Below, piece by piece: positions 1 to 64,000 of a stretch of 64,000 nt of DNA. Under the pieces are notes generated by a model. The model was not told the DNA's origin, did no database searches, and was given only the letters and a program-made list of their open reading frames with translations. Made by a program: the position numbers and the translations under genes. The stretch is from Candidatus Megamonas gallistercoris (GTDB taxonomy: Bacteria; Bacillota; Negativicutes; Selenomonadales; Selenomonadaceae), in NCBI GenBank assembly GCA_019114805.1, contig DXER01000081.1:12976-76975 (forward strand). The letters run 5' to 3'. How positions within the stretch are numbered: the first letter of the stretch is position 1; each line of letters begins with the position of its first letter.

Positions 1-233
1 ACGACCGACATCAGATTAATTCCTGTGCGCAATATTCTTACTGCTGAATATTTCCCCTTGAATATACTGGAAAACCAGCGGCGATTTAATATTATATGCA
101 CGATAAACAGCAAGAAAAATACTGTTCCTACAATCTCATGATTATCTATGCCGATTAACAAATATGCCATGGATAAAAGTAATGCCGTTATCAGCATAAT
201 ATCTATGACAATCTTAAAATTCACACTGCGCAT
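1..233 (-). CDS. DUF4405-like membrane protein (partial, runs off window start)
   Basis: Manual translation MRSVNFKIVIDIMLITALLLSMAYLLIGIDNHEIVGTVFFLLFIVHIILNRRWF...; His residues in TM helices; RBS AAGGAG upstream. Confidence 0.65.
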   Translation of the reverse strand, partial: MRSVNFKIVIDIMLITALLLSMAYLLIGIDNHEIVGTVFFLLFIVHIILNRRWFSSIFKGKYSAVRILRTGINLMSV

Positions 234-272
234 TTTACATACTCCTTTTCTCCATGACATATTCTCTGCAAT

Positions 273-1022
273 TTATTTACAAACGGCATTTATGCAGCCG
301 ATGACATTCAATGTACGCGGAAAACCGATAAACGGCAGACACTGCGTAGCCGCTTCGATAAGCATTTCCTTCGTATTGCCCACACTGATATTGGCACCGG
401 CATGAGCTTTTGCCTGCGGTTCGCAGCCGCCAAGACAGATTATTGCCGTAAATGTTATAAGTTCACGCATTTTTAAATCGAGCATGCCTCTTGTATAATA
501 ATCGCCGAAACAGTAAGCGGATAAATAGTCCTGAATATGTTTTAATTCTTCCGGCGCACTTTCTCTCATTGCATTGATATTTTCCGCACCGAAAATTTCC
601 TGCTGCACGGCAAGCCCTTTGGCAAAGCGTGTCGTTTCATCAACTGTTGCCTGTTCTTTGAGCGGATATGCCACATTCATCTGTGCAAAAACTGCATTTA
701 CTTCATCCAGTGCCGCTTCCACTCTTGAAATGCCGATATACGGCGCGCACTGATAAAGCGTTTCCGTTATTTCTTCCGGCGAAGCACCTACATTAAGTGC
801 CGCTTTCGTATATTTGGCAAGCGGTTTCAAAGTCTGCACCGTTGTCAGTGCAGTTAAAATCACCAATACTTTCTGTTTGTCCGTAAGCACTGAACGGATT
901 AGATTATCACCGCAGACGAAATTTTCCGCTATAGCTTTAAAACTGCTGTCTGCATCGCTTACGCTTATTTCCTGCTGAAACCATTTTTCACTGATTTTTT
1001 TCGCTGTTTCTGTTCTATCCAT
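273..1022 (-). CDS. Carboxymuconolactone decarboxylase family protein (tandem CMD domains)
   Basis: Two repeats: EITETLYQCAPYIG and LDLKMRELIT...QCLPFIGFPR. Confidence 0.85.
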   Translation of the reverse strand: MDRTETAKKISEKWFQQEISVSDADSSFKAIAENFVCGDNLIRSVLTDKQKVLVILTALTTVQTLKPLAKYTKAALNVGASPEEITETLYQCAPYIGISRVEAALDEVNAVFAQMNVAYPLKEQATVDETTRFAKGLAVQQEIFGAENINAMRESAPEELKHIQDYLSAYCFGDYYTRGMLDLKMRELITFTAIICLGGCEPQAKAHAGANISVGNTKEMLIEAATQCLPFIGFPRTLNVIGCINAVCK

Positions 1023-1056
1023 AAATATTACCTTCTTTAAAAATTTTTCTATCCTA

Positions 1057-2111
<1,055 letters not shown>

Positions 2112-2123
2112 TCAACTCATATC

Positions 2124-2975
2124 TCACTGTTCAAACCGTATATTATGCAGACGGTACACTTCATCCAGACTTGTTATATTCAAAATAAGACTTTCTTTTC
2201 TGTCCATAGCTTCAATACGCTTCATATCATCATCACTTAAAACAAAATTGCCTGTAGAAAAATTTTCTTTAAGCCTTTCTTCATGCACTGATTTGGGAAT
2301 TGCTATAATACCGCTCTGCATTAGCCAGCACAGAATAACTTGTGCCGGAGTCTTTCCGTATTTTTTACCGATAGCCGATAACGTTTCATTCTGAAAAATA
2401 TCGTCCTTGCCTTCGGCAAAAGGCGCCCAAGCCATCGGTTTTATATCGTATTTCTTCATCACTTCGCGCAGTTTTTTCTGTTGACAGAAAGGGTGCAGTT
2501 CCATCTGATTAACTGCCGGCACTATTTCATGACTTAAAATCAAATCCGTAAGTCTGTCTTCCAGAAAATTGCAAACACCTATTGCTTTTACTCTGCCTTC
2601 TTTATACAGTTCCTCCATGGCACGCCAGCTACCGTGATAATCGCCGTACGGCATATGCACTAAATACAAATCGAGATAATCCGTTTTTAAATTTTCCAGT
2701 GTCTTGAAAAAAGACTTCTTCGTTTTATCATAACCGGCATCCTGTATCCATACTTTGGAAACAATGAATATGTCCTTTCGTTCAATCCCGCTTTTTTCTA
2801 TTGCATTGCCGACAGCTGTTTCATTGCCGTAGCACGCTGCCGTATCAATCATGCGGTATCCAATATTCAATGCCTGCAATACAGTCTGTTCGCATACATT
2901 TTTGTCGGTTACCTGAAAAACTCCCAGACCTCTAAGCGGCATTTCCAAACCATTGTTCAACTGAATTTTCTTCAT
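2124..2975 (-). CDS. Aldo/keto reductase (2,5-diketo-D-gluconate reductase-like)
   Basis: GYRMIDTAACYGNE, YLDLYLVH, AIGVCNF, IPKS motifs. Confidence 0.93.
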   Translation of the reverse strand: MKKIQLNNGLEMPLRGLGVFQVTDKNVCEQTVLQALNIGYRMIDTAACYGNETAVGNAIEKSGIERKDIFIVSKVWIQDAGYDKTKKSFFKTLENLKTDYLDLYLVHMPYGDYHGSWRAMEELYKEGRVKAIGVCNFLEDRLTDLILSHEIVPAVNQMELHPFCQQKKLREVMKKYDIKPMAWAPFAEGKDDIFQNETLSAIGKKYGKTPAQVILCWLMQSGIIAIPKSVHEERLKENFSTGNFVLSDDDMKRIEAMDRKESLILNITSLDEVYRLHNIRFEQ

Positions 2976-2980
2976 ATTAA

Positions 2981-3355
2981 TCACCTGCCGTTTTTCATAT
3001 TTTTATTGATTTCATAACGAAGATAATCCAATCTCTCCAGCTGTTTTTCCCGAAAATGTATTCTGTCTAAAATAGCATCTCTTTTTTTATTAAGCATTTC
3101 CAGTTGTTTTTTATCTGTACTTTTATCATTGAGCAAAAGCCGCATATACATTTCCACTTCACTTGAATTGAAACCTATATCATGCAATGTCATAATCATG
3201 CTGAGATATTCCAAATCACTGTCATCATACTGCCAAACACCCATAACTTTTTTAACAGCACCGCACAGCCCCCAGCTTTCATATTCATCAAGAACACTTA
3301 TCGGTATATTGAAATGCTCACTTGCTTCCTGCTTTGTCATAATATGTTCTGCCAT
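2981..3355 (-). CDS. MerR family transcriptional regulator
   Basis: N-terminal MerR-like HTH (YESWGL...QYDDSD), GF...E motif, C-terminal coiled coil. Confidence 0.75.
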   Translation of the reverse strand: MAEHIMTKQEASEHFNIPISVLDEYESWGLCGAVKKVMGVWQYDDSDLEYLSMIMTLHDIGFNSSEVEMYMRLLLNDKSTDKKQLEMLNKKRDAILDRIHFREKQLERLDYLRYEINKNMKNGR

Positions 3356-3378
3356 ATTATCTTCCCCTGTATTGAAAT

Positions 3379-4410
3379 TCAGTCGATACTGATTAATTTA
3401 TATTTGTCATTACCCATTTTAAGTTCCCGCATAGCCGAAAGCTGACGCAGACCTTTACGTGACTCAATACGTTCTACCAAATCATGGCGGTATTTTTCCG
3501 GTTGAGCATATACTAAATCGACGGATGCCTGGTCAATCGCCAGTAAATCGGTGGATGCAAGTATGCCGATATCCGGAATGGTCGGTTCCGCCGCGCCGAC
3601 TCCTACACAGTCGCAGTCAACGGACATGCGGCGCATTACATTGATATATACAATATGCTTGCCGAAATAATCTATCGTTCCTTTGGCAGAATCCGCCATA
3701 TTTTCCATAAACAGTTCCTCGCCCGGCCAGCCTTCAGCCGTTTTCGGCAATTCCCTGCCCAAACCGTGCACCATACGTTTGCCGATTTGTCCGTCGGCAC
3801 AACCGATAGCCAGATTTTTCATTGAACCACCAAAACCGCCTCTCGGATGACCTTTAAAATGCGTAAGCACTACCATGGAATCGTAATTTGTCATATGACT
3901 GCCCACGGAAATTTCTTTCAAATGTATCCCGTTTCTTATTGGAAGCATAACCGTTTCGTCTTCATCCATGATGTCAACAGGGCAAAATGTCCATCCGTTT
4001 ACTCTGAGTGTTTCGCGGTGTTTTTCCGTCGTATCCCTGTCCCCTACATAAAGAGTATTCGTTTCTACAATATTACTGTTCGGAATATGTGCCTGAAAAG
4101 CCTGTACCATATCACGCGGCAATATATTCGGTCCGTGCTGTTCGCCCGTATGCAGCTTTATCGCTACTTTACCGTAAATACTTTCATTAACTAAGCCATA
4201 CAGTTTTATTAAATGCTGCGCATCAATATGTTTCGTGAAGTAAACTTTAGCATACGAACCTTCCACATTCTTCAAATCCGTAAAATCCTGACTGCCTACT
4301 ACCGGAGCCTGAGCAAGAGCCGGTGATAAATGCGTCAGCTGCGAAGCCGCCAATCCTACAGCAACACTGCCTGCCATTTTAAAAAAATTTCTTCGTGTAA
4401 GACTTTGCAT
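3379..4410 (-). CDS. DUF362 family protein with twin-arginine signal peptide
   Basis: TRRNFFK Tat motif; KLHTGE, HFKGH..GGFGGSMKN, DCDC motifs. Confidence 0.85.
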   Translation of the reverse strand: MQSLTRRNFFKMAGSVAVGLAASQLTHLSPALAQAPVVGSQDFTDLKNVEGSYAKVYFTKHIDAQHLIKLYGLVNESIYGKVAIKLHTGEQHGPNILPRDMVQAFQAHIPNSNIVETNTLYVGDRDTTEKHRETLRVNGWTFCPVDIMDEDETVMLPIRNGIHLKEISVGSHMTNYDSMVVLTHFKGHPRGGFGGSMKNLAIGCADGQIGKRMVHGLGRELPKTAEGWPGEELFMENMADSAKGTIDYFGKHIVYINVMRRMSVDCDCVGVGAAEPTIPDIGILASTDLLAIDQASVDLVYAQPEKYRHDLVERIESRKGLRQLSAMRELKMGNDKYKLISID

Positions 4411-4437
4411 ATTAACCAATCCTTTCAGATATATTTA

Positions 4438-4966
4438 TTTCATTTTTCTTTGAAGCTCAAAGAAAATAAATAAAAAGAAAGTGCCTATTCGGCACAATAT
4501 AATGTAAAGAGAGTTATTTCCTAATTTATTCTTATATTGCGCCGGGCAATTTTTCTTTGAGATACAAAGAAAAGTTGCCGAAAAAGAAATACATGATTTA
4601 GAAACCGCATAGAAATTTTCCTTTAGAGATAAGATATTTTTATCTATAACGTCCAAAAACTCGCTAATGCTCAAACAGTTTGGACTAAAACCATAGCTAA
4701 AAATATCTTATCTCCAATAGCCTGACGGCTATCGGAAAATTATCTAAATGCGCAATAGAATTTTGAGATAAATTGCAATTTGCAGTGTCCACATCATTTT
4801 TAAGTTTCTATTTGAAAGCACGAGCTAAATTCCAAATGTTTCGAGCCGTTGTTTCGACTGTATTCATATAAGCACCTCGAAGGCTTGCCCAGTGCAGCGT
4901 AAGCGAAACGTTAAAAAAGGTTTTCTTTTTGGTTCGTTTTTCTTTGAGCTTCAAATAAAAATGAAC
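4438..4966. repeat. Structured non-coding palindromic element with ~45-bp imperfect terminal inverted repeats (MITE/REPIN-like)
   Basis: Left end TTCATTTTTCTTTGAAGCTCAAAGAAAA...AAAAAGAAA matches reverse complement of right end; nested internal hairpins; homologs at 38386-38470 and 62850-63116. Confidence 0.8.
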
Positions 4967-5053
4967 TAAAAAAAATAGGTGTCATCTTCTAACACCTATT
5001 TTAGTTTAAATATTTTATTATATCTAATACTTATATTCTATTTCCAAAAATGC

Positions 5054-5920
5054 TTAATCTGTATTTTTAATAAAGTTTATAAATTTCTCCGTCGTTTTGG
5101 ACAGCATATTATTTCGTTTCCAGACAAGTACAGCTCCCGTTTCAAGTGACGGCTTTAACGGAATAAGACATAAATCCTCATAAATATTGCCCAAATTAAA
5201 TCCTAAGACAACACCTACTTTATTTTTTACCATATTGGCTGCATTTAAAATCAGATTGTATGTAGCAATAATTTCCGCCTGTTCATAATATCCGCCGAAC
5301 CAGTTTGCCAGTTCATTGCGCACTTCTTCTCTTCTGCCGATAATAAGCGGTATATTCACCAAATCCTCCGGCATGACAAAATCCTTCCGTGCCAGTTCAC
5401 TGTCCTTGCGTACCAAAACGCCCCACTGTTCTTTTTCCGGCATACGGATAAAAGCATATTTGCCGATATCAACAGGTTCCGTTAAAAGTCCCATATCCAA
5501 AATGCCTTTTTCCAAATCATCCTTAATATCATCAGCTGTCGCACTGTAAATTTCATATTTAACCCGCGGATAAATTTCATGAAAGTTTTTTATATGATTT
5601 GATAAAAACGACATATTTCTTGTTTCACCGCAACCGATGGATATTTTCCCCGCCAGTTCTTCATCTTCCGATACAAAATCCTGCTTCGTTTTCTCTACCA
5701 AAGACATAATTTCCTGCGCTCTGCGCTTTAGCATCATGCCGTCATCCGTCAGAATAATTCTGTGCTTACTACGCTTAAATAATTTTACTCCCAGCTCATC
5801 TTCAAGCTGCATAAGCTGACGCGACAGTGTCGGCTGAGTGATATGCAGCCAGTTTGCCGCCCGTGTGATATTTTCTTCACGTGCCACAATCAGAAAATAC
5901 TTTAACAAACGGAATTCCAT
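5054..5920 (-). CDS. LysR family transcriptional regulator
   Basis: NITRAANWLHITQPTLSRQLMQLEDELGVKLF HTH; RBS GGAGG before ATG 5920. Confidence 0.95.
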   Translation of the reverse strand: MEFRLLKYFLIVAREENITRAANWLHITQPTLSRQLMQLEDELGVKLFKRSKHRIILTDDGMMLKRRAQEIMSLVEKTKQDFVSEDEELAGKISIGCGETRNMSFLSNHIKNFHEIYPRVKYEIYSATADDIKDDLEKGILDMGLLTEPVDIGKYAFIRMPEKEQWGVLVRKDSELARKDFVMPEDLVNIPLIIGRREEVRNELANWFGGYYEQAEIIATYNLILNAANMVKNKVGVVLGFNLGNIYEDLCLIPLKPSLETGAVLVWKRNNMLSKTTEKFINFIKNTD

Positions 5921-5944
5921 GAAATAACCTCCTCTGTCTATGTA

Positions 5945-5977
5945 CAAAAAAAGAGCAACCTAATGGATTGCTCTTTT
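5945..5977 (-). terminator. Intrinsic terminator after csp
   Basis: AAAAGAGCAA-loop-TTGCTCTTTT hairpin with U-tract on minus strand. Confidence 0.7.
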
Positions 5978-5991
5978 ATCTGCTGCTTCAA

Positions 5992-6207
5992 TTATTTTAC
6001 AACTGTTACATTTACAGCACGCATTTTGCTTGCATCGCGGCTGTCTGCTTCTGTATCGAAAGTTACTTTCTGGCCTTCTTCCAAAGTTTTAAAGCCTTCG
6101 GAATTGATAGCGGAAAAATGAACGAATAAATCGCCGGAACCGTCATCATTTGTAATAAAACCATATCCTTTACCAGAATTAAACCATTTAACTGTACCTG
6201 TTCCCAT
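5992..6207 (-). CDS. csp: Cold-shock protein
   Basis: GTVKWFN, KGYGFI (RNP1), LFVHFSAI (RNP2). Confidence 0.97.
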
Positions 6208-6348
6208 TATTGAGAAGCCTCCTTATAAAATAAAATATAAATCAGTGCGGAGAGTAAACTAAAAAACAAATAAAATCTTCCACACATTTGATATTTGAGA
6301 GGAGGACTTAAACGTTAATTTAATTGTATTCCAAAACTGAATAGCTCA

Positions 6349-6377
6349 ATCATAGCATGAGTTATATTTTTTGTCAA
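6349..6377 (-). promoter_or_regulatory. Sigma-A promoter of csp (implies ~135-nt 5' UTR)
   Basis: TTGACA-17-TATGAT with extended TG on minus strand. Confidence 0.7.
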
Positions 6378-6413
6378 TTTTGCATACAAACTTTACATAT
6401 TTACATATTTTAA

Positions 6414-6442
6414 TTGACGCTTATTTATGATAATGCTATACT
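6414..6442 (+). promoter_or_regulatory. Sigma-A promoter of cstA
   Basis: TTGACG-17-TATACT with extended TG. Confidence 0.7.
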
Positions 6443-6543
6443 ATGTATTCGACGACTGCTGTATATTTCTTATATCTTATCCATATGGACAAATATATCT
6501 AATATTTTAGCGGAAACAACAAATTTTGAAAGGAAGATTTTTT

Positions 6544-8226
6544 ATGAACGGTATAATGCTCGTCGGCTCTGCTATTATAATTTTTTTCTTGGCTTACCGT
6601 CTTTACGGCCGCTGGCTGCTCAGAACATGGGGCTTCGACCCGAGCGCAAAAACACCTGCCTACAAATATGAAGACGGACAGGATTTCACGCCAGCTTCCA
6701 AATTCACCGTATTTTCTCATCAATTTACATCAATCACAGGAGCAGGACCTGTAACAGGCCCAATAATTGCCGCCATGTACGGCTGGCTGCCGGCTTTTTT
6801 ATGGATTATCTTCGGCGGAATTTTCTTCGGTGCTGTGCAGGATTTTACGGCATTATATGCTTCTGTAAAAAATCAAGGAAAATCCATGGGTATGCTTATT
6901 GAACAATACATAGGCAAAACAGGCCGCCGTCTGTTTTTATTATTCTGCTGGCTATTCAGCCTGCTCGTTATTGCCGCTTTCGGTGATATTGTTGCCAATA
7001 CCTTCAACGGATTTACCAGCGACGGAAGTCCTATTACTCCGAATGCTGCCGCTGCCTCTATTTCCATGCTGTTCATTTTCGCAGCCATAGCTTTCGGTTT
7101 ATTCACCCAAAAAATTCATCCAAGTGAAAAAACACGTTTCGTTATCGGTATTATTCTTTTACTTATCATGCTTGCCGCCGGTATCGCCTTTCCGATTTAC
7201 CTCGACCGCATGAGCTGGCTCTACATTGTATTTTTCTATATTTTCATAGCTGCCGTAATGCCAATGTGGATTTTAAAACAACCACGCGATTATTTAAGCG
7301 CGTTTTTACTTCTCGCGATGATTTTGGGCGGTGTTGTCGGCGTTTTTGTTGCAAATCCCACCATCAATATGCCTGCGTTTGTCGGTTTTACCGTAAACGG
7401 CAAGGATTTATTTCCAATTTTGTTTATCACCATTGCCTGCGGTGCCGTTTCCGGCTTCCACAGCCTCGTCTCCTCCGGTACATCATCAAAAACACTCTCC
7501 AATGAAAAAGACACTCTATTTGTCGGCTACGGCTCCATGCTTGTAGAGTCCGTACTCGGTGTCGTTTCACTTGTAATTGTCTGTTCGGCGGCAACGGGCG
7601 GTCATCTGCCGGAAGGCACACCGTTTCAGATTTTTTCTACGGCGGTTGCCGGTTTTTTCTCCATGTTCGGCATGCCGCACGATATCGCCAACTGCATAAT
7701 GACCATGTGCGTATCGGCTCTTGCTCTCACTACGCTTGATGCTGTAGCCCGCATCGGACGCATGTCCTTTCAGGAACTTTTCACCATTGACAACGCACAG
7801 GATATGAACACTTTACAAAAAATATGTACCAATAAGTATTTCTCTACAATTATAACACTCGTATTCGGGTATTTTCTCTGTTTAGGAGGCTATATGAATA
7901 TCTGGCCGCTGTTCGGTGCCGCCAATCAGCTGCTCTCGGCACTCGTGCTAATCTCCCTTGCCGTATTTTTAAGAACTACAGGCCGTAAGGGCTTTATGCT
8001 CTACATTCCGATGATTGTAATGTTCTGCGTAACGCTCACGGCACTTATCGAAGCAGTATACGGTATTTTGGTAAAACTGTCTGCCGGTCAGTTCACATTT
8101 ACCGTTGACGGACTGCAACTCATCGTAGCGATTGCCTTAATGGTACTTGCCGTTTCCGTCGCCCTGCACTGCGGCCGAGAACTCATAAATCCAAAAGAAA
8201 AAACCACCATAGAATTAAATCACTAA
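6544..8226 (+). CDS. cstA: Carbon starvation protein A family transporter
   Basis: HQFTSITGAGPVTGP, IACGAVSGFHS, IWPLFGAANQL motifs. Confidence 0.95.
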   Translation: MNGIMLVGSAIIIFFLAYRLYGRWLLRTWGFDPSAKTPAYKYEDGQDFTPASKFTVFSHQFTSITGAGPVTGPIIAAMYGWLPAFLWIIFGGIFFGAVQDFTALYASVKNQGKSMGMLIEQYIGKTGRRLFLLFCWLFSLLVIAAFGDIVANTFNGFTSDGSPITPNAAAASISMLFIFAAIAFGLFTQKIHPSEKTRFVIGIILLLIMLAAGIAFPIYLDRMSWLYIVFFYIFIAAVMPMWILKQPRDYLSAFLLLAMILGGVVGVFVANPTINMPAFVGFTVNGKDLFPILFITIACGAVSGFHSLVSSGTSSKTLSNEKDTLFVGYGSMLVESVLGVVSLVIVCSAATGGHLPEGTPFQIFSTAVAGFFSMFGMPHDIANCIMTMCVSALALTTLDAVARIGRMSFQELFTIDNAQDMNTLQKICTNKYFSTIITLVFGYFLCLGGYMNIWPLFGAANQLLSALVLISLAVFLRTTGRKGFMLYIPMIVMFCVTLTALIEAVYGILVKLSAGQFTFTVDGLQLIVAIALMVLAVSVALHCGRELINPKEKTTIELNH

Positions 8227-8227
8227 T

Positions 8228-8268
8228 AAAAAAAGCACTTTAGAGCTAATCTCCAAAGTGCTTTTTTT
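8228..8268. terminator. Bidirectional intrinsic terminator
   Basis: AAAAAAAGCACTTT...AAAGTGCTTTTTTT between convergent genes. Confidence 0.8.
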
Positions 8269-8768
8269 TAGAACTCCTTGCCAATATTTTCCACTGTATC
8301 CAATACCTTATATTTCTTTACATCACCTTTTTTCCAAACATTCGGCACAACAAAACAGCCTTTATTTTTCCAATTTTGATATCTCGCGATATTTTCATAC
8401 GTTTCAATAAGACCGTTGAACGCTTCCTGATATTTCGTATCGCCGTAGCCGATTAGAAAAACCTCCCTAATATTAGACAGACTATTTTCCTTCACCAATG
8501 TACAGATTTTATCCAGAAGCATTTTTATCTGCGGTGAAAAACTGAACCAATGAAGAGGTGTTATGATTACAAGTGTATCTGCCCATTTTATGAGCGAAGA
8601 AAAATCCTTATCTTCTTCATTTTCATTCTGCATTTTGCGCCATAATGTATTATAAATCTTCACATCATGTACATTAGCTCTGTGCACGCCCTTAATAAAT
8701 GCTTCCGCTAACATATAGCTGTTTCCATATAAATGCGAACTGCCCGTTATCACTAAAATCTTAGCCAT
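8268..8768 (-). CDS. Flavodoxin / NADPH-dependent FMN reductase family protein
   Basis: KILVITGS...GNS, ADTLVIITPLHW..SPQIKMLLDK; true start ATG 8768 (MAKIL). Confidence 0.8.
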   Translation of the reverse strand: MAKILVITGSSHLYGNSYMLAEAFIKGVHRANVHDVKIYNTLWRKMQNENEEDKDFSSLIKWADTLVIITPLHWFSFSPQIKMLLDKICTLVKENSLSNIREVFLIGYGDTKYQEAFNGLIETYENIARYQNWKNKGCFVVPNVWKKGDVKKYKVLDTVENIGKEF

Positions 8769-8776
8769 AAAAATTC

Positions 8777-8925
8777 CTGCTACTAAAAACATAGACAAAA
8801 GTGTTTATGTCTTAGAAAATTCCTTATTCATTGTGCTCGCTCTCGCCGTCCTGAAGGGCAAGCTACTAGCGTTTATATAGCACTCCAAAGGCGTAAATTC
8901 CCGACTAGCCATCGGTACATATATC
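8777..8925 (-). ncRNA. TnpB omega-RNA (reRNA) scaffold
   Basis: Downstream of tnpB: GTACCGATGGCTAGTCGGGAATTTACGCCTTTGGAG..., terminal hairpin, ends ...TTTAGTAGCAG at right end; 5' limit uncertain. Confidence 0.7.
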
Positions 8926-8938
8926 GAAACTTTTGTTA

Positions 8939-10138
8939 TTAAGCTATCCGATATTCTTTAGCATCCCGCAAATTAAGCGAAGCGTTGTAATCCCTATCCT
9001 CGGTATAGCCGCATTTAGGGCAGACATACACACGGTCTTTGAGTTTTAGACCCTTATGAATATGCCCGCAACAATGGCACATTTTAGAACTTGGATAGAA
9101 TCTATCAACCATACGTAATTCAATACCGATTATGTCTGCTTTGCGTTTCAGTTTAGTCAATAATCGGTTAAACCGTTGCGCCGCCACGGCTTTTGCCAGA
9201 TGCCTGTTCTTCATCATACCTTTGACGTTCAAATCTTCCACAGTAATAAAGCGTGGTTTTTGCTTCACTATTTCGTGGACAGTTTTGTTTTCGTAATCCT
9301 TACGGATATTGTTAATACATTGATGAAGTTTCTGTACCTTTAACTTTTGCTTTTCTATGTTTGCAGAGGCCGTAGCAGTTTTACCACCTTTCTTTTTTCT
9401 AAACTCATATTTACGGCTAAGACGCCTCTGCTCTTTTCGAAGCCGTTTCTCCAGTCGTCTGACCTTTGAACTTTTATTAACATTTTTGAATGTCTTACCA
9501 TTGCTTACAATCGCTAAATCTTTGATGCCCAAATCTATGCCGATACCATCTGTTGTATTATGGTATATTGCTTCTAAATCCTTGTTATATCCGGATTTTT
9601 CGTCTATCTGAGCTACCACAGACACATAGAATTTGCCAGCCGCATAGGACACCGTACCATTAATAACAGTAGCGTCCACAGGCAAATAACCAAACTCTTT
9701 AAGCCTAACCTGTTTTAGCGTAGGTATCATCAGCTTGTGTCGCCATATTACCCAGTCACTTTTATTGTTCTTCGGAAAATACAACTTTACGTCTTGATTT
9801 GATTTTTTCTTGAATCTCGGAAAATCAGCCAAACCATGCCAAAATTTTTTAAAGGCAGTTTCGGCATTTACCAATGCTTTTTTTCGAGCCTTAGAGCCGC
9901 ACTCGTTAATCCAGGGCAATTCTATTTTTAGTTTGTGATTTACATACTTATCAAAATCATTAGCGGATACAAAATGCTTTTGCTGACAGTCCAACAAACC
10001 GCGTTGATACATCTTGTATAGTTTTTTATTGTAAGCAATATACTGATTATATAAAAATCTGGCTATGCCTATCGAGCGAACAATCTTTTCTTTCTGCTCT
10101 TTAGTCGGTGCTATTTCCGTCTTGAACGCCTTTAGCAA
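8939..10138 (-). CDS. tnpB: RNA-guided endonuclease TnpB (IS607 family)
   Basis: KAFKTEI N-terminus; RuvC D (GIDLG), E (ITVEDL), D (DRDYNAS); Zn finger CHCCG...CPKCG; likely start TTG 10138 or ATG 10147. Confidence 0.95.
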   Translation of the reverse strand: MLKAFKTEIAPTKEQKEKIVRSIGIARFLYNQYIAYNKKLYKMYQRGLLDCQQKHFVSANDFDKYVNHKLKIELPWINECGSKARKKALVNAETAFKKFWHGLADFPRFKKKSNQDVKLYFPKNNKSDWVIWRHKLMIPTLKQVRLKEFGYLPVDATVINGTVSYAAGKFYVSVVAQIDEKSGYNKDLEAIYHNTTDGIGIDLGIKDLAIVSNGKTFKNVNKSSKVRRLEKRLRKEQRRLSRKYEFRKKKGGKTATASANIEKQKLKVQKLHQCINNIRKDYENKTVHEIVKQKPRFITVEDLNVKGMMKNRHLAKAVAAQRFNRLLTKLKRKADIIGIELRMVDRFYPSSKMCHCCGHIHKGLKLKDRVYVCPKCGYTEDRDYNASLNLRDAKEYRIA

Positions 10139-10157
10139 TGTTCTCATCCCCTTGTAT

Positions 10158-10325
10158 TTACGTAACCCGTACTGTATGGTCATAAGTATAATACCTTCGA
10201 TTAGTAGGAGTTCTGTTTGCTACAAGAATTTTTTCCCTGTCCCAGCGTTGCAATGTCTTAACCGACACATTAAGCAGTTCAGCGAACTCTTTAGGTTTAT
10301 AATTAGTGATGTTTAATATGTTCAT
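10158..10325 (-). pseudogene. tnpA: IS607 serine recombinase TnpA, catalytic domain deleted
   Basis: N-terminal HTH YKPKEFAELLNVSVKTLQRWD...RRYYTYD joined out of frame to the C-terminal YGLRKYK; no YARVS motif. Confidence 0.85.
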
Positions 10326-10500
10326 GGCTTTTATCCTCCTAATCATGTTATATCACTAATACACACTTTTATCTACATAATTAGTTACTTAGAATGTCTC
10401 CTTAAATAATTAATATATTAGATATTATAAAGTATGGATAGAGACTATAGTCAATAAAATTTTGTAGTTTTGTTATGATGTCAGATACAGCCGGACAAAT

Positions 10501-10526
10501 AAAAAAGCCTGTCGGCTGACAGGCTG
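10501..10526 (-). terminator. Intrinsic terminator after tRNA-Ser
   Basis: AGCCTGTC-GGCT-GACAGGCT hairpin with T-tract on minus strand. Confidence 0.75.
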
Positions 10527-10543
10527 TAAATACTTATGATATA

Positions 10544-10632
10544 TGGCGGAAAGGGTGGGATTCGAACCCACGGTACGTTGCCGTATCACCGGTTTTCAAG
10601 ACCGGCTCCTTAAACCACTCGGACACCTTTCC
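10544..10632 (-). tRNA. tRNA-Ser(TGA)
   Basis: GGAAAGGTGTCCGAGTGG...CCGGTCT-TGA-AAACCGG, long variable arm, GGTTCGAATCC, encoded CCA. Confidence 0.97.
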
Positions 10633-10846
10633 ATAAGATACTATATTAGTATAGCAAGTTTATTTGCAAAATGTCAACTGAAAATTGTCTGTAATTAATT
10701 AAAATGTTGGCAGATAGAAAATTTTGTTCATTGGGTTCATAAAATGTAGAGTTTTCTGATAGAGTAAGATTTTAAGTTTGGTAATTATTAGACTTGTAAA
10801 GTTAAAATAGATGAATTATACTTAATATGCAATATTTACATATGAG

Positions 10847-11010
10847 GACGGTGAATAATAATGGACGATTATCCGGAGAGTAACAGGTTAAATAAAAGAA
10901 AAAGACAATTTAAAATCAAAACGGAAGAACAATCTGCCATTATTCACACTGTCTATAGAAATAACAGCAGGCGGTAGATTTTCTTTCGGCTTCTTGAAAG
11001 GAGAAATCTA
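10847..11010 (+). promoter_or_regulatory. Putative corA leader attenuator with 38-aa uORF (10861-10977)
   Basis: Overlapping alternative stems, one covering the corA SD; uORF MDDYPESNRLNKRKRQFKIKTEEQSAIIHTVYRNNSRR. Confidence 0.5.
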
Positions 11011-11015
11011 TCGCA

Positions 11016-11975
11016 ATGTTGAAAATTTATAAATCCATGGAAAGCGGACCGCTGGAAGAATTAAATCTGAAAACTTTGGAAAAAGGAGCATGGATAAATA
11101 TTGTGGCGCCTACACCGTACGAGTTGAAAGTTGTAGGTAATCTCACGGAAGTTGAACCGGATTTTCTGCGTTCCGCACTGGATAATGAAGAACGTTCCCA
11201 TACGGATATTGAAGATAATTCTATCATGGTCTTAACGAATGTTCCGGTTATGCGTACTTTTGAATCATACGATACATTGCCGTTGGCGATTATTTTGACA
11301 CCGGATTATATAATTACTGTATGTCTTGAAGATACGCCCGTAATATCCGATTTTAACGAAAGGACGTACCGTTCATTTCGTACATTTAAGAAAACTCGTT
11401 TTCTGTTTCAGATACTGTATAAATCCGTAACATATTATTTGAAATATCTGCGGCAGATTGACAAGCTGTCTGATGAAATAGAATCCCGTCTGCGTGAATC
11501 TACTCAGAACAAAGAAATTCTGCGTCTTTTGGAATTACAGAAAGCCCTTACATATTTTAATGCTTCCCTGCGTTCCAATGGTGCAGTGCTGGATAAATTA
11601 ATGCGGCTCCGTTCCAATCATAATCTGCAAAATATTATAAAGCTGTATGAAGAAGATGAGGATTTATTGGAAGATGTCATCATAGAAAATAAGCAGGCAC
11701 GTGAAATGGTTGAAATGTACAGTACAATTTTAGCAAGACTTGCTGATACGTTTTCATCCATAATGTCGAATAATCTTAACTTAGTAATGCGATTTTTAAC
11801 GGCGATAACGATACTTTTAGCCATACCGACGGTAATATCCAGTTTTTTCGGGATGAATGTGGAAGGATTTCCTTCGTTTTCACAGGGAATGTTTGCATTT
11901 GTAGACATATGCGTGATATCCGTAGCATTATCTGTCATATGTGCAACAGTTTTATGGCGAAAAAATATGTTTTGA
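11016..11975 (+). CDS. corA: CorA family Mg2+/Co2+ transporter
   Basis: FFGMNV signature after TM1, two C-terminal TM helices. Confidence 0.95.
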   Translation: MLKIYKSMESGPLEELNLKTLEKGAWINIVAPTPYELKVVGNLTEVEPDFLRSALDNEERSHTDIEDNSIMVLTNVPVMRTFESYDTLPLAIILTPDYIITVCLEDTPVISDFNERTYRSFRTFKKTRFLFQILYKSVTYYLKYLRQIDKLSDEIESRLRESTQNKEILRLLELQKALTYFNASLRSNGAVLDKLMRLRSNHNLQNIIKLYEEDEDLLEDVIIENKQAREMVEMYSTILARLADTFSSIMSNNLNLVMRFLTAITILLAIPTVISSFFGMNVEGFPSFSQGMFAFVDICVISVALSVICATVLWRKNMF

Positions 11976-11990
11976 CGAGGTTGTTTATAT

Positions 11991-12221
11991 ATGAGAACTC
12001 TAATTGAGGCAGAATTGTCCGATGGCGTAATTTACGGTGATAATATTAACGAAGAATACGTTTATATGCCGGCTTCGGAAATCGGTATGGAAAATCCTGT
12101 CTGCATTTTTGAAACAACAGGCGGCAGACAGGATATAACAATGGAGGAAGCTTTAAAAATCGTTACGAAACGCAGTTTAAAACCGGTGCGTCATCCAAGG
12201 TTCGGTCTGTCGTCGTGTTGA
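11991..12221 (+). CDS. Small hypothetical protein
   Basis: 76-aa ORF with GAGG RBS in operon context. Confidence 0.65.
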   Translation: MRTLIEAELSDGVIYGDNINEEYVYMPASEIGMENPVCIFETTGGRQDITMEEALKIVTKRSLKPVRHPRFGLSSC

Positions 12222-12240
12222 AAAAAGGGAGGCGTAAAAT

Positions 12241-12441
12241 ATGCTGGTAATATCTTCATCCGATTTGTTGAATGAATTTACGTTGTATGCGGATAAAGCT
12301 GTGGATGAAAAGGAAACATTAATAGTACAACGCAGTAGCGGAAAAAATCTTGTTGTCATGTCAATGGAGCAATACAATGAAATGCAAAAAAAGATTTTTT
12401 TAGCTAAAGAAGCTGCAAACGGTGAGGTTAAAAATGGATAA
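12241..12441 (+). CDS. Phd/YefM-family antitoxin-like protein (no adjacent toxin)
   Basis: ETLIVQR..GKNLVVMSMEQYN pattern; RBS GGAGG. Confidence 0.75.
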   Translation: MLVISSSDLLNEFTLYADKAVDEKETLIVQRSSGKNLVVMSMEQYNEMQKKIFLAKEAANGEVKNG

Positions 12442-12763
12442 TGAGGTACATGAGCATGTTCATGCAGACGGAACGGTGCATATACATCATGGACATGCTC
12501 ATTCGCATACACAGACAAAAGTGGTTTTAAACAGACTGTCAAGAGCCATCGGTCATTTAAATGCGGTTAAACGCATGGTGGAGCAGGGCAGGGACTGCAG
12601 TGACGTGCTAATTCAGCTGTCAGCTGTAAACTCTGCATTGCAAAATGTTTCCAAAATCATATTGAAAGACCATATCGAACACTGCCTGGTGGAGGCTGTG
12701 AAGGAAGATGACAGGGAAGCTATCGATAAACTGAAAGAAGCTATTGATAAATTCATAAAATAA
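12434..12763 (+). CDS. CsoR/RcnR family metal-sensing repressor with His-rich N-terminus
   Basis: RLSRAIGHL..VKRMVE.GRDC.DVLIQL, HIEHC motifs. Confidence 0.92.
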   Translation: MDNEVHEHVHADGTVHIHHGHAHSHTQTKVVLNRLSRAIGHLNAVKRMVEQGRDCSDVLIQLSAVNSALQNVSKIILKDHIEHCLVEAVKEDDREAIDKLKEAIDKFIK

Positions 12764-12930
12764 AAAGACCCTTAAATTTTTATTTGGGGGTCTTTTTGTA
12801 TTTTGCATACAAAATTTCGTGAAAATTAGAATAAATTATAGAAGTATTGTATTTTTTTATAATCAATGCTAAATTAAATAATGTTAGGTTATAATAAATT
12901 TTTATGAATTTCTGGGCTGGGATGAAGACG

Positions 12931-13797
12931 ATGATAACGATTAATGCTAATGCAAAAATAAATCTTACTTTGGACATATTGGGTAAACGTGCTGACGGTT
13001 ATCATGAAGTCAGTATGATAATGCAGTCGATAAATCTTTTTGATACCCTGACGCTGCAGAAACTGGATAAAAAAGAAATTGTTCTGCACGGTGATGTCAG
13101 AGGCGTTGCTAAAATGCAGGATAATTTGATATATAAAGCAGCTCAGTTGTTTTTAAATACATATAAAATAAATAGCGGCGTGGAAATAAATCTGATAAAA
13201 CGCATTCCGATAGCAGCGGGGCTTGCCGGCGGAAGTACGGATGCGGCAGCGACGCTTCGCGGACTTAATGAATTGTTCGAGACGAATTTATCGATTATGG
13301 CTTTATGCGAAATGGGCGCAAAGCTGGGGTCGGATATTCCTTTTTGTATTATGGGCGGAACAATGCTGGCTACAGGCCGCGGCGAAATTTTGGCGCAGGT
13401 GGCAGCTATGCCGAAAGTCAGTCTCGTTTTAGTTAAGCCGAGATTTGATGTTTCTACTGCCTGGGTATATAAAAATTATCATGCAGTGGAAGAAAAGGTT
13501 GTTCATCCTGATAATAAAAAAATGCGCAAGGCGCTGCTTATGAAAGATATAAGCCGAATTTGCGATTGTATGGGAAATGTGCTGGAATATGTGACAATCA
13601 GTAAATATCCGCAGATTGAAGCAATAAAACAGAAATTGTGCAGTTACGGAGCAAAAGCGGCTATGATGTCAGGTAGCGGTCCTACCGTATTTGCCGTAGT
13701 GGAAAGTAAAGAGTTGGCTGAAAAAATTGCAGATAAAATTCGAAATGATTTTGAAGCAGATATATTTGCCGTAGAAACGGCTTTAAAAAATTTTTAA
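12931..13797 (+). CDS. ispE: 4-diphosphocytidyl-2-C-methyl-D-erythritol kinase
   Basis: AKINLTLDI.GKR.DGYH, PIAAGLAGGSTDAAA, MMSGSGPT. Confidence 0.97.
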   Translation: MITINANAKINLTLDILGKRADGYHEVSMIMQSINLFDTLTLQKLDKKEIVLHGDVRGVAKMQDNLIYKAAQLFLNTYKINSGVEINLIKRIPIAAGLAGGSTDAAATLRGLNELFETNLSIMALCEMGAKLGSDIPFCIMGGTMLATGRGEILAQVAAMPKVSLVLVKPRFDVSTAWVYKNYHAVEEKVVHPDNKKMRKALLMKDISRICDCMGNVLEYVTISKYPQIEAIKQKLCSYGAKAAMMSGSGPTVFAVVESKELAEKIADKIRNDFEADIFAVETALKNF

Positions 13798-13810
13798 TGG
13801 AGGTATTGGT

Positions 13811-14500
13811 ATGAATAGTAAACTTGCGCCGATTAAGTTGGATAGTTATCAGCCGCTGCGTGAAGTGGTTTTTGAAACGCTTAGAGATGCGATAAGAAAA
13901 GGTATTTTAAAACCGGGTGAACGTTTGATGGAAATTCATCTGGCAGAACAGCTCGGTGTCAGCCGTACTCCGGTACGTGAAGCTATCCGCAAGCTGGAGC
14001 TGGAAGGCTATGTAATAATGATGCCTCGTCGCGGCACATATGTATCAAATTTATCCATTAAAGATATTAATGAAGTTTTTGAAATTCGCACTTCGCTGGA
14101 CTCATTGGCAAGCGGGCTGGCGGCTGAACGAATAACCGATGACGAACTGGAACAGTTGCAAAGACTGTTGGTAATTATCGGTGAAGCGATAAAAGATAAA
14201 GATATGGATAAAATAGTTGAAGCGGATACGAAATTTCATGATTTACTGTATCAGGCAAGTCGTAATAACCGTCTGGTAGGCATCATCTATAACCTCAGAG
14301 AACAGCTTACCAGTTTCAGGGCAAAATCCATGGCTTATCCGGGCAGACTGGAAGAAACGCTGGAAGAGCATCGCCGTATAGTGGATACGATTGCGCAGGG
14401 TGATGTGGAAGGAGCGCAGAAAGCTTCCGAATATCATATGGAACGTTCGGAGCATACACTGCTTCTCAGTATGGAAGATAAAGAAGGAAATATGGAATAA
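13811..14500 (+). CDS. GntR (FCD) family transcriptional regulator
   Basis: LKPGERL.E..LAEQLGVSRTPVREA; typical position after ispE. Confidence 0.95.
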   Translation: MNSKLAPIKLDSYQPLREVVFETLRDAIRKGILKPGERLMEIHLAEQLGVSRTPVREAIRKLELEGYVIMMPRRGTYVSNLSIKDINEVFEIRTSLDSLASGLAAERITDDELEQLQRLLVIIGEAIKDKDMDKIVEADTKFHDLLYQASRNNRLVGIIYNLREQLTSFRAKSMAYPGRLEETLEEHRRIVDTIAQGDVEGAQKASEYHMERSEHTLLLSMEDKEGNME

Positions 14501-14606
14501 TTTGCTATAATAAGCAATAGATTATATGATATAATAAATATATACTTGTTGTGTCCGTACTGTTTGAAAAAATAACTGGTACAGCGGATAAGTATATATC
14601 AATAAA

Positions 14607-16013
14607 TTGATGAAATCAGAAAAAAGGAAAGTGAATTTTACGGTGAAATCAGATGGATTGATTACAATTATACTGGCGGCAGGTAAAGGAACACGCATGA
14701 AATCCAAATTGCCGAAAGTCCTGCACTGCGCAGGCGGTAAGCCTATGGTGAAACATGTGCTTGATGCTGCCAAGGAAGCTGGTTCCACGCATAATATCGT
14801 TGTAGTAGGTTTTGGTCATGAACAGGTGCAGCAGGCACTAGAAGGTCAGGCTGAAATTGTTTTGCAAAAAGAACAGCTCGGCACAGGTCATGCCGTAATG
14901 CAGGCACAGCCGCTTGCTACGAATTACGATGCTTCCGTCATGGTGCTTTGCGGTGATACGCCGCTTGTAACAGGAAGCATGTTGAAAAAATTCTATAAGG
15001 AACATGTAGCATCCGAAGCGAAAGCTTCCGTGCTTACGACGATTATGCCGGATCCGTTCGGTTATGGTCGTGTTGTTCGCGGTGCGGACGGATGTGTAGA
15101 AAAGATTGTTGAACAAAAAGATGCTACGGAAAGCGAACTCGCTATTGATGAAATCAATACAGGCATTTATTGTTTTAATGCCCAGGCATTGTTTGAAAGT
15201 CTTAAAAAAGTGAATAACGATAATGCTCAGGGCGAATATTATTTGCCGGACGTATTGTCTATTTTGCGCGAAGAAGGTCAAAAAATCAATGCCTCCATTG
15301 CGGACAACTATGAGGATACATTGGGTATCAACAGCCGTCAGCAGCTGGCAAACGCGGAAAGAATTATCCGTCAGCGTAAAAATAATGAACTTATGGCACA
15401 GGGCGTTACTTTAATGGACCCTGCTACGACTTATATCGATTATGATGTGCAAATCGGTCAGGATACAGTAATTTATCCGTCTACATGGATTGAAGGCAAC
15501 AGCAAAATCGGCGAAAACTGCAAAATCGGTCCGAACAGCCGCTTAAATAATGTGGTTATGGGCGATAATGTAGAAGCGATGTTTGTTTTCGGCGAAGATT
15601 GTGAAGTTGCCGACAACGTAAAAATGGGACCATACGTACATCTTCGTCCTAATACGAAAATTGCCGCTAAAGTTAAAATCGGCAATTTCGTAGAAGTTAA
15701 GAATTCAACAATCGGAGAAGGTTCCAAACTGCCGCACCTCAGCTATATCGGTGACACGGATATGGGTTCAGGCGTAAATATGGGTTGCGGTACGATTACC
15801 GTAAACTATGACGGTAAGAATAAATTCCGTACTGTAATCGGTGATGACTGCTTCATCGGCTGCAATTCCAATCTGGTGGCACCTGTAAAAATTAATAACG
15901 GAGCATATGTAGGTGCCGGTTCTACTATTACGAAGGAAGTACCGGAAAATGCACTTGCTATTGCCCGTGAAAGACAGAAAAATATTGAACACTGGAAAGA
16001 TAAAAGAAAATAA
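14607..16013 (+). CDS. glmU: Bifunctional UDP-GlcNAc pyrophosphorylase / GlcN-1-P acetyltransferase (start may be GTG 14643)
   Basis: ILAAGKGTRMKS.LPKVLH, QLGTGHAV, hexapeptide repeats. Confidence 0.97.
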   Translation: MMKSEKRKVNFTVKSDGLITIILAAGKGTRMKSKLPKVLHCAGGKPMVKHVLDAAKEAGSTHNIVVVGFGHEQVQQALEGQAEIVLQKEQLGTGHAVMQAQPLATNYDASVMVLCGDTPLVTGSMLKKFYKEHVASEAKASVLTTIMPDPFGYGRVVRGADGCVEKIVEQKDATESELAIDEINTGIYCFNAQALFESLKKVNNDNAQGEYYLPDVLSILREEGQKINASIADNYEDTLGINSRQQLANAERIIRQRKNNELMAQGVTLMDPATTYIDYDVQIGQDTVIYPSTWIEGNSKIGENCKIGPNSRLNNVVMGDNVEAMFVFGEDCEVADNVKMGPYVHLRPNTKIAAKVKIGNFVEVKNSTIGEGSKLPHLSYIGDTDMGSGVNMGCGTITVNYDGKNKFRTVIGDDCFIGCNSNLVAPVKINNGAYVGAGSTITKEVPENALAIARERQKNIEHWKDKRK

Positions 16014-16117
16014 AATTTCACTATCATGGTTTAATAAAATTAATCTTGTTAGTAATGTAAATAACTACATTATTATATGTTATTTATTTATTTTTTATAT
16101 ATCTCAGGAGGAGTAAA

Positions 16118-17092
16118 ATGAACTTCGATACCTCAAAATTATGTATTCTCACTGGTAATGCCAATCCTAAATTAGCGCAGGAAGTTGCGCAGTATATCGG
16201 TGTAGAATTATGTCATGCTTTTGTAGGTCATTTCAATAATGGCGAAACTCAGGTAATGATTAGCGAAAGCATTCGCGGTAAGGATGTATTCATCATTCAG
16301 CCTACCAGCCAGCCAGTAAATGATAATCTCATGGAACTTCTGGTTATGGCTGATGCTTGCCGCAGAGCTTCTGCACAGAGTATTACCGCTGTTGTGCCAT
16401 ATTATGCTTATTCCCGTCAGGACCGCAAAACACGTGGTCGTGAACCTATCTCTGCCAAACTGGTGGCAAATCTGATGACGACAGCCGGCGTAACCCGTGT
16501 CGTAACTGTCGATTTACATGCAGGTCAAATTCAAGGTTTCTTTGATATTCCGGTAGACCATTTAGCAGCTGCACCGCTTCTGGCAAGCTATATTCAGGGT
16601 AAAAATCTTGATGATGTAGTTGTAGTATCCCCGGACCTCGGTGGCGTAACACGTGCGCGTGCTTTGGCTGACAGACTGAAAGCACCTATCGCTATTATTG
16701 AAAAACGTCGTCCGAAACCGGGCTGTGCTAAAGTTATGAGCCTTATCGGTGAAGTTAAGGATAAAAACTGCGTTATCATCGATGATATCGTGGATACTGC
16801 CGGTTCCTTATGTGAAGGTGCAAAGGCACTTGTAGCACATGGAGCTAAATCCGTATATGCTTGCTGTACGCACGGTATTTTAAGCGACCCGGCCGTTCAG
16901 CGCATTGAGGACTCTCCAATGGAAGAATTGATTATCACCAATACTATTCCGTTACCTGAAGAAAAACATTCTAGCAAGATTATTTCTTTATCTATGGCTG
17001 CTCCAATCGGAGAAGTTATTGCCCGTATTTATCAGAAAAAATCTGTAAGTAAACTTTTTGATGCCATTGATATTATCAAAGGTAAAGGCTGA
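16118..17092 (+). CDS. prs: Ribose-phosphate pyrophosphokinase
   Basis: [31 protein letters not shown]. Confidence 0.98.
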
Positions 17093-17234
17093 TAAATAAA
17101 TATAATGATAAAAGAAAAGGTCTCTATTTAGAGGCCTTTTTTCTAAATTAGGCAGAGATTAATTAGTTCAGATTATTTTAAGGTAGATAGCATATATTAA
17201 ATAAAAAATAAAATATTTGGAGGATAGGCTTTTT

Positions 17235-18053
17235 ATGTTTGCGATAGAAATAATCAAGGCTATTGTATTAGGCGTTGTTGAAGGGCTAACGGAATGGCTG
17301 CCGGTCAGCAGTACGGGTCATATGATTTTAGTGGATGAGTTCATGCGTTTGAATGTAAGCAAGGATTTTATGGATATGTTCCTTGTTGTAATTCAGCTTG
17401 GAGCTATTTTAGCTGTAGTTGTTTTGAACTTTGAGCGATTAAATCCGTTTTCACGCCAAAAAACATATCTGAAAAAAAGACAGACAGTTACTTTATGGAG
17501 TAAAGTTATTGTAGGCTGTCTGCCGGCAGCGGTAATCGGCTTAGCGTTAAACGATTTTATGGAAGAACATTTGATGAATGCTTATGTTGTAGCGGCAATG
17601 CTTATTTTATACGGTGTGTTGTTCATTGTAGTGGAAAATTATAATAAGCATCGTCGACCGACGATTACAGATGTAGATAATCTGGATTATAAAACAGCAC
17701 TTATTATCGGCTTTTTCCAGGTACTTTCTCTGGTGCCAGGTACATCACGTTCCGGCTCTACGATTTTAGGCGGTATTTTATTTGGAACAAGTCGTGTCGT
17801 AGCAACGGAATATACGTTTTTCCTGGCTATTCCGGTCATGTTCGGTGCAAGCGCATTGAAATTGTTCAAATTCGGTCTCATTTTTTCTTTTGAAGAAGCA
17901 ATATTATTGCTGGTAGGTATGGTAGTAGCATTTATTGTATCCATTATATCCATTAAGTTCCTGCTTCGTTACGTAAGAACAAATGATTTTAAAGCTTTCG
18001 GCTGGTACCGTATTATCATCGGAATTTTAGTGTTTATATTTATTTACATTTAA
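17235..18053 (+). CDS. uppP: Undecaprenyl-diphosphate phosphatase
   Basis: [25 protein letters not shown]. Confidence 0.96.
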
Positions 18054-18061
18054 ATTTAAAT

Positions 18062-18106
18062 AAAAAGGCTGAAGCATGAAATAATTTTTCATGCTTCAGC
18101 CTTTTT
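18062..18106. terminator. Bidirectional intrinsic terminator
   Basis: AAAAAGGCTGAAGCATGAAA...TTTCATGCTTCAGCCTTTTT. Confidence 0.85.
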
Positions 18107-18946
18107 CTATTTGTAAGAAAAACCTTTTCCGTTTACTTCGGAAGCGTTGGCGATTATAAAAAATGCCTTAGAGTCTATTTTTAAAGCTATTTCTTTTATT
18201 TTACTGAGTTGAGTAAGTGTAATTACGACATAAAGAATACGTTTTTTCGTATGAGTATAACCGCCTTCTCCTTCGATGAACGTAACGCCTCGCCCCAGTT
18301 CATGCATGATATGTTCAGCTATTTCGGCTGATTTGTCGGATACTATCATAATGGATTTGCGTCTGTTGAAACCGGTAACGATGCGGTTATCGACTTCACC
18401 CATGATGTACATATAAATTAATGTATAGATAGCAACCTCAAAATTGAACAGGCATAAACCGCATAAAACGATGAGACAGTTTAAAGCGAATATCATGGTA
18501 CCGATATTGTAGGAATAGAGCTTTCGGATTAAAGCGGCAACAACATCAGCACCGCCGGTATTGGCACTGGCGCGCAGGATTAAACCGAAACCTATACCGG
18601 AGACTACGCCGGCAACGATGGCAGAAAGCATCGGATTGTTATGTAGAGGCGTATACGGGGTCAGGAATGAGGTCAAATCAATAAAGAACGAATAGAGAAA
18701 TGTCCCTAAAATTGTGTTGAAAAAATACCGCTTACCGAAGAAATGGTATGCAATATATAAAATAGGAATATTGAATACAATATTCTGCATACCTATCGGA
18801 AATCCAAATAAGTAATGCAAAATAATGGCGATACCGGTTATGCCACCGGACAGAAAATGATTGGGAATTAAGAAAAGATTACAGGAGATGGCGGAAATAA
18901 GAGCGCCGCATACTATCATAGTATACTGTAAAACATATTTTTGCAT
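18107..18946 (-). CDS. YitT family membrane protein (DUF2179 C-terminus)
   Basis: SGGITGIA, NTGGAD, RGVT..EGGYT, IDSKAF motifs. Confidence 0.92.
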   Translation of the reverse strand: MQKYVLQYTMIVCGALISAISCNLFLIPNHFLSGGITGIAIILHYLFGFPIGMQNIVFNIPILYIAYHFFGKRYFFNTILGTFLYSFFIDLTSFLTPYTPLHNNPMLSAIVAGVVSGIGFGLILRASANTGGADVVAALIRKLYSYNIGTMIFALNCLIVLCGLCLFNFEVAIYTLIYMYIMGEVDNRIVTGFNRRKSIMIVSDKSAEIAEHIMHELGRGVTFIEGEGGYTHTKKRILYVVITLTQLSKIKEIALKIDSKAFFIIANASEVNGKGFSYK

Positions 18947-19092
18947 AAAGTGTTTACCTCTATAAATTATTGCTATCCATATTATACATGATATGAAATT
19001 TAAGGCAAATATTTTTTCGCTTAAAAAAAGAAAAACAGTTGCAAGAGGGAAGTTTTATGATTGCAACTGTTTATATTTATTTTAGGATTTTA

Positions 19093-19440
19093 TTATAATT
19101 TTTGAATGCGTTTTACTTCAAGGTCGATACCGTACCAGTCTTTATCAACTTCTGCTAAAATGCGAACCGGTGTATCCATTTCTAAAATATAGCGGCAGTC
19201 GTCGTCAACTTCTACATTGATTTCCGTGCCAGCAGTATCTCTGAAAGTGAATACGTCTTTATAGAGATGTTTAACAAATTTGCCGTCGATGGCAACATGC
19301 TGGTCGTCATAGGCATTTTTCTGTACTTCAGCGATTGTGGTAGGCTGTATATTAGGATTGTATTTAGCGGCAAATACTGCGGCACTGCCTAATACACAGA
19401 TGACAAGAACACTTAAAAGAGCAACGAGTAATTTTTTCAT
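19093..19440 (-). CDS. YgiW/YdeI (BOF, bacterial OB-fold) secreted stress protein
   Basis: Signal peptide; DD.HV.IDG..VKHL..D.FTFRD.AG.EI.VEVDD...EVDKD. Confidence 0.85.
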   Translation of the reverse strand: MKKLLVALLSVLVICVLGSAAVFAAKYNPNIQPTTIAEVQKNAYDDQHVAIDGKFVKHLYKDVFTFRDTAGTEINVEVDDDCRYILEMDTPVRILAEVDKDWYGIDLEVKRIQKL

Positions 19441-19530
19441 AAGAATATCCTCCATATATATAAATTATTTTTATTACATTTTCAGGTAAGGTACATCCAA
19501 CATCTTACACCTATATAATAAACAACGAAT

Positions 19531-19570
19531 ATTAAAAGAAAATTACAACTAAATTAAAATTTGATTAAAA
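19531..19570. promoter_or_regulatory. Four 11-bp-phased ATTAMAA direct repeats (OmpR/PhoB-type binding site)
   Basis: ATTAAAA 19531, ATTACAA 19542, ATTAAAA 19553, ATTAAAA 19564; 10 bp from a minus-strand TATTAT -10. Confidence 0.6.
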
Positions 19571-19646
19571 ATGTACAATACTACTTTTTATTTTGTATAA
19601 AACATGGTTTTATATAAGTAGGAGATTTTTTAGAGGAGGAGTTGTT

Positions 19647-20327
19647 ATGGCAAAAATATTTATCGTAGAAGATGAACGTCGTATTGCCCGTTTTTTGCAG
19701 ATGGAACTAGAGCATGAAGGTTTTCAGACAGCAAATGAAAGCAATGGTCTTCGTGCTTATGAAAGAATTATACAGGAAGATTATGATTTGGTTTTGCTGG
19801 ATATTATGCTGCCGGGTATGGATGGGCTTACTATTTGCAAAAATGTGCGTAAACTGTCCGATATACCGATTATTATGCTTACGGCCAAGGATGAAATTAA
19901 TGACAAGGTAACAGGTCTTGATATCGGTGCGGATGATTATATTACCAAGCCTTTTGCCATACAGGAATTACTGGCGCGAATTCGTGCGGCACTGCGCAAA
20001 CGTAATAATAATATAAAACAGGATGAGCCGTCCGTATTTACGTTTAAGAATATAACAGTATATTTAGAGCGGCATGAAGTAATGGTTGATGATACGGTTG
20101 TAGAACTTACGAAGAAGGAATACGATTTACTTTTGTATATGTTGCAAAATCATGACCATGTACTGTCGCGCGAGCAGATTTTGCAGTCTATTTGGGGCTA
20201 TGAATATATGGGAGATACGAATGTAGTGGACGTATATATCCGATATCTGCGCTCTAAAATAGATGATGAGTTCAATGAAAAATACATTCATACAGTAAGA
20301 GGAATTGGCTATGTTATCAAAACTTAA
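19647..20327 (+). CDS. OmpR/PhoB-family response regulator
   Basis: IVEDE, LLDIMLPG, GADDYITKPF, VDVYIRYLRSK, TVRGIGY. Confidence 0.96.
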   Translation: MAKIFIVEDERRIARFLQMELEHEGFQTANESNGLRAYERIIQEDYDLVLLDIMLPGMDGLTICKNVRKLSDIPIIMLTAKDEINDKVTGLDIGADDYITKPFAIQELLARIRAALRKRNNNIKQDEPSVFTFKNITVYLERHEVMVDDTVVELTKKEYDLLLYMLQNHDHVLSREQILQSIWGYEYMGDTNVVDVYIRYLRSKIDDEFNEKYIHTVRGIGYVIKT

Positions 20328-21777
20328 GCGGATTTTACCGAACTGCGTGCATCCAAGACTGAAATACATGCCTATTTCTTTGAAATTGGCGTTTATTTAC
20401 AGTATTATGCTGTCAATGATATTAGTGATAACACTCAGTGCCACGCTTATTGGTATTCACTACGTGCTGTATCGGGAAGCGGAAATTTCGATTACGCTGT
20501 CAGCCGATTATGCGGAGAAAAAAGCTAATGAAAAAGAGATGCAGAGTTTTATTCATGATGTGGAAAAATCATCGCTAATTCCCGGTGTTGTAATACGCAT
20601 AACGGACAGCGGAAACAATATAATTTACGACAGTGTACCGCGATATATTTCCATTGATAAGGTGCAGCATAGTCTGGAGCTTCAGCAGCAAAATCGGTGC
20701 ATAGGCGATTATATTCGCAACGTGCTTTTGCCGGATAATTTGAAGTTCATAGATTTTAAGCATTTTTGGATATTCTATACGCAAAGAACGGTCGAGAAAG
20801 ACGATAATGTATACACATTGCATTTTCTGCGCACGATAACGGCGGAAAAGGCATTTTTAACCGATTTGGGAGAAACTATTTTTTACGCAGGTCTTGCCGG
20901 TGTAATAATTTCCATAATCTGCGGCTTTCTGCTCAGTCGAAAATTATTGAAGCCGCTCAGCGATATTACCCGCAAGGTTAAGGAGATTGAAATTCAGGAT
21001 TTAAATCAGCGTATAAAAGTCCAGCCGACGCATGATGAACTGGAGGAACTTGCCAATACGTTTAATTTAATGCTGGAGCGGCTGCAGAAAGGATTTGAAC
21101 AGCAAAGACAGTTCGTATCGGATGCTTCACATGAGCTTAGAACACCGGCGACAGTAATCTGCGGTTATTCTGATATGCTGGCACGCTGGGGTAAGGATGA
21201 CCCGCAGACGGCGGATGAATGTATTACGGCAATTCATTCGGAAGCGATTAATATGCAGCGGTTGATTGAAAAACTGCTGTTTTTGGCACGTGCCGACCAA
21301 AAAAGGCAGGTACTGCATAAAGAGTCTATTGATATGAAAATGCTTATTGCCGATATAGCCAAAGATACTCAGCTTATTGCTCCTCAGCATACAGTGTCAT
21401 GCAGTCTGAATGAAGACGGTTATATTTTTGCCGACCCGCTGTGCATACGGCAGATGCTGCGTATTTTCCTGGACAACAGTATAAAATACACGCCGGACGG
21501 CGGAAGGATAGAAATATCTTCATCTAACGACGGCAAGCAGATGATTGTAAAAATTACCGATAATGGTATCGGTATTGATAAAGAAGAGCAAAAGAAAATT
21601 TTTGAACGCTTTTACCGTGTAGATACGGCGCGTACGAAAAACGGCGTAGGCGGCACGGGGCTCGGTCTTTCCATAGCGGAATGGATTGCCAAGGCACATG
21701 ATATTAAGATACAGCTGGAGAGTGAAATAGATAAGGGAACGACGATAATCCTCTATATACCGCTCGACCGCGGCTGA
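20305..21777 (+). CDS. Sensor histidine kinase (HAMP-HisKA-HATPase)
   Basis: SDASHELRTP H-box, DNSIKY, DNGIG, GTGLGL. Confidence 0.96.
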   Translation: MAMLSKLKRILPNCVHPRLKYMPISLKLAFIYSIMLSMILVITLSATLIGIHYVLYREAEISITLSADYAEKKANEKEMQSFIHDVEKSSLIPGVVIRITDSGNNIIYDSVPRYISIDKVQHSLELQQQNRCIGDYIRNVLLPDNLKFIDFKHFWIFYTQRTVEKDDNVYTLHFLRTITAEKAFLTDLGETIFYAGLAGVIISIICGFLLSRKLLKPLSDITRKVKEIEIQDLNQRIKVQPTHDELEELANTFNLMLERLQKGFEQQRQFVSDASHELRTPATVICGYSDMLARWGKDDPQTADECITAIHSEAINMQRLIEKLLFLARADQKRQVLHKESIDMKMLIADIAKDTQLIAPQHTVSCSLNEDGYIFADPLCIRQMLRIFLDNSIKYTPDGGRIEISSSNDGKQMIVKITDNGIGIDKEEQKKIFERFYRVDTARTKNGVGGTGLGLSIAEWIAKAHDIKIQLESEIDKGTTIILYIPLDRG

Positions 21778-22187
21778 AAATGATATATAATATAGCTCAT
21801 AAGGAAAATCAGGTATATTTTTAGAAAAATTTATGTACTAATTTTCTTTTATGAGCTATAATTTTTTTTATAATATTTTATTCATTGTGCTAACATACTG
21901 TGCTGGTTAATTTTTAGTTTATATTTGTTCGATGTATTCTTTAATCTTATTAAATATAAAGTATGCACTGCTGATATGGGCTTAATGTATACAGGTTATG
22001 TTAATAAATTTCATTTGAAAATCAGAAAGCGTGAGATAAATTTTAAAAAGCTCTCCCCGTACAGCAATAGCGAAATGTTGAAAGAATTTTTTCCGTTTTT
22101 CTTTTGCTGTTAAAAGGAAAATGAATAACAAATAGAGACTGTAGCTTTGTCAGCACAATAAGTAATAAATGAAAAGAAGGGATTTTT

Positions 22188-23420
22188 ATGTTGGATTTAC
22201 ATAAACTGCTGGTATGCCACCATTTGCTGGATGATAAAATAATACAGGATTTCAACAGTCTTGTCTGCGGAGCAAGCATGGATAAGGGAAAACTGGCGGC
22301 TGACTTTATCGAACAGGCGGAAAAACTAGGATTATCAGGCAATATTATAAAAATTTATATTCTGTATATGCTGGCACATAAAAATAATTGCGTATCGTAT
22401 GCGGTGGAAAGCTCCGGCGGGAAAATAGGTACAAGTTTGTATAAGGCATTTTGTCACGATATTGAAATACTGGAGAAACTGCTTGTTTTGAAACCGAGTA
22501 TTGTGCTGGGATGCGAATTTCTCGATGATTATGAACCGACGACGAAAAATAATTCGGCAGCGTTTAAAATGCTGGAGGAAAATCTGGCAAAGGCGACGGA
22601 TATAAATGGCAAGGCAGACGCTTTTATCGAATACTATCGTACTTACGGCAGCGGTGATATGGCGGATTATAGAGCATTTCGCTGGGACAGCGATGAAGAT
22701 GAACTGGTCGGAATTAAGCATTTTGAAGCAATGCGTCTTGATGAGCTTATCGGCTATGAATATCAAAAACAGCAGCTTAAGGATAATACTTTGGCATTTG
22801 TTGAAGGCCGGCCGGCAAATAATGTGCTTTTAGTCGGTGCGAGAGGCACAGGTAAATCTTCCGGCGTAAAAGCTGTAGTGAATTCATTTTTTGATAGAGG
22901 ACTGCGTCTTGTACAGCTCACGAAAGAACAGCTTACTGCACTGCCGATAATTATGGAAAGACTTCGAACCTACAGCAGCAAAAAATTTATTATATTTCTT
23001 GATGATTTGTCGTTTGAGGAATTTGAAGTGGAATATAAATATTTAAAATCGGCGATTGAAGGCGGAGCTTCGGCAAAGCCGGAAAATGTGCTGATTTATG
23101 CCACTTCCAACCGTCGTCATTTAATCAAGGAAAGTTATAAAAACCGTGGAGCCGATGATGACGATATGCACCGTAATGATACTTTAAATGAAACGATTTC
23201 CCTGTCGGACCGTTTCGGTTTGATAATTCATTATCTCAGTCCGAACCAGCAGGAATATCTGGATATCGTTGCTGGTCTTTTGAAACAGCATGATATAGTT
23301 CTGGACAAAGAAGAACTCAGAATAAAAGCGGGCGCATGGGCGCAGGAACATTCCGGGCGTTCCGGCAGAATTGCCCAGCAGTTTGTAACGTATTATCTGG
23401 GACAGATTTATAATAAATAG
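22188..23420 (+). CDS. DUF815 family AAA+ ATPase
   Basis: NNVLL.GARGTGKSS, FLDDLSFE, YATSNRRHL, SLSDRFG, SGR. Confidence 0.9.
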   Translation: MLDLHKLLVCHHLLDDKIIQDFNSLVCGASMDKGKLAADFIEQAEKLGLSGNIIKIYILYMLAHKNNCVSYAVESSGGKIGTSLYKAFCHDIEILEKLLVLKPSIVLGCEFLDDYEPTTKNNSAAFKMLEENLAKATDINGKADAFIEYYRTYGSGDMADYRAFRWDSDEDELVGIKHFEAMRLDELIGYEYQKQQLKDNTLAFVEGRPANNVLLVGARGTGKSSGVKAVVNSFFDRGLRLVQLTKEQLTALPIIMERLRTYSSKKFIIFLDDLSFEEFEVEYKYLKSAIEGGASAKPENVLIYATSNRRHLIKESYKNRGADDDDMHRNDTLNETISLSDRFGLIIHYLSPNQQEYLDIVAGLLKQHDIVLDKEELRIKAGAWAQEHSGRSGRIAQQFVTYYLGQIYNK

Positions 23421-23482
23421 ATTAAAAAAGGAAAGACTTATTGCCGATAAGGCAGTAAGTCTTTTTTGAAAAGAGGGGGATT

Positions 23483-24919
23483 ATGGAGAGAAATCTGGCT
23501 GATTTTATAATGTTGGATAAAAATGCTAAATCGCCGTTGTATGTACAGCTTTATGAAGTAATAGTGGATAAAATCAAGCATAAAATACTGTCGCCTGGGT
23601 ATAAATTGCCGCCGGTGCGTTTTTTGGCGCAGAAGCTGGCAATAAATCCGGGAACGGTGGTCAGTGCATATCGGGAACTGGAGAAAAACGGCTATGTTTT
23701 TACACGGCGAGGCAGCGGCAGCTATATAGCAGAGCGTATTGTGCCGGCAGAGAGCGAAATGCAGGAAGTACCGGATATCGCTGCTGAATTGGCAGATGAA
23801 GTGCAGACGGATATCAGGCTGGACGATGTTATCAATATGAGCAGTGTTTCGCTCAATCCTGATATAATTTCTCTGGATGTACTGCAAAAAGCGATAGACG
23901 ATATTTTAAAGCGGGATAAGGGATATGCCTTTACGTATCAGGACAGCAGGGGATATATGCCGCTGCGGCAGTCGATTGTACAGTATCTGGCGCAAAAGAG
24001 AATAATGACGACCGAGCAGAATGTGCAGATAATATCCGGTGCGCAGCAGGGAATTGATATTGTAGCGCGGGCACTTTTAAAACACGGCGATGTAGTATTC
24101 GTGGAAAATCCCACCTATCCCGGAGCGATAGCGGCGTTTCGCTCCTGCGGAGCGAAAATCGTTGACGTAAAACTGACAAAAGAAGGAATTGACCTTATTG
24201 ACCTAGAAAATAAATTAAAGTTGTTTAAACCGCGTCTTATGTATGTAATGCCGAATATCCAGAACCCGACGGGAATATCTTACAGTAAATATGTAAGCAG
24301 GCGGCTTATGGGACTGGCGCGTTATTATAATATGTATATACTGGAAGATGATTATATCGGCGGTCTGTACTACAGTAAAAATGCTCCCGTTCCGCTCAAA
24401 ACGTATGATACGGATGACAGAGTCATCTATATCCGTACCTTATCGAAAGTGTTTCTGCCCGGTCTGCGTCTTGCATACCTGATAGTTCCGTCAGCACTGG
24501 CCCAAAAACTTTTAAATGTGAAATACATTGCCGATATTGCAACATCCGGATTGACGCAGCGGATTTTCGACTATTACCTGAGAGAAGGGCTGTGGCAGAA
24601 ACATTTAAATTCTATTCGCAATATTTATAAAATACAATTTGATTTTGTCTTAAAAATGATGAAAAATTACCTGCCGAAAGATATTTCCTATATAAAACCG
24701 GCAGGGGGACTGTCCATCTGGCTCAATCTGCCGGATAGACTTTCGGCAGAGGATATTATTGAGAAAGCAAGAGATAAAGGGGTGATTATATCAAGCGGTG
24801 CGCCGTTTTTTGTTCATCAGGCACCCCATAGACAGATACGTATAAGTTTTGCAATGCTGTCTTTGGCGCAGATAAAGACGGGTATAAAAATTTTAGCTGA
24901 ATTGATGAAAAACAGGTAG
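23483..24919 (+). CDS. MocR-family regulator (GntR HTH + PLP aminotransferase domain)
   Basis: KLPPVR.LA..L.IN..TV; QNPTG, EDDY, SKVFLPGLR. Confidence 0.93.
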   Translation: MERNLADFIMLDKNAKSPLYVQLYEVIVDKIKHKILSPGYKLPPVRFLAQKLAINPGTVVSAYRELEKNGYVFTRRGSGSYIAERIVPAESEMQEVPDIAAELADEVQTDIRLDDVINMSSVSLNPDIISLDVLQKAIDDILKRDKGYAFTYQDSRGYMPLRQSIVQYLAQKRIMTTEQNVQIISGAQQGIDIVARALLKHGDVVFVENPTYPGAIAAFRSCGAKIVDVKLTKEGIDLIDLENKLKLFKPRLMYVMPNIQNPTGISYSKYVSRRLMGLARYYNMYILEDDYIGGLYYSKNAPVPLKTYDTDDRVIYIRTLSKVFLPGLRLAYLIVPSALAQKLLNVKYIADIATSGLTQRIFDYYLREGLWQKHLNSIRNIYKIQFDFVLKMMKNYLPKDISYIKPAGGLSIWLNLPDRLSAEDIIEKARDKGVIISSGAPFFVHQAPHRQIRISFAMLSLAQIKTGIKILAELMKNR

Positions 24920-24929
24920 GGGGATTATT

Positions 24930-25907
24930 ATGAAAATAGGAATTGCCGGTAACGGTAAAATTGTAGGAGAAATGATAGGCGCAGCAAAGGTTGTTGAAGG
25001 AATATCGATTGAAGCTATCTGTTCAAGACCGCAGAGCAGGGAAAAAGCGGAAAAGATAGCAAAAGAGCACAATATCGGCAAAGTGTACACGGATTATGAA
25101 AAAATGCTGGCGGACAGCGACATAGATTTTATTTACGTAGCCGTGGCAAATAATGTGCATTATCAGTATACGAAACAGGCGCTGGAAGCGGGCAAGAACG
25201 TCATCTGCGAAAAACCGTTTACAGTGGCTGCAAAGGAAACAGAAGAACTGGTACGGATTGCTAAGGAAAAAAATCTGTTTTTATTTGAAGCGATTACGCT
25301 TATTTATTCGCCGAATTTCCAATATATAAAAGATAATTTGAACGAAATCGGTGCGCTTCGCTATATTCATGCCAACTATGCGCAGTATTCCAGCCGTTAT
25401 GACAGATATTTAAATAAAGAAATAACACCGGCATTCAGTCCTGAGCACGCAGGAGGAGCACTGTACGATTTGAATATTTACAATCTGCACTTTATCGTCG
25501 GGCTGTTCGGCAAACCGAAAGACATTGTGTATCGTCCTAATATCGGTTTTAACGGTATAGATATTTCCGGTAGTGCACTTTTGGATTATGACGGATTTGT
25601 TGCCGTATGCAGTGCGGCGAAAGACTCCGAAAGCATCAGCGGAATTACTTTTCAGGGGGAAAAAGGTTATATGCGGCTTGTCGGCGCGCCGAATGAATGC
25701 GCTTTAATCACGGTGAATAAAAAAGGCTGGACGGAAAAAATCGTCAGCAAAGAACGTTACAACCACCGCATGATAGATGAATTTACTGCTTTTGAACAGA
25801 TGTTTAAGCAGAAAGATTATAAGACGTGTTATGAAAAACTGACTCATTCCGTAGAGGTAATGCAGGTATTGGAACAGGCACGTATCAGTGGAAAATTGGA
25901 ATTTTAA
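24930..25907 (+). CDS. Gfo/Idh/MocA family oxidoreductase
   Basis: GIAGNG, AGKNVICEKP, GGALYDLNIY. Confidence 0.93.
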   Translation: MKIGIAGNGKIVGEMIGAAKVVEGISIEAICSRPQSREKAEKIAKEHNIGKVYTDYEKMLADSDIDFIYVAVANNVHYQYTKQALEAGKNVICEKPFTVAAKETEELVRIAKEKNLFLFEAITLIYSPNFQYIKDNLNEIGALRYIHANYAQYSSRYDRYLNKEITPAFSPEHAGGALYDLNIYNLHFIVGLFGKPKDIVYRPNIGFNGIDISGSALLDYDGFVAVCSAAKDSESISGITFQGEKGYMRLVGAPNECALITVNKKGWTEKIVSKERYNHRMIDEFTAFEQMFKQKDYKTCYEKLTHSVEVMQVLEQARISGKLEF

Positions 25908-25961
25908 CTAAAAAAACTTCCGATAGTGATAAACTGTCGGAAGTTTTTTTACAGCAATAGA

Positions 25962-26687
25962 TTATTTATCATTATATTTTTCTTTTTTAGCAGTTGTTTT
26001 CGGTTCGCCTATTTCAGCCATTATGATGCCTTTAAGTGCCAGAAGATAACTGATGATTTCCCCGTTTTTCAACTGATTTTGTGCCGAAACAGTGATGACA
26101 AGTTCACTATGCGCGCTGTTTTCGTCGGATAAAACGCGGAAACTTTCCAAAAGTATCTGTTTTTCCGCCAGATATTGCGCTAAAAGGCGGGAATGTTCAG
26201 GCGTGTTTTTCATAATGATATGCACCGTATAATGGCGTGAATGATTGTTAAGCCGTATATCAAGGCGGATAAATACTGTCAATACGATGAAAATCAGTAC
26301 GGTAGCGGCAATGGCGACAGCCAGATAACCGGCACCGACAACAAGTCCGATGGCGGCAACCGCCCATAATCCCGCCGCCGTTGTCAGTCCGCGGATATTT
26401 CTGGCTTTTTGATTGGCAAGAATTGTTCCGGCACCTAAAAAACCTACGCCGGAGATGACCTGCGCTGCGATACGCTCAGGGTCGGCATTGTGGTAACCGT
26501 ACAGCAGAAAATGGTCCATAGCGATATTGATGGAAATAATCATGCACAGGCATGAACCGACGCAGACAAGCGTATGCGTCCGAAGTCCTGCCGCTTTGTT
26601 TTGTGCCTGCCGTTCATAACCGATAACGGCACCTAAAATCAAAGCGACGCATAAACGTATAATACTGTCCAATGTACTTATTACCAT
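25962..26687 (-). CDS. mgtC: MgtC/SapB family protein
   Basis: IGYERQ..KAAGLRTH, RIAAQVISGVGFLGAG, GLTTAA. Confidence 0.93.
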   Translation of the reverse strand: MVISTLDSIIRLCVALILGAVIGYERQAQNKAAGLRTHTLVCVGSCLCMIISINIAMDHFLLYGYHNADPERIAAQVISGVGFLGAGTILANQKARNIRGLTTAAGLWAVAAIGLVVGAGYLAVAIAATVLIFIVLTVFIRLDIRLNNHSRHYTVHIIMKNTPEHSRLLAQYLAEKQILLESFRVLSDENSAHSELVITVSAQNQLKNGEIISYLLALKGIIMAEIGEPKTTAKKEKYNDK

Positions 26688-26818
26688 GAATATCACCTTC
26701 TAGTAGTAGTTCTTATAATATTAATTATATTATAAGAAGAAAAAAACTTATAGGCAATATTATATGAGAGCCGATATACAGAAAATGAATTACATGCAGC
26801 CTAAAAGGAGTTTTAAAA

Positions 26819-27139
26819 ATGGATATAATTAATTTGACAGTACATGATATTACGATTATTAAAAACGAAAAGACAGAAATTATCCCGCCTTCAGGGGCGG
26901 TGGCGCGTTGTGAAACGCAGGAAGTTTTAATCGGTAAAGTGAATGGGGTGGATGTTTATAAAATAAATTACGGGAATGTAACCGGACTGCCGCCTGCCAA
27001 TAAAAATACGGTATATGTAACTTCGGCATTGGTGGCGCAGGCAGTGAAGCAAATAAGAAATGATGTTTTGATACCGAATGATTTTGTGCGCGATAAAAAA
27101 GGGATGATTATAGGGTGCAAAAGCCTGGCGCAATTATAA
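26819..27139 (+). CDS. Small conserved hypothetical protein (NLT.H family, possibly Crn4-like ring nuclease)
   Basis: RBS AAGGAG; INLTVH...PPSG.VAR...GLP...YVTS..VA...RND...P...VRD..G.IIGC. Confidence 0.55.
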   Translation: MDIINLTVHDITIIKNEKTEIIPPSGAVARCETQEVLIGKVNGVDVYKINYGNVTGLPPANKNTVYVTSALVAQAVKQIRNDVLIPNDFVRDKKGMIIGCKSLAQL

Positions 27140-27260
27140 ATTAAGTAGTTTTTGGTGTTTTATATAGAAATAAAGAAAAAAGATGCAGTATATCACTGCA
27201 TCTTTTTCTGTTTGATAAGATAATGTTGTATTTTAGTTAAGAAAGAAGTTGTTGATAAAG

Positions 27261-27827
27261 TTATTTTATATAGTCGCAAATAATATTTACAGCCTTATCA
27301 ATACCGCATTTGCCAGTGTTGATAATCATATCGTAGTCAACAGGGTCGCCCCAGTTCTGTCCGGTATAGTAGTTATAATAGGAAGCGCGCTTTGCATCTT
27401 CTTTTTTCAGTTCTTTTAAAGATTTATGATAAACTTCCTTGCCGCGCTGCTGGCGGTAAGCATCATCTGCTGCGATGAAGAAATGATAGGCTTTGTCGCA
27501 GTCTTTCAGAATGAAATTGGTGCAGCGGCCGATAAAAATACCGGAACCTTTTTGTGCCAAAGCGCGAATTGCTTTGGACTGAGGTGTGAAAAGATAATTG
27601 TCATCTTCCACGTTTAAATCGCCAAACATTGTTTCATACGGAGATACGCTGCCGTACAGATTTTCATATGTTAAATCGAGTTCGTCAAGGCTTACGCCTT
27701 TTTCCAGGTGAGCAGAAATAAAAGCGACGAGTTTTCTGTCATAAAGCGGAATTTGCAGTTCTTTTGCCAGTTTTTCGGCTACTTCGCGTCCGCCGGCGCC
27801 GTATTGGCGTCCAATGGTAATAATCAT
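27261..27827 (-). CDS. Cytidylate kinase-like family protein
   Basis: IITIGRQYGAGG, IFIGRC, D..RASYYNYYTG..WG...YD. Confidence 0.9.
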   Translation of the reverse strand: MIITIGRQYGAGGREVAEKLAKELQIPLYDRKLVAFISAHLEKGVSLDELDLTYENLYGSVSPYETMFGDLNVEDDNYLFTPQSKAIRALAQKGSGIFIGRCTNFILKDCDKAYHFFIAADDAYRQQRGKEVYHKSLKELKKEDAKRASYYNYYTGQNWGDPVDYDMIINTGKCGIDKAVNIICDYIK

Positions 27828-27896
27828 ATGGAATTATCCCTTCTTTTATGAATTTAAGAGAGTGCCTTCAAAAGGCACTCCCTGTTTTATATCAAA

Positions 27897-29384
27897 TTAA
27901 GCAAAAGGGTTTTCAGTAGGATACATCATTCCTTTTGGCTGATTGAAAGCAACATCTTCAACACCTAAGAATTTGAAAATGTCAAATAATGCTTTGCCGT
28001 AATGGCCGAATACTACTGCGCCGTGATGTGGATACTGTTTTTCGATGAGAACGTGACGATAGAAGCGTCCCATTTCAGGAATGGCGAATATACCGATACC
28101 GCCGAAAGAGCGTGTTGCTACAGGCAGAACTTCACCTTGAGCGATATAGGAGCGGAGCTGTCCTGCTGCATTGCTTTGCAGACGATAGAAAGTGATTTGA
28201 CCAGGAGCGATGTCGCCTTCCAAAGTACCGCGGGTGATGTCCGGAGTGCCGCCGTTTTCAAGGAGACGGTTCTGGATGAGCTGATATTTGATTGCGCCTT
28301 TGGCAAGTTTGCACATTGGAGTGTTGCCGCAGTGGAAGCCCATGAATGTATCTTTAAGAGTATACTGGCTGTATTTCGGAGCGATGTCTTCTTCAAACAA
28401 ATCTTTTGGTACGGAATTGTTGATATCAAGCAGAGTAACAGCGTCGCCGCTTACACAGGTGCCGATATATTCGCTGAGTGCGCCGTAGATGTCTACTTCG
28501 CAGGCTACAGGAATACCGCGGGAAACGAGACGGCTGTTTACATAGCACGGTTCAAAACCAAACTGGGACGGAAATGCCGGCCAGCATTTATTGGCAAATG
28601 CTACATATTTGCGAGCTCCTTTATGTTTTTCTGCCCAGTCGAGCAGTGTAAGTTCATACTGAGCCATACGTTTTAATAAATCAGGATAAGGATTTGCTGC
28701 GCCCATTTCCTGTGCCATATCTTTTACAATGTCATCAATGCGCGGGTCATCAGCGTGTTCTTTATAGGAAACGAGCAGGTCGAGTTCGGAGTTTTCTTCG
28801 ATTTCCACACCGATATCATAAAGCGGTTTAATCGGAGCATTGCAGGCAAAGAAATCCTGCGGACGAGGACCGAAAGTGATAATTTTAAGGTTGGCAATAC
28901 CGATTAAAGCACGGGCAACAGGCTGGAATTCATTAATCATATCAGCGATTTCATCAGCTGTACCTACCGGATATTCAGGAATGAATGCTTTGATTTTGCG
29001 CAGGCCAAGATTATAGGAGCAGTTGAGCATACCGCAGTAAGCATCGCCGCGTCCGTTAATCAAATCTTTACCCGTTTCTTCAGCAGCAGCTACATACATT
29101 ACAGGACCGTCGAATTTTTGAGCGATTAAAGTTTCCGGTGTTTCCGGACCGAAGTTGCCGAGGAAAACAACGAGTGCATTGCAGCCGGCGTTTTTTACTT
29201 CTTCTACAGCTTTGAGCATATCCGTTTCGTTTTCTACAGTTGTTTTTGCTTCATAGATAGAGCCGTATTTTGCGCTGTATGCGTCAACGATGGCTTTGCG
29301 GCGATTTTCGGAAAGGGAAATAATAAAACAGTCGCGGCTTACGGAAATAATACCGCATTTTACTTCTGGAATATTAGTGAACAT
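27897..29384 (-). CDS. L-fucose/L-arabinose isomerase family protein (probable clostridial-type xylose isomerase XylA-II)
   Basis: VSRDCF, LGNFGPE, RGDAYCG, CEVDIYG, FMGFHCGN, PHH; divergent from xylB. Confidence 0.85.
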   Translation of the reverse strand: MFTNIPEVKCGIISVSRDCFIISLSENRRKAIVDAYSAKYGSIYEAKTTVENETDMLKAVEEVKNAGCNALVVFLGNFGPETPETLIAQKFDGPVMYVAAAEETGKDLINGRGDAYCGMLNCSYNLGLRKIKAFIPEYPVGTADEIADMINEFQPVARALIGIANLKIITFGPRPQDFFACNAPIKPLYDIGVEIEENSELDLLVSYKEHADDPRIDDIVKDMAQEMGAANPYPDLLKRMAQYELTLLDWAEKHKGARKYVAFANKCWPAFPSQFGFEPCYVNSRLVSRGIPVACEVDIYGALSEYIGTCVSGDAVTLLDINNSVPKDLFEEDIAPKYSQYTLKDTFMGFHCGNTPMCKLAKGAIKYQLIQNRLLENGGTPDITRGTLEGDIAPGQITFYRLQSNAAGQLRSYIAQGEVLPVATRSFGGIGIFAIPEMGRFYRHVLIEKQYPHHGAVVFGHYGKALFDIFKFLGVEDVAFNQPKGMMYPTENPFA

Positions 29385-29434
29385 GATAAACTCTCCTTTT
29401 TTATATACATGATTAATTGTTTGCTTTTCATTTG

Positions 29435-29482
29435 TGTGCCTAAGCACAATTAAAGAATAACACCGGACAATGCTTTTGTCAA
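29435..29482 (-). promoter_or_regulatory. Isomerase promoter with operator TGTGCTTAGGCACA
   Basis: Minus TTGACA-17-TATTCT (29482-29454); palindrome at 29435-29448 just downstream. Confidence 0.7.
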
Positions 29483-29675
29483 TAAAAATTTTTCTTAAAA
29501 TTTATAATAATTTTCCAAACTGTTTTTTTTAAATTAGATGGAGTGAAAATCGATACAAGTTCAGTAGGTCCAATGATATAAATCATGGGAAACCTTGTAA
29601 AATAGGGATGCTTCATATTACATGAAAAGAAGTAAGCTTAATTTGAAAAAAACTGAAAAATATCAAAAATAAGTA

Positions 29676-29730
29676 TTGACGGATAAATTCAAAGATGATA
29701 TATTAAAAATAACAAATGTGCTTGAGCACA
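29676..29730 (+). promoter_or_regulatory. xylB promoter with operator TGTGCTTGAGCACA
   Basis: TTGACG-17-TATATT with extended TG; palindrome 29717-29730. Confidence 0.7.
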
Positions 29731-29772
29731 AAATTGTGAATGAGAGTGTGTTTTGGAAAGGCGGTTTTATAG

Positions 29773-31296
29773 ATGAAATATTTATTGGGACTGGATATCG
29801 GAACATCGGCGACAAAAACGGTTTTATTTAATGAAACAATGCAGCCGATAGCTTCCGCAAGTGAGGAGTATCCGCTGTATCAGCCGCAAAACGGCTGGGC
29901 AGAACAAAATCCAAAAGATTGGTATAATGCTTCATTGCATACAATTCAGCAGGTAATTGCAAAATCAAAAGTTGACCCGAAAGATATTAAAGGTGTCGGC
30001 TTATCGGGACAGATGCACGGACTTGTTATGCTGGACAAGGACAATAAAGTAATTCGCCCTTCAATTATATGGTGTGACCAGCGCACGGCGAAGGAATGTG
30101 AGGAAATCACGGAAAAAGTCGGTGCAAAACGTTTGATAGAAATTACGGCAAATCCGGCACTTACCGGTTTTACGGCTGCCAAAATTTTATGGGTACGCAA
30201 TAATGAACCGGAAAATTACGCTAAATGTGCGCGTATTTTACTGCCGAAAGATTATGTGCGTTTTTGCATGACAGGTGAATATGCGACGGAAGTTTCCGAT
30301 GCAAGCGGTATGCAGCTTCTTGACATTCCTAACCGCTGCTGGTCGGATGAAATTTTGGAAAAACTCGATATAGATAAAAATCTGCTGGCAAAAGTTTATG
30401 AATCACCGGAAGTTACCGGTCATATCAGTGCGGAATTTGCACAAAAATCCGGCTTGACGACAGATACTGTCGTAGTAGGCGGTGCAGGCGACAATGCGGC
30501 GGCGGCAATCGGCACAGGTATTGTAAAGGACGGCAGAGCTTTTACGACAATTGGTACGAGCGGTGTTGTATTTGCACATACGGATAAACTGAGCATCGAC
30601 CCTGAAGGCAGAGTACATACTTTTTGTTGTGCCGTGCCGGGCTGCTGGCACGTAATGGGTGTTACGTTGGCGGCAGGTTTGTCATTAAAATGGTTCCGCG
30701 ACAATATTGCTGATAATTATAAACTGGAAGCGGAAAAACTCGGCAAAGACCCGTATGTATTAATGAATGAAGCAGTGGCAAAAATTCCGTGCGGCAGTGA
30801 CCGCCTCATGTATCTGCCGTATCTGATGGGTGAACGTACACCGCATTTAAATCCGAATGCCAGAGGCGTATTTTTCGGATTATCGGCTATTCATACGAAA
30901 GAAAATATGATGCGTGCCGTTATGGAAGGCGTAGCTTATTCACTAAGCGACTGCTACGATATTTTAAAAGGCATGGGCGTAAATGTAGCTGAAATGATGG
31001 CGTGCGGCGGCGGCGGAAAAAGTCCTGTATGGCGCCAGATGCTTGCGGATATGTTCAACTGCGAAGTTAAAACACTGACCTCCGAAGAAGGCCCGGCTCT
31101 TGGCGTGGCAATTCTGGCCGGTGTAGGTGCAGGCATGTTCAAAGATGTGGTTTCAGCTTGTGATGAATTTATCAAGGCAGGTACGAGCTGCGCTCCGATA
31201 AAGGAAGAACATGATTATTATGAAAAAGGCCATGCACTGTATAAGAAGGTATATACGCAGTTAAAAGACTGCTATGAAGACTTAGCTGCATTATAA
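29773..31296 (+). CDS. xylB: Xylulokinase
   Basis: LGLDIGTS, SGQMHG, WCDQRT, GAGDNAA, PYLMGERTP. Confidence 0.93.
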   Translation: MKYLLGLDIGTSATKTVLFNETMQPIASASEEYPLYQPQNGWAEQNPKDWYNASLHTIQQVIAKSKVDPKDIKGVGLSGQMHGLVMLDKDNKVIRPSIIWCDQRTAKECEEITEKVGAKRLIEITANPALTGFTAAKILWVRNNEPENYAKCARILLPKDYVRFCMTGEYATEVSDASGMQLLDIPNRCWSDEILEKLDIDKNLLAKVYESPEVTGHISAEFAQKSGLTTDTVVVGGAGDNAAAAIGTGIVKDGRAFTTIGTSGVVFAHTDKLSIDPEGRVHTFCCAVPGCWHVMGVTLAAGLSLKWFRDNIADNYKLEAEKLGKDPYVLMNEAVAKIPCGSDRLMYLPYLMGERTPHLNPNARGVFFGLSAIHTKENMMRAVMEGVAYSLSDCYDILKGMGVNVAEMMACGGGGKSPVWRQMLADMFNCEVKTLTSEEGPALGVAILAGVGAGMFKDVVSACDEFIKAGTSCAPIKEEHDYYEKGHALYKKVYTQLKDCYEDLAAL

Positions 31297-31322
31297 TTTA
31301 ATCGGATGGGGGAGAGTTAAAA

Positions 31323-32735
31323 ATGGAAAATATAAAAGAGACTTTTCAAACAACTTCAGCAGGAAAAGTGAAGTTCGTACGAATTTTCGTATTTGTGGTA
31401 GCAGGTATGGCCGGTTTGCTTTTCGGTCTTGACCAAGGCGTTATTTCTGGTGCATTGCCGTTCATTGCTAAGGAATGGGAACTTACAAGCAGACTTCAAG
31501 AATGGGTTGTAAGCTCTATGATGGTCGGTGCAGCTGTTGGTGCAATTGTAGCTTCAAAATTATCTTCTGGCATTGGTCGTAAAAAATCATTGATGATTGG
31601 TGCAGCATTATTTATCGTAGGCTGCTTGGGTTCTGGTAATGCAACAAGTGTAGAAATGCTAATCGGTGCCCGTCTTGTTTTAGGTTTATCTGTAGGTATT
31701 GCTTCATATACGGCTCCGCTTTATTTGGCTGAAATGTCCGATAAAAATGCCCGCGGCAGTATTATTTCTGGTTATCAGCTGATGGTTACGGTTGGTATTT
31801 TGGTAGCTTTCTTATCTGATACGTATTTCAGTTATACGGGTGACTGGCGTGCAATGCTCATGGTAATTGCTATACCGGCAGTATTACTTATTCTTTGTGT
31901 ACTGGCTCTGCCGGAAAGTCCGCGCTGGCTTGCATCCAAAGGCAGATATCAGGATTCTGCTGATGTTCTGAGCACTATGCATACAAATATTGAAATTGCT
32001 AAAGAAGAATTGCATGATATTAAAGAAAACTTAAAAGTAAAACAGGCTGGCTGGGAATTATTCAAAGCTAACAAGAATGTTCGTCGTGCAGTATTTTTAG
32101 GTGTATTGTTACAGTTCATGCAACAACTTACAGGTTTTAACATTATTATGTATTATTCTCCGAAAATTTTAAGCATTGCCGGTTTCTCATCTACAGAAGA
32201 ACAGATGATTGGTACGGTTGTAAACGGTCTTGTTTTCGTACTTGCAACGTTTATTGCTGTAGGCACTGTTGATAAATCCGGTCGTAAACCGGCACTGAAA
32301 AGATGTTTTGCCATAATGGCAGTATCCTTGTTTGTTCTCGGCGTATGTTTCTTTGGACTTGAAAGTGGCTCAACTGCAAGCTGGATACCTTATTTATCCG
32401 CGGGTATGGTTTTATTAGCTATTATCGGTTTTGGTTTCGGTGCAGGTCCTGTTGTATGGATTTTATGTTCGGAAATTCAGCCACTTAAAAGCCGTGATTT
32501 CGGTATAGCTTGTTCTACAATGACAAACTGGCTGTCTTGTACTTTAATCGGTGCTACATTCTTAACACTTTTGGATACACTTGGTTCTACTATGACTTTC
32601 TGGTTATATGCACTTTTAAACGCTTTGTTTGTATATCTGACAATTCGTTATGTGCCGGAAACTAAGGGGGTTACTTTGGAAAAGATTGAACAGAACCTTA
32701 TGGAAGGTAAAAAACTCAAAGACATTGGCTGCTAA
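31323..32735 (+). CDS. Sugar porter family MFS transporter (GalP/AraE/XylE-like)
   Basis: [42 protein letters not shown]. Confidence 0.93.
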
Positions 32736-33012
32736 TATATGTAAAATCCCTTTAATGCTATAATCACAATTTGATGGCTGGTACATATTGAATGTATCAG
32801 CCATTGACATAAGTAGTAAAATGAATATTTGTAAAATCTTCCTTAATTTTTAGCCTTTTTCTATTTTAGTTGTTAGTTGAAAATTTCGTTGATTGGGTAT
32901 AAGCGAAAATGTTTTTTATAAAAATATTTTCATATAACAATAAAGTGTATTATTATGATAATATGTTCATGAAGGCAATTAAAATAGAAGTTTATAGCAT
33001 TGTGGGGGAAGA

Positions 33013-34032
33013 TTGATGGTAACGATAAAGAAAATTGCCGATTTGTGCGGTGTATCGCGTGGAACGGTGGACAGGGTCATTAATGACCGTGGCAATGTTA
33101 AGCCAGAAACGAAAGAGTTGGTTTTAAATATGGCGAAACAACTTGGCTATAAACCAAATCCGGCCGGAAAAGCATTATCAGCCCGAAAAAAACATCCGGT
33201 GGTTGGCGTACTGCTTTCATCAGAAGGCAACCCGTTTTTTGATGAGGTCATCCGCGGTATAAAACTGGCAGCGGAAAAGTATGAAATTTACGGATTGGAA
33301 GTTATTTGGCGCAATATGCGAGGGTATGATGTTTCTTCACAACATAAGATAATGGAAGAACTTAAAAGTAAAGTAAATGCGCTTATTATTAATCCGGTGA
33401 ATGATGAGGTAATTGCCAAAGAAATAAACGAATTTGTAGACAATGGAATTTTTGTGGTAACGATAAATAATGATATCGATAATACGAAACGTCATTGTTA
33501 TGTAGGCAGTGATTATTTGAACGGAGGAGAAACGGCAGGAGCTCTGCTTCAAATGATTGCTCCGCAAAAATCCAATATCGGCATTGTTATGGGTTCATCA
33601 AAAGTTCTTGGGCATAAACAGCGTTTAGCAGGATTTGAATATAAAATAAAAGAAAACAAGAGCTTTAAAATAATAGATATTCGTGAAAATAATGATGATG
33701 ATATATGTTCTTATGATGTAACAAAGGAAATGTTAAATAAACATTCCGAAATAAATGTGCTGTTTATTGTAGCTGCCGGAGTGTACGGTGCGTGCAGAGC
33801 GGTATTATCGCTGGGAAAACAGGACGAGCTTACCATTTTGGCTTTTGATACAGTGCCGACAACGGTGGAGATGATGAGACAGCATGTAATAAAAGCGGTT
33901 ATTTATCAGCATCCGTACAGGCAGGGACAGCGTGCCATGCAGATAGTATTTGAATATCTGGTAAATGGTATTGAGCCAGATAAAACGAAGCATATCATGA
34001 AAAATGAAATAAAAATTTTAGAAAACTTATGA
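33013..34032 (+). CDS. LacI family regulator (probable pentose-locus repressor)
   Basis: TIKKIADLCGVSRGTVDRVIN HTH; sugar-binding domain. Confidence 0.92.
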   Translation: MMVTIKKIADLCGVSRGTVDRVINDRGNVKPETKELVLNMAKQLGYKPNPAGKALSARKKHPVVGVLLSSEGNPFFDEVIRGIKLAAEKYEIYGLEVIWRNMRGYDVSSQHKIMEELKSKVNALIINPVNDEVIAKEINEFVDNGIFVVTINNDIDNTKRHCYVGSDYLNGGETAGALLQMIAPQKSNIGIVMGSSKVLGHKQRLAGFEYKIKENKSFKIIDIRENNDDDICSYDVTKEMLNKHSEINVLFIVAAGVYGACRAVLSLGKQDELTILAFDTVPTTVEMMRQHVIKAVIYQHPYRQGQRAMQIVFEYLVNGIEPDKTKHIMKNEIKILENL

Positions 34033-34042
34033 GGTGAAAGTT

Positions 34043-34663
34043 ATGAAGAGTGTAACAGACAAGGAATTTAAACAGTACGGCAGGGTTTTGGACATCGATA
34101 CAGCGGATTTTGTACAGGCGATGCTTGCCAAAGAGCCAATAAAAGAAGGTGTTGTGTATGAACCGTCTGATGAGGTTTTAGAAAAACTGCCGCTTTATAA
34201 ACAGATGCAGGATGAAGTGTTCGGCGGAATGGAAGTGGAGTTCGGTTTCTGCAGCGGTTATAACAATAAATTAAATGCCGTAGAATATCACCGCAGTTCG
34301 GAAATCGACATTGCGGCAACGGATTTGGTATTGATGCTCGGTCGTCAGCAAGATATTGACTACAGCAATAATACGTATGAAACGAAAAATGTCGAACTGT
34401 TTTTCGTACCGAAGGGAACGGCTGTAGAACTATATGCGACGACACTGCACTATGCGCCTTGCCGCGAAAATAATGAAGAATTCCGCTGCGGTGTGGTTCT
34501 GCCGAAAGGAACGAATTTACCGCTCAAAGTAAAACCGGTAGAAAATAAAGGTGAAAATCAGCTGCTTTTTGCTGCTAATAAATGGCTTATCGGACATGCT
34601 GAAAGCGGTGCTGATAAAGACGGCGGCTTTATCGGTTTGGTCGGAGAAAATACTACGTTATAA
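34043..34663 (+). CDS. DUF4867 family protein
   Basis: LNAVEYHRSSE, ELYATTLHYAPC, LPKGTN, NKWLI.H. Confidence 0.85.
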   Translation: MKSVTDKEFKQYGRVLDIDTADFVQAMLAKEPIKEGVVYEPSDEVLEKLPLYKQMQDEVFGGMEVEFGFCSGYNNKLNAVEYHRSSEIDIAATDLVLMLGRQQDIDYSNNTYETKNVELFFVPKGTAVELYATTLHYAPCRENNEEFRCGVVLPKGTNLPLKVKPVENKGENQLLFAANKWLIGHAESGADKDGGFIGLVGENTTL

Positions 34664-34737
34664 TTCAGTACGGTTGTAATGTATAAAACTATGTACTAGT
34701 GCAATCCCGCAAAATTATTTTTGCGGGACTTTTTATA

Positions 34738-35910
34738 TTATTTATTATATTTACGTTTGAATGTTATTGTTGCGCAGTAAAATATGAGGGCAACTACAGA
34801 AAGTAAAGCTGCACAGATATATATTGCACGGAACCCGTAAACCGGTACTACCATTCCAAGTAAGTAAGGGCCTACGCCGCTGCCGGCATCAAGAAACATA
34901 TATAAAGTGGAAGTAGCGAGGCTGAACCTATTCGGTTTCACTTTTTGAACAGCAATAGCTTGACCGGCTGAAGGAATGGAACCATATCCTGTACCGACAA
35001 GCACGGCACCGAGCAGTAGGATAAAAGATGAATGGGCAATGGCTATAAGTATAAAGCCGGCAATCATGGAAAAGAGAACGGGGAACATTACGACATGATT
35101 ACCGTATTTATCCAGTAAAATGCCGAAAAACGGGCGAAAAATAAGACAGGCTAAAGAATAAGCGATAAAAAATATGCTGCCGGCAAAAACTAAATTGATG
35201 TTTTCACTGTATGTACCGATAAAACTCATAATGGAAGCAAAACCGATTGCACCTAAAAAACCGATAAAGGAAATCGGTAAAGCTGTTGTTTCAATAAAAG
35301 TCCGTAGGCGTAATGATTTGACTTCAATGCGCTGGCGAAATCCGGGAGTTACATTGTGGACTTTGGTAACGAAAGATACGAATACGATTAACAGAGAAAT
35401 CGTATCACAGAAAAATAAAGGATAAACTGGATTTATCTTTGGCAGAACAATGCCGAGAAATGGTCCTATTGCTGAACCGAGTGTGATGCTTAATGTAAAG
35501 TACCCAATGCCTTCGCCGCGCCTGCTTTGAGGGATAATAGAAGTTATTTCTGTAGCGATTACTGTTGACATCATGCCGTAAGCAGAGCCCTGGATAAAAC
35601 GTAGAAATAATAAAAATGTCATGTTTATAATAAAATGATAACTTACGGTACTTATTAAATATAGACAGGCGGAAAACAGTAACAGTTTCTTGCGTCCGAT
35701 GAAATCAAGATAACGGCCGCTCAATAAACGGGAAATAAGTGCTCCAAAGATGAATATTCCGGAAGCAAGACCGGCTTCACTTACGGTACAGTTTAACGAA
35801 GAAATGGCAAATGAAGTGGTATAAACCATCAGCATATAGAATATAATAAACAATAAAAAATTATTTATTATATTTAGGATATAATCTTTAGTCCATAAAA
35901 CTTCTTTCAA
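34738..35910 (-). CDS. MFS transporter
   Basis: 12 hydrophobic segments; GRYLDFIGRK, RRGEGIGYF. Confidence 0.92.
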   Translation of the reverse strand: MKEVLWTKDYILNIINNFLLFIIFYMLMVYTTSFAISSLNCTVSEAGLASGIFIFGALISRLLSGRYLDFIGRKKLLLFSACLYLISTVSYHFIINMTFLLFLRFIQGSAYGMMSTVIATEITSIIPQSRRGEGIGYFTLSITLGSAIGPFLGIVLPKINPVYPLFFCDTISLLIVFVSFVTKVHNVTPGFRQRIEVKSLRLRTFIETTALPISFIGFLGAIGFASIMSFIGTYSENINLVFAGSIFFIAYSLACLIFRPFFGILLDKYGNHVVMFPVLFSMIAGFILIAIAHSSFILLLGAVLVGTGYGSIPSAGQAIAVQKVKPNRFSLATSTLYMFLDAGSGVGPYLLGMVVPVYGFRAIYICAALLSVVALIFYCATITFKRKYNK

Positions 35911-36109
35911 ATATAATCAATCCTTTCATAATAATACTATATTTTAATATTAGCATTTTTTTTATAGTCTAACAAGAAACGGCAAATTGTCGGGCTGTTG
36001 GCTGGTTTTTAAAATTTTTAATCTAATTATAATAAATAATCTATAACGGTTTTTATTTATTTATGATATAATAGCTCTAATGACTTAATGTTTTTTAGGA
36101 GGATATCTT

Positions 36110-36550
36110 ATGAAAAAGCAATTTTTAGCAATTATCTGTTCTGCGTTGTTTGCATTAGGAATAGGTTCGACGGCTTCTGCTGCGGAAGTTTATCAGCCGT
36201 CAGCTACTTCTTCTGTAGCTACCATCAATTACCAGTATGTATTGGCTAACCTTCCTGAAAGCAAATCCATTCAGCAGTCCATGGCAAAATTATCGGAAGA
36301 TGCACAAAAGGACTTTGAGCAGTCTGTTAATGAAAAGATGAACCCGGAAGAAATCCAGAAGGTTCGTATTCGTGTTGCTACGGAATTGAGACAAAAACAG
36401 ATTGATTTGGTAAAACCTGTACAGGAAAAAATTAATAATGCAATTCAGCAGGTTGCTCAGCAGCATGGTTATACTGTAATAATCAGCTCTGATGTGGCTT
36501 TATATACATCTGTTGATGTTACAGAAGACGTTTTGAACGCTCTTAAATGA
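36110..36550 (+). CDS. OmpH/Skp family outer-membrane chaperone
   Basis: Signal peptide; INYQ.VL, KI..AIQQVA..HGYTVI, DVTEDV. Confidence 0.85.
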   Translation: MKKQFLAIICSALFALGIGSTASAAEVYQPSATSSVATINYQYVLANLPESKSIQQSMAKLSEDAQKDFEQSVNEKMNPEEIQKVRIRVATELRQKQIDLVKPVQEKINNAIQQVAQQHGYTVIISSDVALYTSVDVTEDVLNALK

Positions 36551-36620
36551 TTGAAAAACAGTGCAGGTACGTTTGTACCTGCTTTTTTATTAAAAATGGA
36601 AAAGACAAGAAGGTGTTTTC

Positions 36621-38297
36621 ATGGGTGTATTAAAATGGTGGCAAAAAACGATTATTTATCAGATTTATCCAAAATCTTTCTGTGACAGTAATGGTGACGG
36701 TATAGGTGATATACCGGGAATTATCAGTAAACTAGATTATTTGCAGAATTTAGGCGTCGGTGCAATCTGGCTTTGTCCTATCTATCCTTCACCGCTTGTA
36801 GATAGCGGTTACGATATATCCGATTATTGTGCAATAGCACCTGAATATGGAACCATGGCAGATATGGAAAATTTAATAAGTGAGGCAGGCAAGCGCAATA
36901 TTAAAATCGTGATGGATTTGGTATTCAATCATACCTCCGATAAACATCAGTGGTTTGAAGAGTCCAGAAGTTCTAAAGATAATACAAAGCGCAGCTGGTA
37001 TATATGGCGTGATGGTAAACCGGACGGCAATGCGCCTACAAACTGGCGCGGTATTTTCGGCGGACCGGCATGGACGCTTGATGAAAAGACGGGGCAGTAT
37101 TATCTGCATACCTTTACGGCAGGTCAGCCCGATTTGAACTGGGAAAATCCGCAGGTTCGTCAGGCTCTTTATGATGTATGCCGTTTCTGGCTGGATAAGG
37201 GAATTGGCGGTTTCAGAATTGATGCCATCGTATATATTAAAAAGCCTGCAGTATTTGAGGACTTGCCGGCGGACGGTCCGGACGGGCTTGCCAGCGTGGT
37301 AAAAGCGGATAGCTGTCAGGAAGGCATACTTGATTTTCTGTATGAATGGAAACGAGAAGTTTTTGCAAAATATCCTGATATATTCACTGTAGCTGAAACA
37401 GACGGTATAACGGCAAAAGATTTTAGTAAATGGATAGGCAAAAACGGAGCCTTTGATATGCTGTTCGATTTCAGTCATATGATTTTAGGCTTTGACGGTG
37501 ATTTTTCCTGGCATAAACGCAAACCGTGGAAATTAATCGATATCAGAGCGCCGTTTACGGCTAATCAGGAAGCAACGAAGGAAGACGGCTGGGTAGCGAA
37601 TTATTTTGAAAATCATGACCATCCGCGCTGCGTGAATTATTTCTTCCCGAAAGGTACTGATACGGAACTGGCAGCTAAATTTATTGCGACAATTTTGCTT
37701 ACTTTGCGCGGAACACCGTTTATTTACGAAGGACAGGAATTGGGCATGACCAATGTAAAATGGCCGTCGATAAAAATGTACAAGGATGTTTCGTCGATAG
37801 GACAATATAAATTGGCGCTTAAAGATGGTCTTTTGCCGAAGGAAGCGATGAAAGGCATTTGGGAAAACAGTAGAGATAATGCCCGCAGTCCGATGACATG
37901 GAATAATGGCTCACATGCAGGTTTTACAACCGGCAGACCATGGCTGCCGCTCAATGATAAATACGGTTCAATTAACGTGGAAAGCGAACTGCAGGATGAA
38001 AAATCCGTACTCAATTATTATAAAGCGGTGATTAAACTGCGAAATGAACATAAGGCTCTTATTGAAGGCGATTATGAAGAACTGCTTTCGTACAGCCCGG
38101 GAATTTACGCATATGCCCGCACGGCGAAGGATAAATCGGAGCGCATAGTCGTCATTGCCAATACAACGGCTAAAATCCGCGGTTACAAAGTACCGGAAAT
38201 AAAAGGCGCTCAGCTTTTAATTTCCAATTACGGCAACAGAGAAAAAACATTGCTTCGTTCATATGAAGTGCGTGTATATAAAGTAAAACAGCAATAG
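36621..38297 (+). CDS. GH13 alpha-glucosidase / oligo-1,6-glucosidase
   Basis: YQIYPKSF.DSNGDG.GD, DLVFNHTS, QPDLN, GFRIDA, ENHD, SRDNAR. Confidence 0.93.
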   Translation: MGVLKWWQKTIIYQIYPKSFCDSNGDGIGDIPGIISKLDYLQNLGVGAIWLCPIYPSPLVDSGYDISDYCAIAPEYGTMADMENLISEAGKRNIKIVMDLVFNHTSDKHQWFEESRSSKDNTKRSWYIWRDGKPDGNAPTNWRGIFGGPAWTLDEKTGQYYLHTFTAGQPDLNWENPQVRQALYDVCRFWLDKGIGGFRIDAIVYIKKPAVFEDLPADGPDGLASVVKADSCQEGILDFLYEWKREVFAKYPDIFTVAETDGITAKDFSKWIGKNGAFDMLFDFSHMILGFDGDFSWHKRKPWKLIDIRAPFTANQEATKEDGWVANYFENHDHPRCVNYFFPKGTDTELAAKFIATILLTLRGTPFIYEGQELGMTNVKWPSIKMYKDVSSIGQYKLALKDGLLPKEAMKGIWENSRDNARSPMTWNNGSHAGFTTGRPWLPLNDKYGSINVESELQDEKSVLNYYKAVIKLRNEHKALIEGDYEELLSYSPGIYAYARTAKDKSERIVVIANTTAKIRGYKVPEIKGAQLLISNYGNREKTLLRSYEVRVYKVKQQ

Positions 38298-38302
38298 AAT
38301 AA

Positions 38303-38339
38303 AATAAAAGCTCCGGCTAACAGCCGGAGCTTTTATTTT
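38303..38339 (+). terminator. Intrinsic terminator
   Basis: TAAAAGCTCCGGC-TAACA-GCCGGAGCTTTTA. Confidence 0.85.
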
Positions 38340-38385
38340 ATATTGGTAAATTACTGATTTATTATGTTAATAAAATTTGAGAGTT

Positions 38386-38470
38386 TGCCGGTTCGGCACA
38401 ATATAAGAAGAATTATTTTTTAATTTATTTTTATATTGCATCGGGTAAATTTTCTTTATATTAAAGAAAA
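38386..38470 (+). repeat. Partial copy of the 4438-4966 element (matches ~4482-4573)
   Basis: TTCGGCACAATATAA...TTATATTGC..CGGG.AA.TTTTCTTT...AAAGAAAA shared. Confidence 0.7.
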
Positions 38471-38497
38471 ATAAACAACTAGCACAGCAAATATTAT

Positions 38498-38986
38498 TTA
38501 TTTTCGGGCACATTCACTGTCAAGATTGAGCATGATATTAAGACCGTGCTCCAGTGTCGGCAGAATGTAGTCAAGACATTCTTTGACGGCTTTGGGACTG
38601 CCCGGCAGATTGATTATCAAAGACTGTTTTCTGATGCCGGAAACGGCGCGGCTGAGCATAGCACGCGGTGTTATTTTCAGGCTGTAGGCACGTATGGCTT
38701 CAGAGATGCCGGGGGTTTCCTTTTCGATAATGTCGCGTGTTGCCTCCGGCGTATTATCGCGCGGAGAAAATCCTGTTCCGCCTGTGGTAAAAATCAGCGG
38801 AATTTTTTTATCGGACAGCTCGATAAGTTTTTTGGCAAGAAGGCTGCGTTCATCCGGCAGAATATCAAGAGATACGACGTCATAACCTGCTGTTTCGAGA
38901 ATTTTTTTTATGCACGGGCCGCTTAAATCCTCGCGTTGTCCGCTGTAGCCTTTGTCGCTGGCTGTTATAATCGCTGCTTTAAACAT
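38498..38986 (-). CDS. mogA: Molybdopterin adenylyltransferase MogA/MoaB
   Basis: SDK...REDLSG, TTGGTGFSPRD.TPEAT, NLPGSP. Confidence 0.92.
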   Translation of the reverse strand: MFKAAIITASDKGYSGQREDLSGPCIKKILETAGYDVVSLDILPDERSLLAKKLIELSDKKIPLIFTTGGTGFSPRDNTPEATRDIIEKETPGISEAIRAYSLKITPRAMLSRAVSGIRKQSLIINLPGSPKAVKECLDYILPTLEHGLNIMLNLDSECARK

Positions 38987-38987
38987 A

Positions 38988-39425
38988 TTAAACACCTTCT
39001 ATCGTAATCGTATCGTTTGCTCTTACTGTACCGCCGTTTAAAACTACAGCGAAAACACCTTCATTCGGCATGATACATTCCCCTGTCTGTTTTTGAATAT
39101 TGCAGCCGAGATGGCATTTTTTGCCGATTTGCGTAATTTCAAGTATTACATTATTGCATTTCAGTTTAGTGCCTATCGGTTGATTTTTTAAATCAATGCC
39201 TTCAACAAGCAGATTTTCGCCGAATGCGCCGGCGGGCACTTCTATCTGGTATTTAGTGGAAAAACGGCGTACTGCTTCAACGGCAAGTAGACTTATCTGG
39301 CGGTGCCATTTGCCGGCATGAGCGTCGTTTTCCAATCCGAAATCTTTTATCATGTTGCTGGTCGATACGGCTTTTTTCAGTGTGCCTTTTTTTTCACTGA
39401 TACATACAGCTAAAATTTTTCCCAT
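38988..39425 (-). CDS. MOSC domain protein
   Basis: DAHAG.WHRQISLL, FGEN, TQIGKKCH..C, CIMP.EG. Confidence 0.9.
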   Translation of the reverse strand: MGKILAVCISEKKGTLKKAVSTSNMIKDFGLENDAHAGKWHRQISLLAVEAVRRFSTKYQIEVPAGAFGENLLVEGIDLKNQPIGTKLKCNNVILEITQIGKKCHLGCNIQKQTGECIMPNEGVFAVVLNGGTVRANDTITIEGV

Positions 39426-39427
39426 AA

Positions 39428-39904
39428 TTATACCTTTCTATTGTAAATTCCGGATTTGCCGCCTTCTTTGCGTACCAGATGAATATTTTGGATTTCCATG
39501 GAGCGGTCAAGCGCTTTGCACATATCGTAAATTGTCAGTAAAGCAGCGCTTACGGCGTGTAGTGCCTCCATTTCTACCCCTGTTTTGCCTGTAACTTTTA
39601 CTTGTGAAACAGCTTTGATTGATAAATCCGTTTCATCCAATTCAAAGTCAATAACAGCTTTGGTAATGAAAAGCGGATGGCACAGCGGAATAATATCGCT
39701 TGTTTTTTTTGCTGCCATGATGCCGGCAATGCGGGCAACGGCAAGAACATCACCTTTTTTTGCTGTATTGTTTTTTATAGCACAAAAAACGTTTCTGTTG
39801 ACTTTAATAGAGCCTTCGGCGATAGCTGTGCGGGCGGATATTTCTTTATCGTTTACATCCACCATGACAGCGTTTCCTTCATTATTAAAATGCGTAAAGT
39901 TCAT
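39428..39904 (-). CDS. moaC: Cyclic pyranopterin monophosphate synthase
   Basis: [28 protein letters not shown]. Confidence 0.96.
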
Positions 39905-39925
39905 TAATAAGATAGATACCTCGAT

Positions 39926-40120
39926 TTATTTCAGTTTTTTGGCAACATCGGATACATCTTTAATTGTTTTTGCCGTTTCGGTAATGTCTGATGTTGAGTT
40001 TCGGAATTCTTTAATGCTTTTACCGATGGAACGACTTATTTCCGGCAGTTTTTTTGGACCGAAAATAACGAGAGCAATTACCAAAATTAAAACGAGTTCT
40101 GGAATACCGAGTCCAAACAT
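39926..40120 (-). CDS. tatA: Twin-arginine translocase TatA/E subunit
   Basis: GIPELVLILVIALVIFGPKKLPE. Confidence 0.95.
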   Translation of the reverse strand: MFGLGIPELVLILVIALVIFGPKKLPEISRSIGKSIKEFRNSTSDITETAKTIKDVSDVAKKLK

Positions 40121-40178
40121 TTACAATTTCTCCTTTGAATGATAAGATGGTATTTTTATTATAACATAGTTTTTCCGT

Positions 40179-40688
40179 TCAAATTCCAAATTCAGGTGCA
40201 TAACGCAAAGTTCCGTTAACAGGACTGGCATTTTGTATCAGTTTTATTGCCATAAAATTATCGGAAGGAACATGAAAGGGTGCCTGTATGTGAAATTTTT
40301 CTGCCGGAACATAACCAAAGCGCGGGTAATACGTTTCACTGCCTAAAACAACACAGTATGGATATCCCAGTTTTTGAGCAATAAAATGACCTTTAAGAAT
40401 TAAATCGGTACCGATACCTTTGTTTTGAAATTCCGGCAATACTGAAAGCGGGGCAAGGGCAACTAGAGCTGTTTCGCCGATATAGGCTTTGGTAAACATG
40501 ATGTGCCCTGCAATTCGTTTATCTATCTGTGCCACTAAGGACAGTTCAGGTATGAAATGCGTACTTTGGCGCAGACGTACGACTAAATCCTGCTCCGTAC
40601 CGTCGCTGTGCTTGGCTGAAGCAAAAGCCGTTTTTACAACGGAATATACTTCATCATAATCGCAGGGATTTTCCTGGCGGATAATCAT
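40179..40688 (-). CDS. GNAT N-acetyltransferase (YhbS-like)
   Basis: LAPLSVLPEFQNKGIG, VLG...YYPRFG. Confidence 0.9.
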   Translation of the reverse strand: MIIRQENPCDYDEVYSVVKTAFASAKHSDGTEQDLVVRLRQSTHFIPELSLVAQIDKRIAGHIMFTKAYIGETALVALAPLSVLPEFQNKGIGTDLILKGHFIAQKLGYPYCVVLGSETYYPRFGYVPAEKFHIQAPFHVPSDNFMAIKLIQNASPVNGTLRYAPEFGI

Positions 40689-40783
40689 TGAATACACCTC
40701 GTTTGTCATAAGATTGTTCTATTTTTATTGTAACGTAATAAAAAAGGAACCTCAATCTGAAAGAATGAGGTTCCGGGGATTTT

Positions 40784-43012
40784 TTAATATTTTTTATAGA
40801 GAATTCTAATGGAATTTAAAATACAGAGCATAGCAACGCCGGTATCAGCAAAAACGGCTGCCCACATGGAAGCGTATCCCATAAGACCGAAAAGCATGAT
40901 TAATATTTTGACGGCAATGGCAAATACGACATTCTGCCAGGCAATTTTGAGCGTATCGCGGGAAATGTTTATTGCCTGTAATATGGAGTGGACTTTGGAA
41001 TTCATGAATACGACGTCGGCTGCTTCGATGGCGGCATCGGCGCCGGTTCCCATAGCAGCTCCGACATCGGCTCCGGCAAGTATCGGAGCGTCGTTTATTC
41101 CGTCGCCTACGAAAAATACATTGCCGTGTTCACGGCGAAGTTCGGACAGTTTTTCCAGTTTATCTTCTGGTAAAAGGCGGGCGTGGACTTTATCGATGCC
41201 GATTTGACCGGCTACGGCATGAGCGGTGGTTTCATTGTCGCCCGTGAGCATTGCTGTTGTAAGACCGAGTGATTTTAATTTCTGAATAGTTGATTTGGCG
41301 TCATTTTTGATTGTGTCGCCGATGATTAAAACACCGGCGTATTCGTTATCAATAGCGACGAATATTTCCGTGCCTGAATTATTTGGTATATTTTCCGGCA
41401 ATATGATATTAAAACGGTTCATCAAGCGTTTATTGCCGCAAAGAATAATACTGTCATTTATTTTGCATACAAGACCTTCGCCGGCTATTTCCTTATTTTC
41501 TGTTGCCTGTTCAAGTTCAATCTGTTTGTTTCTGGCTTCATTTACAATACTATTGGCAATGGGATGAGTGGAAAATTTTTCAGCACTGGCACAGTAGGCG
41601 AGCAGTTCTTTTGCCGAATATTTTTCTGCAGGCTGGATTTCTTTTACCTTAAAACTGCCCTCGGTAATTGTACCTGTTTTATCCATGACAATCGTTCTAA
41701 TATTTTTCAATGCTTCAATGGCAAGACCGCCTTTAAACAGTATACCCTGACGGGAAGCGTTGCCGATACCGGAGAAGAAGGCAAGCGGTACGCTCAGGAC
41801 AAGTGCGCACGGACAACTGATGACGAGAAAGGTAAGAGCTGTATAAACCCAGTAATCCCAGTTACCCGTTATAAGCGACGGTACAATAGCGGTAAAAGCG
41901 GCGACGGCTACTACAATCGGTGTGTAGACGCGGGCAAAACGAGTTATAAAGCGGTCGATTTTCGGTTTGCTGGCAGCGGCATTTTCTACCGATTGCAGAA
42001 TGCGGGAGACCATAGATTCGGAAAGCGGTTTATCTACGCGCATTTTAATTACACCGGAAATATTGAGGCAGCCGGAAGTTACTGCGCTGTTCGGCACAAT
42101 TTTTATCGGTACAGGCTCACCTGTAACAGGTGAAGTATCGAGGCGGCTTTCGCCTTCGACAACTGTTCCGTCAACTGGAATTCTGTCGCCGGCACGGACA
42201 AGAATTATATCGCTGACTTTAGCGTCATGCGCCGGAATGGAAACGGTAGAATTGTTTTTTACAAGATTTACCGTTTCAGGCCGCAGGTCGACAGCTTCCA
42301 TAATCTGACTGCGACTTCTTTCCGTAGCACGTTCTTCAAAATATTCGCCGATGCGGTAAAAGAGCATAACGCCGACAGCTTCAGGATATTCCGAGATGGC
42401 AAAAGCACCGAGTGTGGCAATGCTCATTAGGAAATTTTCATCAAAAACATTGCCGCGGAAAAGATTGGTAGCAGCTGTTTTTACGATTTTCCAGCCGAGA
42501 ATTAGATATGCGATGATAAATAAATATAAAGAATATTTATCTGGAACGAGAGATGTAAATTCGCCGATAATAAACAAAAGAGCACCGATGACTATTTCAG
42601 CTACTGCAAGAGTTTTTTTGCTATTGAAATGACCGGCCCGTTCAGCTGCAGTATTGTTTGCCTCCAAGCGGGGAAGAATAACAGTGCCGGGTTCTATACT
42701 GTCAGCGATTTTGCGCATGGCAGGCAGAAGCTCGTCAGGATTTTTGGCTGTGATTTTTAATTGTTTGGTGGCAAATGTAAGCGTAGCATCATGAATTTCC
42801 GCCATTTCGTTCAGTTTATGTTCGATTTTGGCGGCACAGTTGGCGCAGTCGATATTATCAATAATATAAGTTTTTTGTTTAAATCCTTCGGGAATTTTGC
42901 CGGAAAATTCATGGTGGTGATGAATTCCTTCATGCTCATGGTGATGTTCATGCGAGTGATGGTGAGAATGTTTGTCGTGAGAATGGTTTGATATTGTATC
43001 GGAAGTAGTCAT
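40784..43012 (-). CDS. cadA: Heavy-metal (Cd/Zn/Co) P1B-type ATPase
   Basis: His-rich N-terminus, CANC HMA domain, TGE, SCPC, DKTGT, GDGIND. Confidence 0.93.
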   Translation of the reverse strand: MTTSDTISNHSHDKHSHHHSHEHHHEHEGIHHHHEFSGKIPEGFKQKTYIIDNIDCANCAAKIEHKLNEMAEIHDATLTFATKQLKITAKNPDELLPAMRKIADSIEPGTVILPRLEANNTAAERAGHFNSKKTLAVAEIVIGALLFIIGEFTSLVPDKYSLYLFIIAYLILGWKIVKTAATNLFRGNVFDENFLMSIATLGAFAISEYPEAVGVMLFYRIGEYFEERATERSRSQIMEAVDLRPETVNLVKNNSTVSIPAHDAKVSDIILVRAGDRIPVDGTVVEGESRLDTSPVTGEPVPIKIVPNSAVTSGCLNISGVIKMRVDKPLSESMVSRILQSVENAAASKPKIDRFITRFARVYTPIVVAVAAFTAIVPSLITGNWDYWVYTALTFLVISCPCALVLSVPLAFFSGIGNASRQGILFKGGLAIEALKNIRTIVMDKTGTITEGSFKVKEIQPAEKYSAKELLAYCASAEKFSTHPIANSIVNEARNKQIELEQATENKEIAGEGLVCKINDSIILCGNKRLMNRFNIILPENIPNNSGTEIFVAIDNEYAGVLIIGDTIKNDAKSTIQKLKSLGLTTAMLTGDNETTAHAVAGQIGIDKVHARLLPEDKLEKLSELRREHGNVFFVGDGINDAPILAGADVGAAMGTGADAAIEAADVVFMNSKVHSILQAINISRDTLKIAWQNVVFAIAVKILIMLFGLMGYASMWAAVFADTGVAMLCILNSIRILYKKY

Positions 43013-43078
43013 GATAAGCCCTCTTTTCCTGATTTTATCATTGTTTTATATACCTGTAGAAGTATTTATTTTTCACTT

Positions 43079-43109
43079 AAAGTATACCCTATGGGGTATA
43101 CTTTGTCAA
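43079..43109 (-). promoter_or_regulatory. ATPase promoter overlapped by CsoR/RcnR-type operator
   Basis: AAAGTATACCC-TATG-GGGTATACTTT palindrome inside minus-strand TTGACA-17-TATACT. Confidence 0.8.
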
Positions 43110-43183
43110 TAATGAATATCAATAAAGGAAAAATTTTATAAAAAGAATAATTTGCGATAAAATAATACATAGAGGTGATTGTA

Positions 43184-43771
43184 ATGGATAAAATCAGATT
43201 TCGTTTAGCTGGTGCAGACGATGCGGAAAAATTGTTGGAAGTTTATGCTCCGTATGTGGAAAATACGAATATTTCCTTTGAATGTGAAGTGCCTACAGTG
43301 GAAGAATTTAAACAGCGCATTGAAAAGATAAGTGCAAAATTTCCTTATATTGTTGCGTTGATAAATGATGAAATTGTCGGTTATGCGTATGCGTCAACTT
43401 TCAGGACGAAAGCAGCATATGACAGAAGTTTGGAAGTAACAATTTATATCAAGAAAAATTTTCACAGATGCGGTATCGGCAGAAAGCTGTATAAAATTCT
43501 GGAAGATTTACTGAAAATGCAAAATATAACTAATCTGTATGCAAGTATCACATATCCTAATCTCAAAAGTATGAAGTTCCACGAAAAAATGGGATATGTG
43601 AAAATGGCTCATTTTAACAGGTGCGGATACAAAAGAGGAACATGGCTTGATATGATTTTTTTGGAAAAAATTATAAATAAACATATTCTTCCGGCTAAGA
43701 AAATTATTTATATAACAGAGTTGCCGCAGGAAAAAATAGACGGCGTTTTAAATAAATATGATGAGATGTAA
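43184..43771 (+). CDS. GNAT N-acetyltransferase (YncA/MnaT-like)
   Basis: ISFE.EVPT, GYAYAS..R.KAAY, FHEKMGY, GYK.G.WLD. Confidence 0.88.
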   Translation: MDKIRFRLAGADDAEKLLEVYAPYVENTNISFECEVPTVEEFKQRIEKISAKFPYIVALINDEIVGYAYASTFRTKAAYDRSLEVTIYIKKNFHRCGIGRKLYKILEDLLKMQNITNLYASITYPNLKSMKFHEKMGYVKMAHFNRCGYKRGTWLDMIFLEKIINKHILPAKKIIYITELPQEKIDGVLNKYDEM

Positions 43772-43829
43772 AATGATTAACCTGTTGCAGGATTGAGTCA
43801 TAATGCCTATAATATTATTATGTTAATTT

Positions 43830-43980
43830 CATAAAGACAGGTGCGAAAGCTTAATAAGGAAACCGGAGAGCCGGTACGGTCCCGCCACTGTATGGGGAGC
43901 CTGCTTCAATTATGTCACTGGATTTTGTCTGGGAAGGCGAGGCAGAGCGATGAACCTAAGTCAGGAGAATTGCCTGTTGG
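43830..43980 (+). ncRNA. Cobalamin riboswitch
   Basis: ACAGGTGC...AAGGAAACCGG, CCCGCCACTGT, CACTG...GGGAAGG, B12 box AGTCAGGAGA.TTGCCTGT; upstream of cbi operon. Confidence 0.9.
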
Positions 43981-44247
43981 AAAAACACCGTGAAAATTTG
44001 TATTATGATTTATTCGGCTGGTAATATATGTGTTTGTATCAGCAGTACAATGCTTTATATTCATTCGATGTAGTGGTGTAACTTCATTAAATATAAAGTA
44101 TTGTACTGATTAGAAAATCAGCTGGCATAGCAGATGTTGTATACGGATTTTCAGACTCACGAGAGATGGGCAGGTGGATAAATATTTTTACGTTGATGTA
44201 ATTTGATGTGGAAATAGTGTATCTTCCTGCATAAGGGAGATTTTTTT

Positions 44248-45354
44248 ATGCGCAAAGAAATGAAAAGCGGATATACGACCGGTTCATGTGCGGCGGCAGG
44301 AACGAAGGCAGCGCTTCTTGCTTTGCAGGGAAATGTCGTTAAGGAAGTTGAACTGCATGCTTTAAGCGGTGAACTGCTGCATATTCCTATTGAAAGTGTA
44401 GAATTTACGGCAGACGGCGCAAAGGCGGAAGTGATTAAAGATGGCGGTGATGACCCGGATATTACGCATGGCGCGTCTGTATTCACGGAGGTAGTTATAA
44501 ATCCGCAAAGTAAAACAGTGAATTTTCATGCAGGGCTGGGCATAGGAATTGTAACGCAGCCAGGTCTTTCCGTAGAACCGGGACAGCCGGCCATAAATCC
44601 GGGACCGCGTAAAATGATGACGCAGGTTGTACAGGAGCTTTTGCCGCAAGGCTGCGGCTGCGATATTACGGTTTCTATTCCGAAAGGCATAGAATTGGCG
44701 AAAAAGACTTTAAATCCGATTTTAGGAATTGAAGGCGGTATATCTGTTATCGGCACGACTGGAATTGTACGTCCTATGTCGGAAGAAGGGTTTAAGAACT
44801 CACTTACACCGCAGATTTCTGTAGCGAAAGCTAATGGCTATAATGATATTGTATTTGTGCCGGGCAAAATCGGTGAAAATATCGCTAAAGCGTTATCGTT
44901 ACCGTCTAAAGCATTAATTCAGACGAGTAATTTTATCGGTCATATGCTGGAATTCGCCGTTGATGAAGAGATAAAATCGGTACTTTTGTTCGGGCATCTC
45001 GGAAAACTCGTAAAAGTAGCCGGAGGAATTTTTTATACACACAGCAAGATTGCCGATGCAAGATTGGAAATAATGGCTTCGTATGCGGCAATGCTCGGAA
45101 TGGATAGTACCGGTGTGAAAGAAATTTTCAGCGTAAAAACGACGGAGGCGGCTATGCCGATTATTGAAAAATACGGTTTGGTGGAGAAGGGCTATTATGA
45201 TTTGCTGGCACAAAGAGCAAGCCTGCGCAGTCAGCAGCATGTGTTTAATGCTTTTACCGTTGGAACTGTTATTGTAACGCTGAAAGGCGAGATTTTAGGC
45301 ATGGATGATAATGCAAAACAAATAGGTGGTAGATTGGGTTGGAATTTAAAATAA
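44248..45354 (+). CDS. cbiD: Cobalt-precorrin-5B C1-methyltransferase
   Basis: GYTTGSCAAA, KDGGDDPDITHG, AINPGPR, GGISVIGTTG. Confidence 0.96.
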   Translation: MRKEMKSGYTTGSCAAAGTKAALLALQGNVVKEVELHALSGELLHIPIESVEFTADGAKAEVIKDGGDDPDITHGASVFTEVVINPQSKTVNFHAGLGIGIVTQPGLSVEPGQPAINPGPRKMMTQVVQELLPQGCGCDITVSIPKGIELAKKTLNPILGIEGGISVIGTTGIVRPMSEEGFKNSLTPQISVAKANGYNDIVFVPGKIGENIAKALSLPSKALIQTSNFIGHMLEFAVDEEIKSVLLFGHLGKLVKVAGGIFYTHSKIADARLEIMASYAAMLGMDSTGVKEIFSVKTTEAAMPIIEKYGLVEKGYYDLLAQRASLRSQQHVFNAFTVGTVIVTLKGEILGMDDNAKQIGGRLGWNLK

Positions 45355-45965
45355 TCGTAGTCGGCATCGGACCGGGAGCAAAAGAATATGTAGTGCCGAA
45401 AGCTTTGAATGTTATTGAAAATGCTAAAGTTTTAGTCGGCGGCAGTAGGGCTTTGAACGATTTTGCCAATGCCGGACAGAAAACTTTTGCTGTAAAAGCT
45501 GACATTGGTGCAGTAATGGCGTTTATTAAAACGGAATTGCAGCAAAGCGATGTGGTAGTAATGGTATCAGGCGACCCGGGATATTATTCACTGCTTAGTT
45601 CCTTGCGGCGCAGTTTTCCTGTGGAAAGGATACAAGTTATACCGGGGCTCAGTTCCGTGCAGGTGGCTTTTGCCAAAATTGCTTTGCCGTGGCAAAGTGC
45701 AGATTTACTCAGTTTTCATGGCAGAGTGCCCAGTGATGAAGAATTAATTTATTATAAAGGGAAAATCATCGGCATGCTTACGGATAATAAGTTTAATTCA
45801 GGCAAGATAGCAGCATATCTGATAGAGCGTGGTTGGGATAAAAATGCCAAAGCGTATATTTGTTCTCGGTTATCTTATCCGGATGAAAAAATTGTTTGCA
45901 TACCATTAGAAAGAGCGCAAATAGAGGAAGTAGCCTCGCATTGCGTGATGATTGTGGAAGGCTGA
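45339..45965 (+). CDS. cbiE: Cobalt-precorrin-7 C5-methyltransferase
   Basis: VVGIGPG, SGDPGYY, IPGLSSVQ, SFHGR. Confidence 0.92.
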   Translation: MEFKIIVVGIGPGAKEYVVPKALNVIENAKVLVGGSRALNDFANAGQKTFAVKADIGAVMAFIKTELQQSDVVVMVSGDPGYYSLLSSLRRSFPVERIQVIPGLSSVQVAFAKIALPWQSADLLSFHGRVPSDEELIYYKGKIIGMLTDNKFNSGKIAAYLIERGWDKNAKAYICSRLSYPDEKIVCIPLERAQIEEVASHCVMIVEG

Positions 45966-45979
45966 AAGAAGGTGAAGAT

Positions 45980-46567
45980 TTGAATTTACCGGGAATAAGT
46001 GATGATTTGTTTATTCGTGATAAAGTGCCAATGACAAAGGAAGAAATCCGTATTTTGACGATGTGCAAGGCAAAAATCCGTCCGAACAGTATTGTTTGGG
46101 ATATCGGTGCCGGTACGGGGTCATTATCGATTGAAGCGGCACTTTTGGCAGTACAGGGAAAAGTTTATGCCGTAGAGAAAAAGGATTTGGCAATAGAACT
46201 TTTGCATAAAAATATAGCAAAGTTCAATTTAAAAGATAAAATAGAAGTGATTGCGTCTGAAGCTCCGCAGGGATTGGATAATTTGCCGGGCTGCGATGTC
46301 GTATTTATCGGCGGCAGCGGAAAGCACATGTTTGAAATTCTGGATGTAATTGATATAAAATTGCGAGCGGGGGGCAGAATTGTTGTAAATGCCGTAACGG
46401 TTCAGACAATAGCACAGATTATTGAATATATGTCGCAAAAGGAAAATTATACGTATGAAGCGGTGCAGGTACAGGTGAACCGTTTGCGCAAAGTAGGTTC
46501 ATACGATATGTTCAATGCGCAAAATCCTGTATATATCGTTACCTGTAAGAAAGGGGATAAAAATTGA
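45980..46567 (+). CDS. cbiT: Cobalt-precorrin-6B C15-methyltransferase (decarboxylating)
   Basis: PMTKEEIR, WDIGAGTGS.SIE, VFIGGS; TTG start. Confidence 0.93.
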   Translation: MNLPGISDDLFIRDKVPMTKEEIRILTMCKAKIRPNSIVWDIGAGTGSLSIEAALLAVQGKVYAVEKKDLAIELLHKNIAKFNLKDKIEVIASEAPQGLDNLPGCDVVFIGGSGKHMFEILDVIDIKLRAGGRIVVNAVTVQTIAQIIEYMSQKENYTYEAVQVQVNRLRKVGSYDMFNAQNPVYIVTCKKGDKN

Positions 46568-47325
46568 TGGTTTATATTGTAGGAGCAGGTCCGGGAGACC
46601 CGGAACTGATTACAGTCAAAGGACAGAGATTATTAAAAGAGGCTGATGTGATTATTTATGCCGGTTCGCTCGTTAATCCGGCACTGCTTGATTATGCAAA
46701 AGCAGAATGTGAAATTTATAACAGTGCTTCGATGACACTTGGTGATGTAATTGAAACAATTACATCTGCCGTAAATGAAGGGAAAATGGTAGTGCGTCTG
46801 CATACGGGTGACCCGGCGATTTATGGTGCTATTCAGGAGCAGATGGATGAACTTTCCCGCCGCAAAATCGAATATACCGTCGTACCGGGTGTAAGTTCAT
46901 TTTTAGCGACGGCGGCGGCACTTAAACAGGAATATACTTTGCCGGAAATTTCCCAGACCGTGATTATCACACGAAATGAAGGCAGAACTCCTGTACCGGA
47001 AAAGGAAAAACTGAAATCATTGGCTTCACATCAGGCTACTATGTGTATTTTCTTAAGCGTACATATGATTTCTGATGTAGTTGAGCAGCTAATTGAAGGC
47101 GGTTATGATAAAACGACACCGATTGCTATTGTGCAGAAAGCTTCATGGCCGGAACAGAAAATTGTACGCGGTACTTTGGCAACAATTGCCGATATTGTGA
47201 AAGAAAATAATATCTCCCGTACGGCAATGATTGTTGTTGGTAAATGTCTGGATACAGAATATGCCAAATCACGTCTGTATGCGCCGGAGTTCAGTCATAT
47301 GTACCGGCAGGGCACGGAAAAATAA
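46567..47325 (+). CDS. cbiF: Cobalt-precorrin-4 C11-methyltransferase
   Basis: GAGPGDPELITVKG, YAGSLV, RLHTGDP, SRLY. Confidence 0.96.
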   Translation: MVYIVGAGPGDPELITVKGQRLLKEADVIIYAGSLVNPALLDYAKAECEIYNSASMTLGDVIETITSAVNEGKMVVRLHTGDPAIYGAIQEQMDELSRRKIEYTVVPGVSSFLATAAALKQEYTLPEISQTVIITRNEGRTPVPEKEKLKSLASHQATMCIFLSVHMISDVVEQLIEGGYDKTTPIAIVQKASWPEQKIVRGTLATIADIVKENNISRTAMIVVGKCLDTEYAKSRLYAPEFSHMYRQGTEK

Positions 47326-48377
47326 TGAAGTGTGCACTTATTGCCGTAACAAAAAACGGTGCTAAGCTGGCTGAAAAATTACGGCATAATTTACAAAGCT
47401 GTGATATTTATGTAAAAGAAGGACGACACAATCTGTCGTTCTTCACGGCGGAGTTTGATAAACTGCGTGATTTGATTGCCCGGATTTTTTATCAGTATGA
47501 CGTGATAGTTTTTTTTTCGTCGACAGGAATTGCTGTGCGCATGATTGCACCGTATATCGTGCATAAAGCAAAGGACCCAGCTGTTATCGTAGTGGATGAG
47601 CAGGCGTATTTTGCAGTAAGCCTGCTGTCGGGACATCTGGGCGGCGCAAATGAATTTACGCAAAAAGTTGCTGGGACATTACAGGCTGTGCCGGTTATTA
47701 CAACGGCGACGGATATAAATAATTTGACGGCACCGGATGTGATTGCTCAAAAACTGCAGCTTGTTCCTTTTCCGTTTGCACATATAAAAATTGTAAATTC
47801 AGCGCTCGTTGCCGGTGTAAATCTTCCTTATTATGTAGAAGAAAATTGGCAGAGTGCTGATGAGTATGTAAATATTTTACGGCAGTATAATATTGAAGCA
47901 AGGAAAATCACAGCGAAAAAAATGAATTTGAGTTTTACGCCGTGTGTATTGATTTCACCGCAGCGACGAATTATGACGAATGTTTTGATATTGACACCGC
48001 GCCGCCTGATTGCAGGTATCGGCTGTCGCAGAGATGTTGATAAGTGTCTGATAGAAAAAGCGGTTATGCAGGCAAAACAGATGGCTGGCTGTGAAAATCT
48101 GGCAGTAAAAAATCTTGTTTCTACTGTAGTAAAGGAAAATGAAGCGGGATTGATTGATTGGGCAGAAGAAAATAGAGTGCGAACACATTTTTTTGCTAAT
48201 GAAATTATGCAGAAAATGATAGAAAAGTACAATTTGCAACAATCCGCATTTGTACAAAAACAGATAGGTATCGGCAATGTCTGTGAAGCAGCGATATTGT
48301 CGTATAATGAACGGGCAAAAATAATATTGCCAAAAACAAAATTTGAGAAAGTGACGGTATCTTTAGCATGGGAATAA
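47325..48377 (+). CDS. cbiG: Cobalt-precorrin-5A hydrolase
   Basis: GIAVRMIAP...K.KDPAV, LLSGHLGGAN, VITTATD, GIGCRR. Confidence 0.93.
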   Translation: MKCALIAVTKNGAKLAEKLRHNLQSCDIYVKEGRHNLSFFTAEFDKLRDLIARIFYQYDVIVFFSSTGIAVRMIAPYIVHKAKDPAVIVVDEQAYFAVSLLSGHLGGANEFTQKVAGTLQAVPVITTATDINNLTAPDVIAQKLQLVPFPFAHIKIVNSALVAGVNLPYYVEENWQSADEYVNILRQYNIEARKITAKKMNLSFTPCVLISPQRRIMTNVLILTPRRLIAGIGCRRDVDKCLIEKAVMQAKQMAGCENLAVKNLVSTVVKENEAGLIDWAEENRVRTHFFANEIMQKMIEKYNLQQSAFVQKQIGIGNVCEAAILSYNERAKIILPKTKFEKVTVSLAWE

Positions 48378-49105
48378 TTAAAGTAGTAGGCATAGGACCT
48401 GGCGGTAAGGATGATATGACGCCGCGCGCCCTGAATGCAATTCAGTCGTCTGATACAGTGGCAGGCTATAATACGTATATAAAATTAATAAATTATCTTT
48501 TGGAAGGAAAAAATGTTATAGGCACAGGTATGATGCAGGAAATCGACCGTTGCAAAATGGCACTTGCTGAAGCAGTAAAGGGTCATAATGTGGCTGTCGT
48601 ATCGAGCGGGGATTCCGGTGTATACGGTATGGCGGGGCTTATTTTGGAATTATTGTTAAAAATGCCGCGCGGAGACCGCCCTCAGGTGGAAATCGTAGCG
48701 GGTCTTAGTGCTGTAAATGCAGCAGCGGCAGTTCTCGGTGCACCGCTCATGCATGATTTTGCCGTAATCAGTCTGAGTGATTTGCTTACGCCGTGGGATT
48801 TAATCAAGAAACGTGCTGAACTTGCAGCTCAAGGAGATTTCGTAATCGGACTGTACAATCCGAAAAGCCATAAGCGGGTTCAGCATATTGAAGAAATACG
48901 TGAAATCATGCTTAAATACAAAGACCCGAAAACACCGGTCGGCATCGTAAACAGTGCCAGCCGTGAAAATGAAACGTATGTTATTTCCGACTTGGAAAAT
49001 TTCACAAAAGAGGAAATCAATATGTTTTCACTTGTAATAATCGGCAATAGTAAAACATTTACCAAAGATGGCTTTATGGTAACGCCTAGAGGTTATGAAG
49101 TATGA
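48368..49105 (+). CDS. cbiH: Precorrin-3B C17-methyltransferase
   Basis: SSGDSGVYGMAG, GAPLMHDF..ISLSDLLTPW, TPRGY. Confidence 0.96.
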   Translation: MGIIKVVGIGPGGKDDMTPRALNAIQSSDTVAGYNTYIKLINYLLEGKNVIGTGMMQEIDRCKMALAEAVKGHNVAVVSSGDSGVYGMAGLILELLLKMPRGDRPQVEIVAGLSAVNAAAAVLGAPLMHDFAVISLSDLLTPWDLIKKRAELAAQGDFVIGLYNPKSHKRVQHIEEIREIMLKYKDPKTPVGIVNSASRENETYVISDLENFTKEEINMFSLVIIGNSKTFTKDGFMVTPRGYEV

Positions 49106-49869
49106 TATTCGTAGCTTCGGGAACGCAGGACGGCAGGGGATTGGTAAAATGTCTGCTTGACGAAAATTATAAAATCATGGCTTCCGTTGTAACTGATTAC
49201 GGTAAAAATCTGCTGCCGCAGCATGAAAATCTGATAATTAACGACCATAAGCTTGATGAAAAGGCAATGCAGAAATGTTTAGAAGAAAATAACATCAAAG
49301 TATTTGTAGATGCAACGCATCCTTATGCCGTAAATGTATCACAGACAGCAATGCAGGTATGTCAAAAACTTGCCGTTCCGTATATCCGTTATGAGCGGGA
49401 AGTTACACCGCTGCCGGAGTATGAAAAACTTCATCTGGTGAAAACGTATGAAGAAGCGGCCGGGCTTTCCGTGCAGTTGGGAAAAAATATTTTTCTGACG
49501 ACGGGCAGTAATCGTCTGGAGCTGTTTGCACAGACGGCGAAAGAAGCTGGTTGCCATGTTACGGCGCGTGTGCTTCCGGCAGTGGCTTCGTTGGAAATTT
49601 GTACTAAATCAGGCATATTGCCACGTGATATTGTGGCGTTGCAGGGGCCTTTTTCAGAAGAGCTTAATATGGCACTGTATGAAAAATATAAAGCGGATGT
49701 CGTAGTTATGAAAAACAGCGGCACTCTAGGCGGTACGGAAACGAAACTGACAGCGGCGATTAAAATGAATTTGCCAATAGTTTTGATTGACAGGCCGCGT
49801 CTTAAATATATAAATATGGTACATGATTATAAAAGTATAATCGATTTTGTAAAACAATATGAAAAATGA
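49102..49869 (+). CDS. cbiJ: Cobalt-precorrin-6A reductase
   Basis: GTQDGR, DATHPYA, FLTTGS, QGPFS, KNSG. Confidence 0.94.
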   Translation: MIFVASGTQDGRGLVKCLLDENYKIMASVVTDYGKNLLPQHENLIINDHKLDEKAMQKCLEENNIKVFVDATHPYAVNVSQTAMQVCQKLAVPYIRYEREVTPLPEYEKLHLVKTYEEAAGLSVQLGKNIFLTTGSNRLELFAQTAKEAGCHVTARVLPAVASLEICTKSGILPRDIVALQGPFSEELNMALYEKYKADVVVMKNSGTLGGTETKLTAAIKMNLPIVLIDRPRLKYINMVHDYKSIIDFVKQYEK

Positions 49870-49880
49870 GGTGAAAATAA

Positions 49881-50516
49881 ATGGATTATATTAAAGACCC
49901 GATGGCTATTGAAATTCGCAGTTTTGAAATAATTAAACCGTATATTGAAAAATTGAATTTAGATGAGGCACAGACGAAAATTTATTCACGTATTATTCAT
50001 GCGTCCGGTGATGTGGATTATGCACCGCTTATTCATATTCATAAAGATGTTATAGAAGCGATGAAAAAAGCACTTCTTTCCGGTTGCAAGATTTACACTG
50101 ATGTGGAAATGGTGCGTACCGGTATCAATAAACGCAAACTGGCTGCATGGGGCGGAAGTGTGGAATGTAAAATTGCCGACGGTGAAATTGCAAAGTATGC
50201 TAAAGAAAATGGTGTTACACGTTCCATTGCGGCAATGCGCCATTTCGGAAAAGATTTAAACGGTGCAATCGTAGCAATCGGCAATGCGCCGACGGCACTG
50301 TTTGAAGTGATACGTCTGATGAATGAAGAAAATATCCGTCCGGCGGCAATCATCGGCACTCCTGTCGGTTTTGTCGGCGCAGCGGAGTCAAAGGATTTGC
50401 TGATTAAAGAATCAAAAGTACCGTATATTACCGTGACCGGTACAAAAGGCGGCAGTCCTATCGCGGCATCTTGTATCAATGCAGTAATGTATCTTATTGA
50501 CAATACGCGTATTTAA
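49881..50516 (+). CDS. cbiC: Cobalt-precorrin-8 methylmutase
   Basis: IE.RSF, RIIHA, IGNAPTAL, PVGFVGAAESK. Confidence 0.96.
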   Translation: MDYIKDPMAIEIRSFEIIKPYIEKLNLDEAQTKIYSRIIHASGDVDYAPLIHIHKDVIEAMKKALLSGCKIYTDVEMVRTGINKRKLAAWGGSVECKIADGEIAKYAKENGVTRSIAAMRHFGKDLNGAIVAIGNAPTALFEVIRLMNEENIRPAAIIGTPVGFVGAAESKDLLIKESKVPYITVTGTKGGSPIAASCINAVMYLIDNTRI

Positions 50517-50526
50517 GGTGATTGGC

Positions 50527-51912
50527 ATGAATAGGGTAAATATTCCGCGCGTAGTAATAGCGGCGACGCAGAGCAGTTCGGGTAAGACTACGGTAGTCAC
50601 AGGAATATTGCGTGCGCTGAAAAATAAGGGAATGAAAGTCCAGCCGTTTAAGGTCGGGCCGGATTATATCGACCCGTCTTATCATGGCATGGCGGCAGGC
50701 AGAGCGGGACATAATCTCGATACGTGGCTGGTGGATGAGAGCCGGATAAATGATTTATTCGCCAGTGAAGCGGAAAATGCGGATATTGCTATTATTGAAG
50801 GCGTTATGGGGCTGTATGACGGTGGTAAAAACGGCATAAGTTCTACAGCGCAGCTGGCTAAAAAACTGCAGGCTCCGGTAATTCTGGTAATCAATGTACA
50901 GTCAATGGGGGACTCGGCTGCAGCGATTGCGCTCGGTTTTAAGCTTTATGATGAAGAGGTTAATTTAGCCGGAGTGATTTTAAACCGGCTCGGTTCACCG
51001 ACGCATAAAATGCTTATTGAAGAAGCAATGGCCAGAATAAATGTACCGGTGTTCGGTGCTGTCTATCGTGATGACAGCGTTCATATGCCGGAGCGCCATT
51101 TGGGGCTTACACCGGCACAGGAAAATAATGCAAAAGAAATAATTGAGATTATTTCCGCTAAAATTGCTAAAGAAGTTTATCTGGATGAAATCATAAAACT
51201 GGCATGTGCAGCACCACCACTGGAAGTACAGGAAAACAAGCAGTCAAATGCGGCTAAAGATATAGTAATTGCCGTAGCAAAAGATAAGGCGTTTTCTTTT
51301 TATTATCCGGCAAGTCTTAAACAGCTTTCTGATTGCGGTGCGAAAATTGAATTTTTCAGCCCGCTGGAGGATGAAACAATTCCGTCTGATGCTTCGGCAC
51401 TGATTTTCGGCGGCGGTTTTCCAGAAATTTTTGCTGATAAACTGGCTGCCAATAAATCAATGCTTACTTCAATCCGCAGGGCAAATGAAAATAAAATGCC
51501 GATTTATGCCGAGTGCGGCGGTTATATGTATTTAATGCAGGGAATTTTTGATTTTGACGGTAATTTTCATGCAATGGCGGGGATAATTCCGGCAACGGCA
51601 AAGATGAATAAAAAATTGCAGACTGTCGGCTATGTGAAAGCAAAGAATTTACATGATAATATATTGGGTGAAAAAGATTGCGTATATCATGGGCACGAAT
51701 TTCATTTTTCCACGCAAAGTGAAGAAGCACAGGATTTTCCGTGGGCGTTTGAGTTTGTAAAAATGCGCAACAATGCTGAATATAAAGCCGGTTATGCCAA
51801 AGACAATATTTTGGGTTCATATCTGCATCTGCATTTTCTCGGTTCAAAAAAAGCAGCAGATTGTCTGTTGGAAAAAGCAAAAGAATATTATAAGAACAGG
51901 ACAAAGGGATAA
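50527..51912 (+). CDS. cbiA: Cobyrinate a,c-diamide synthase
   Basis: SGKTT, KVGPDYID, IEGVMGLYDG, AECGG, GHEFH, SYLHLH. Confidence 0.96.
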   Translation: MNRVNIPRVVIAATQSSSGKTTVVTGILRALKNKGMKVQPFKVGPDYIDPSYHGMAAGRAGHNLDTWLVDESRINDLFASEAENADIAIIEGVMGLYDGGKNGISSTAQLAKKLQAPVILVINVQSMGDSAAAIALGFKLYDEEVNLAGVILNRLGSPTHKMLIEEAMARINVPVFGAVYRDDSVHMPERHLGLTPAQENNAKEIIEIISAKIAKEVYLDEIIKLACAAPPLEVQENKQSNAAKDIVIAVAKDKAFSFYYPASLKQLSDCGAKIEFFSPLEDETIPSDASALIFGGGFPEIFADKLAANKSMLTSIRRANENKMPIYAECGGYMYLMQGIFDFDGNFHAMAGIIPATAKMNKKLQTVGYVKAKNLHDNILGEKDCVYHGHEFHFSTQSEEAQDFPWAFEFVKMRNNAEYKAGYAKDNILGSYLHLHFLGSKKAADCLLEKAKEYYKNRTKG

Positions 51913-51917
51913 TTAAT

Positions 51918-53432
51918 ATGAAACATATAATGTTACAGGGAACTTCTTCGCATGTAGGAAAGAGTATACTTACAACTGCGCTGTGCCGTATTTTTTATCA
52001 GGAAGGAATAAGCGTCGTCCCGTTTAAAGCACAGAATATGGCACTTAACTCGTACGTAACGAAAGACGGCGACGAGATGGGGCGTGCGCAGGTGGCACAG
52101 GCAGAAGCGGCAGGTTTGGAACCTTTTGTGGAAATGAATCCGGTACTGCTAAAGCCGACGGGAAATTCTTGTTCACAGGTAATTTTAATGGGAAAATCCA
52201 TCGGTAACATGTCGGCGCGTGAGTATCATAAAGGTTATTCACTTAAAGCGTTTGATACGGTAAAAGAAGCTATCAGCCGTCTGGAAAAACGTTTCGATAT
52301 GATGGTCATTGAAGGTGCGGGCAGTCCGGCGGAAGTAAATCTCAAAGCGAATGATATTGTAAATATGCGCATCGCCAAGTATTTAAATGCGCCGGTACTT
52401 TTAATCGCCGATATTGACCGTGGCGGTGCGCTGGCTTCACTTGTCGGCACACTGGAGCTTTTAGAACCGGAAGAGAGGGATTTGGTTAAAGGTTTAGTTA
52501 TTAATAAATTCCGCGGTGATGTGACAATTTTGCAGCCGGCGCTTGATTTTCTTGAAGAAAAGACTGGCAAGCCTGTTTTGGGAGTAATTCCTTATCTGTC
52601 TGATTTGGGAATTGATGATGAGGACTCCGTTTCACTTGATGATAAGGCAGTAGTAAAGGATAAATCGGATGCACCGATAAAAATTGCCGTAATTCAGACA
52701 CCGAAGATTTCCAATTTCACTGATTTTGACGCACTTAGTCGTGAAGAAGATGTTAATCTTTATTATGTAAAAGAAGGCGAAGCAATAGGTGAAGCTGATT
52801 TAATTCTGCTTCCGGGCAGCAAAAACACGACGGAAGATATGCTGTATCTGCGTCGTAGCGGTATGGAAAGGGTAATAAAACAGGCGCATGAAAACGACAC
52901 GCCGATTATCGGTATTTGTGGCGGTTATCAGATGCTTGGCGAAAAAATCAGCGACCCGTATCATACCGAGTCGGATAATGACAGCGTAGAAGGTCTGGGT
53001 CTTTTGCCGATGGAAACGGTTTTTGCCAAAGAAAAGCTTACTTCGCAGGTAAAAGCAAAGTGCCTTCAGTGGCAGTTTATGGGAGAGAGATTGTCGGTTG
53101 ATGATTTATTCGGTTATGAAATCCATATGGGTGAAACGAGATTTACAAAAGAGTGTGCTAATCCGTTCATGATAACGGAAAGGGCCGGAAATCCGGTGGA
53201 AATACCGGAGGGACTGATAAACGGCAGTGTAATGGGTGCGTATATTCACGGTATATTCGATAATGATACGTACCGTCGCGGTTTAATCAATATACTGCGC
53301 AAGCGCAAGAATTTATCTCCTCTGCCGGTATCGGTAAATTATGCCGCAGCTAAACAGCAGGCATATAACCGTCTGGCGGAAACAGTCCGTCAAAATCTTG
53401 ATATGGAAAAGCTGAAAGAAATATTAGGTTGA
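51918..53432 (+). CDS. cbiP: Cobyric acid synthase
   Basis: GTSSHVGKS, PFKAQNMALNS, EGAGSPAE, GICGGYQMLG. Confidence 0.97.
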   Translation: MKHIMLQGTSSHVGKSILTTALCRIFYQEGISVVPFKAQNMALNSYVTKDGDEMGRAQVAQAEAAGLEPFVEMNPVLLKPTGNSCSQVILMGKSIGNMSAREYHKGYSLKAFDTVKEAISRLEKRFDMMVIEGAGSPAEVNLKANDIVNMRIAKYLNAPVLLIADIDRGGALASLVGTLELLEPEERDLVKGLVINKFRGDVTILQPALDFLEEKTGKPVLGVIPYLSDLGIDDEDSVSLDDKAVVKDKSDAPIKIAVIQTPKISNFTDFDALSREEDVNLYYVKEGEAIGEADLILLPGSKNTTEDMLYLRRSGMERVIKQAHENDTPIIGICGGYQMLGEKISDPYHTESDNDSVEGLGLLPMETVFAKEKLTSQVKAKCLQWQFMGERLSVDDLFGYEIHMGETRFTKECANPFMITERAGNPVEIPEGLINGSVMGAYIHGIFDNDTYRRGLINILRKRKNLSPLPVSVNYAAAKQQAYNRLAETVRQNLDMEKLKEILG

Positions 53433-53454
53433 TTTATATAAAATTTGTGATGAA

Positions 53455-53493
53455 TAAAAAACTGCCGCATATGATTTATGCGGCAGTTTTTTA
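53455..53493. terminator. Bidirectional intrinsic terminator
   Basis: AAAAAACTGCCGCATA...TATGCGGCAGTTTTTT. Confidence 0.85.
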
Positions 53494-54396
53494 TTAAAGA
53501 AAATTATCGGTTGATTTGACCAGATTGATTTTATATTTGCTGACAAGTATTTTATATGCCGTTTGGCTGTATTCCTCAAAGCCGGGAATATCGCTCATGC
53601 AATCGGTCAGTACGTATATTCTGCGTGTCAGGTCAGGGCGATCGTAGTAATATTCGCAGATTTGCTTGATACTTTCCAGTACGCAGTGCGATTTTGCTTC
53701 GCCGGCGACAATTATCCTGTCGAATTCAGCGATTTTTTCGAGCAGTTTTGTGTTGGTACTGTCATGAGTGGAGTATTCGGGACGGATAATACCGTACATT
53801 TCTGAATGACGGTTTTGTCCTTTGCAGATTTTTTCGACAGGAATATTAGCGGCAACGGACATAAAGTGGATTATATTGCTGAACTGATTTTCCAGCGTCC
53901 AGCCCGTCGTGCCGTTGATGCAGTGGTACGGCCAGATAGTGAGCTGTTTTCCCGTTTTTTCCAGTTGGCGTACATAATGTTTACTGAGTGCCGGGTCGAT
54001 TACGGCACGCCATTTACCGTCCGTTAAATCCTGCGGTTTGATGACCGTATACGGTGCAGGATGATTGCCTGCCTCATCCATCCACCAATAAGGATGAAAT
54101 ATCTGAGCCGGCTCATGCGTATCGAGCGATACGATAATTGAGGATATTTTTTCGATATTATTGTAGATGAACTGACCGAGACGAATTACATCCTGCATGG
54201 CGCCGGGTACGCCGAGTGCGCCGTTGTCCATGAAATCCTGCTGAATGTCGATACCCAGAAATAACGTTTTCGGACACTGTTCATCATGTTCTATCTGCTC
54301 TAAATTCGCCCAGCGCAACAGATGATTAAGCGGCAGAGGGTTTATAATCTGCCCTACGGAGTCTGTGTCGAAAATATGATGAAATGGAGTTTTCAA
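53494..54396 (-). CDS. Nicotinamidase/isochorismatase-family cysteine hydrolase
   Basis: IDIQQDF, SLDTH, WPYHC..GT.G, AGEAKSHCV. Confidence 0.85.
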   Translation of the reverse strand: MKTPFHHIFDTDSVGQIINPLPLNHLLRWANLEQIEHDEQCPKTLFLGIDIQQDFMDNGALGVPGAMQDVIRLGQFIYNNIEKISSIIVSLDTHEPAQIFHPYWWMDEAGNHPAPYTVIKPQDLTDGKWRAVIDPALSKHYVRQLEKTGKQLTIWPYHCINGTTGWTLENQFSNIIHFMSVAANIPVEKICKGQNRHSEMYGIIRPEYSTHDSTNTKLLEKIAEFDRIIVAGEAKSHCVLESIKQICEYYYDRPDLTRRIYVLTDCMSDIPGFEEYSQTAYKILVSKYKINLVKSTDNFL

Positions 54397-54455
54397 CTAA
54401 TCACCTCGTTTGTATTTTTTTATAAAATAAGCTCAGGTTTTGCCTGAGCTTTTGT

Positions 54456-54935
54456 TTACCAGTGATATTTTTCACCACGGCTGATTTTAAAGGCGCGATA
54501 AATTTGTTCTACCAAAAGAAGACGTATCATTTGATGCGTAAATGTCATACGGGAAAAAGAGATACGTTCGTCAGCACAGCTGCGTACTTCTTCGGATAAA
54601 CCAAAAGCTCCACCGATTAAAAATGTTATGTGGCTTTGTCCTTGGAGCGTAAGTAAATCTATTTTTTTTGAAAGCTCTTCGGAGGAAATGGATTTGCCGA
54701 TTACATCAAGCACGATTAGATAACTGCCTGCCGGTACTTTTTTCAAAAGACGTTCTCCTTCAGTTTTGAGTACAGCAGTTTTTTCGGCGGGAGAAGGATT
54801 GTCTTTCATTTTTTCTTCGTTGATTTCAATAAATTCAAGCTGTGTAAACGGTTTTAAGCGTTTAGCAAATTCGGCTATGCCGTCTTTTAAATATTTTTCT
54901 TTGATTTTACCGGCAGTGACAATGGATATTTTCAT
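54456..54935 (-). CDS. rlmH: 23S rRNA pseudouridine-1915 N3-methyltransferase
   Basis: GKIKEKY, FLIGGAFG, MTFTHQMIRLLLVEQIYRA, YH. Confidence 0.97.
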   Translation of the reverse strand: MKISIVTAGKIKEKYLKDGIAEFAKRLKPFTQLEFIEINEEKMKDNPSPAEKTAVLKTEGERLLKKVPAGSYLIVLDVIGKSISSEELSKKIDLLTLQGQSHITFLIGGAFGLSEEVRSCADERISFSRMTFTHQMIRLLLVEQIYRAFKISRGEKYHW

Positions 54936-54940
54936 AGCGG

Positions 54941-56038
54941 TTAGCTGTTAATCGGCATTTCCGTCAAAGTGGCCTTCACTTCGCTGATATTGCCGTTGCG
55001 GGAGATAGTAATGGTAATAGTGTCGCCGATGCTGTGCTCGGAAATGGCACTGCGTAAATCAGCCACAGTATTTGTTTCTTTGCCGTCGATTTTTAAAATT
55101 AAATCGCGCTGCTGTATACCTGCTTTGTCAGCCGGTCCGCCGAGTGCAATCTGCATTACGATAACGCCTGCATCAACATTGAGGCGGTATCCGGATTGAG
55201 CTGCCGTCTGTTTGTCGAGAACGCCTACGCCGAGATACGGATATGATACGTGGCCGTTCGTGATTAACTCGTCGATGATAGGTTTTACCGTATTAATAGG
55301 AATGGCAAACCCCATGCCTTCAACACCTGTTGCGGCAAGTTTGGCACTGTTGATGCCGATGACTTTGCCGTCAGCATTTACAAGTGCGCCGCCGGAATTG
55401 CCGGGATTGATAGCTGCATCGGTTTGCAGCAGTTTTACGCGGTTATCGCCGATATTGAGTGTTCTGTTCAAGGCACTGATTACACCGGCTGTAACGCTGC
55501 CCTGAAATTCAAGACCCATCGGATTGCCGATGGCAATAGCCGGTTCACCGACCATGATATCGTCAGAGTCGCCGAATTCTGCTGTCGGCAGATTTTCCGC
55601 ATCGACTTTGATAACGGCAAGGTCAGTATACGGGTCGGTTCCTATTAAGGAGGCTTTTAATGTGCGTCCGTCGGCTAGGGCTACGGTAATATCCTTAGCA
55701 CCGTCGATTACATGATTATTCGTTACGATATAACCGTCGCTTTTGAATATTACACCGGAACCTGTACCGTTGTCGATTTCCACTTGGCGGTTGAACCAGT
55801 CGCGTGCAACGGCTTTATTCGTTATGCCGACAATAGCAGGACCGACTTTTTTCGCTGCCTGGACGACCGGTGTATTGCGGGCATCAGACGGCGGTGCAGC
55901 AGGAGCTTTTTCTTCTACTGCGGCAGAATTGTCAGTAGACTGGGTGAATGAGTCGGCATTGTTGGAAGAACAGGAAACAAAAAGTAGTGAACTTAAAACA
56001 ATGAGTAGAACACCTAAAATATATATTGGCTTTTTCAT
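54941..56038 (-). CDS. htrA: HtrA/DegP serine protease with PDZ domain (lipoprotein-like N-terminus)
   Basis: TNNHV, DLAV, TDAAINPGNSGG. Confidence 0.95.
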   Translation of the reverse strand: MKKPIYILGVLLIVLSSLLFVSCSSNNADSFTQSTDNSAAVEEKAPAAPPSDARNTPVVQAAKKVGPAIVGITNKAVARDWFNRQVEIDNGTGSGVIFKSDGYIVTNNHVIDGAKDITVALADGRTLKASLIGTDPYTDLAVIKVDAENLPTAEFGDSDDIMVGEPAIAIGNPMGLEFQGSVTAGVISALNRTLNIGDNRVKLLQTDAAINPGNSGGALVNADGKVIGINSAKLAATGVEGMGFAIPINTVKPIIDELITNGHVSYPYLGVGVLDKQTAAQSGYRLNVDAGVIVMQIALGGPADKAGIQQRDLILKIDGKETNTVADLRSAISEHSIGDTITITISRNGNISEVKATLTEMPINS

Positions 56039-56066
56039 TATAAAAACCTCCTTATCGGATTTTTTA

Positions 56067-56837
56067 TTAATTGAATTTTAAAGAAAGTGTCTTATCGGGT
56101 GAAGCAACATGGAGATTGACAGATATGTTTTCCTGCTGCGATATAATAGAATGGATTGTATTTAAGGCTGTTTGAGGCGTATTATTGTGTTCGCTCAAAT
56201 GGGCAAGGATTACTTCTGGCGGTTTGTTTTTCAGATTTTTTAGCAAAAATCCGGCATCAGTATTGGATAGATGACCGCGTGTACCCAAAATGCGTTTTTT
56301 TAAATTCCACGGATAAGTGCCGTTTTGAAGTAAATTTATATCGTGATTTGCTTCCAGAATGAGGATATCTGAACAATCCATAGCTTTATGCACTGTATCA
56401 GTTGCAAAACCTAAATCGGTGGCTAAAGTTATTTTTAGATGTTTTGTTTGTATATTATAACCGACCGGTTCAGCGGCATCATGTGATACGGCAAAGAAAT
56501 TTACAGTCATATTTCCGATAGTGAAGTTACTTTCAGGAAGAACATGACAGCATTGCGGCGGTATATCGTGGATAAACGGCATAGCCTTAAATGTATTGAG
56601 TTTGGAATAAAGCGGTATTTGATAATTTTTACTGAGTGTTTTTAAACCGCGTATATGGTCGATATGTTCATGCGTAATTAATATGGAAGATATGTCGCGC
56701 ATATCTAAATGGAGTTCGGACAATTTCTGTTTTATACGGCGGGCGCTGATACCGGCATCAATTAAAATGGCGGTAGTGCCGTCGTGGATTAAAGTGCAGT
56801 TGCCCTTACTGCCGCTGGCTAAAACGGATATCTGCAT
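56067..56837 (-). CDS. walJ: MBL-fold metallohydrolase YycJ/WalJ
   Basis: LASGSKGN, THEHIDH, HDA, EANHD, AHLS; synteny with htrA-rlmH. Confidence 0.9.
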   Translation of the reverse strand: MQISVLASGSKGNCTLIHDGTTAILIDAGISARRIKQKLSELHLDMRDISSILITHEHIDHIRGLKTLSKNYQIPLYSKLNTFKAMPFIHDIPPQCCHVLPESNFTIGNMTVNFFAVSHDAAEPVGYNIQTKHLKITLATDLGFATDTVHKAMDCSDILILEANHDINLLQNGTYPWNLKKRILGTRGHLSNTDAGFLLKNLKNKPPEVILAHLSEHNNTPQTALNTIHSIISQQENISVNLHVASPDKTLSLKFN

Positions 56838-56960
56838 AGAAAGCCTCATTTCGTATAATGAATTTGACGGTATAATTAAGTATATTACTACAGTATGAAA
56901 AAAACAATATAAAAAGCCACAGAAAAACTGTGACTTTAGATTAATTTTTGATTAAAATTA

Positions 56961-57395
56961 TTAACTGGCTTTTACTTTTTTAGCTTTGCATTCAGCGCAG
57001 ACACCGTAGAAATAAAACTGATGTTTTGTTATGTCATAAGAAGTCTGAGTTTCAACATCAGCAACGCATTTGTTAAAATTGACCATTATGTCGTCAATAC
57101 GGCCGCATTCAGTGCAGCAGATATGCGCATGAGAAGTCATATTCGCGTCATAGCGGAAAGCGTCTTCGCCGACGTTTAGAATGTTGATTAAACCGATTTC
57201 GTTCAGGATATCTACTGTTTTGTAAATAGTAGCCAAGCTCATAGTAGGATAATAAGGTTGCAGTTTATTGAAAATCATTTCAGCATTAGGATGAGATTTT
57301 GTATTGCACAGTGCGTTGTAAATGGCCAAACGCTGCGGAGTAACCTTGAAACCTTTTTTTCGTAAGAGCTCAGTCACTTTTTTGTTGTCCAACAT
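56961..57395 (-). CDS. Fur family regulator (PerR-like)
   Basis: KVTPQR, HPNAE, SLATIYK, HAH..CTECG, C..C. Confidence 0.92.
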   Translation of the reverse strand: MLDNKKVTELLRKKGFKVTPQRLAIYNALCNTKSHPNAEMIFNKLQPYYPTMSLATIYKTVDILNEIGLINILNVGEDAFRYDANMTSHAHICCTECGRIDDIMVNFNKCVADVETQTSYDITKHQFYFYGVCAECKAKKVKAS

Positions 57396-57419
57396 GGCTG
57401 TTAGGCTCCTTTCAATATA

Positions 57420-57436
57420 TTAATAATCGTTATTAA
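57420..57436. promoter_or_regulatory. Fur/Per-box-like palindrome
   Basis: TTAATAATCGTTATTAA just upstream of the fur/perR RBS. Confidence 0.55.
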
Positions 57437-57591
57437 AATAGAAAAGTTATCCAAAAACTATAACTTAATTCTAAAAGAAAAACAAGCGATTGTCAAGATT
57501 TTCCGTGTACTAACATAGGAGTCTGTCTTTTATTTTAGAAAGCAAGTGTGCTATAATTTAAAATAATGTTTTTTAAAGGTAGGTGTAATTT

Positions 57592-58734
57592 ATGTTTGCC
57601 TTGATGACAATAGGCTGTTTGCTTGTTATAACAGGTTTGGTTTTTTTATTGTCAGGTGAGATTTTTTCACAAAGTATAAAAAAGAGTGCGCGCAAAAAAT
57701 TATTGGTTATTGACTTGGTAATAGCAGCGGCTTTTTTTATCGTATATCCGTCCGTTATGACGAAGGATTATGGCGGAATTTTGGCGGAAACTACAGTTTT
57801 ATGGTTTGTGCTGCAGCTGTTTTTGATTATACTGGCTGTTATAGTCAGACTGTTGCGTCTGGTATATGAAAAGACAAAAGCTGCTCCTGTCGATGAGAGC
57901 CGCAGGCGGTTTTTACGCGGCTGTATTTGGGTTCCGGCCATTTCCGGAACTTTATATGGCGGGTTGTACGAGAAAAATCATATAGAATTTACGGATGTAG
58001 ATATTGATACTGGTGATTATACCAGATTGAACAGACTGAAAATAGCACAATTATCAGATGTTCATTTAGGTCAGTTTTTTTCGGTAAAACAATTACAAGC
58101 CGTTTTAAATCAGATATTGCAGCAGAAAGCTGATATGCTCGTTTTAACAGGAGATATTTTTGACAGTACGAAAAGTGGAGATAATGATACGGCAATTAAA
58201 GTTTTAAATGCCTATTCACAGTTTTTTCCATTCGGTGTATATATGTGCTGGGGCAATCATGAACATTACCGCGGTATTGAACATTTAAAAGAAGAACTTG
58301 AAAAAACGAATATTCAGGTTTTAAACAATACATCGGTTAAAGTGCTAAGCGGTGATAAGCCTTTATATATTTTAGGCGTGGACTTCTTGAACGGAGACAT
58401 GACGCCGGAAGTTATAAATCTGCGTGAGACATACGTGCAGGAAGCATTGGCCGATGTTCCGGAAAGTGCATATAAGATTTTATTGGCACATCATTCTATT
58501 TTTATTGATGAAGCTGTTAAGTATAAAATCAATCTGGCGCTTACGGGTCATACGCATGGTGGGCAGTTCGGCTTTATGGGGATACCGGTTATGCCGATGT
58601 TTAAATATATGCGGGGCAAATTCGAGCAGGACGGCTGCATAGGTTATGTCAGCCGCGGTGTAGGCAGCTGGTTTCCGTTTCGTATTGGCTGTTCGCCGGA
58701 GGTTACATTTTTCAATTTTAAGGCTAAAGGGTGA
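57592..58734 (+). CDS. Membrane-anchored metallophosphoesterase (YkuE-like)
   Basis: DVHLG, GDIFD, GNHE, GHTHGGQ. Confidence 0.92.
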   Translation: MFALMTIGCLLVITGLVFLLSGEIFSQSIKKSARKKLLVIDLVIAAAFFIVYPSVMTKDYGGILAETTVLWFVLQLFLIILAVIVRLLRLVYEKTKAAPVDESRRRFLRGCIWVPAISGTLYGGLYEKNHIEFTDVDIDTGDYTRLNRLKIAQLSDVHLGQFFSVKQLQAVLNQILQQKADMLVLTGDIFDSTKSGDNDTAIKVLNAYSQFFPFGVYMCWGNHEHYRGIEHLKEELEKTNIQVLNNTSVKVLSGDKPLYILGVDFLNGDMTPEVINLRETYVQEALADVPESAYKILLAHHSIFIDEAVKYKINLALTGHTHGGQFGFMGIPVMPMFKYMRGKFEQDGCIGYVSRGVGSWFPFRIGCSPEVTFFNFKAKG

Positions 58735-58740
58735 TAAAAA

Positions 58741-59583
58741 ATGAACGATATCGCAAAAATGCAGGAACTCTGGCAGGAAATGAGTTCATGGATGACGACT
58801 TATATGAAATCGTTTTATTCACCGGAGGAAGCAAAAAAAGCAAAATCCCATTTGGATATAAAAAATACGGGAACAATTTTCTTCGATGATGCACAGATTG
58901 TAGACGGAATTGTGCTTAAAGAGCAGCATACATGGAAGGTAACACATAATTGTGAACGACTGGCACAGCATTTGAAGCTCAATGAACATGATAAGATTCT
59001 GGCGAAGATGATAGGATTATTTCATGATGTAGGCCGTTTCCGTCAATTTACGATATATCGTACATTCAATGACGCCATGTCGGAAAATCATGCTAAACTC
59101 GGTTTGTCTGTAATAAAGGATTTATCGTTTATGGATAAACTTTCAGATGAAGATTTGGCGACGCTTAAATTCGCCATCGGCAATCACAATGCTAAGGAAA
59201 TTGCGCCGACAGATAATAAAAGATGGCTGTCTTTTGCCAAATTAATCCGTGATGCGGACAAGATAGATATTTATCGTGTTTTGAAACCGTATCTCGGGCC
59301 TACGGATGGCACAGGCTGCAGTCCTGATTTTGTAGAACTGTTTGTTGAAGGCAGACAGTGCGATTATACGAAAATGCGTACGCAGGACGATAGAAAACTC
59401 GTTCGTCTGATGTGGGTTTATGATATAAATTATGCCTGGTCGCTTCAGCAGATAATAAACGATAATTATATAGAAGATATTATCGGCAATCTATTGCAGG
59501 ATGAAGAAATGACGAAAGGTTTTGACCGTCTGCGGGCATATATGGAAGAAAAGCTGAAAACACCTGATATCTGGGAAGGTTAA
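58741..59583 (+). CDS. HD domain protein
   Basis: KEQHT, FHDVGRF, H...HN, RDADKID. Confidence 0.88.
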   Translation: MNDIAKMQELWQEMSSWMTTYMKSFYSPEEAKKAKSHLDIKNTGTIFFDDAQIVDGIVLKEQHTWKVTHNCERLAQHLKLNEHDKILAKMIGLFHDVGRFRQFTIYRTFNDAMSENHAKLGLSVIKDLSFMDKLSDEDLATLKFAIGNHNAKEIAPTDNKRWLSFAKLIRDADKIDIYRVLKPYLGPTDGTGCSPDFVELFVEGRQCDYTKMRTQDDRKLVRLMWVYDINYAWSLQQIINDNYIEDIIGNLLQDEEMTKGFDRLRAYMEEKLKTPDIWEG

Positions 59584-59605
59584 TTAGTATAAAGGAGATA
59601 TGAAA

Positions 59606-61261
59606 ATGGCTACGAATTTTGTTTACAATGCTATTGATGAAGATTTGAAAGAAGGAAAATATACAGAAGGCGTGCATACCCGTTTTCCGCCGGAACCGAA
59701 TGGTTATTTACATATCGGTCATGCAAAATCCATTTGCCTGAACTTCGGTATAGCCAGAGATTATAACGGAATGTGTAATCTTCGTTTTGATGATACAAAT
59801 CCGACGAAAGAAGACGTGGAATATGTCGATTCCATTCAGGAAGATGTAAAATGGCTCGGTTTTACATGGAAAGACCGCAAATTTTACGCTTCCGATTACT
59901 TTGAAAAATTGTATGAATATGCTGTGAAACTTATTGAAAGCGGTAAAGCGTATGTTGATGATTTGACAGCAGAGCAGATACGTGAGTATCGCGGCACTTT
60001 GACAGAAGCTGGTAAGGAAAGTCCATGGCGCAATCGCAGTGTGGCAGAAAATCTTGATTTGTTTACGCGCATGAAAAACGGTGAATTTGCCGACGGAGAA
60101 AAAGTACTGCGTGCTAAAATCGATATGGCTTCACCGAATATCACGATGCGTGACCCGGTTATTTACCGTATTGCACATATTTCACACCACCGTACAGGCG
60201 ATACATGGTGCATTTATCCGATGTACGATTTTGCTCATCCGCTCTCCGATGCGATTGAAGGTATAACTCATTCCATTTGTACGTTGGAGTTTGAGGAACA
60301 TCGTCCGTTGTATGACTGGCTTTTGGAAAACTTGGGTTTTGATAAAAATACGCGTCCGCGCCAGATTGAATTTGCCCGTCTCAATATCACAAAAATGGTA
60401 ATGAGCAAGCGTAAATTGCGTCAGCTTGTGGAAGGGGGCTATGTGAGCGGCTGGGATGACCCGCGTATGCCTACTATTTCCGGTTTGCGCCGCCGTGGCT
60501 ATACGGCTGCTTCCATTCGTGATTTTTGTGAACGTATCGGTGTGGCAAAAGCGAATAGTCTGGTTGATGTGGCAATGCTGGAACACTGCGTACGTGAAGA
60601 TTTGAATGTACATGCACAGCGTTTGATGGCAGTGCTTGACCCTCTTAAAGTGGTCATTACCAATTATCCGGAAGATAAAACGGAAATGGTATCGTGTGAA
60701 AATCTGCCGACAGGCGATGATAAGCACTATATGCCGTTTAGCCGTGAAATTTATATTGAACGGGAAGATTTCATGGAAGATGCGCCGAAAAAATTCTTCC
60801 GTTTAAAACCGCAGGGTGAAGTCCGCCTGAAAAATGCTTATATCATCAAATGCGAAGAAGTAGTAAAAGACGAAAACGGCAATGTTATCGAACTGCGCTG
60901 CACATATGACCCGGACTCCAAAACAGGAGGTAAGACGGCAGGCAGAAAAATTAAAGGTACAATTCATTGGGTAAATGCAAAAACGGCACTCAATGCACAG
61001 GTAAGACTGTATGATTATCTGCTCAAAGATGAAGACGGTGCAGTAAGCGGTGATTTTATCGCATCTTTAAATCTGAATTCGCTCATAGTGCTTGATAACT
61101 GCAAAGTTGAACCAAGCGTGAAATGGGCAGTACCGGGAACGAAATTCCAATTTCTGCGACAGGGCTATTTCTGTGTAGATAAAGACAGCACAATGGATAA
61201 TCTTGTATTTAACAGAATTGTAGGATTGCGTGACAGCTGGGCAAAGGTAGCCAAGAAATAA
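59606..61261 (+). CDS. glnS: Glutamine--tRNA ligase
   Basis: [30 protein letters not shown]. Confidence 0.97.
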
Positions 61262-61262
61262 A

Positions 61263-61302
61263 AAATAAGGGGTATAGCTTTTAAAGCTATATCCCTTATT
61301 TT
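61263..61302. terminator. Bidirectional intrinsic terminator
   Basis: AAATAAGGGGTATAGCTTT...AAAGCTATATCCCTTATTTT. Confidence 0.8.
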
Positions 61303-61310
61303 TATAAATT

Positions 61311-62816
61311 TTAAATTTGGCTGTGTTTTACTGAATCGAAAGTATCGGTAATTTCCTTTGCCGGTTCTTTATCGAGTTTGCTGAATATTATAATAGCAAG
61401 TGAAGAGAACACAAATCCCGGTACGATTTCATACAATTTTAAAATAGGATAGATATTGGCGATATCAAGTCCTGTTATCTGTTTCCAGATGAGAACAGTA
61501 ATCCCGCCGACAATCATACCGGCTAATATACCGTTTCGGGTAGTACGGCGCCAGAACAGAGAGAATAAAAGCGCCGGTCCGAATGTAGAGCCGAAACCTG
61601 CCCATGCGTACGCAACGATATTTAGGATGGAGTTGTTCGGGTCAAGGCCCAGAGCAATGGCAATAAGAGCGATGCCGACAACGGAAAGACGCGTTACAAG
61701 AACAAGCTCGCGCGGATTGATATCTTTATGGATGAACTGTTTGTATAAATCCTGTGCTACGGCGGAAGCACCGACAAGAAGCTGTGAGGAAGCAGTGCTC
61801 ATAATTGCCGCAAGTACGGCGGAAAGTACGATACCTGCCCAAAACGGACTGAACAGCTGGTCTGTCATAACAAGAAATACAGTTTCGGAATTTGTGCCGG
61901 TGAGCGGTGTAGTTAAATATACACTGCCGACCATGCCGACAAGTACGGCACAGGCAAGCGAGATTACAACCCAGGTCATAGCGATGCGGGTAGCTTTTTT
62001 CAATTCATTGGAAGAATGTATCGCCATGAAACGGACAAGAATATGCGGTTGGCCGAAATAACCGAGTCCCCATGCCAAAAGGGAAATGAGTTCAAGAGCT
62101 GACATGAAACTGCCGTCCGGTTTTAAAAATGGATTGAAGAAATCCATATGGGCGATAGAAATAGCCGTATACGTTTCGGAAAATCCTCCCAGACTGAAAG
62201 CGGCCGCTATCGGAACGACTAAAATAGCGAAAAACATCATCACGCCTTGAATAAAATCTGTCCAGCATACAGCGAGGAAACCGCCGACAAAGGTATAAAA
62301 AACGATAACGAAAGCACCAAGGCATAGTGCATATTCATACGGAATGCCGAAAATAGTGGTAAATAATTTACCGCCGGCAACAAAACCGGATGAAGTGTAA
62401 ATGATGAAGAAAATCAGAATGAAAATTGCCATTACCACACGGATAAGCGGGCTTTTATCATGATAGCGGTTTTGCAAAAAGTCGGGTAAGGTCAGCGAAT
62501 TGCTGGCAAGTTCAGTGTATTTGCGCAGACGGCGCGCAATGAACTGCCAGTTTGCCCAAGTGCCGAGTGCCAATCCTACGGCAATCCAGCCGGCATTAAG
62601 TCCTGCAAGATAGGCAAAACCCGGCAGACCCATGAGCATCCATCCGCTCATATCCGAAGCTTCAGCACTCATGGAAGTAACCCATGCACCGAGTTTGCGT
62701 CCGCCTAAGATGTAATCTGACATATTATGAGTGCGATAATAGAAATAAACACCTATTGCCATCATGAATAATAAGTATAACAAAAAGGCAATAATAATAG
62801 CTATACTGTCTGTCAT
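61311..62816 (-). CDS. putP: Sodium/proline symporter
   Basis: SAEASDMSGWMLMGLPG, WTDFIQG, GYFGQPHILVRFM, AAIMSTA. Confidence 0.95.
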   Translation of the reverse strand: MTDSIAIIIAFLLYLLFMMAIGVYFYYRTHNMSDYILGGRKLGAWVTSMSAEASDMSGWMLMGLPGFAYLAGLNAGWIAVGLALGTWANWQFIARRLRKYTELASNSLTLPDFLQNRYHDKSPLIRVVMAIFILIFFIIYTSSGFVAGGKLFTTIFGIPYEYALCLGAFVIVFYTFVGGFLAVCWTDFIQGVMMFFAILVVPIAAAFSLGGFSETYTAISIAHMDFFNPFLKPDGSFMSALELISLLAWGLGYFGQPHILVRFMAIHSSNELKKATRIAMTWVVISLACAVLVGMVGSVYLTTPLTGTNSETVFLVMTDQLFSPFWAGIVLSAVLAAIMSTASSQLLVGASAVAQDLYKQFIHKDINPRELVLVTRLSVVGIALIAIALGLDPNNSILNIVAYAWAGFGSTFGPALLFSLFWRRTTRNGILAGMIVGGITVLIWKQITGLDIANIYPILKLYEIVPGFVFSSLAIIIFSKLDKEPAKEITDTFDSVKHSQI

Positions 62817-62849
62817 AAAACTCCTCCTAAAAATAAATTTTTATTTTAC

Positions 62850-63116
62850 GTTCATTTTTCTTTTGAAAGGCCAAAAGAAAACCGAACTGAAAAAGAAAAA
62901 CCTTTTCTTTTAACGTTTCGCTATCGCTGCACTGAGCGAGTTTTCGGGGCTTTTTTATAAATCCAGCCGGTATAAAAGCTCGAAACGTTTGGAATTTAGC
63001 TCGTGTCTTCAGGTATTTAACAAGAACTGAAACTTGAGCTGTGGACACGATAAGTCGCCAGTCGTGCTGAAACTATATTCCGCATTTTTTTCTTTAAAGG
63101 AAATATTTTAAGCGGA
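62850..63116 (-). repeat. Diverged, internally shortened copy of the 4438-4966 element (inverted)
   Basis: Aligns with reverse complement of ~4600-4966: TAACGTTTCGCT..CGCTGCACTG, GCTCGAAAC.TTTGGAATTTAGCTCGTG, TGTGGACAC. Confidence 0.8.
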
Positions 63117-63403
63117 CTACGAATTAAGGCATTTCTTTAAACCAACCAGCACAACAGATAAATAATATTTTATCATGATAAAGCGATAATGTACATAGAA
63201 CGAAGCAATGTTAATTTGTAAAATATGTATTTTGGGTTTTATTCGTTTTAATCTTTACAGGATAAGACTTTTTCGGCTGCTTTCATGTATACAAAAAACT
63301 TTTTAATTTATCATTGACAAATAAAATGTCTAATCATATAATATAAAACATCAACAGGAAAACACAAATAAAATAACTGTTGACAAAGAAAATAATGCAG
63401 AAT

Positions 63404-63468
63404 AAGACAAAGGCGTCTTGTTGAAGAATATACAATGGAGTATATTTTTCGACAAGACGCTTTTTTTT
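63404..63468 (+). promoter_or_regulatory. ANTAR-type dual-hairpin antiterminator/terminator upstream of amtB
   Basis: AAGAC-AAAGGC-GTCTT and AATATAC-AATGGA-GTATATT hexaloop hairpins overlapping terminator GCGTCTTGTTGAAG...TTTCGACAAGACGC-T8. Confidence 0.75.
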
Positions 63469-63523
63469 GTTATTATTATACGATTTTCCTTATTCTGCGC
63501 CAAAGAAGAAAGGGTGTATATTG

Positions 63524-64000
63524 ATGAAAAAGCTATGGTCTATTTTAACCATGAGTGCTATGTGTCTGGCTCTGACGGCATCCGTCGCTTTTGCAGCCGA
63601 TGGTGAAACGGCACTTGATACGGGTGATACTGCCTGGGTGCTAATCAGTGCAGCACTTGTATTTTTAATGACTCCGGGACTGGCGTTTTTCTATGGCGGT
63701 ATGGTCAGAAGTAAAAACGTGCTCAGTACGATTATGCACAGTTTCTTCATTGTAGCAATGATTTCTGTGGAATGGGTCATTTTAGGCTATGCCATGACGT
63801 TTGGCAGTGATATTGGCGGTTTTATCGGCAGTCTTGATAAAATCGGTTTGGCAGGTGTAGGACTGCAGGTAATAGAAGGCGGCACAATTCCGGAACTTGC
63901 TTTCGTAGCATTTCAGTGCATGTTTGCCGTTATCACTCCGGCACTTATTACAGGCGCATTTGCTGAACGTATAAGATTTAGTGCGTTTGTACTGTTCATT
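63524..64000 (+). CDS. amtB: Ammonium transporter (partial, runs off window end)
   Basis: Manual translation MKKLWS...DTGDTAWVLISAALVFLMTPGLAFFYGGMVRSKN...FQCMFAVITPALITGAFAER. Confidence 0.95.
   Translation, partial: MKKLWSILTMSAMCLALTASVAFAADGETALDTGDTAWVLISAALVFLMTPGLAFFYGGMVRSKNVLSTIMHSFFIVAMISVEWVILGYAMTFGSDIGGFIGSLDKIGLAGVGLQVIEGGTIPELAFVAFQCMFAVITPALITGAFAERIRFSAFVLFI

Follow-up and report, generated by a model that had tools for sequence, protein, structure and literature searches.

A putative split ribosome-binding site in ISFba1-type IS607/TnpB elements found at Shine-Dalgarno sequences

An ISFba1-type element at two joined loci

The closest described systems to the element analysed here are the ISFba1-type IS607 TnpBs (Ren et al. 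2024, PMC11061315; PDB 8IAZ). In 9,172 strains, most of them gut Firmicutes, there were 10,258 cases of a RAGATH-18 RNA beside an IS607 TnpB (PMC11061315, section 5). For 18 of 22 strains the measured TAM was 5'-AGGAG, and the scaffolds of the family end in GCAG (PMC11061315, Table S2). The guide-RNA pseudoknot PK2 makes use of the right-end (RE) terminus of the transposon (PMC11061315, section 10), and mutation of the PK2 loop impaired RNP formation in ISFba1 (PMC11061315).

We have analysed a window of 64,000 nucleotides from a contig of Candidatus Megamonas gallistercoris, the whole stretch to which all positions refer (Table 1). It contains a transposase-less copy of an ISFba1-type IS607/TnpB element with its RAGATH-18 RNA, of which ISMsp1 of Mitsuokella is a close relative. 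With the ISFba1-type systems it shares the RAGATH-18 scaffold after tnpB, here beyond the ORF, the GCAG scaffold end, AGGAG at the left flank, the RuvC and TAM-reading residues (PMC11061315) and an IS607 tnpA remnant, although the element here is without a working tnpA. The closest solved structure to its TnpB is that of ISFba1 (PDB 8iaz, E 8e-118). The RuvC D-E-D is intact and the residues that read the TAM bases in ISFba1 (K80, K83, N121, N122) are kept, as are Y117 and N61, with substitutions of N62 to H and S160 to N; the NCBIfam IS607_TnpB model scored 158, under its cut-off of 350. The original prediction, made from the letters alone, was thus right in recognizing an IS607/TnpB element with both junction strings on the minus strand, a guide predicted to cover the host start codon, and a TAM of about (A)GGAG, the value already published (18/22 strains, PMC11061315).

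The tnpA remnant has lost the serine-recombinase domain, while the TnpA of close relatives is intact (about 215 aa). We found no intact TnpA in the genome's own assembly (87% complete), in which the full-length TnpA of relatives matched deleted remnants only. An identity as IStron was rejected: there was no Rfam match to a group I intron at 8000-11200 or in 12 relatives, the RNA of the mini-elements described below lacks the P3/P7 order by inspection, and the left end before tnpA is only about 70 nt long, leaving no room for an intron in the element. A terminator search gave none within the element. The promoter-like site in the left end is nearer to consensus in relatives; a consensus promoter scan gave 9 sites against 8.3 expected, and the left-end and host candidates both fail its rules. 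The 19-nt spacer of the host promoter-like site presumably suits a MerR-regulated efflux gene.

Table 1. Features of the element and its flanks (positions in the window)
Feature	Position	Strand	Details
IS607 element body, non-autonomous	8777..10397	-	1621 bp
Target motif/TAM AGGAG, host SD	10398..10402	-	Crossover core AG at 10399-10398
Right-end (RE) terminus	8777..8784	-	AGTAGCAG; core AG at 8778-8777
tnpA remnant	10158..10325	-	55 aa, MerR-type DNA-binding domain only
tnpB	8939..10147	-	About 402 aa
Omega-RNA (reRNA) scaffold, predicted	8777..8938	-	5' end approximate
RAGATH-18 motif	8820..8891	-	Rfam RF03064, 68.4 bits (gathering 44.9)
GGCTA loop of 5' hairpin	8906..8910	-	Predicted PK2 partner of RE terminus, -3.8 kcal/mol
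Guide, predicted	8757..8776	-	20 nt, spans spacer and flavodoxin start codon; scaffold end by analogy with PMC11061315 scaffolds
Internal SD-like sequence	9383..9393	-	AGAAAGGTGGT, within tnpB codons
Anti-right-end sequence	9372..9378	-	CTGCTAC, perfect complement of RE bases 8783-8777, -9.3 kcal/mol
Putative inward promoter-like site, left end	10347..10375	-	TAGATA, 17 nt, TATAAC
Flavodoxin-like / NADPH-dependent FMN reductase gene	8268..8768	-	166 aa, ATG at 8768
Host promoter-like site	10424..10454	-	TTGACT, 19 nt, TATAAT
Terminator beside tRNA-Ser	10525-10506	-	
tRNA-Ser(TGA)	10547..10632	-	Synteny marker of the MATE locus

The two flanks of this element do not belong together. In congeners the left flank (corA, tRNA-Ser, promoter, AGGAG) directly precedes a MATE gene; corA and tRNA-Ser adjoin this gene in four congeners, and the promoter stretch of the window matches directly before it in two (G002, G006). 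The genome's own MATE gene opens another contig (C98), behind another RE, and by synteny the AGGAG at the left junction is its SD. On the flavodoxin side there is synteny with contig C84, at whose end lies another left end. In G002, a complete genome, about 370 kb separate the cstA side from corA, and the cstA side adjoins C84 instead; in G003 the cupin gene of C84 abuts the cstA terminator. Judged by this synteny, the flanks are those of two different insertions (MATE gene and flavodoxin gene) joined across the repeat, most likely by misassembly, with recombination between copies as a possible alternative source, and the assembled body is probably a mosaic of two copies. The flavodoxin gene's own upstream flank would be the end of C84, i.e., a ROK-type regulator, its stop codon and TAGGAG. 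Each true insertion site is still an SD. Nevertheless, with flanks from different loci, excision here would not give the flavodoxin gene back its own SD, in contrast to what had been proposed originally, and the locus is an example of how reconstruction across a collapsed repeat can yield a false empty site.

Public sequencing runs point the same way. In run X3 the element adjoins the flavodoxin gene, and a 27-kb contig matches only 10397-10560, with other DNA before. In X9 the left end lies at the tRNA-Ser and the flavodoxin contig matches as far as 8782, the point at which the C84 flank would end; in X8 (RNA, contigs only) the match also stops there. A bridge between gene and RE of at least 31 letters was found in X3, X6, X11, X12 and X13, and one of 26 letters in X16. 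From where the contig matches stop we infer empty alleles; at either locus some runs appear to have the insertion and others the empty site. The flavodoxin gene was not found in 6 congeners or in 200 sampled genomes of the order, and neither was its empty site; the single metagenome match to the gene (L171) had the site occupied. The flanks on C63 and C84 next to the element were not found in 5 congeners.

Landing in Shine-Dalgarno sites and its consequences

Copies of the element were gathered by an inner motif of the guide RNA, a search that takes no account of the flank, together with the copies in the genome itself; we left out 8 loci without usable RE, 8 duplicates and one further locus (L013), and the counts are among the matches listed. 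Among the resulting 134 distinct sites all four bases follow the RE (G50/A49/T27/C8), and because of this variation the core is AG. Of the two readings given in the original prediction this rules out the GG core. The AG core is present at both ends, and there is no target-site duplication in the empty alleles of congeners; a GG-ending sister clade exists alongside the AG-core subgroup. At 105 of the 134 distinct sites, among the matches listed, a start codon (counted if it opened at least 50 codons) was found 4-12 nt 3' of the RE, with a peak at 7-10 nt. The background rate of such start codons after AGGAG was 681/1966 in the genome itself and 78/376 in host flanks (21-35%), giving a Fisher p of 2e-32 that is overstated by the kinship of the elements. 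In a replicate set found by protein, 27/38 AG-type and 10/14 GG-type elements had landed in an SD.

The left side agrees, with AGGAG lying 7-8 nt upstream of the inner left-end motif in 24 of 28 left ends. Among the empty alleles of congeners, AGGAG directly precedes spacer and start codon of fprA in 5/5 genomes, it is found at the MATE site in 3/5 (GAGGT in the other two), and it is present in 2/2 near-identical flanks of the C65 site (among 5 matches). Along these comparisons of other copies and of empty sites in relatives, the predicted bias to ribosome-binding sites held up, and SD landing is family-wide. At position -3 the RE carries C in 134 of 135 REs among the matches listed, and never G, so that no TAM is rebuilt before the guide match.

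This bias probably arises from the AGGAG motif plus the loss of insertions in coding sequence. By a simple gene model, 26% of the AGGAG motifs in the genome itself are SDs, 13% are otherwise intergenic and 61% coding, and only about 9 of the 134 insertions, among the matches listed, look coding. Motif and coding loss together predict 67-77% SD sites (own genome), so that true targeting beyond the motif is no more than a possibility.

Insertion removes the SD from the interrupted gene. Pairing with the anti-SD, computed against the 16S end of the same genome, was -10.0 kcal/mol in the empty state and -2.9 after insertion (20 complete elements). For the true pairs of flanks it goes from -10.2 to -4.3 kcal/mol at the flavodoxin site, and from -8.2 to -0.4 or -2.8 at the MATE site. 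The value for inserted sites equals that of shuffled sequence (-3.2 vs. -3.4, n=105, among the matches listed), so the RE alone is no substitute SD. Two other ways of keeping the gene active were discarded as well. An ATG inside the RE is in frame here and might serve as new start, but no enrichment of 5-, 8- and 11-nt spacers was seen; and the start region is not more accessible after insertion (0.51 vs. 0.49 unpaired, n=20).

In spite of the lost SD, some of the genes behind the RE are unlikely to be dispensable. We scanned 90 downstream proteins among the matches listed (15 of the 105 were left out, 14 viral ones and the flavodoxin), and no second copy of cysS, lysS or plsX scored over the cut-off in the genome concerned; pcrA, acpS, murB, yqeH, yidC and sufU were also found. 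The essential-type proteins (LysS, CysS, PlsX, etc.) match their models from the N-terminus. Essentiality is that known from Bacillus subtilis, and most of the hosts concerned are metagenome assemblies. Since family members precede sole copies of cysS, lysS and plsX, it is unlikely that insertion means OFF.

An internal Shine-Dalgarno sequence and its match to the right end

What the original prediction missed is a motif hidden within the codons of tnpB. An SD-like sequence, with an anti-SD duplex of -12.5 kcal/mol vs. -8 to -10 for native SDs, is followed after four A by CTGCTAC, the complement of the RE; a change at 9371, seen in 8/8 runs, adds an eighth pair to this helix. Mini-elements that lack tnpB retain a 20-nt piece in which an SD is followed by GCTAC(T), and which corresponds to tnpB codons for a K/E-rich loop of variable length. 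The motif is present in 83 of 102 tnpB elements, all inside one stretch of 66 nt (left out were 17 loci that lacked a strict RE, and 6 copies that were repeated or degenerate).

Motif and RE change together. The pairs counted were UA67/GC2/CG2/AU1 at column -8, AU72/GU9/GC2 at -6, UA71/CG9/UG2 at -5 and CG68/UA11/UG2 at -4, i.e., the changes are compensatory or G-U-preserving. The RE types AGTGGCAG, AGTGACAG, (A/C/T)GTAACGG and GGCAACGG each come with a matching loop, and the cognate RE is the best partner in 8 of 9 RE types, the remaining one being a tie. On a quick-search tree the double changes sit on separate branches: U-A to C-G in two separated groups, and C-G to U-A both in L190 and in the GG clade, where more double changes are found. 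The similar AGTAGC inside RAGATH-18 was rejected as partner of the motif, as in L014 the motif changed with the RE and the RAGATH copy did not.

We also compared 83 distinct loops, not preselected, with synonymous recodings. The real loop was better in 75/83 for the RE helix (-8.2 vs. -4.1) and in 69/83 for the anti-SD (-12.2 vs. -9.7), and 189 control windows gave no excess in the same test. The Ala codon of the motif is GCT in 32/33 cases against a background of 33%, and the lone GCC exception is compensated by a G at the partner position of its own RE. The motif is kept in 22 of 26 elements without tnpB. In one clade it is missing from tnpB, yet 9 of the 11 members carry it downstream of the stop codon, 167-174 nt upstream of the RE (false-positive rate in host flanks 23/303); the two members without it are not at start codons. 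Comparison of these copies shows that the SD plus anti-RE motif is conserved at the nucleotide level and covaries with the RE, at three positions across lineages. Presence of the motif and SD landing are only weakly associated, at 64/83 vs. 12/19 (p 0.25) or, with relocated motifs added post hoc, 73/93 vs. 3/9 (p 0.008), p-values that overstate because the elements are kin.

A proposed rescue of the interrupted gene and its relation to known systems

We propose, with a probability of roughly 0.6, that the internal SD, brought to the right end by its anti-RE sequence, would stand in for the ribosome-binding site that the interrupted gene has lost. The element inserts at AGGAG, with AG as its core and in most cases 4-12 nt ahead of a start codon, and destroys the SD. 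Transcription from the host and left-end promoters would then read through the element, and the helix would loop out 140-620 nt, placing the spare SD in front of the spacer and start codon of the host gene. TnpB would cut empty alleles with AGGAG plus guide match, as is established for the family, and this cutting, by extension from IS605/IStron work, would retain the element. In its commonest form the helix domain starts right after the internal AGGAG and stops at the last base of the RE, rebuilding the geometry of the empty site. A motif of this kind likely explains why insertion is tolerated, in which case any switch would be at the RNA level.

The bases of the RE that pair with the anti-RE sequence are those of PK2, and the PK2 loop, too, covaries with the RE. 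Competition between rescue and guide folding is therefore expected, and TnpB binding and translation rescue would be mutually exclusive. The likely function of the motif is a long-range split SD that rescues host translation in competition with the guide-RNA pseudoknot.

The rebuilt distance from SD to start is about 4-6 nt over the native one unless terminal mismatches stack; according to how far they stack, the effective spacing exceeds the native spacer by 0-6 nt. For the element here it comes to 6+8=14 nt, counted from the end of AGGUG. In plain folding, a model without pseudoknots or proteins, the helix had a probability of 0.01 over the 617-nt span here and of >0.5 in only 6 of 14 short-span elements. 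Folding of the RE region alone was uninformative (z -0.29).

A different role for the same helix would be the control of guide-RNA biogenesis, PK2 being blocked until TnpB processes the mRNA, or of tnpB translation, with weak SD-independent initiation from strong read-through transcription keeping the host genes alive. The anti-RE sequence and the PK2 loop do target the same bases, the former more strongly (-9.3 vs. -3.8 kcal/mol), the long rebuilt spacing is uncompensated, longer linkers not being matched by shorter spacers (rho 0.12, p 0.34), and in IStrons RNA structure alone tunes omega-RNA maturation (PMC13521648; bioRxiv 10.1101/2023.11.20.567912). However, this leaves unexplained the strong SD just 5' of the helix, which exceeds recoded controls in 69/83, moves with the helix behind the stop codon and persists without tnpB, and we consider such a role unlikely, if the most serious of the competitors.

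Far less probable is that the motif simply follows from the protein sequence of the K-K-G-E-A-T loop, or that TnpA binds it as DNA, with SD landing being motif plus selection and no rescue. Amino acids alone do give many matches in a loose scan of the whole CDS, which is weak (38/50 vs. 19-28/50 in synonymous shuffles, 5 mis-picked or degenerate ORFs left out), and the prediction of SD sites from motif and coding loss needs nothing else; but the compensatory double changes at four positions, the G-U-preserving changes typical of RNA, a copy (L075) that keeps the motif in another reading frame, and the non-coding copies stand against it, and the covariation already largely refutes it. Least probable of all is the translational on/off switch at the DNA level of the original prediction, in which insertion silences the gene and excision by TnpA restores it: insertion costs about 7 kcal/mol of SD pairing, both loci are apparently occupied in some runs and empty in others, and IS607 excision is precise (bioRxiv 10.1101/2023.11.20.567912; PMC6188088), but essential-type genes in sole copy sit behind REs, no intact TnpA was found in the assembly, the contigs of 8 public runs, which drop rare forms, list no excision joint, and the excised allele would be cut by TnpB.

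Returning to the split SD, a broader formulation would be that a widespread IS607/TnpB lineage specializes on ribosome-binding sites and repairs them in the RNA without splicing. A portable SD, within tnpB codons or downstream of the gene, would be carried to any host start codon through long-range pairing to the RE, and TnpB would toggle this by taking up the same bases into the guide pseudoknot. For this formulation we see the chances as evenly balanced. If true, many genes of gut bacteria and phages, essential ones included, would be translated from an initiation site that is supplied by a transposon and sensitive to TnpB. The persistence of SD insertions before essential genes would be explained, and there would be a new route to transposon harmlessness, in which TnpB regulates translation of the gene at which the element lies. 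There is also a practical side, as an RNA element written into the codons of a nuclease is lost on codon optimization.

The element belongs to a known family and its TAM had been published; the internal SD plus anti-RE motif is new here. The words "Shine" and "ribosome" are absent from the main text of PMC11061315, and its sections 5, 10 and 12 deal with AG-rich left-end TAMs and not with SD landing, essential downstream genes or an internal motif. In the literature searched (most subscription journals and figures fell outside) we found no report of SD landing or of an internal motif. With the canonical IS607 and IS1535 the element shares the serine-recombinase family, the 2-bp core and the lack of target duplication, but these have a GG core in place of AG, with only a (G)GG preference and no SD bias reported in the parts of PMC6188088 that concern them.

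The IS607 IStrons (CboIStron, BcISt1) come nearer in logic, because their RE bases serve either in the guide pseudoknot or in a host-sparing function, the two competing (bioRxiv 10.1101/2023.11.20.567912; PMC4227781; PMC13521648). There, however, sparing is achieved by splicing of a group I intron, whereas here, with no intron, the proposed rescue would be a non-catalytic pairing that supplies an SD, and the core and target are GG and TGGG/AGGG in IStrons vs. AG and AGGAG in this element. If it operates, an RNA-level strategy to spare the host would be added beside IStron splicing.

The mark of a putative split ribosome-binding site here is a covarying helix directly 3' of a strong SD. RNA structure likewise moves a distant SD near the start codon in genes 25 and 38 of phage T4 (PMC3014915), with a resulting spacing of 11 nt in gene 25 vs. 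a predicted 14 nt here. The T4 hairpins are local and gene-specific, reducing 22 or 27 nt to 5 or 11 (PMC3014915), whereas the loop proposed here spans 140-620 nt, is mobile and would serve whichever gene is hit, which would make the system a test of the loop length that a split SD can bridge.

A structured RNA in elements without tnpB

We found a conserved structured RNA, ~170 nt long, in the mini-elements of this family that lack tnpB and measure about 430-480 bp. It is located between their left end and the spare Shine-Dalgarno (SD), i.e., the internal SD that is followed by the complement of the element's own right end. Double changes occur in 22 of the 32 predicted pairs of this RNA, and the loci that were compared with Rfam gave no match there. 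It was found neither in the tnpB-bearing elements nor in the Ca. Megamonas gallistercoris genome itself. One of these mini-elements (L081) is located at the start of a gene coding for a TnpB-family protein.

Positions of the features described in this section and the following ones
Feature	Position	Loci or basis
Structured RNA of mini-elements	about 420-250 nt before right end	L021, L024, L066, L069, L080, L081, L083, L085, L098
Structured RNA of mini-elements, further loci	about 420-250 nt before right end	L099, L105, L117, L123, L127, L135, L154, L164
Degenerate family member	own-genome contig C114, about 6000-7250	L005
Repeat, about 530 bp, inverted ends, without long ORF	window 4430-4975	BLAST
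Promoter-like site, 19-nt spacer, dyad symmetry	window 10424-10454	

Altered copies in the same genome

The degenerate member L005 is possibly a nuclease-dead derivative. Both of its ends are intact, the RAGATH part is shortened and its TnpB is missing the C-terminal zinc finger and the last RuvC motif; neither the spare-SD motif nor a start codon at 4-12 nt was present at this locus. Two further contigs, C63 (1-165) and C120 (about 790), hold one right end reading GCAA and one left end reading AAGAAG, each with the core or the TAM altered, and these may be the two ends of a single immobilised copy before an AraC-type gene.

Other features of the window and the genome

The repeat in the window, with 101 BLAST matches in the same genome and about 45 in the congener G003, is MITE-like. 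A counterpart of the promoter-like site precedes, in congeners, the MATE gene whose upstream flank forms the left flank of the element by synteny; the site may be a MerR-family operator. The left flank at the C65 site (L006, 700-1499) probably reflects recent horizontal transfer, judging by sequence identity, because it is 99% identical to the congeners G002 and G003, versus 75-89% for the other genes compared.

Left ends of relatives and a GG-ending sister clade

Among the relatives, the outermost 7-8 bases of the left end differ even among close copies and the motif behind them is fixed. The right ends of a sister clade (L231-L283) read GTAACGG or GGCAACGG; its members land before start codons in 10 of 14 cases and have their own covarying motif of SD and right-end complement. 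This clade is possibly the GAGGG-TAM group of PMC11061315.
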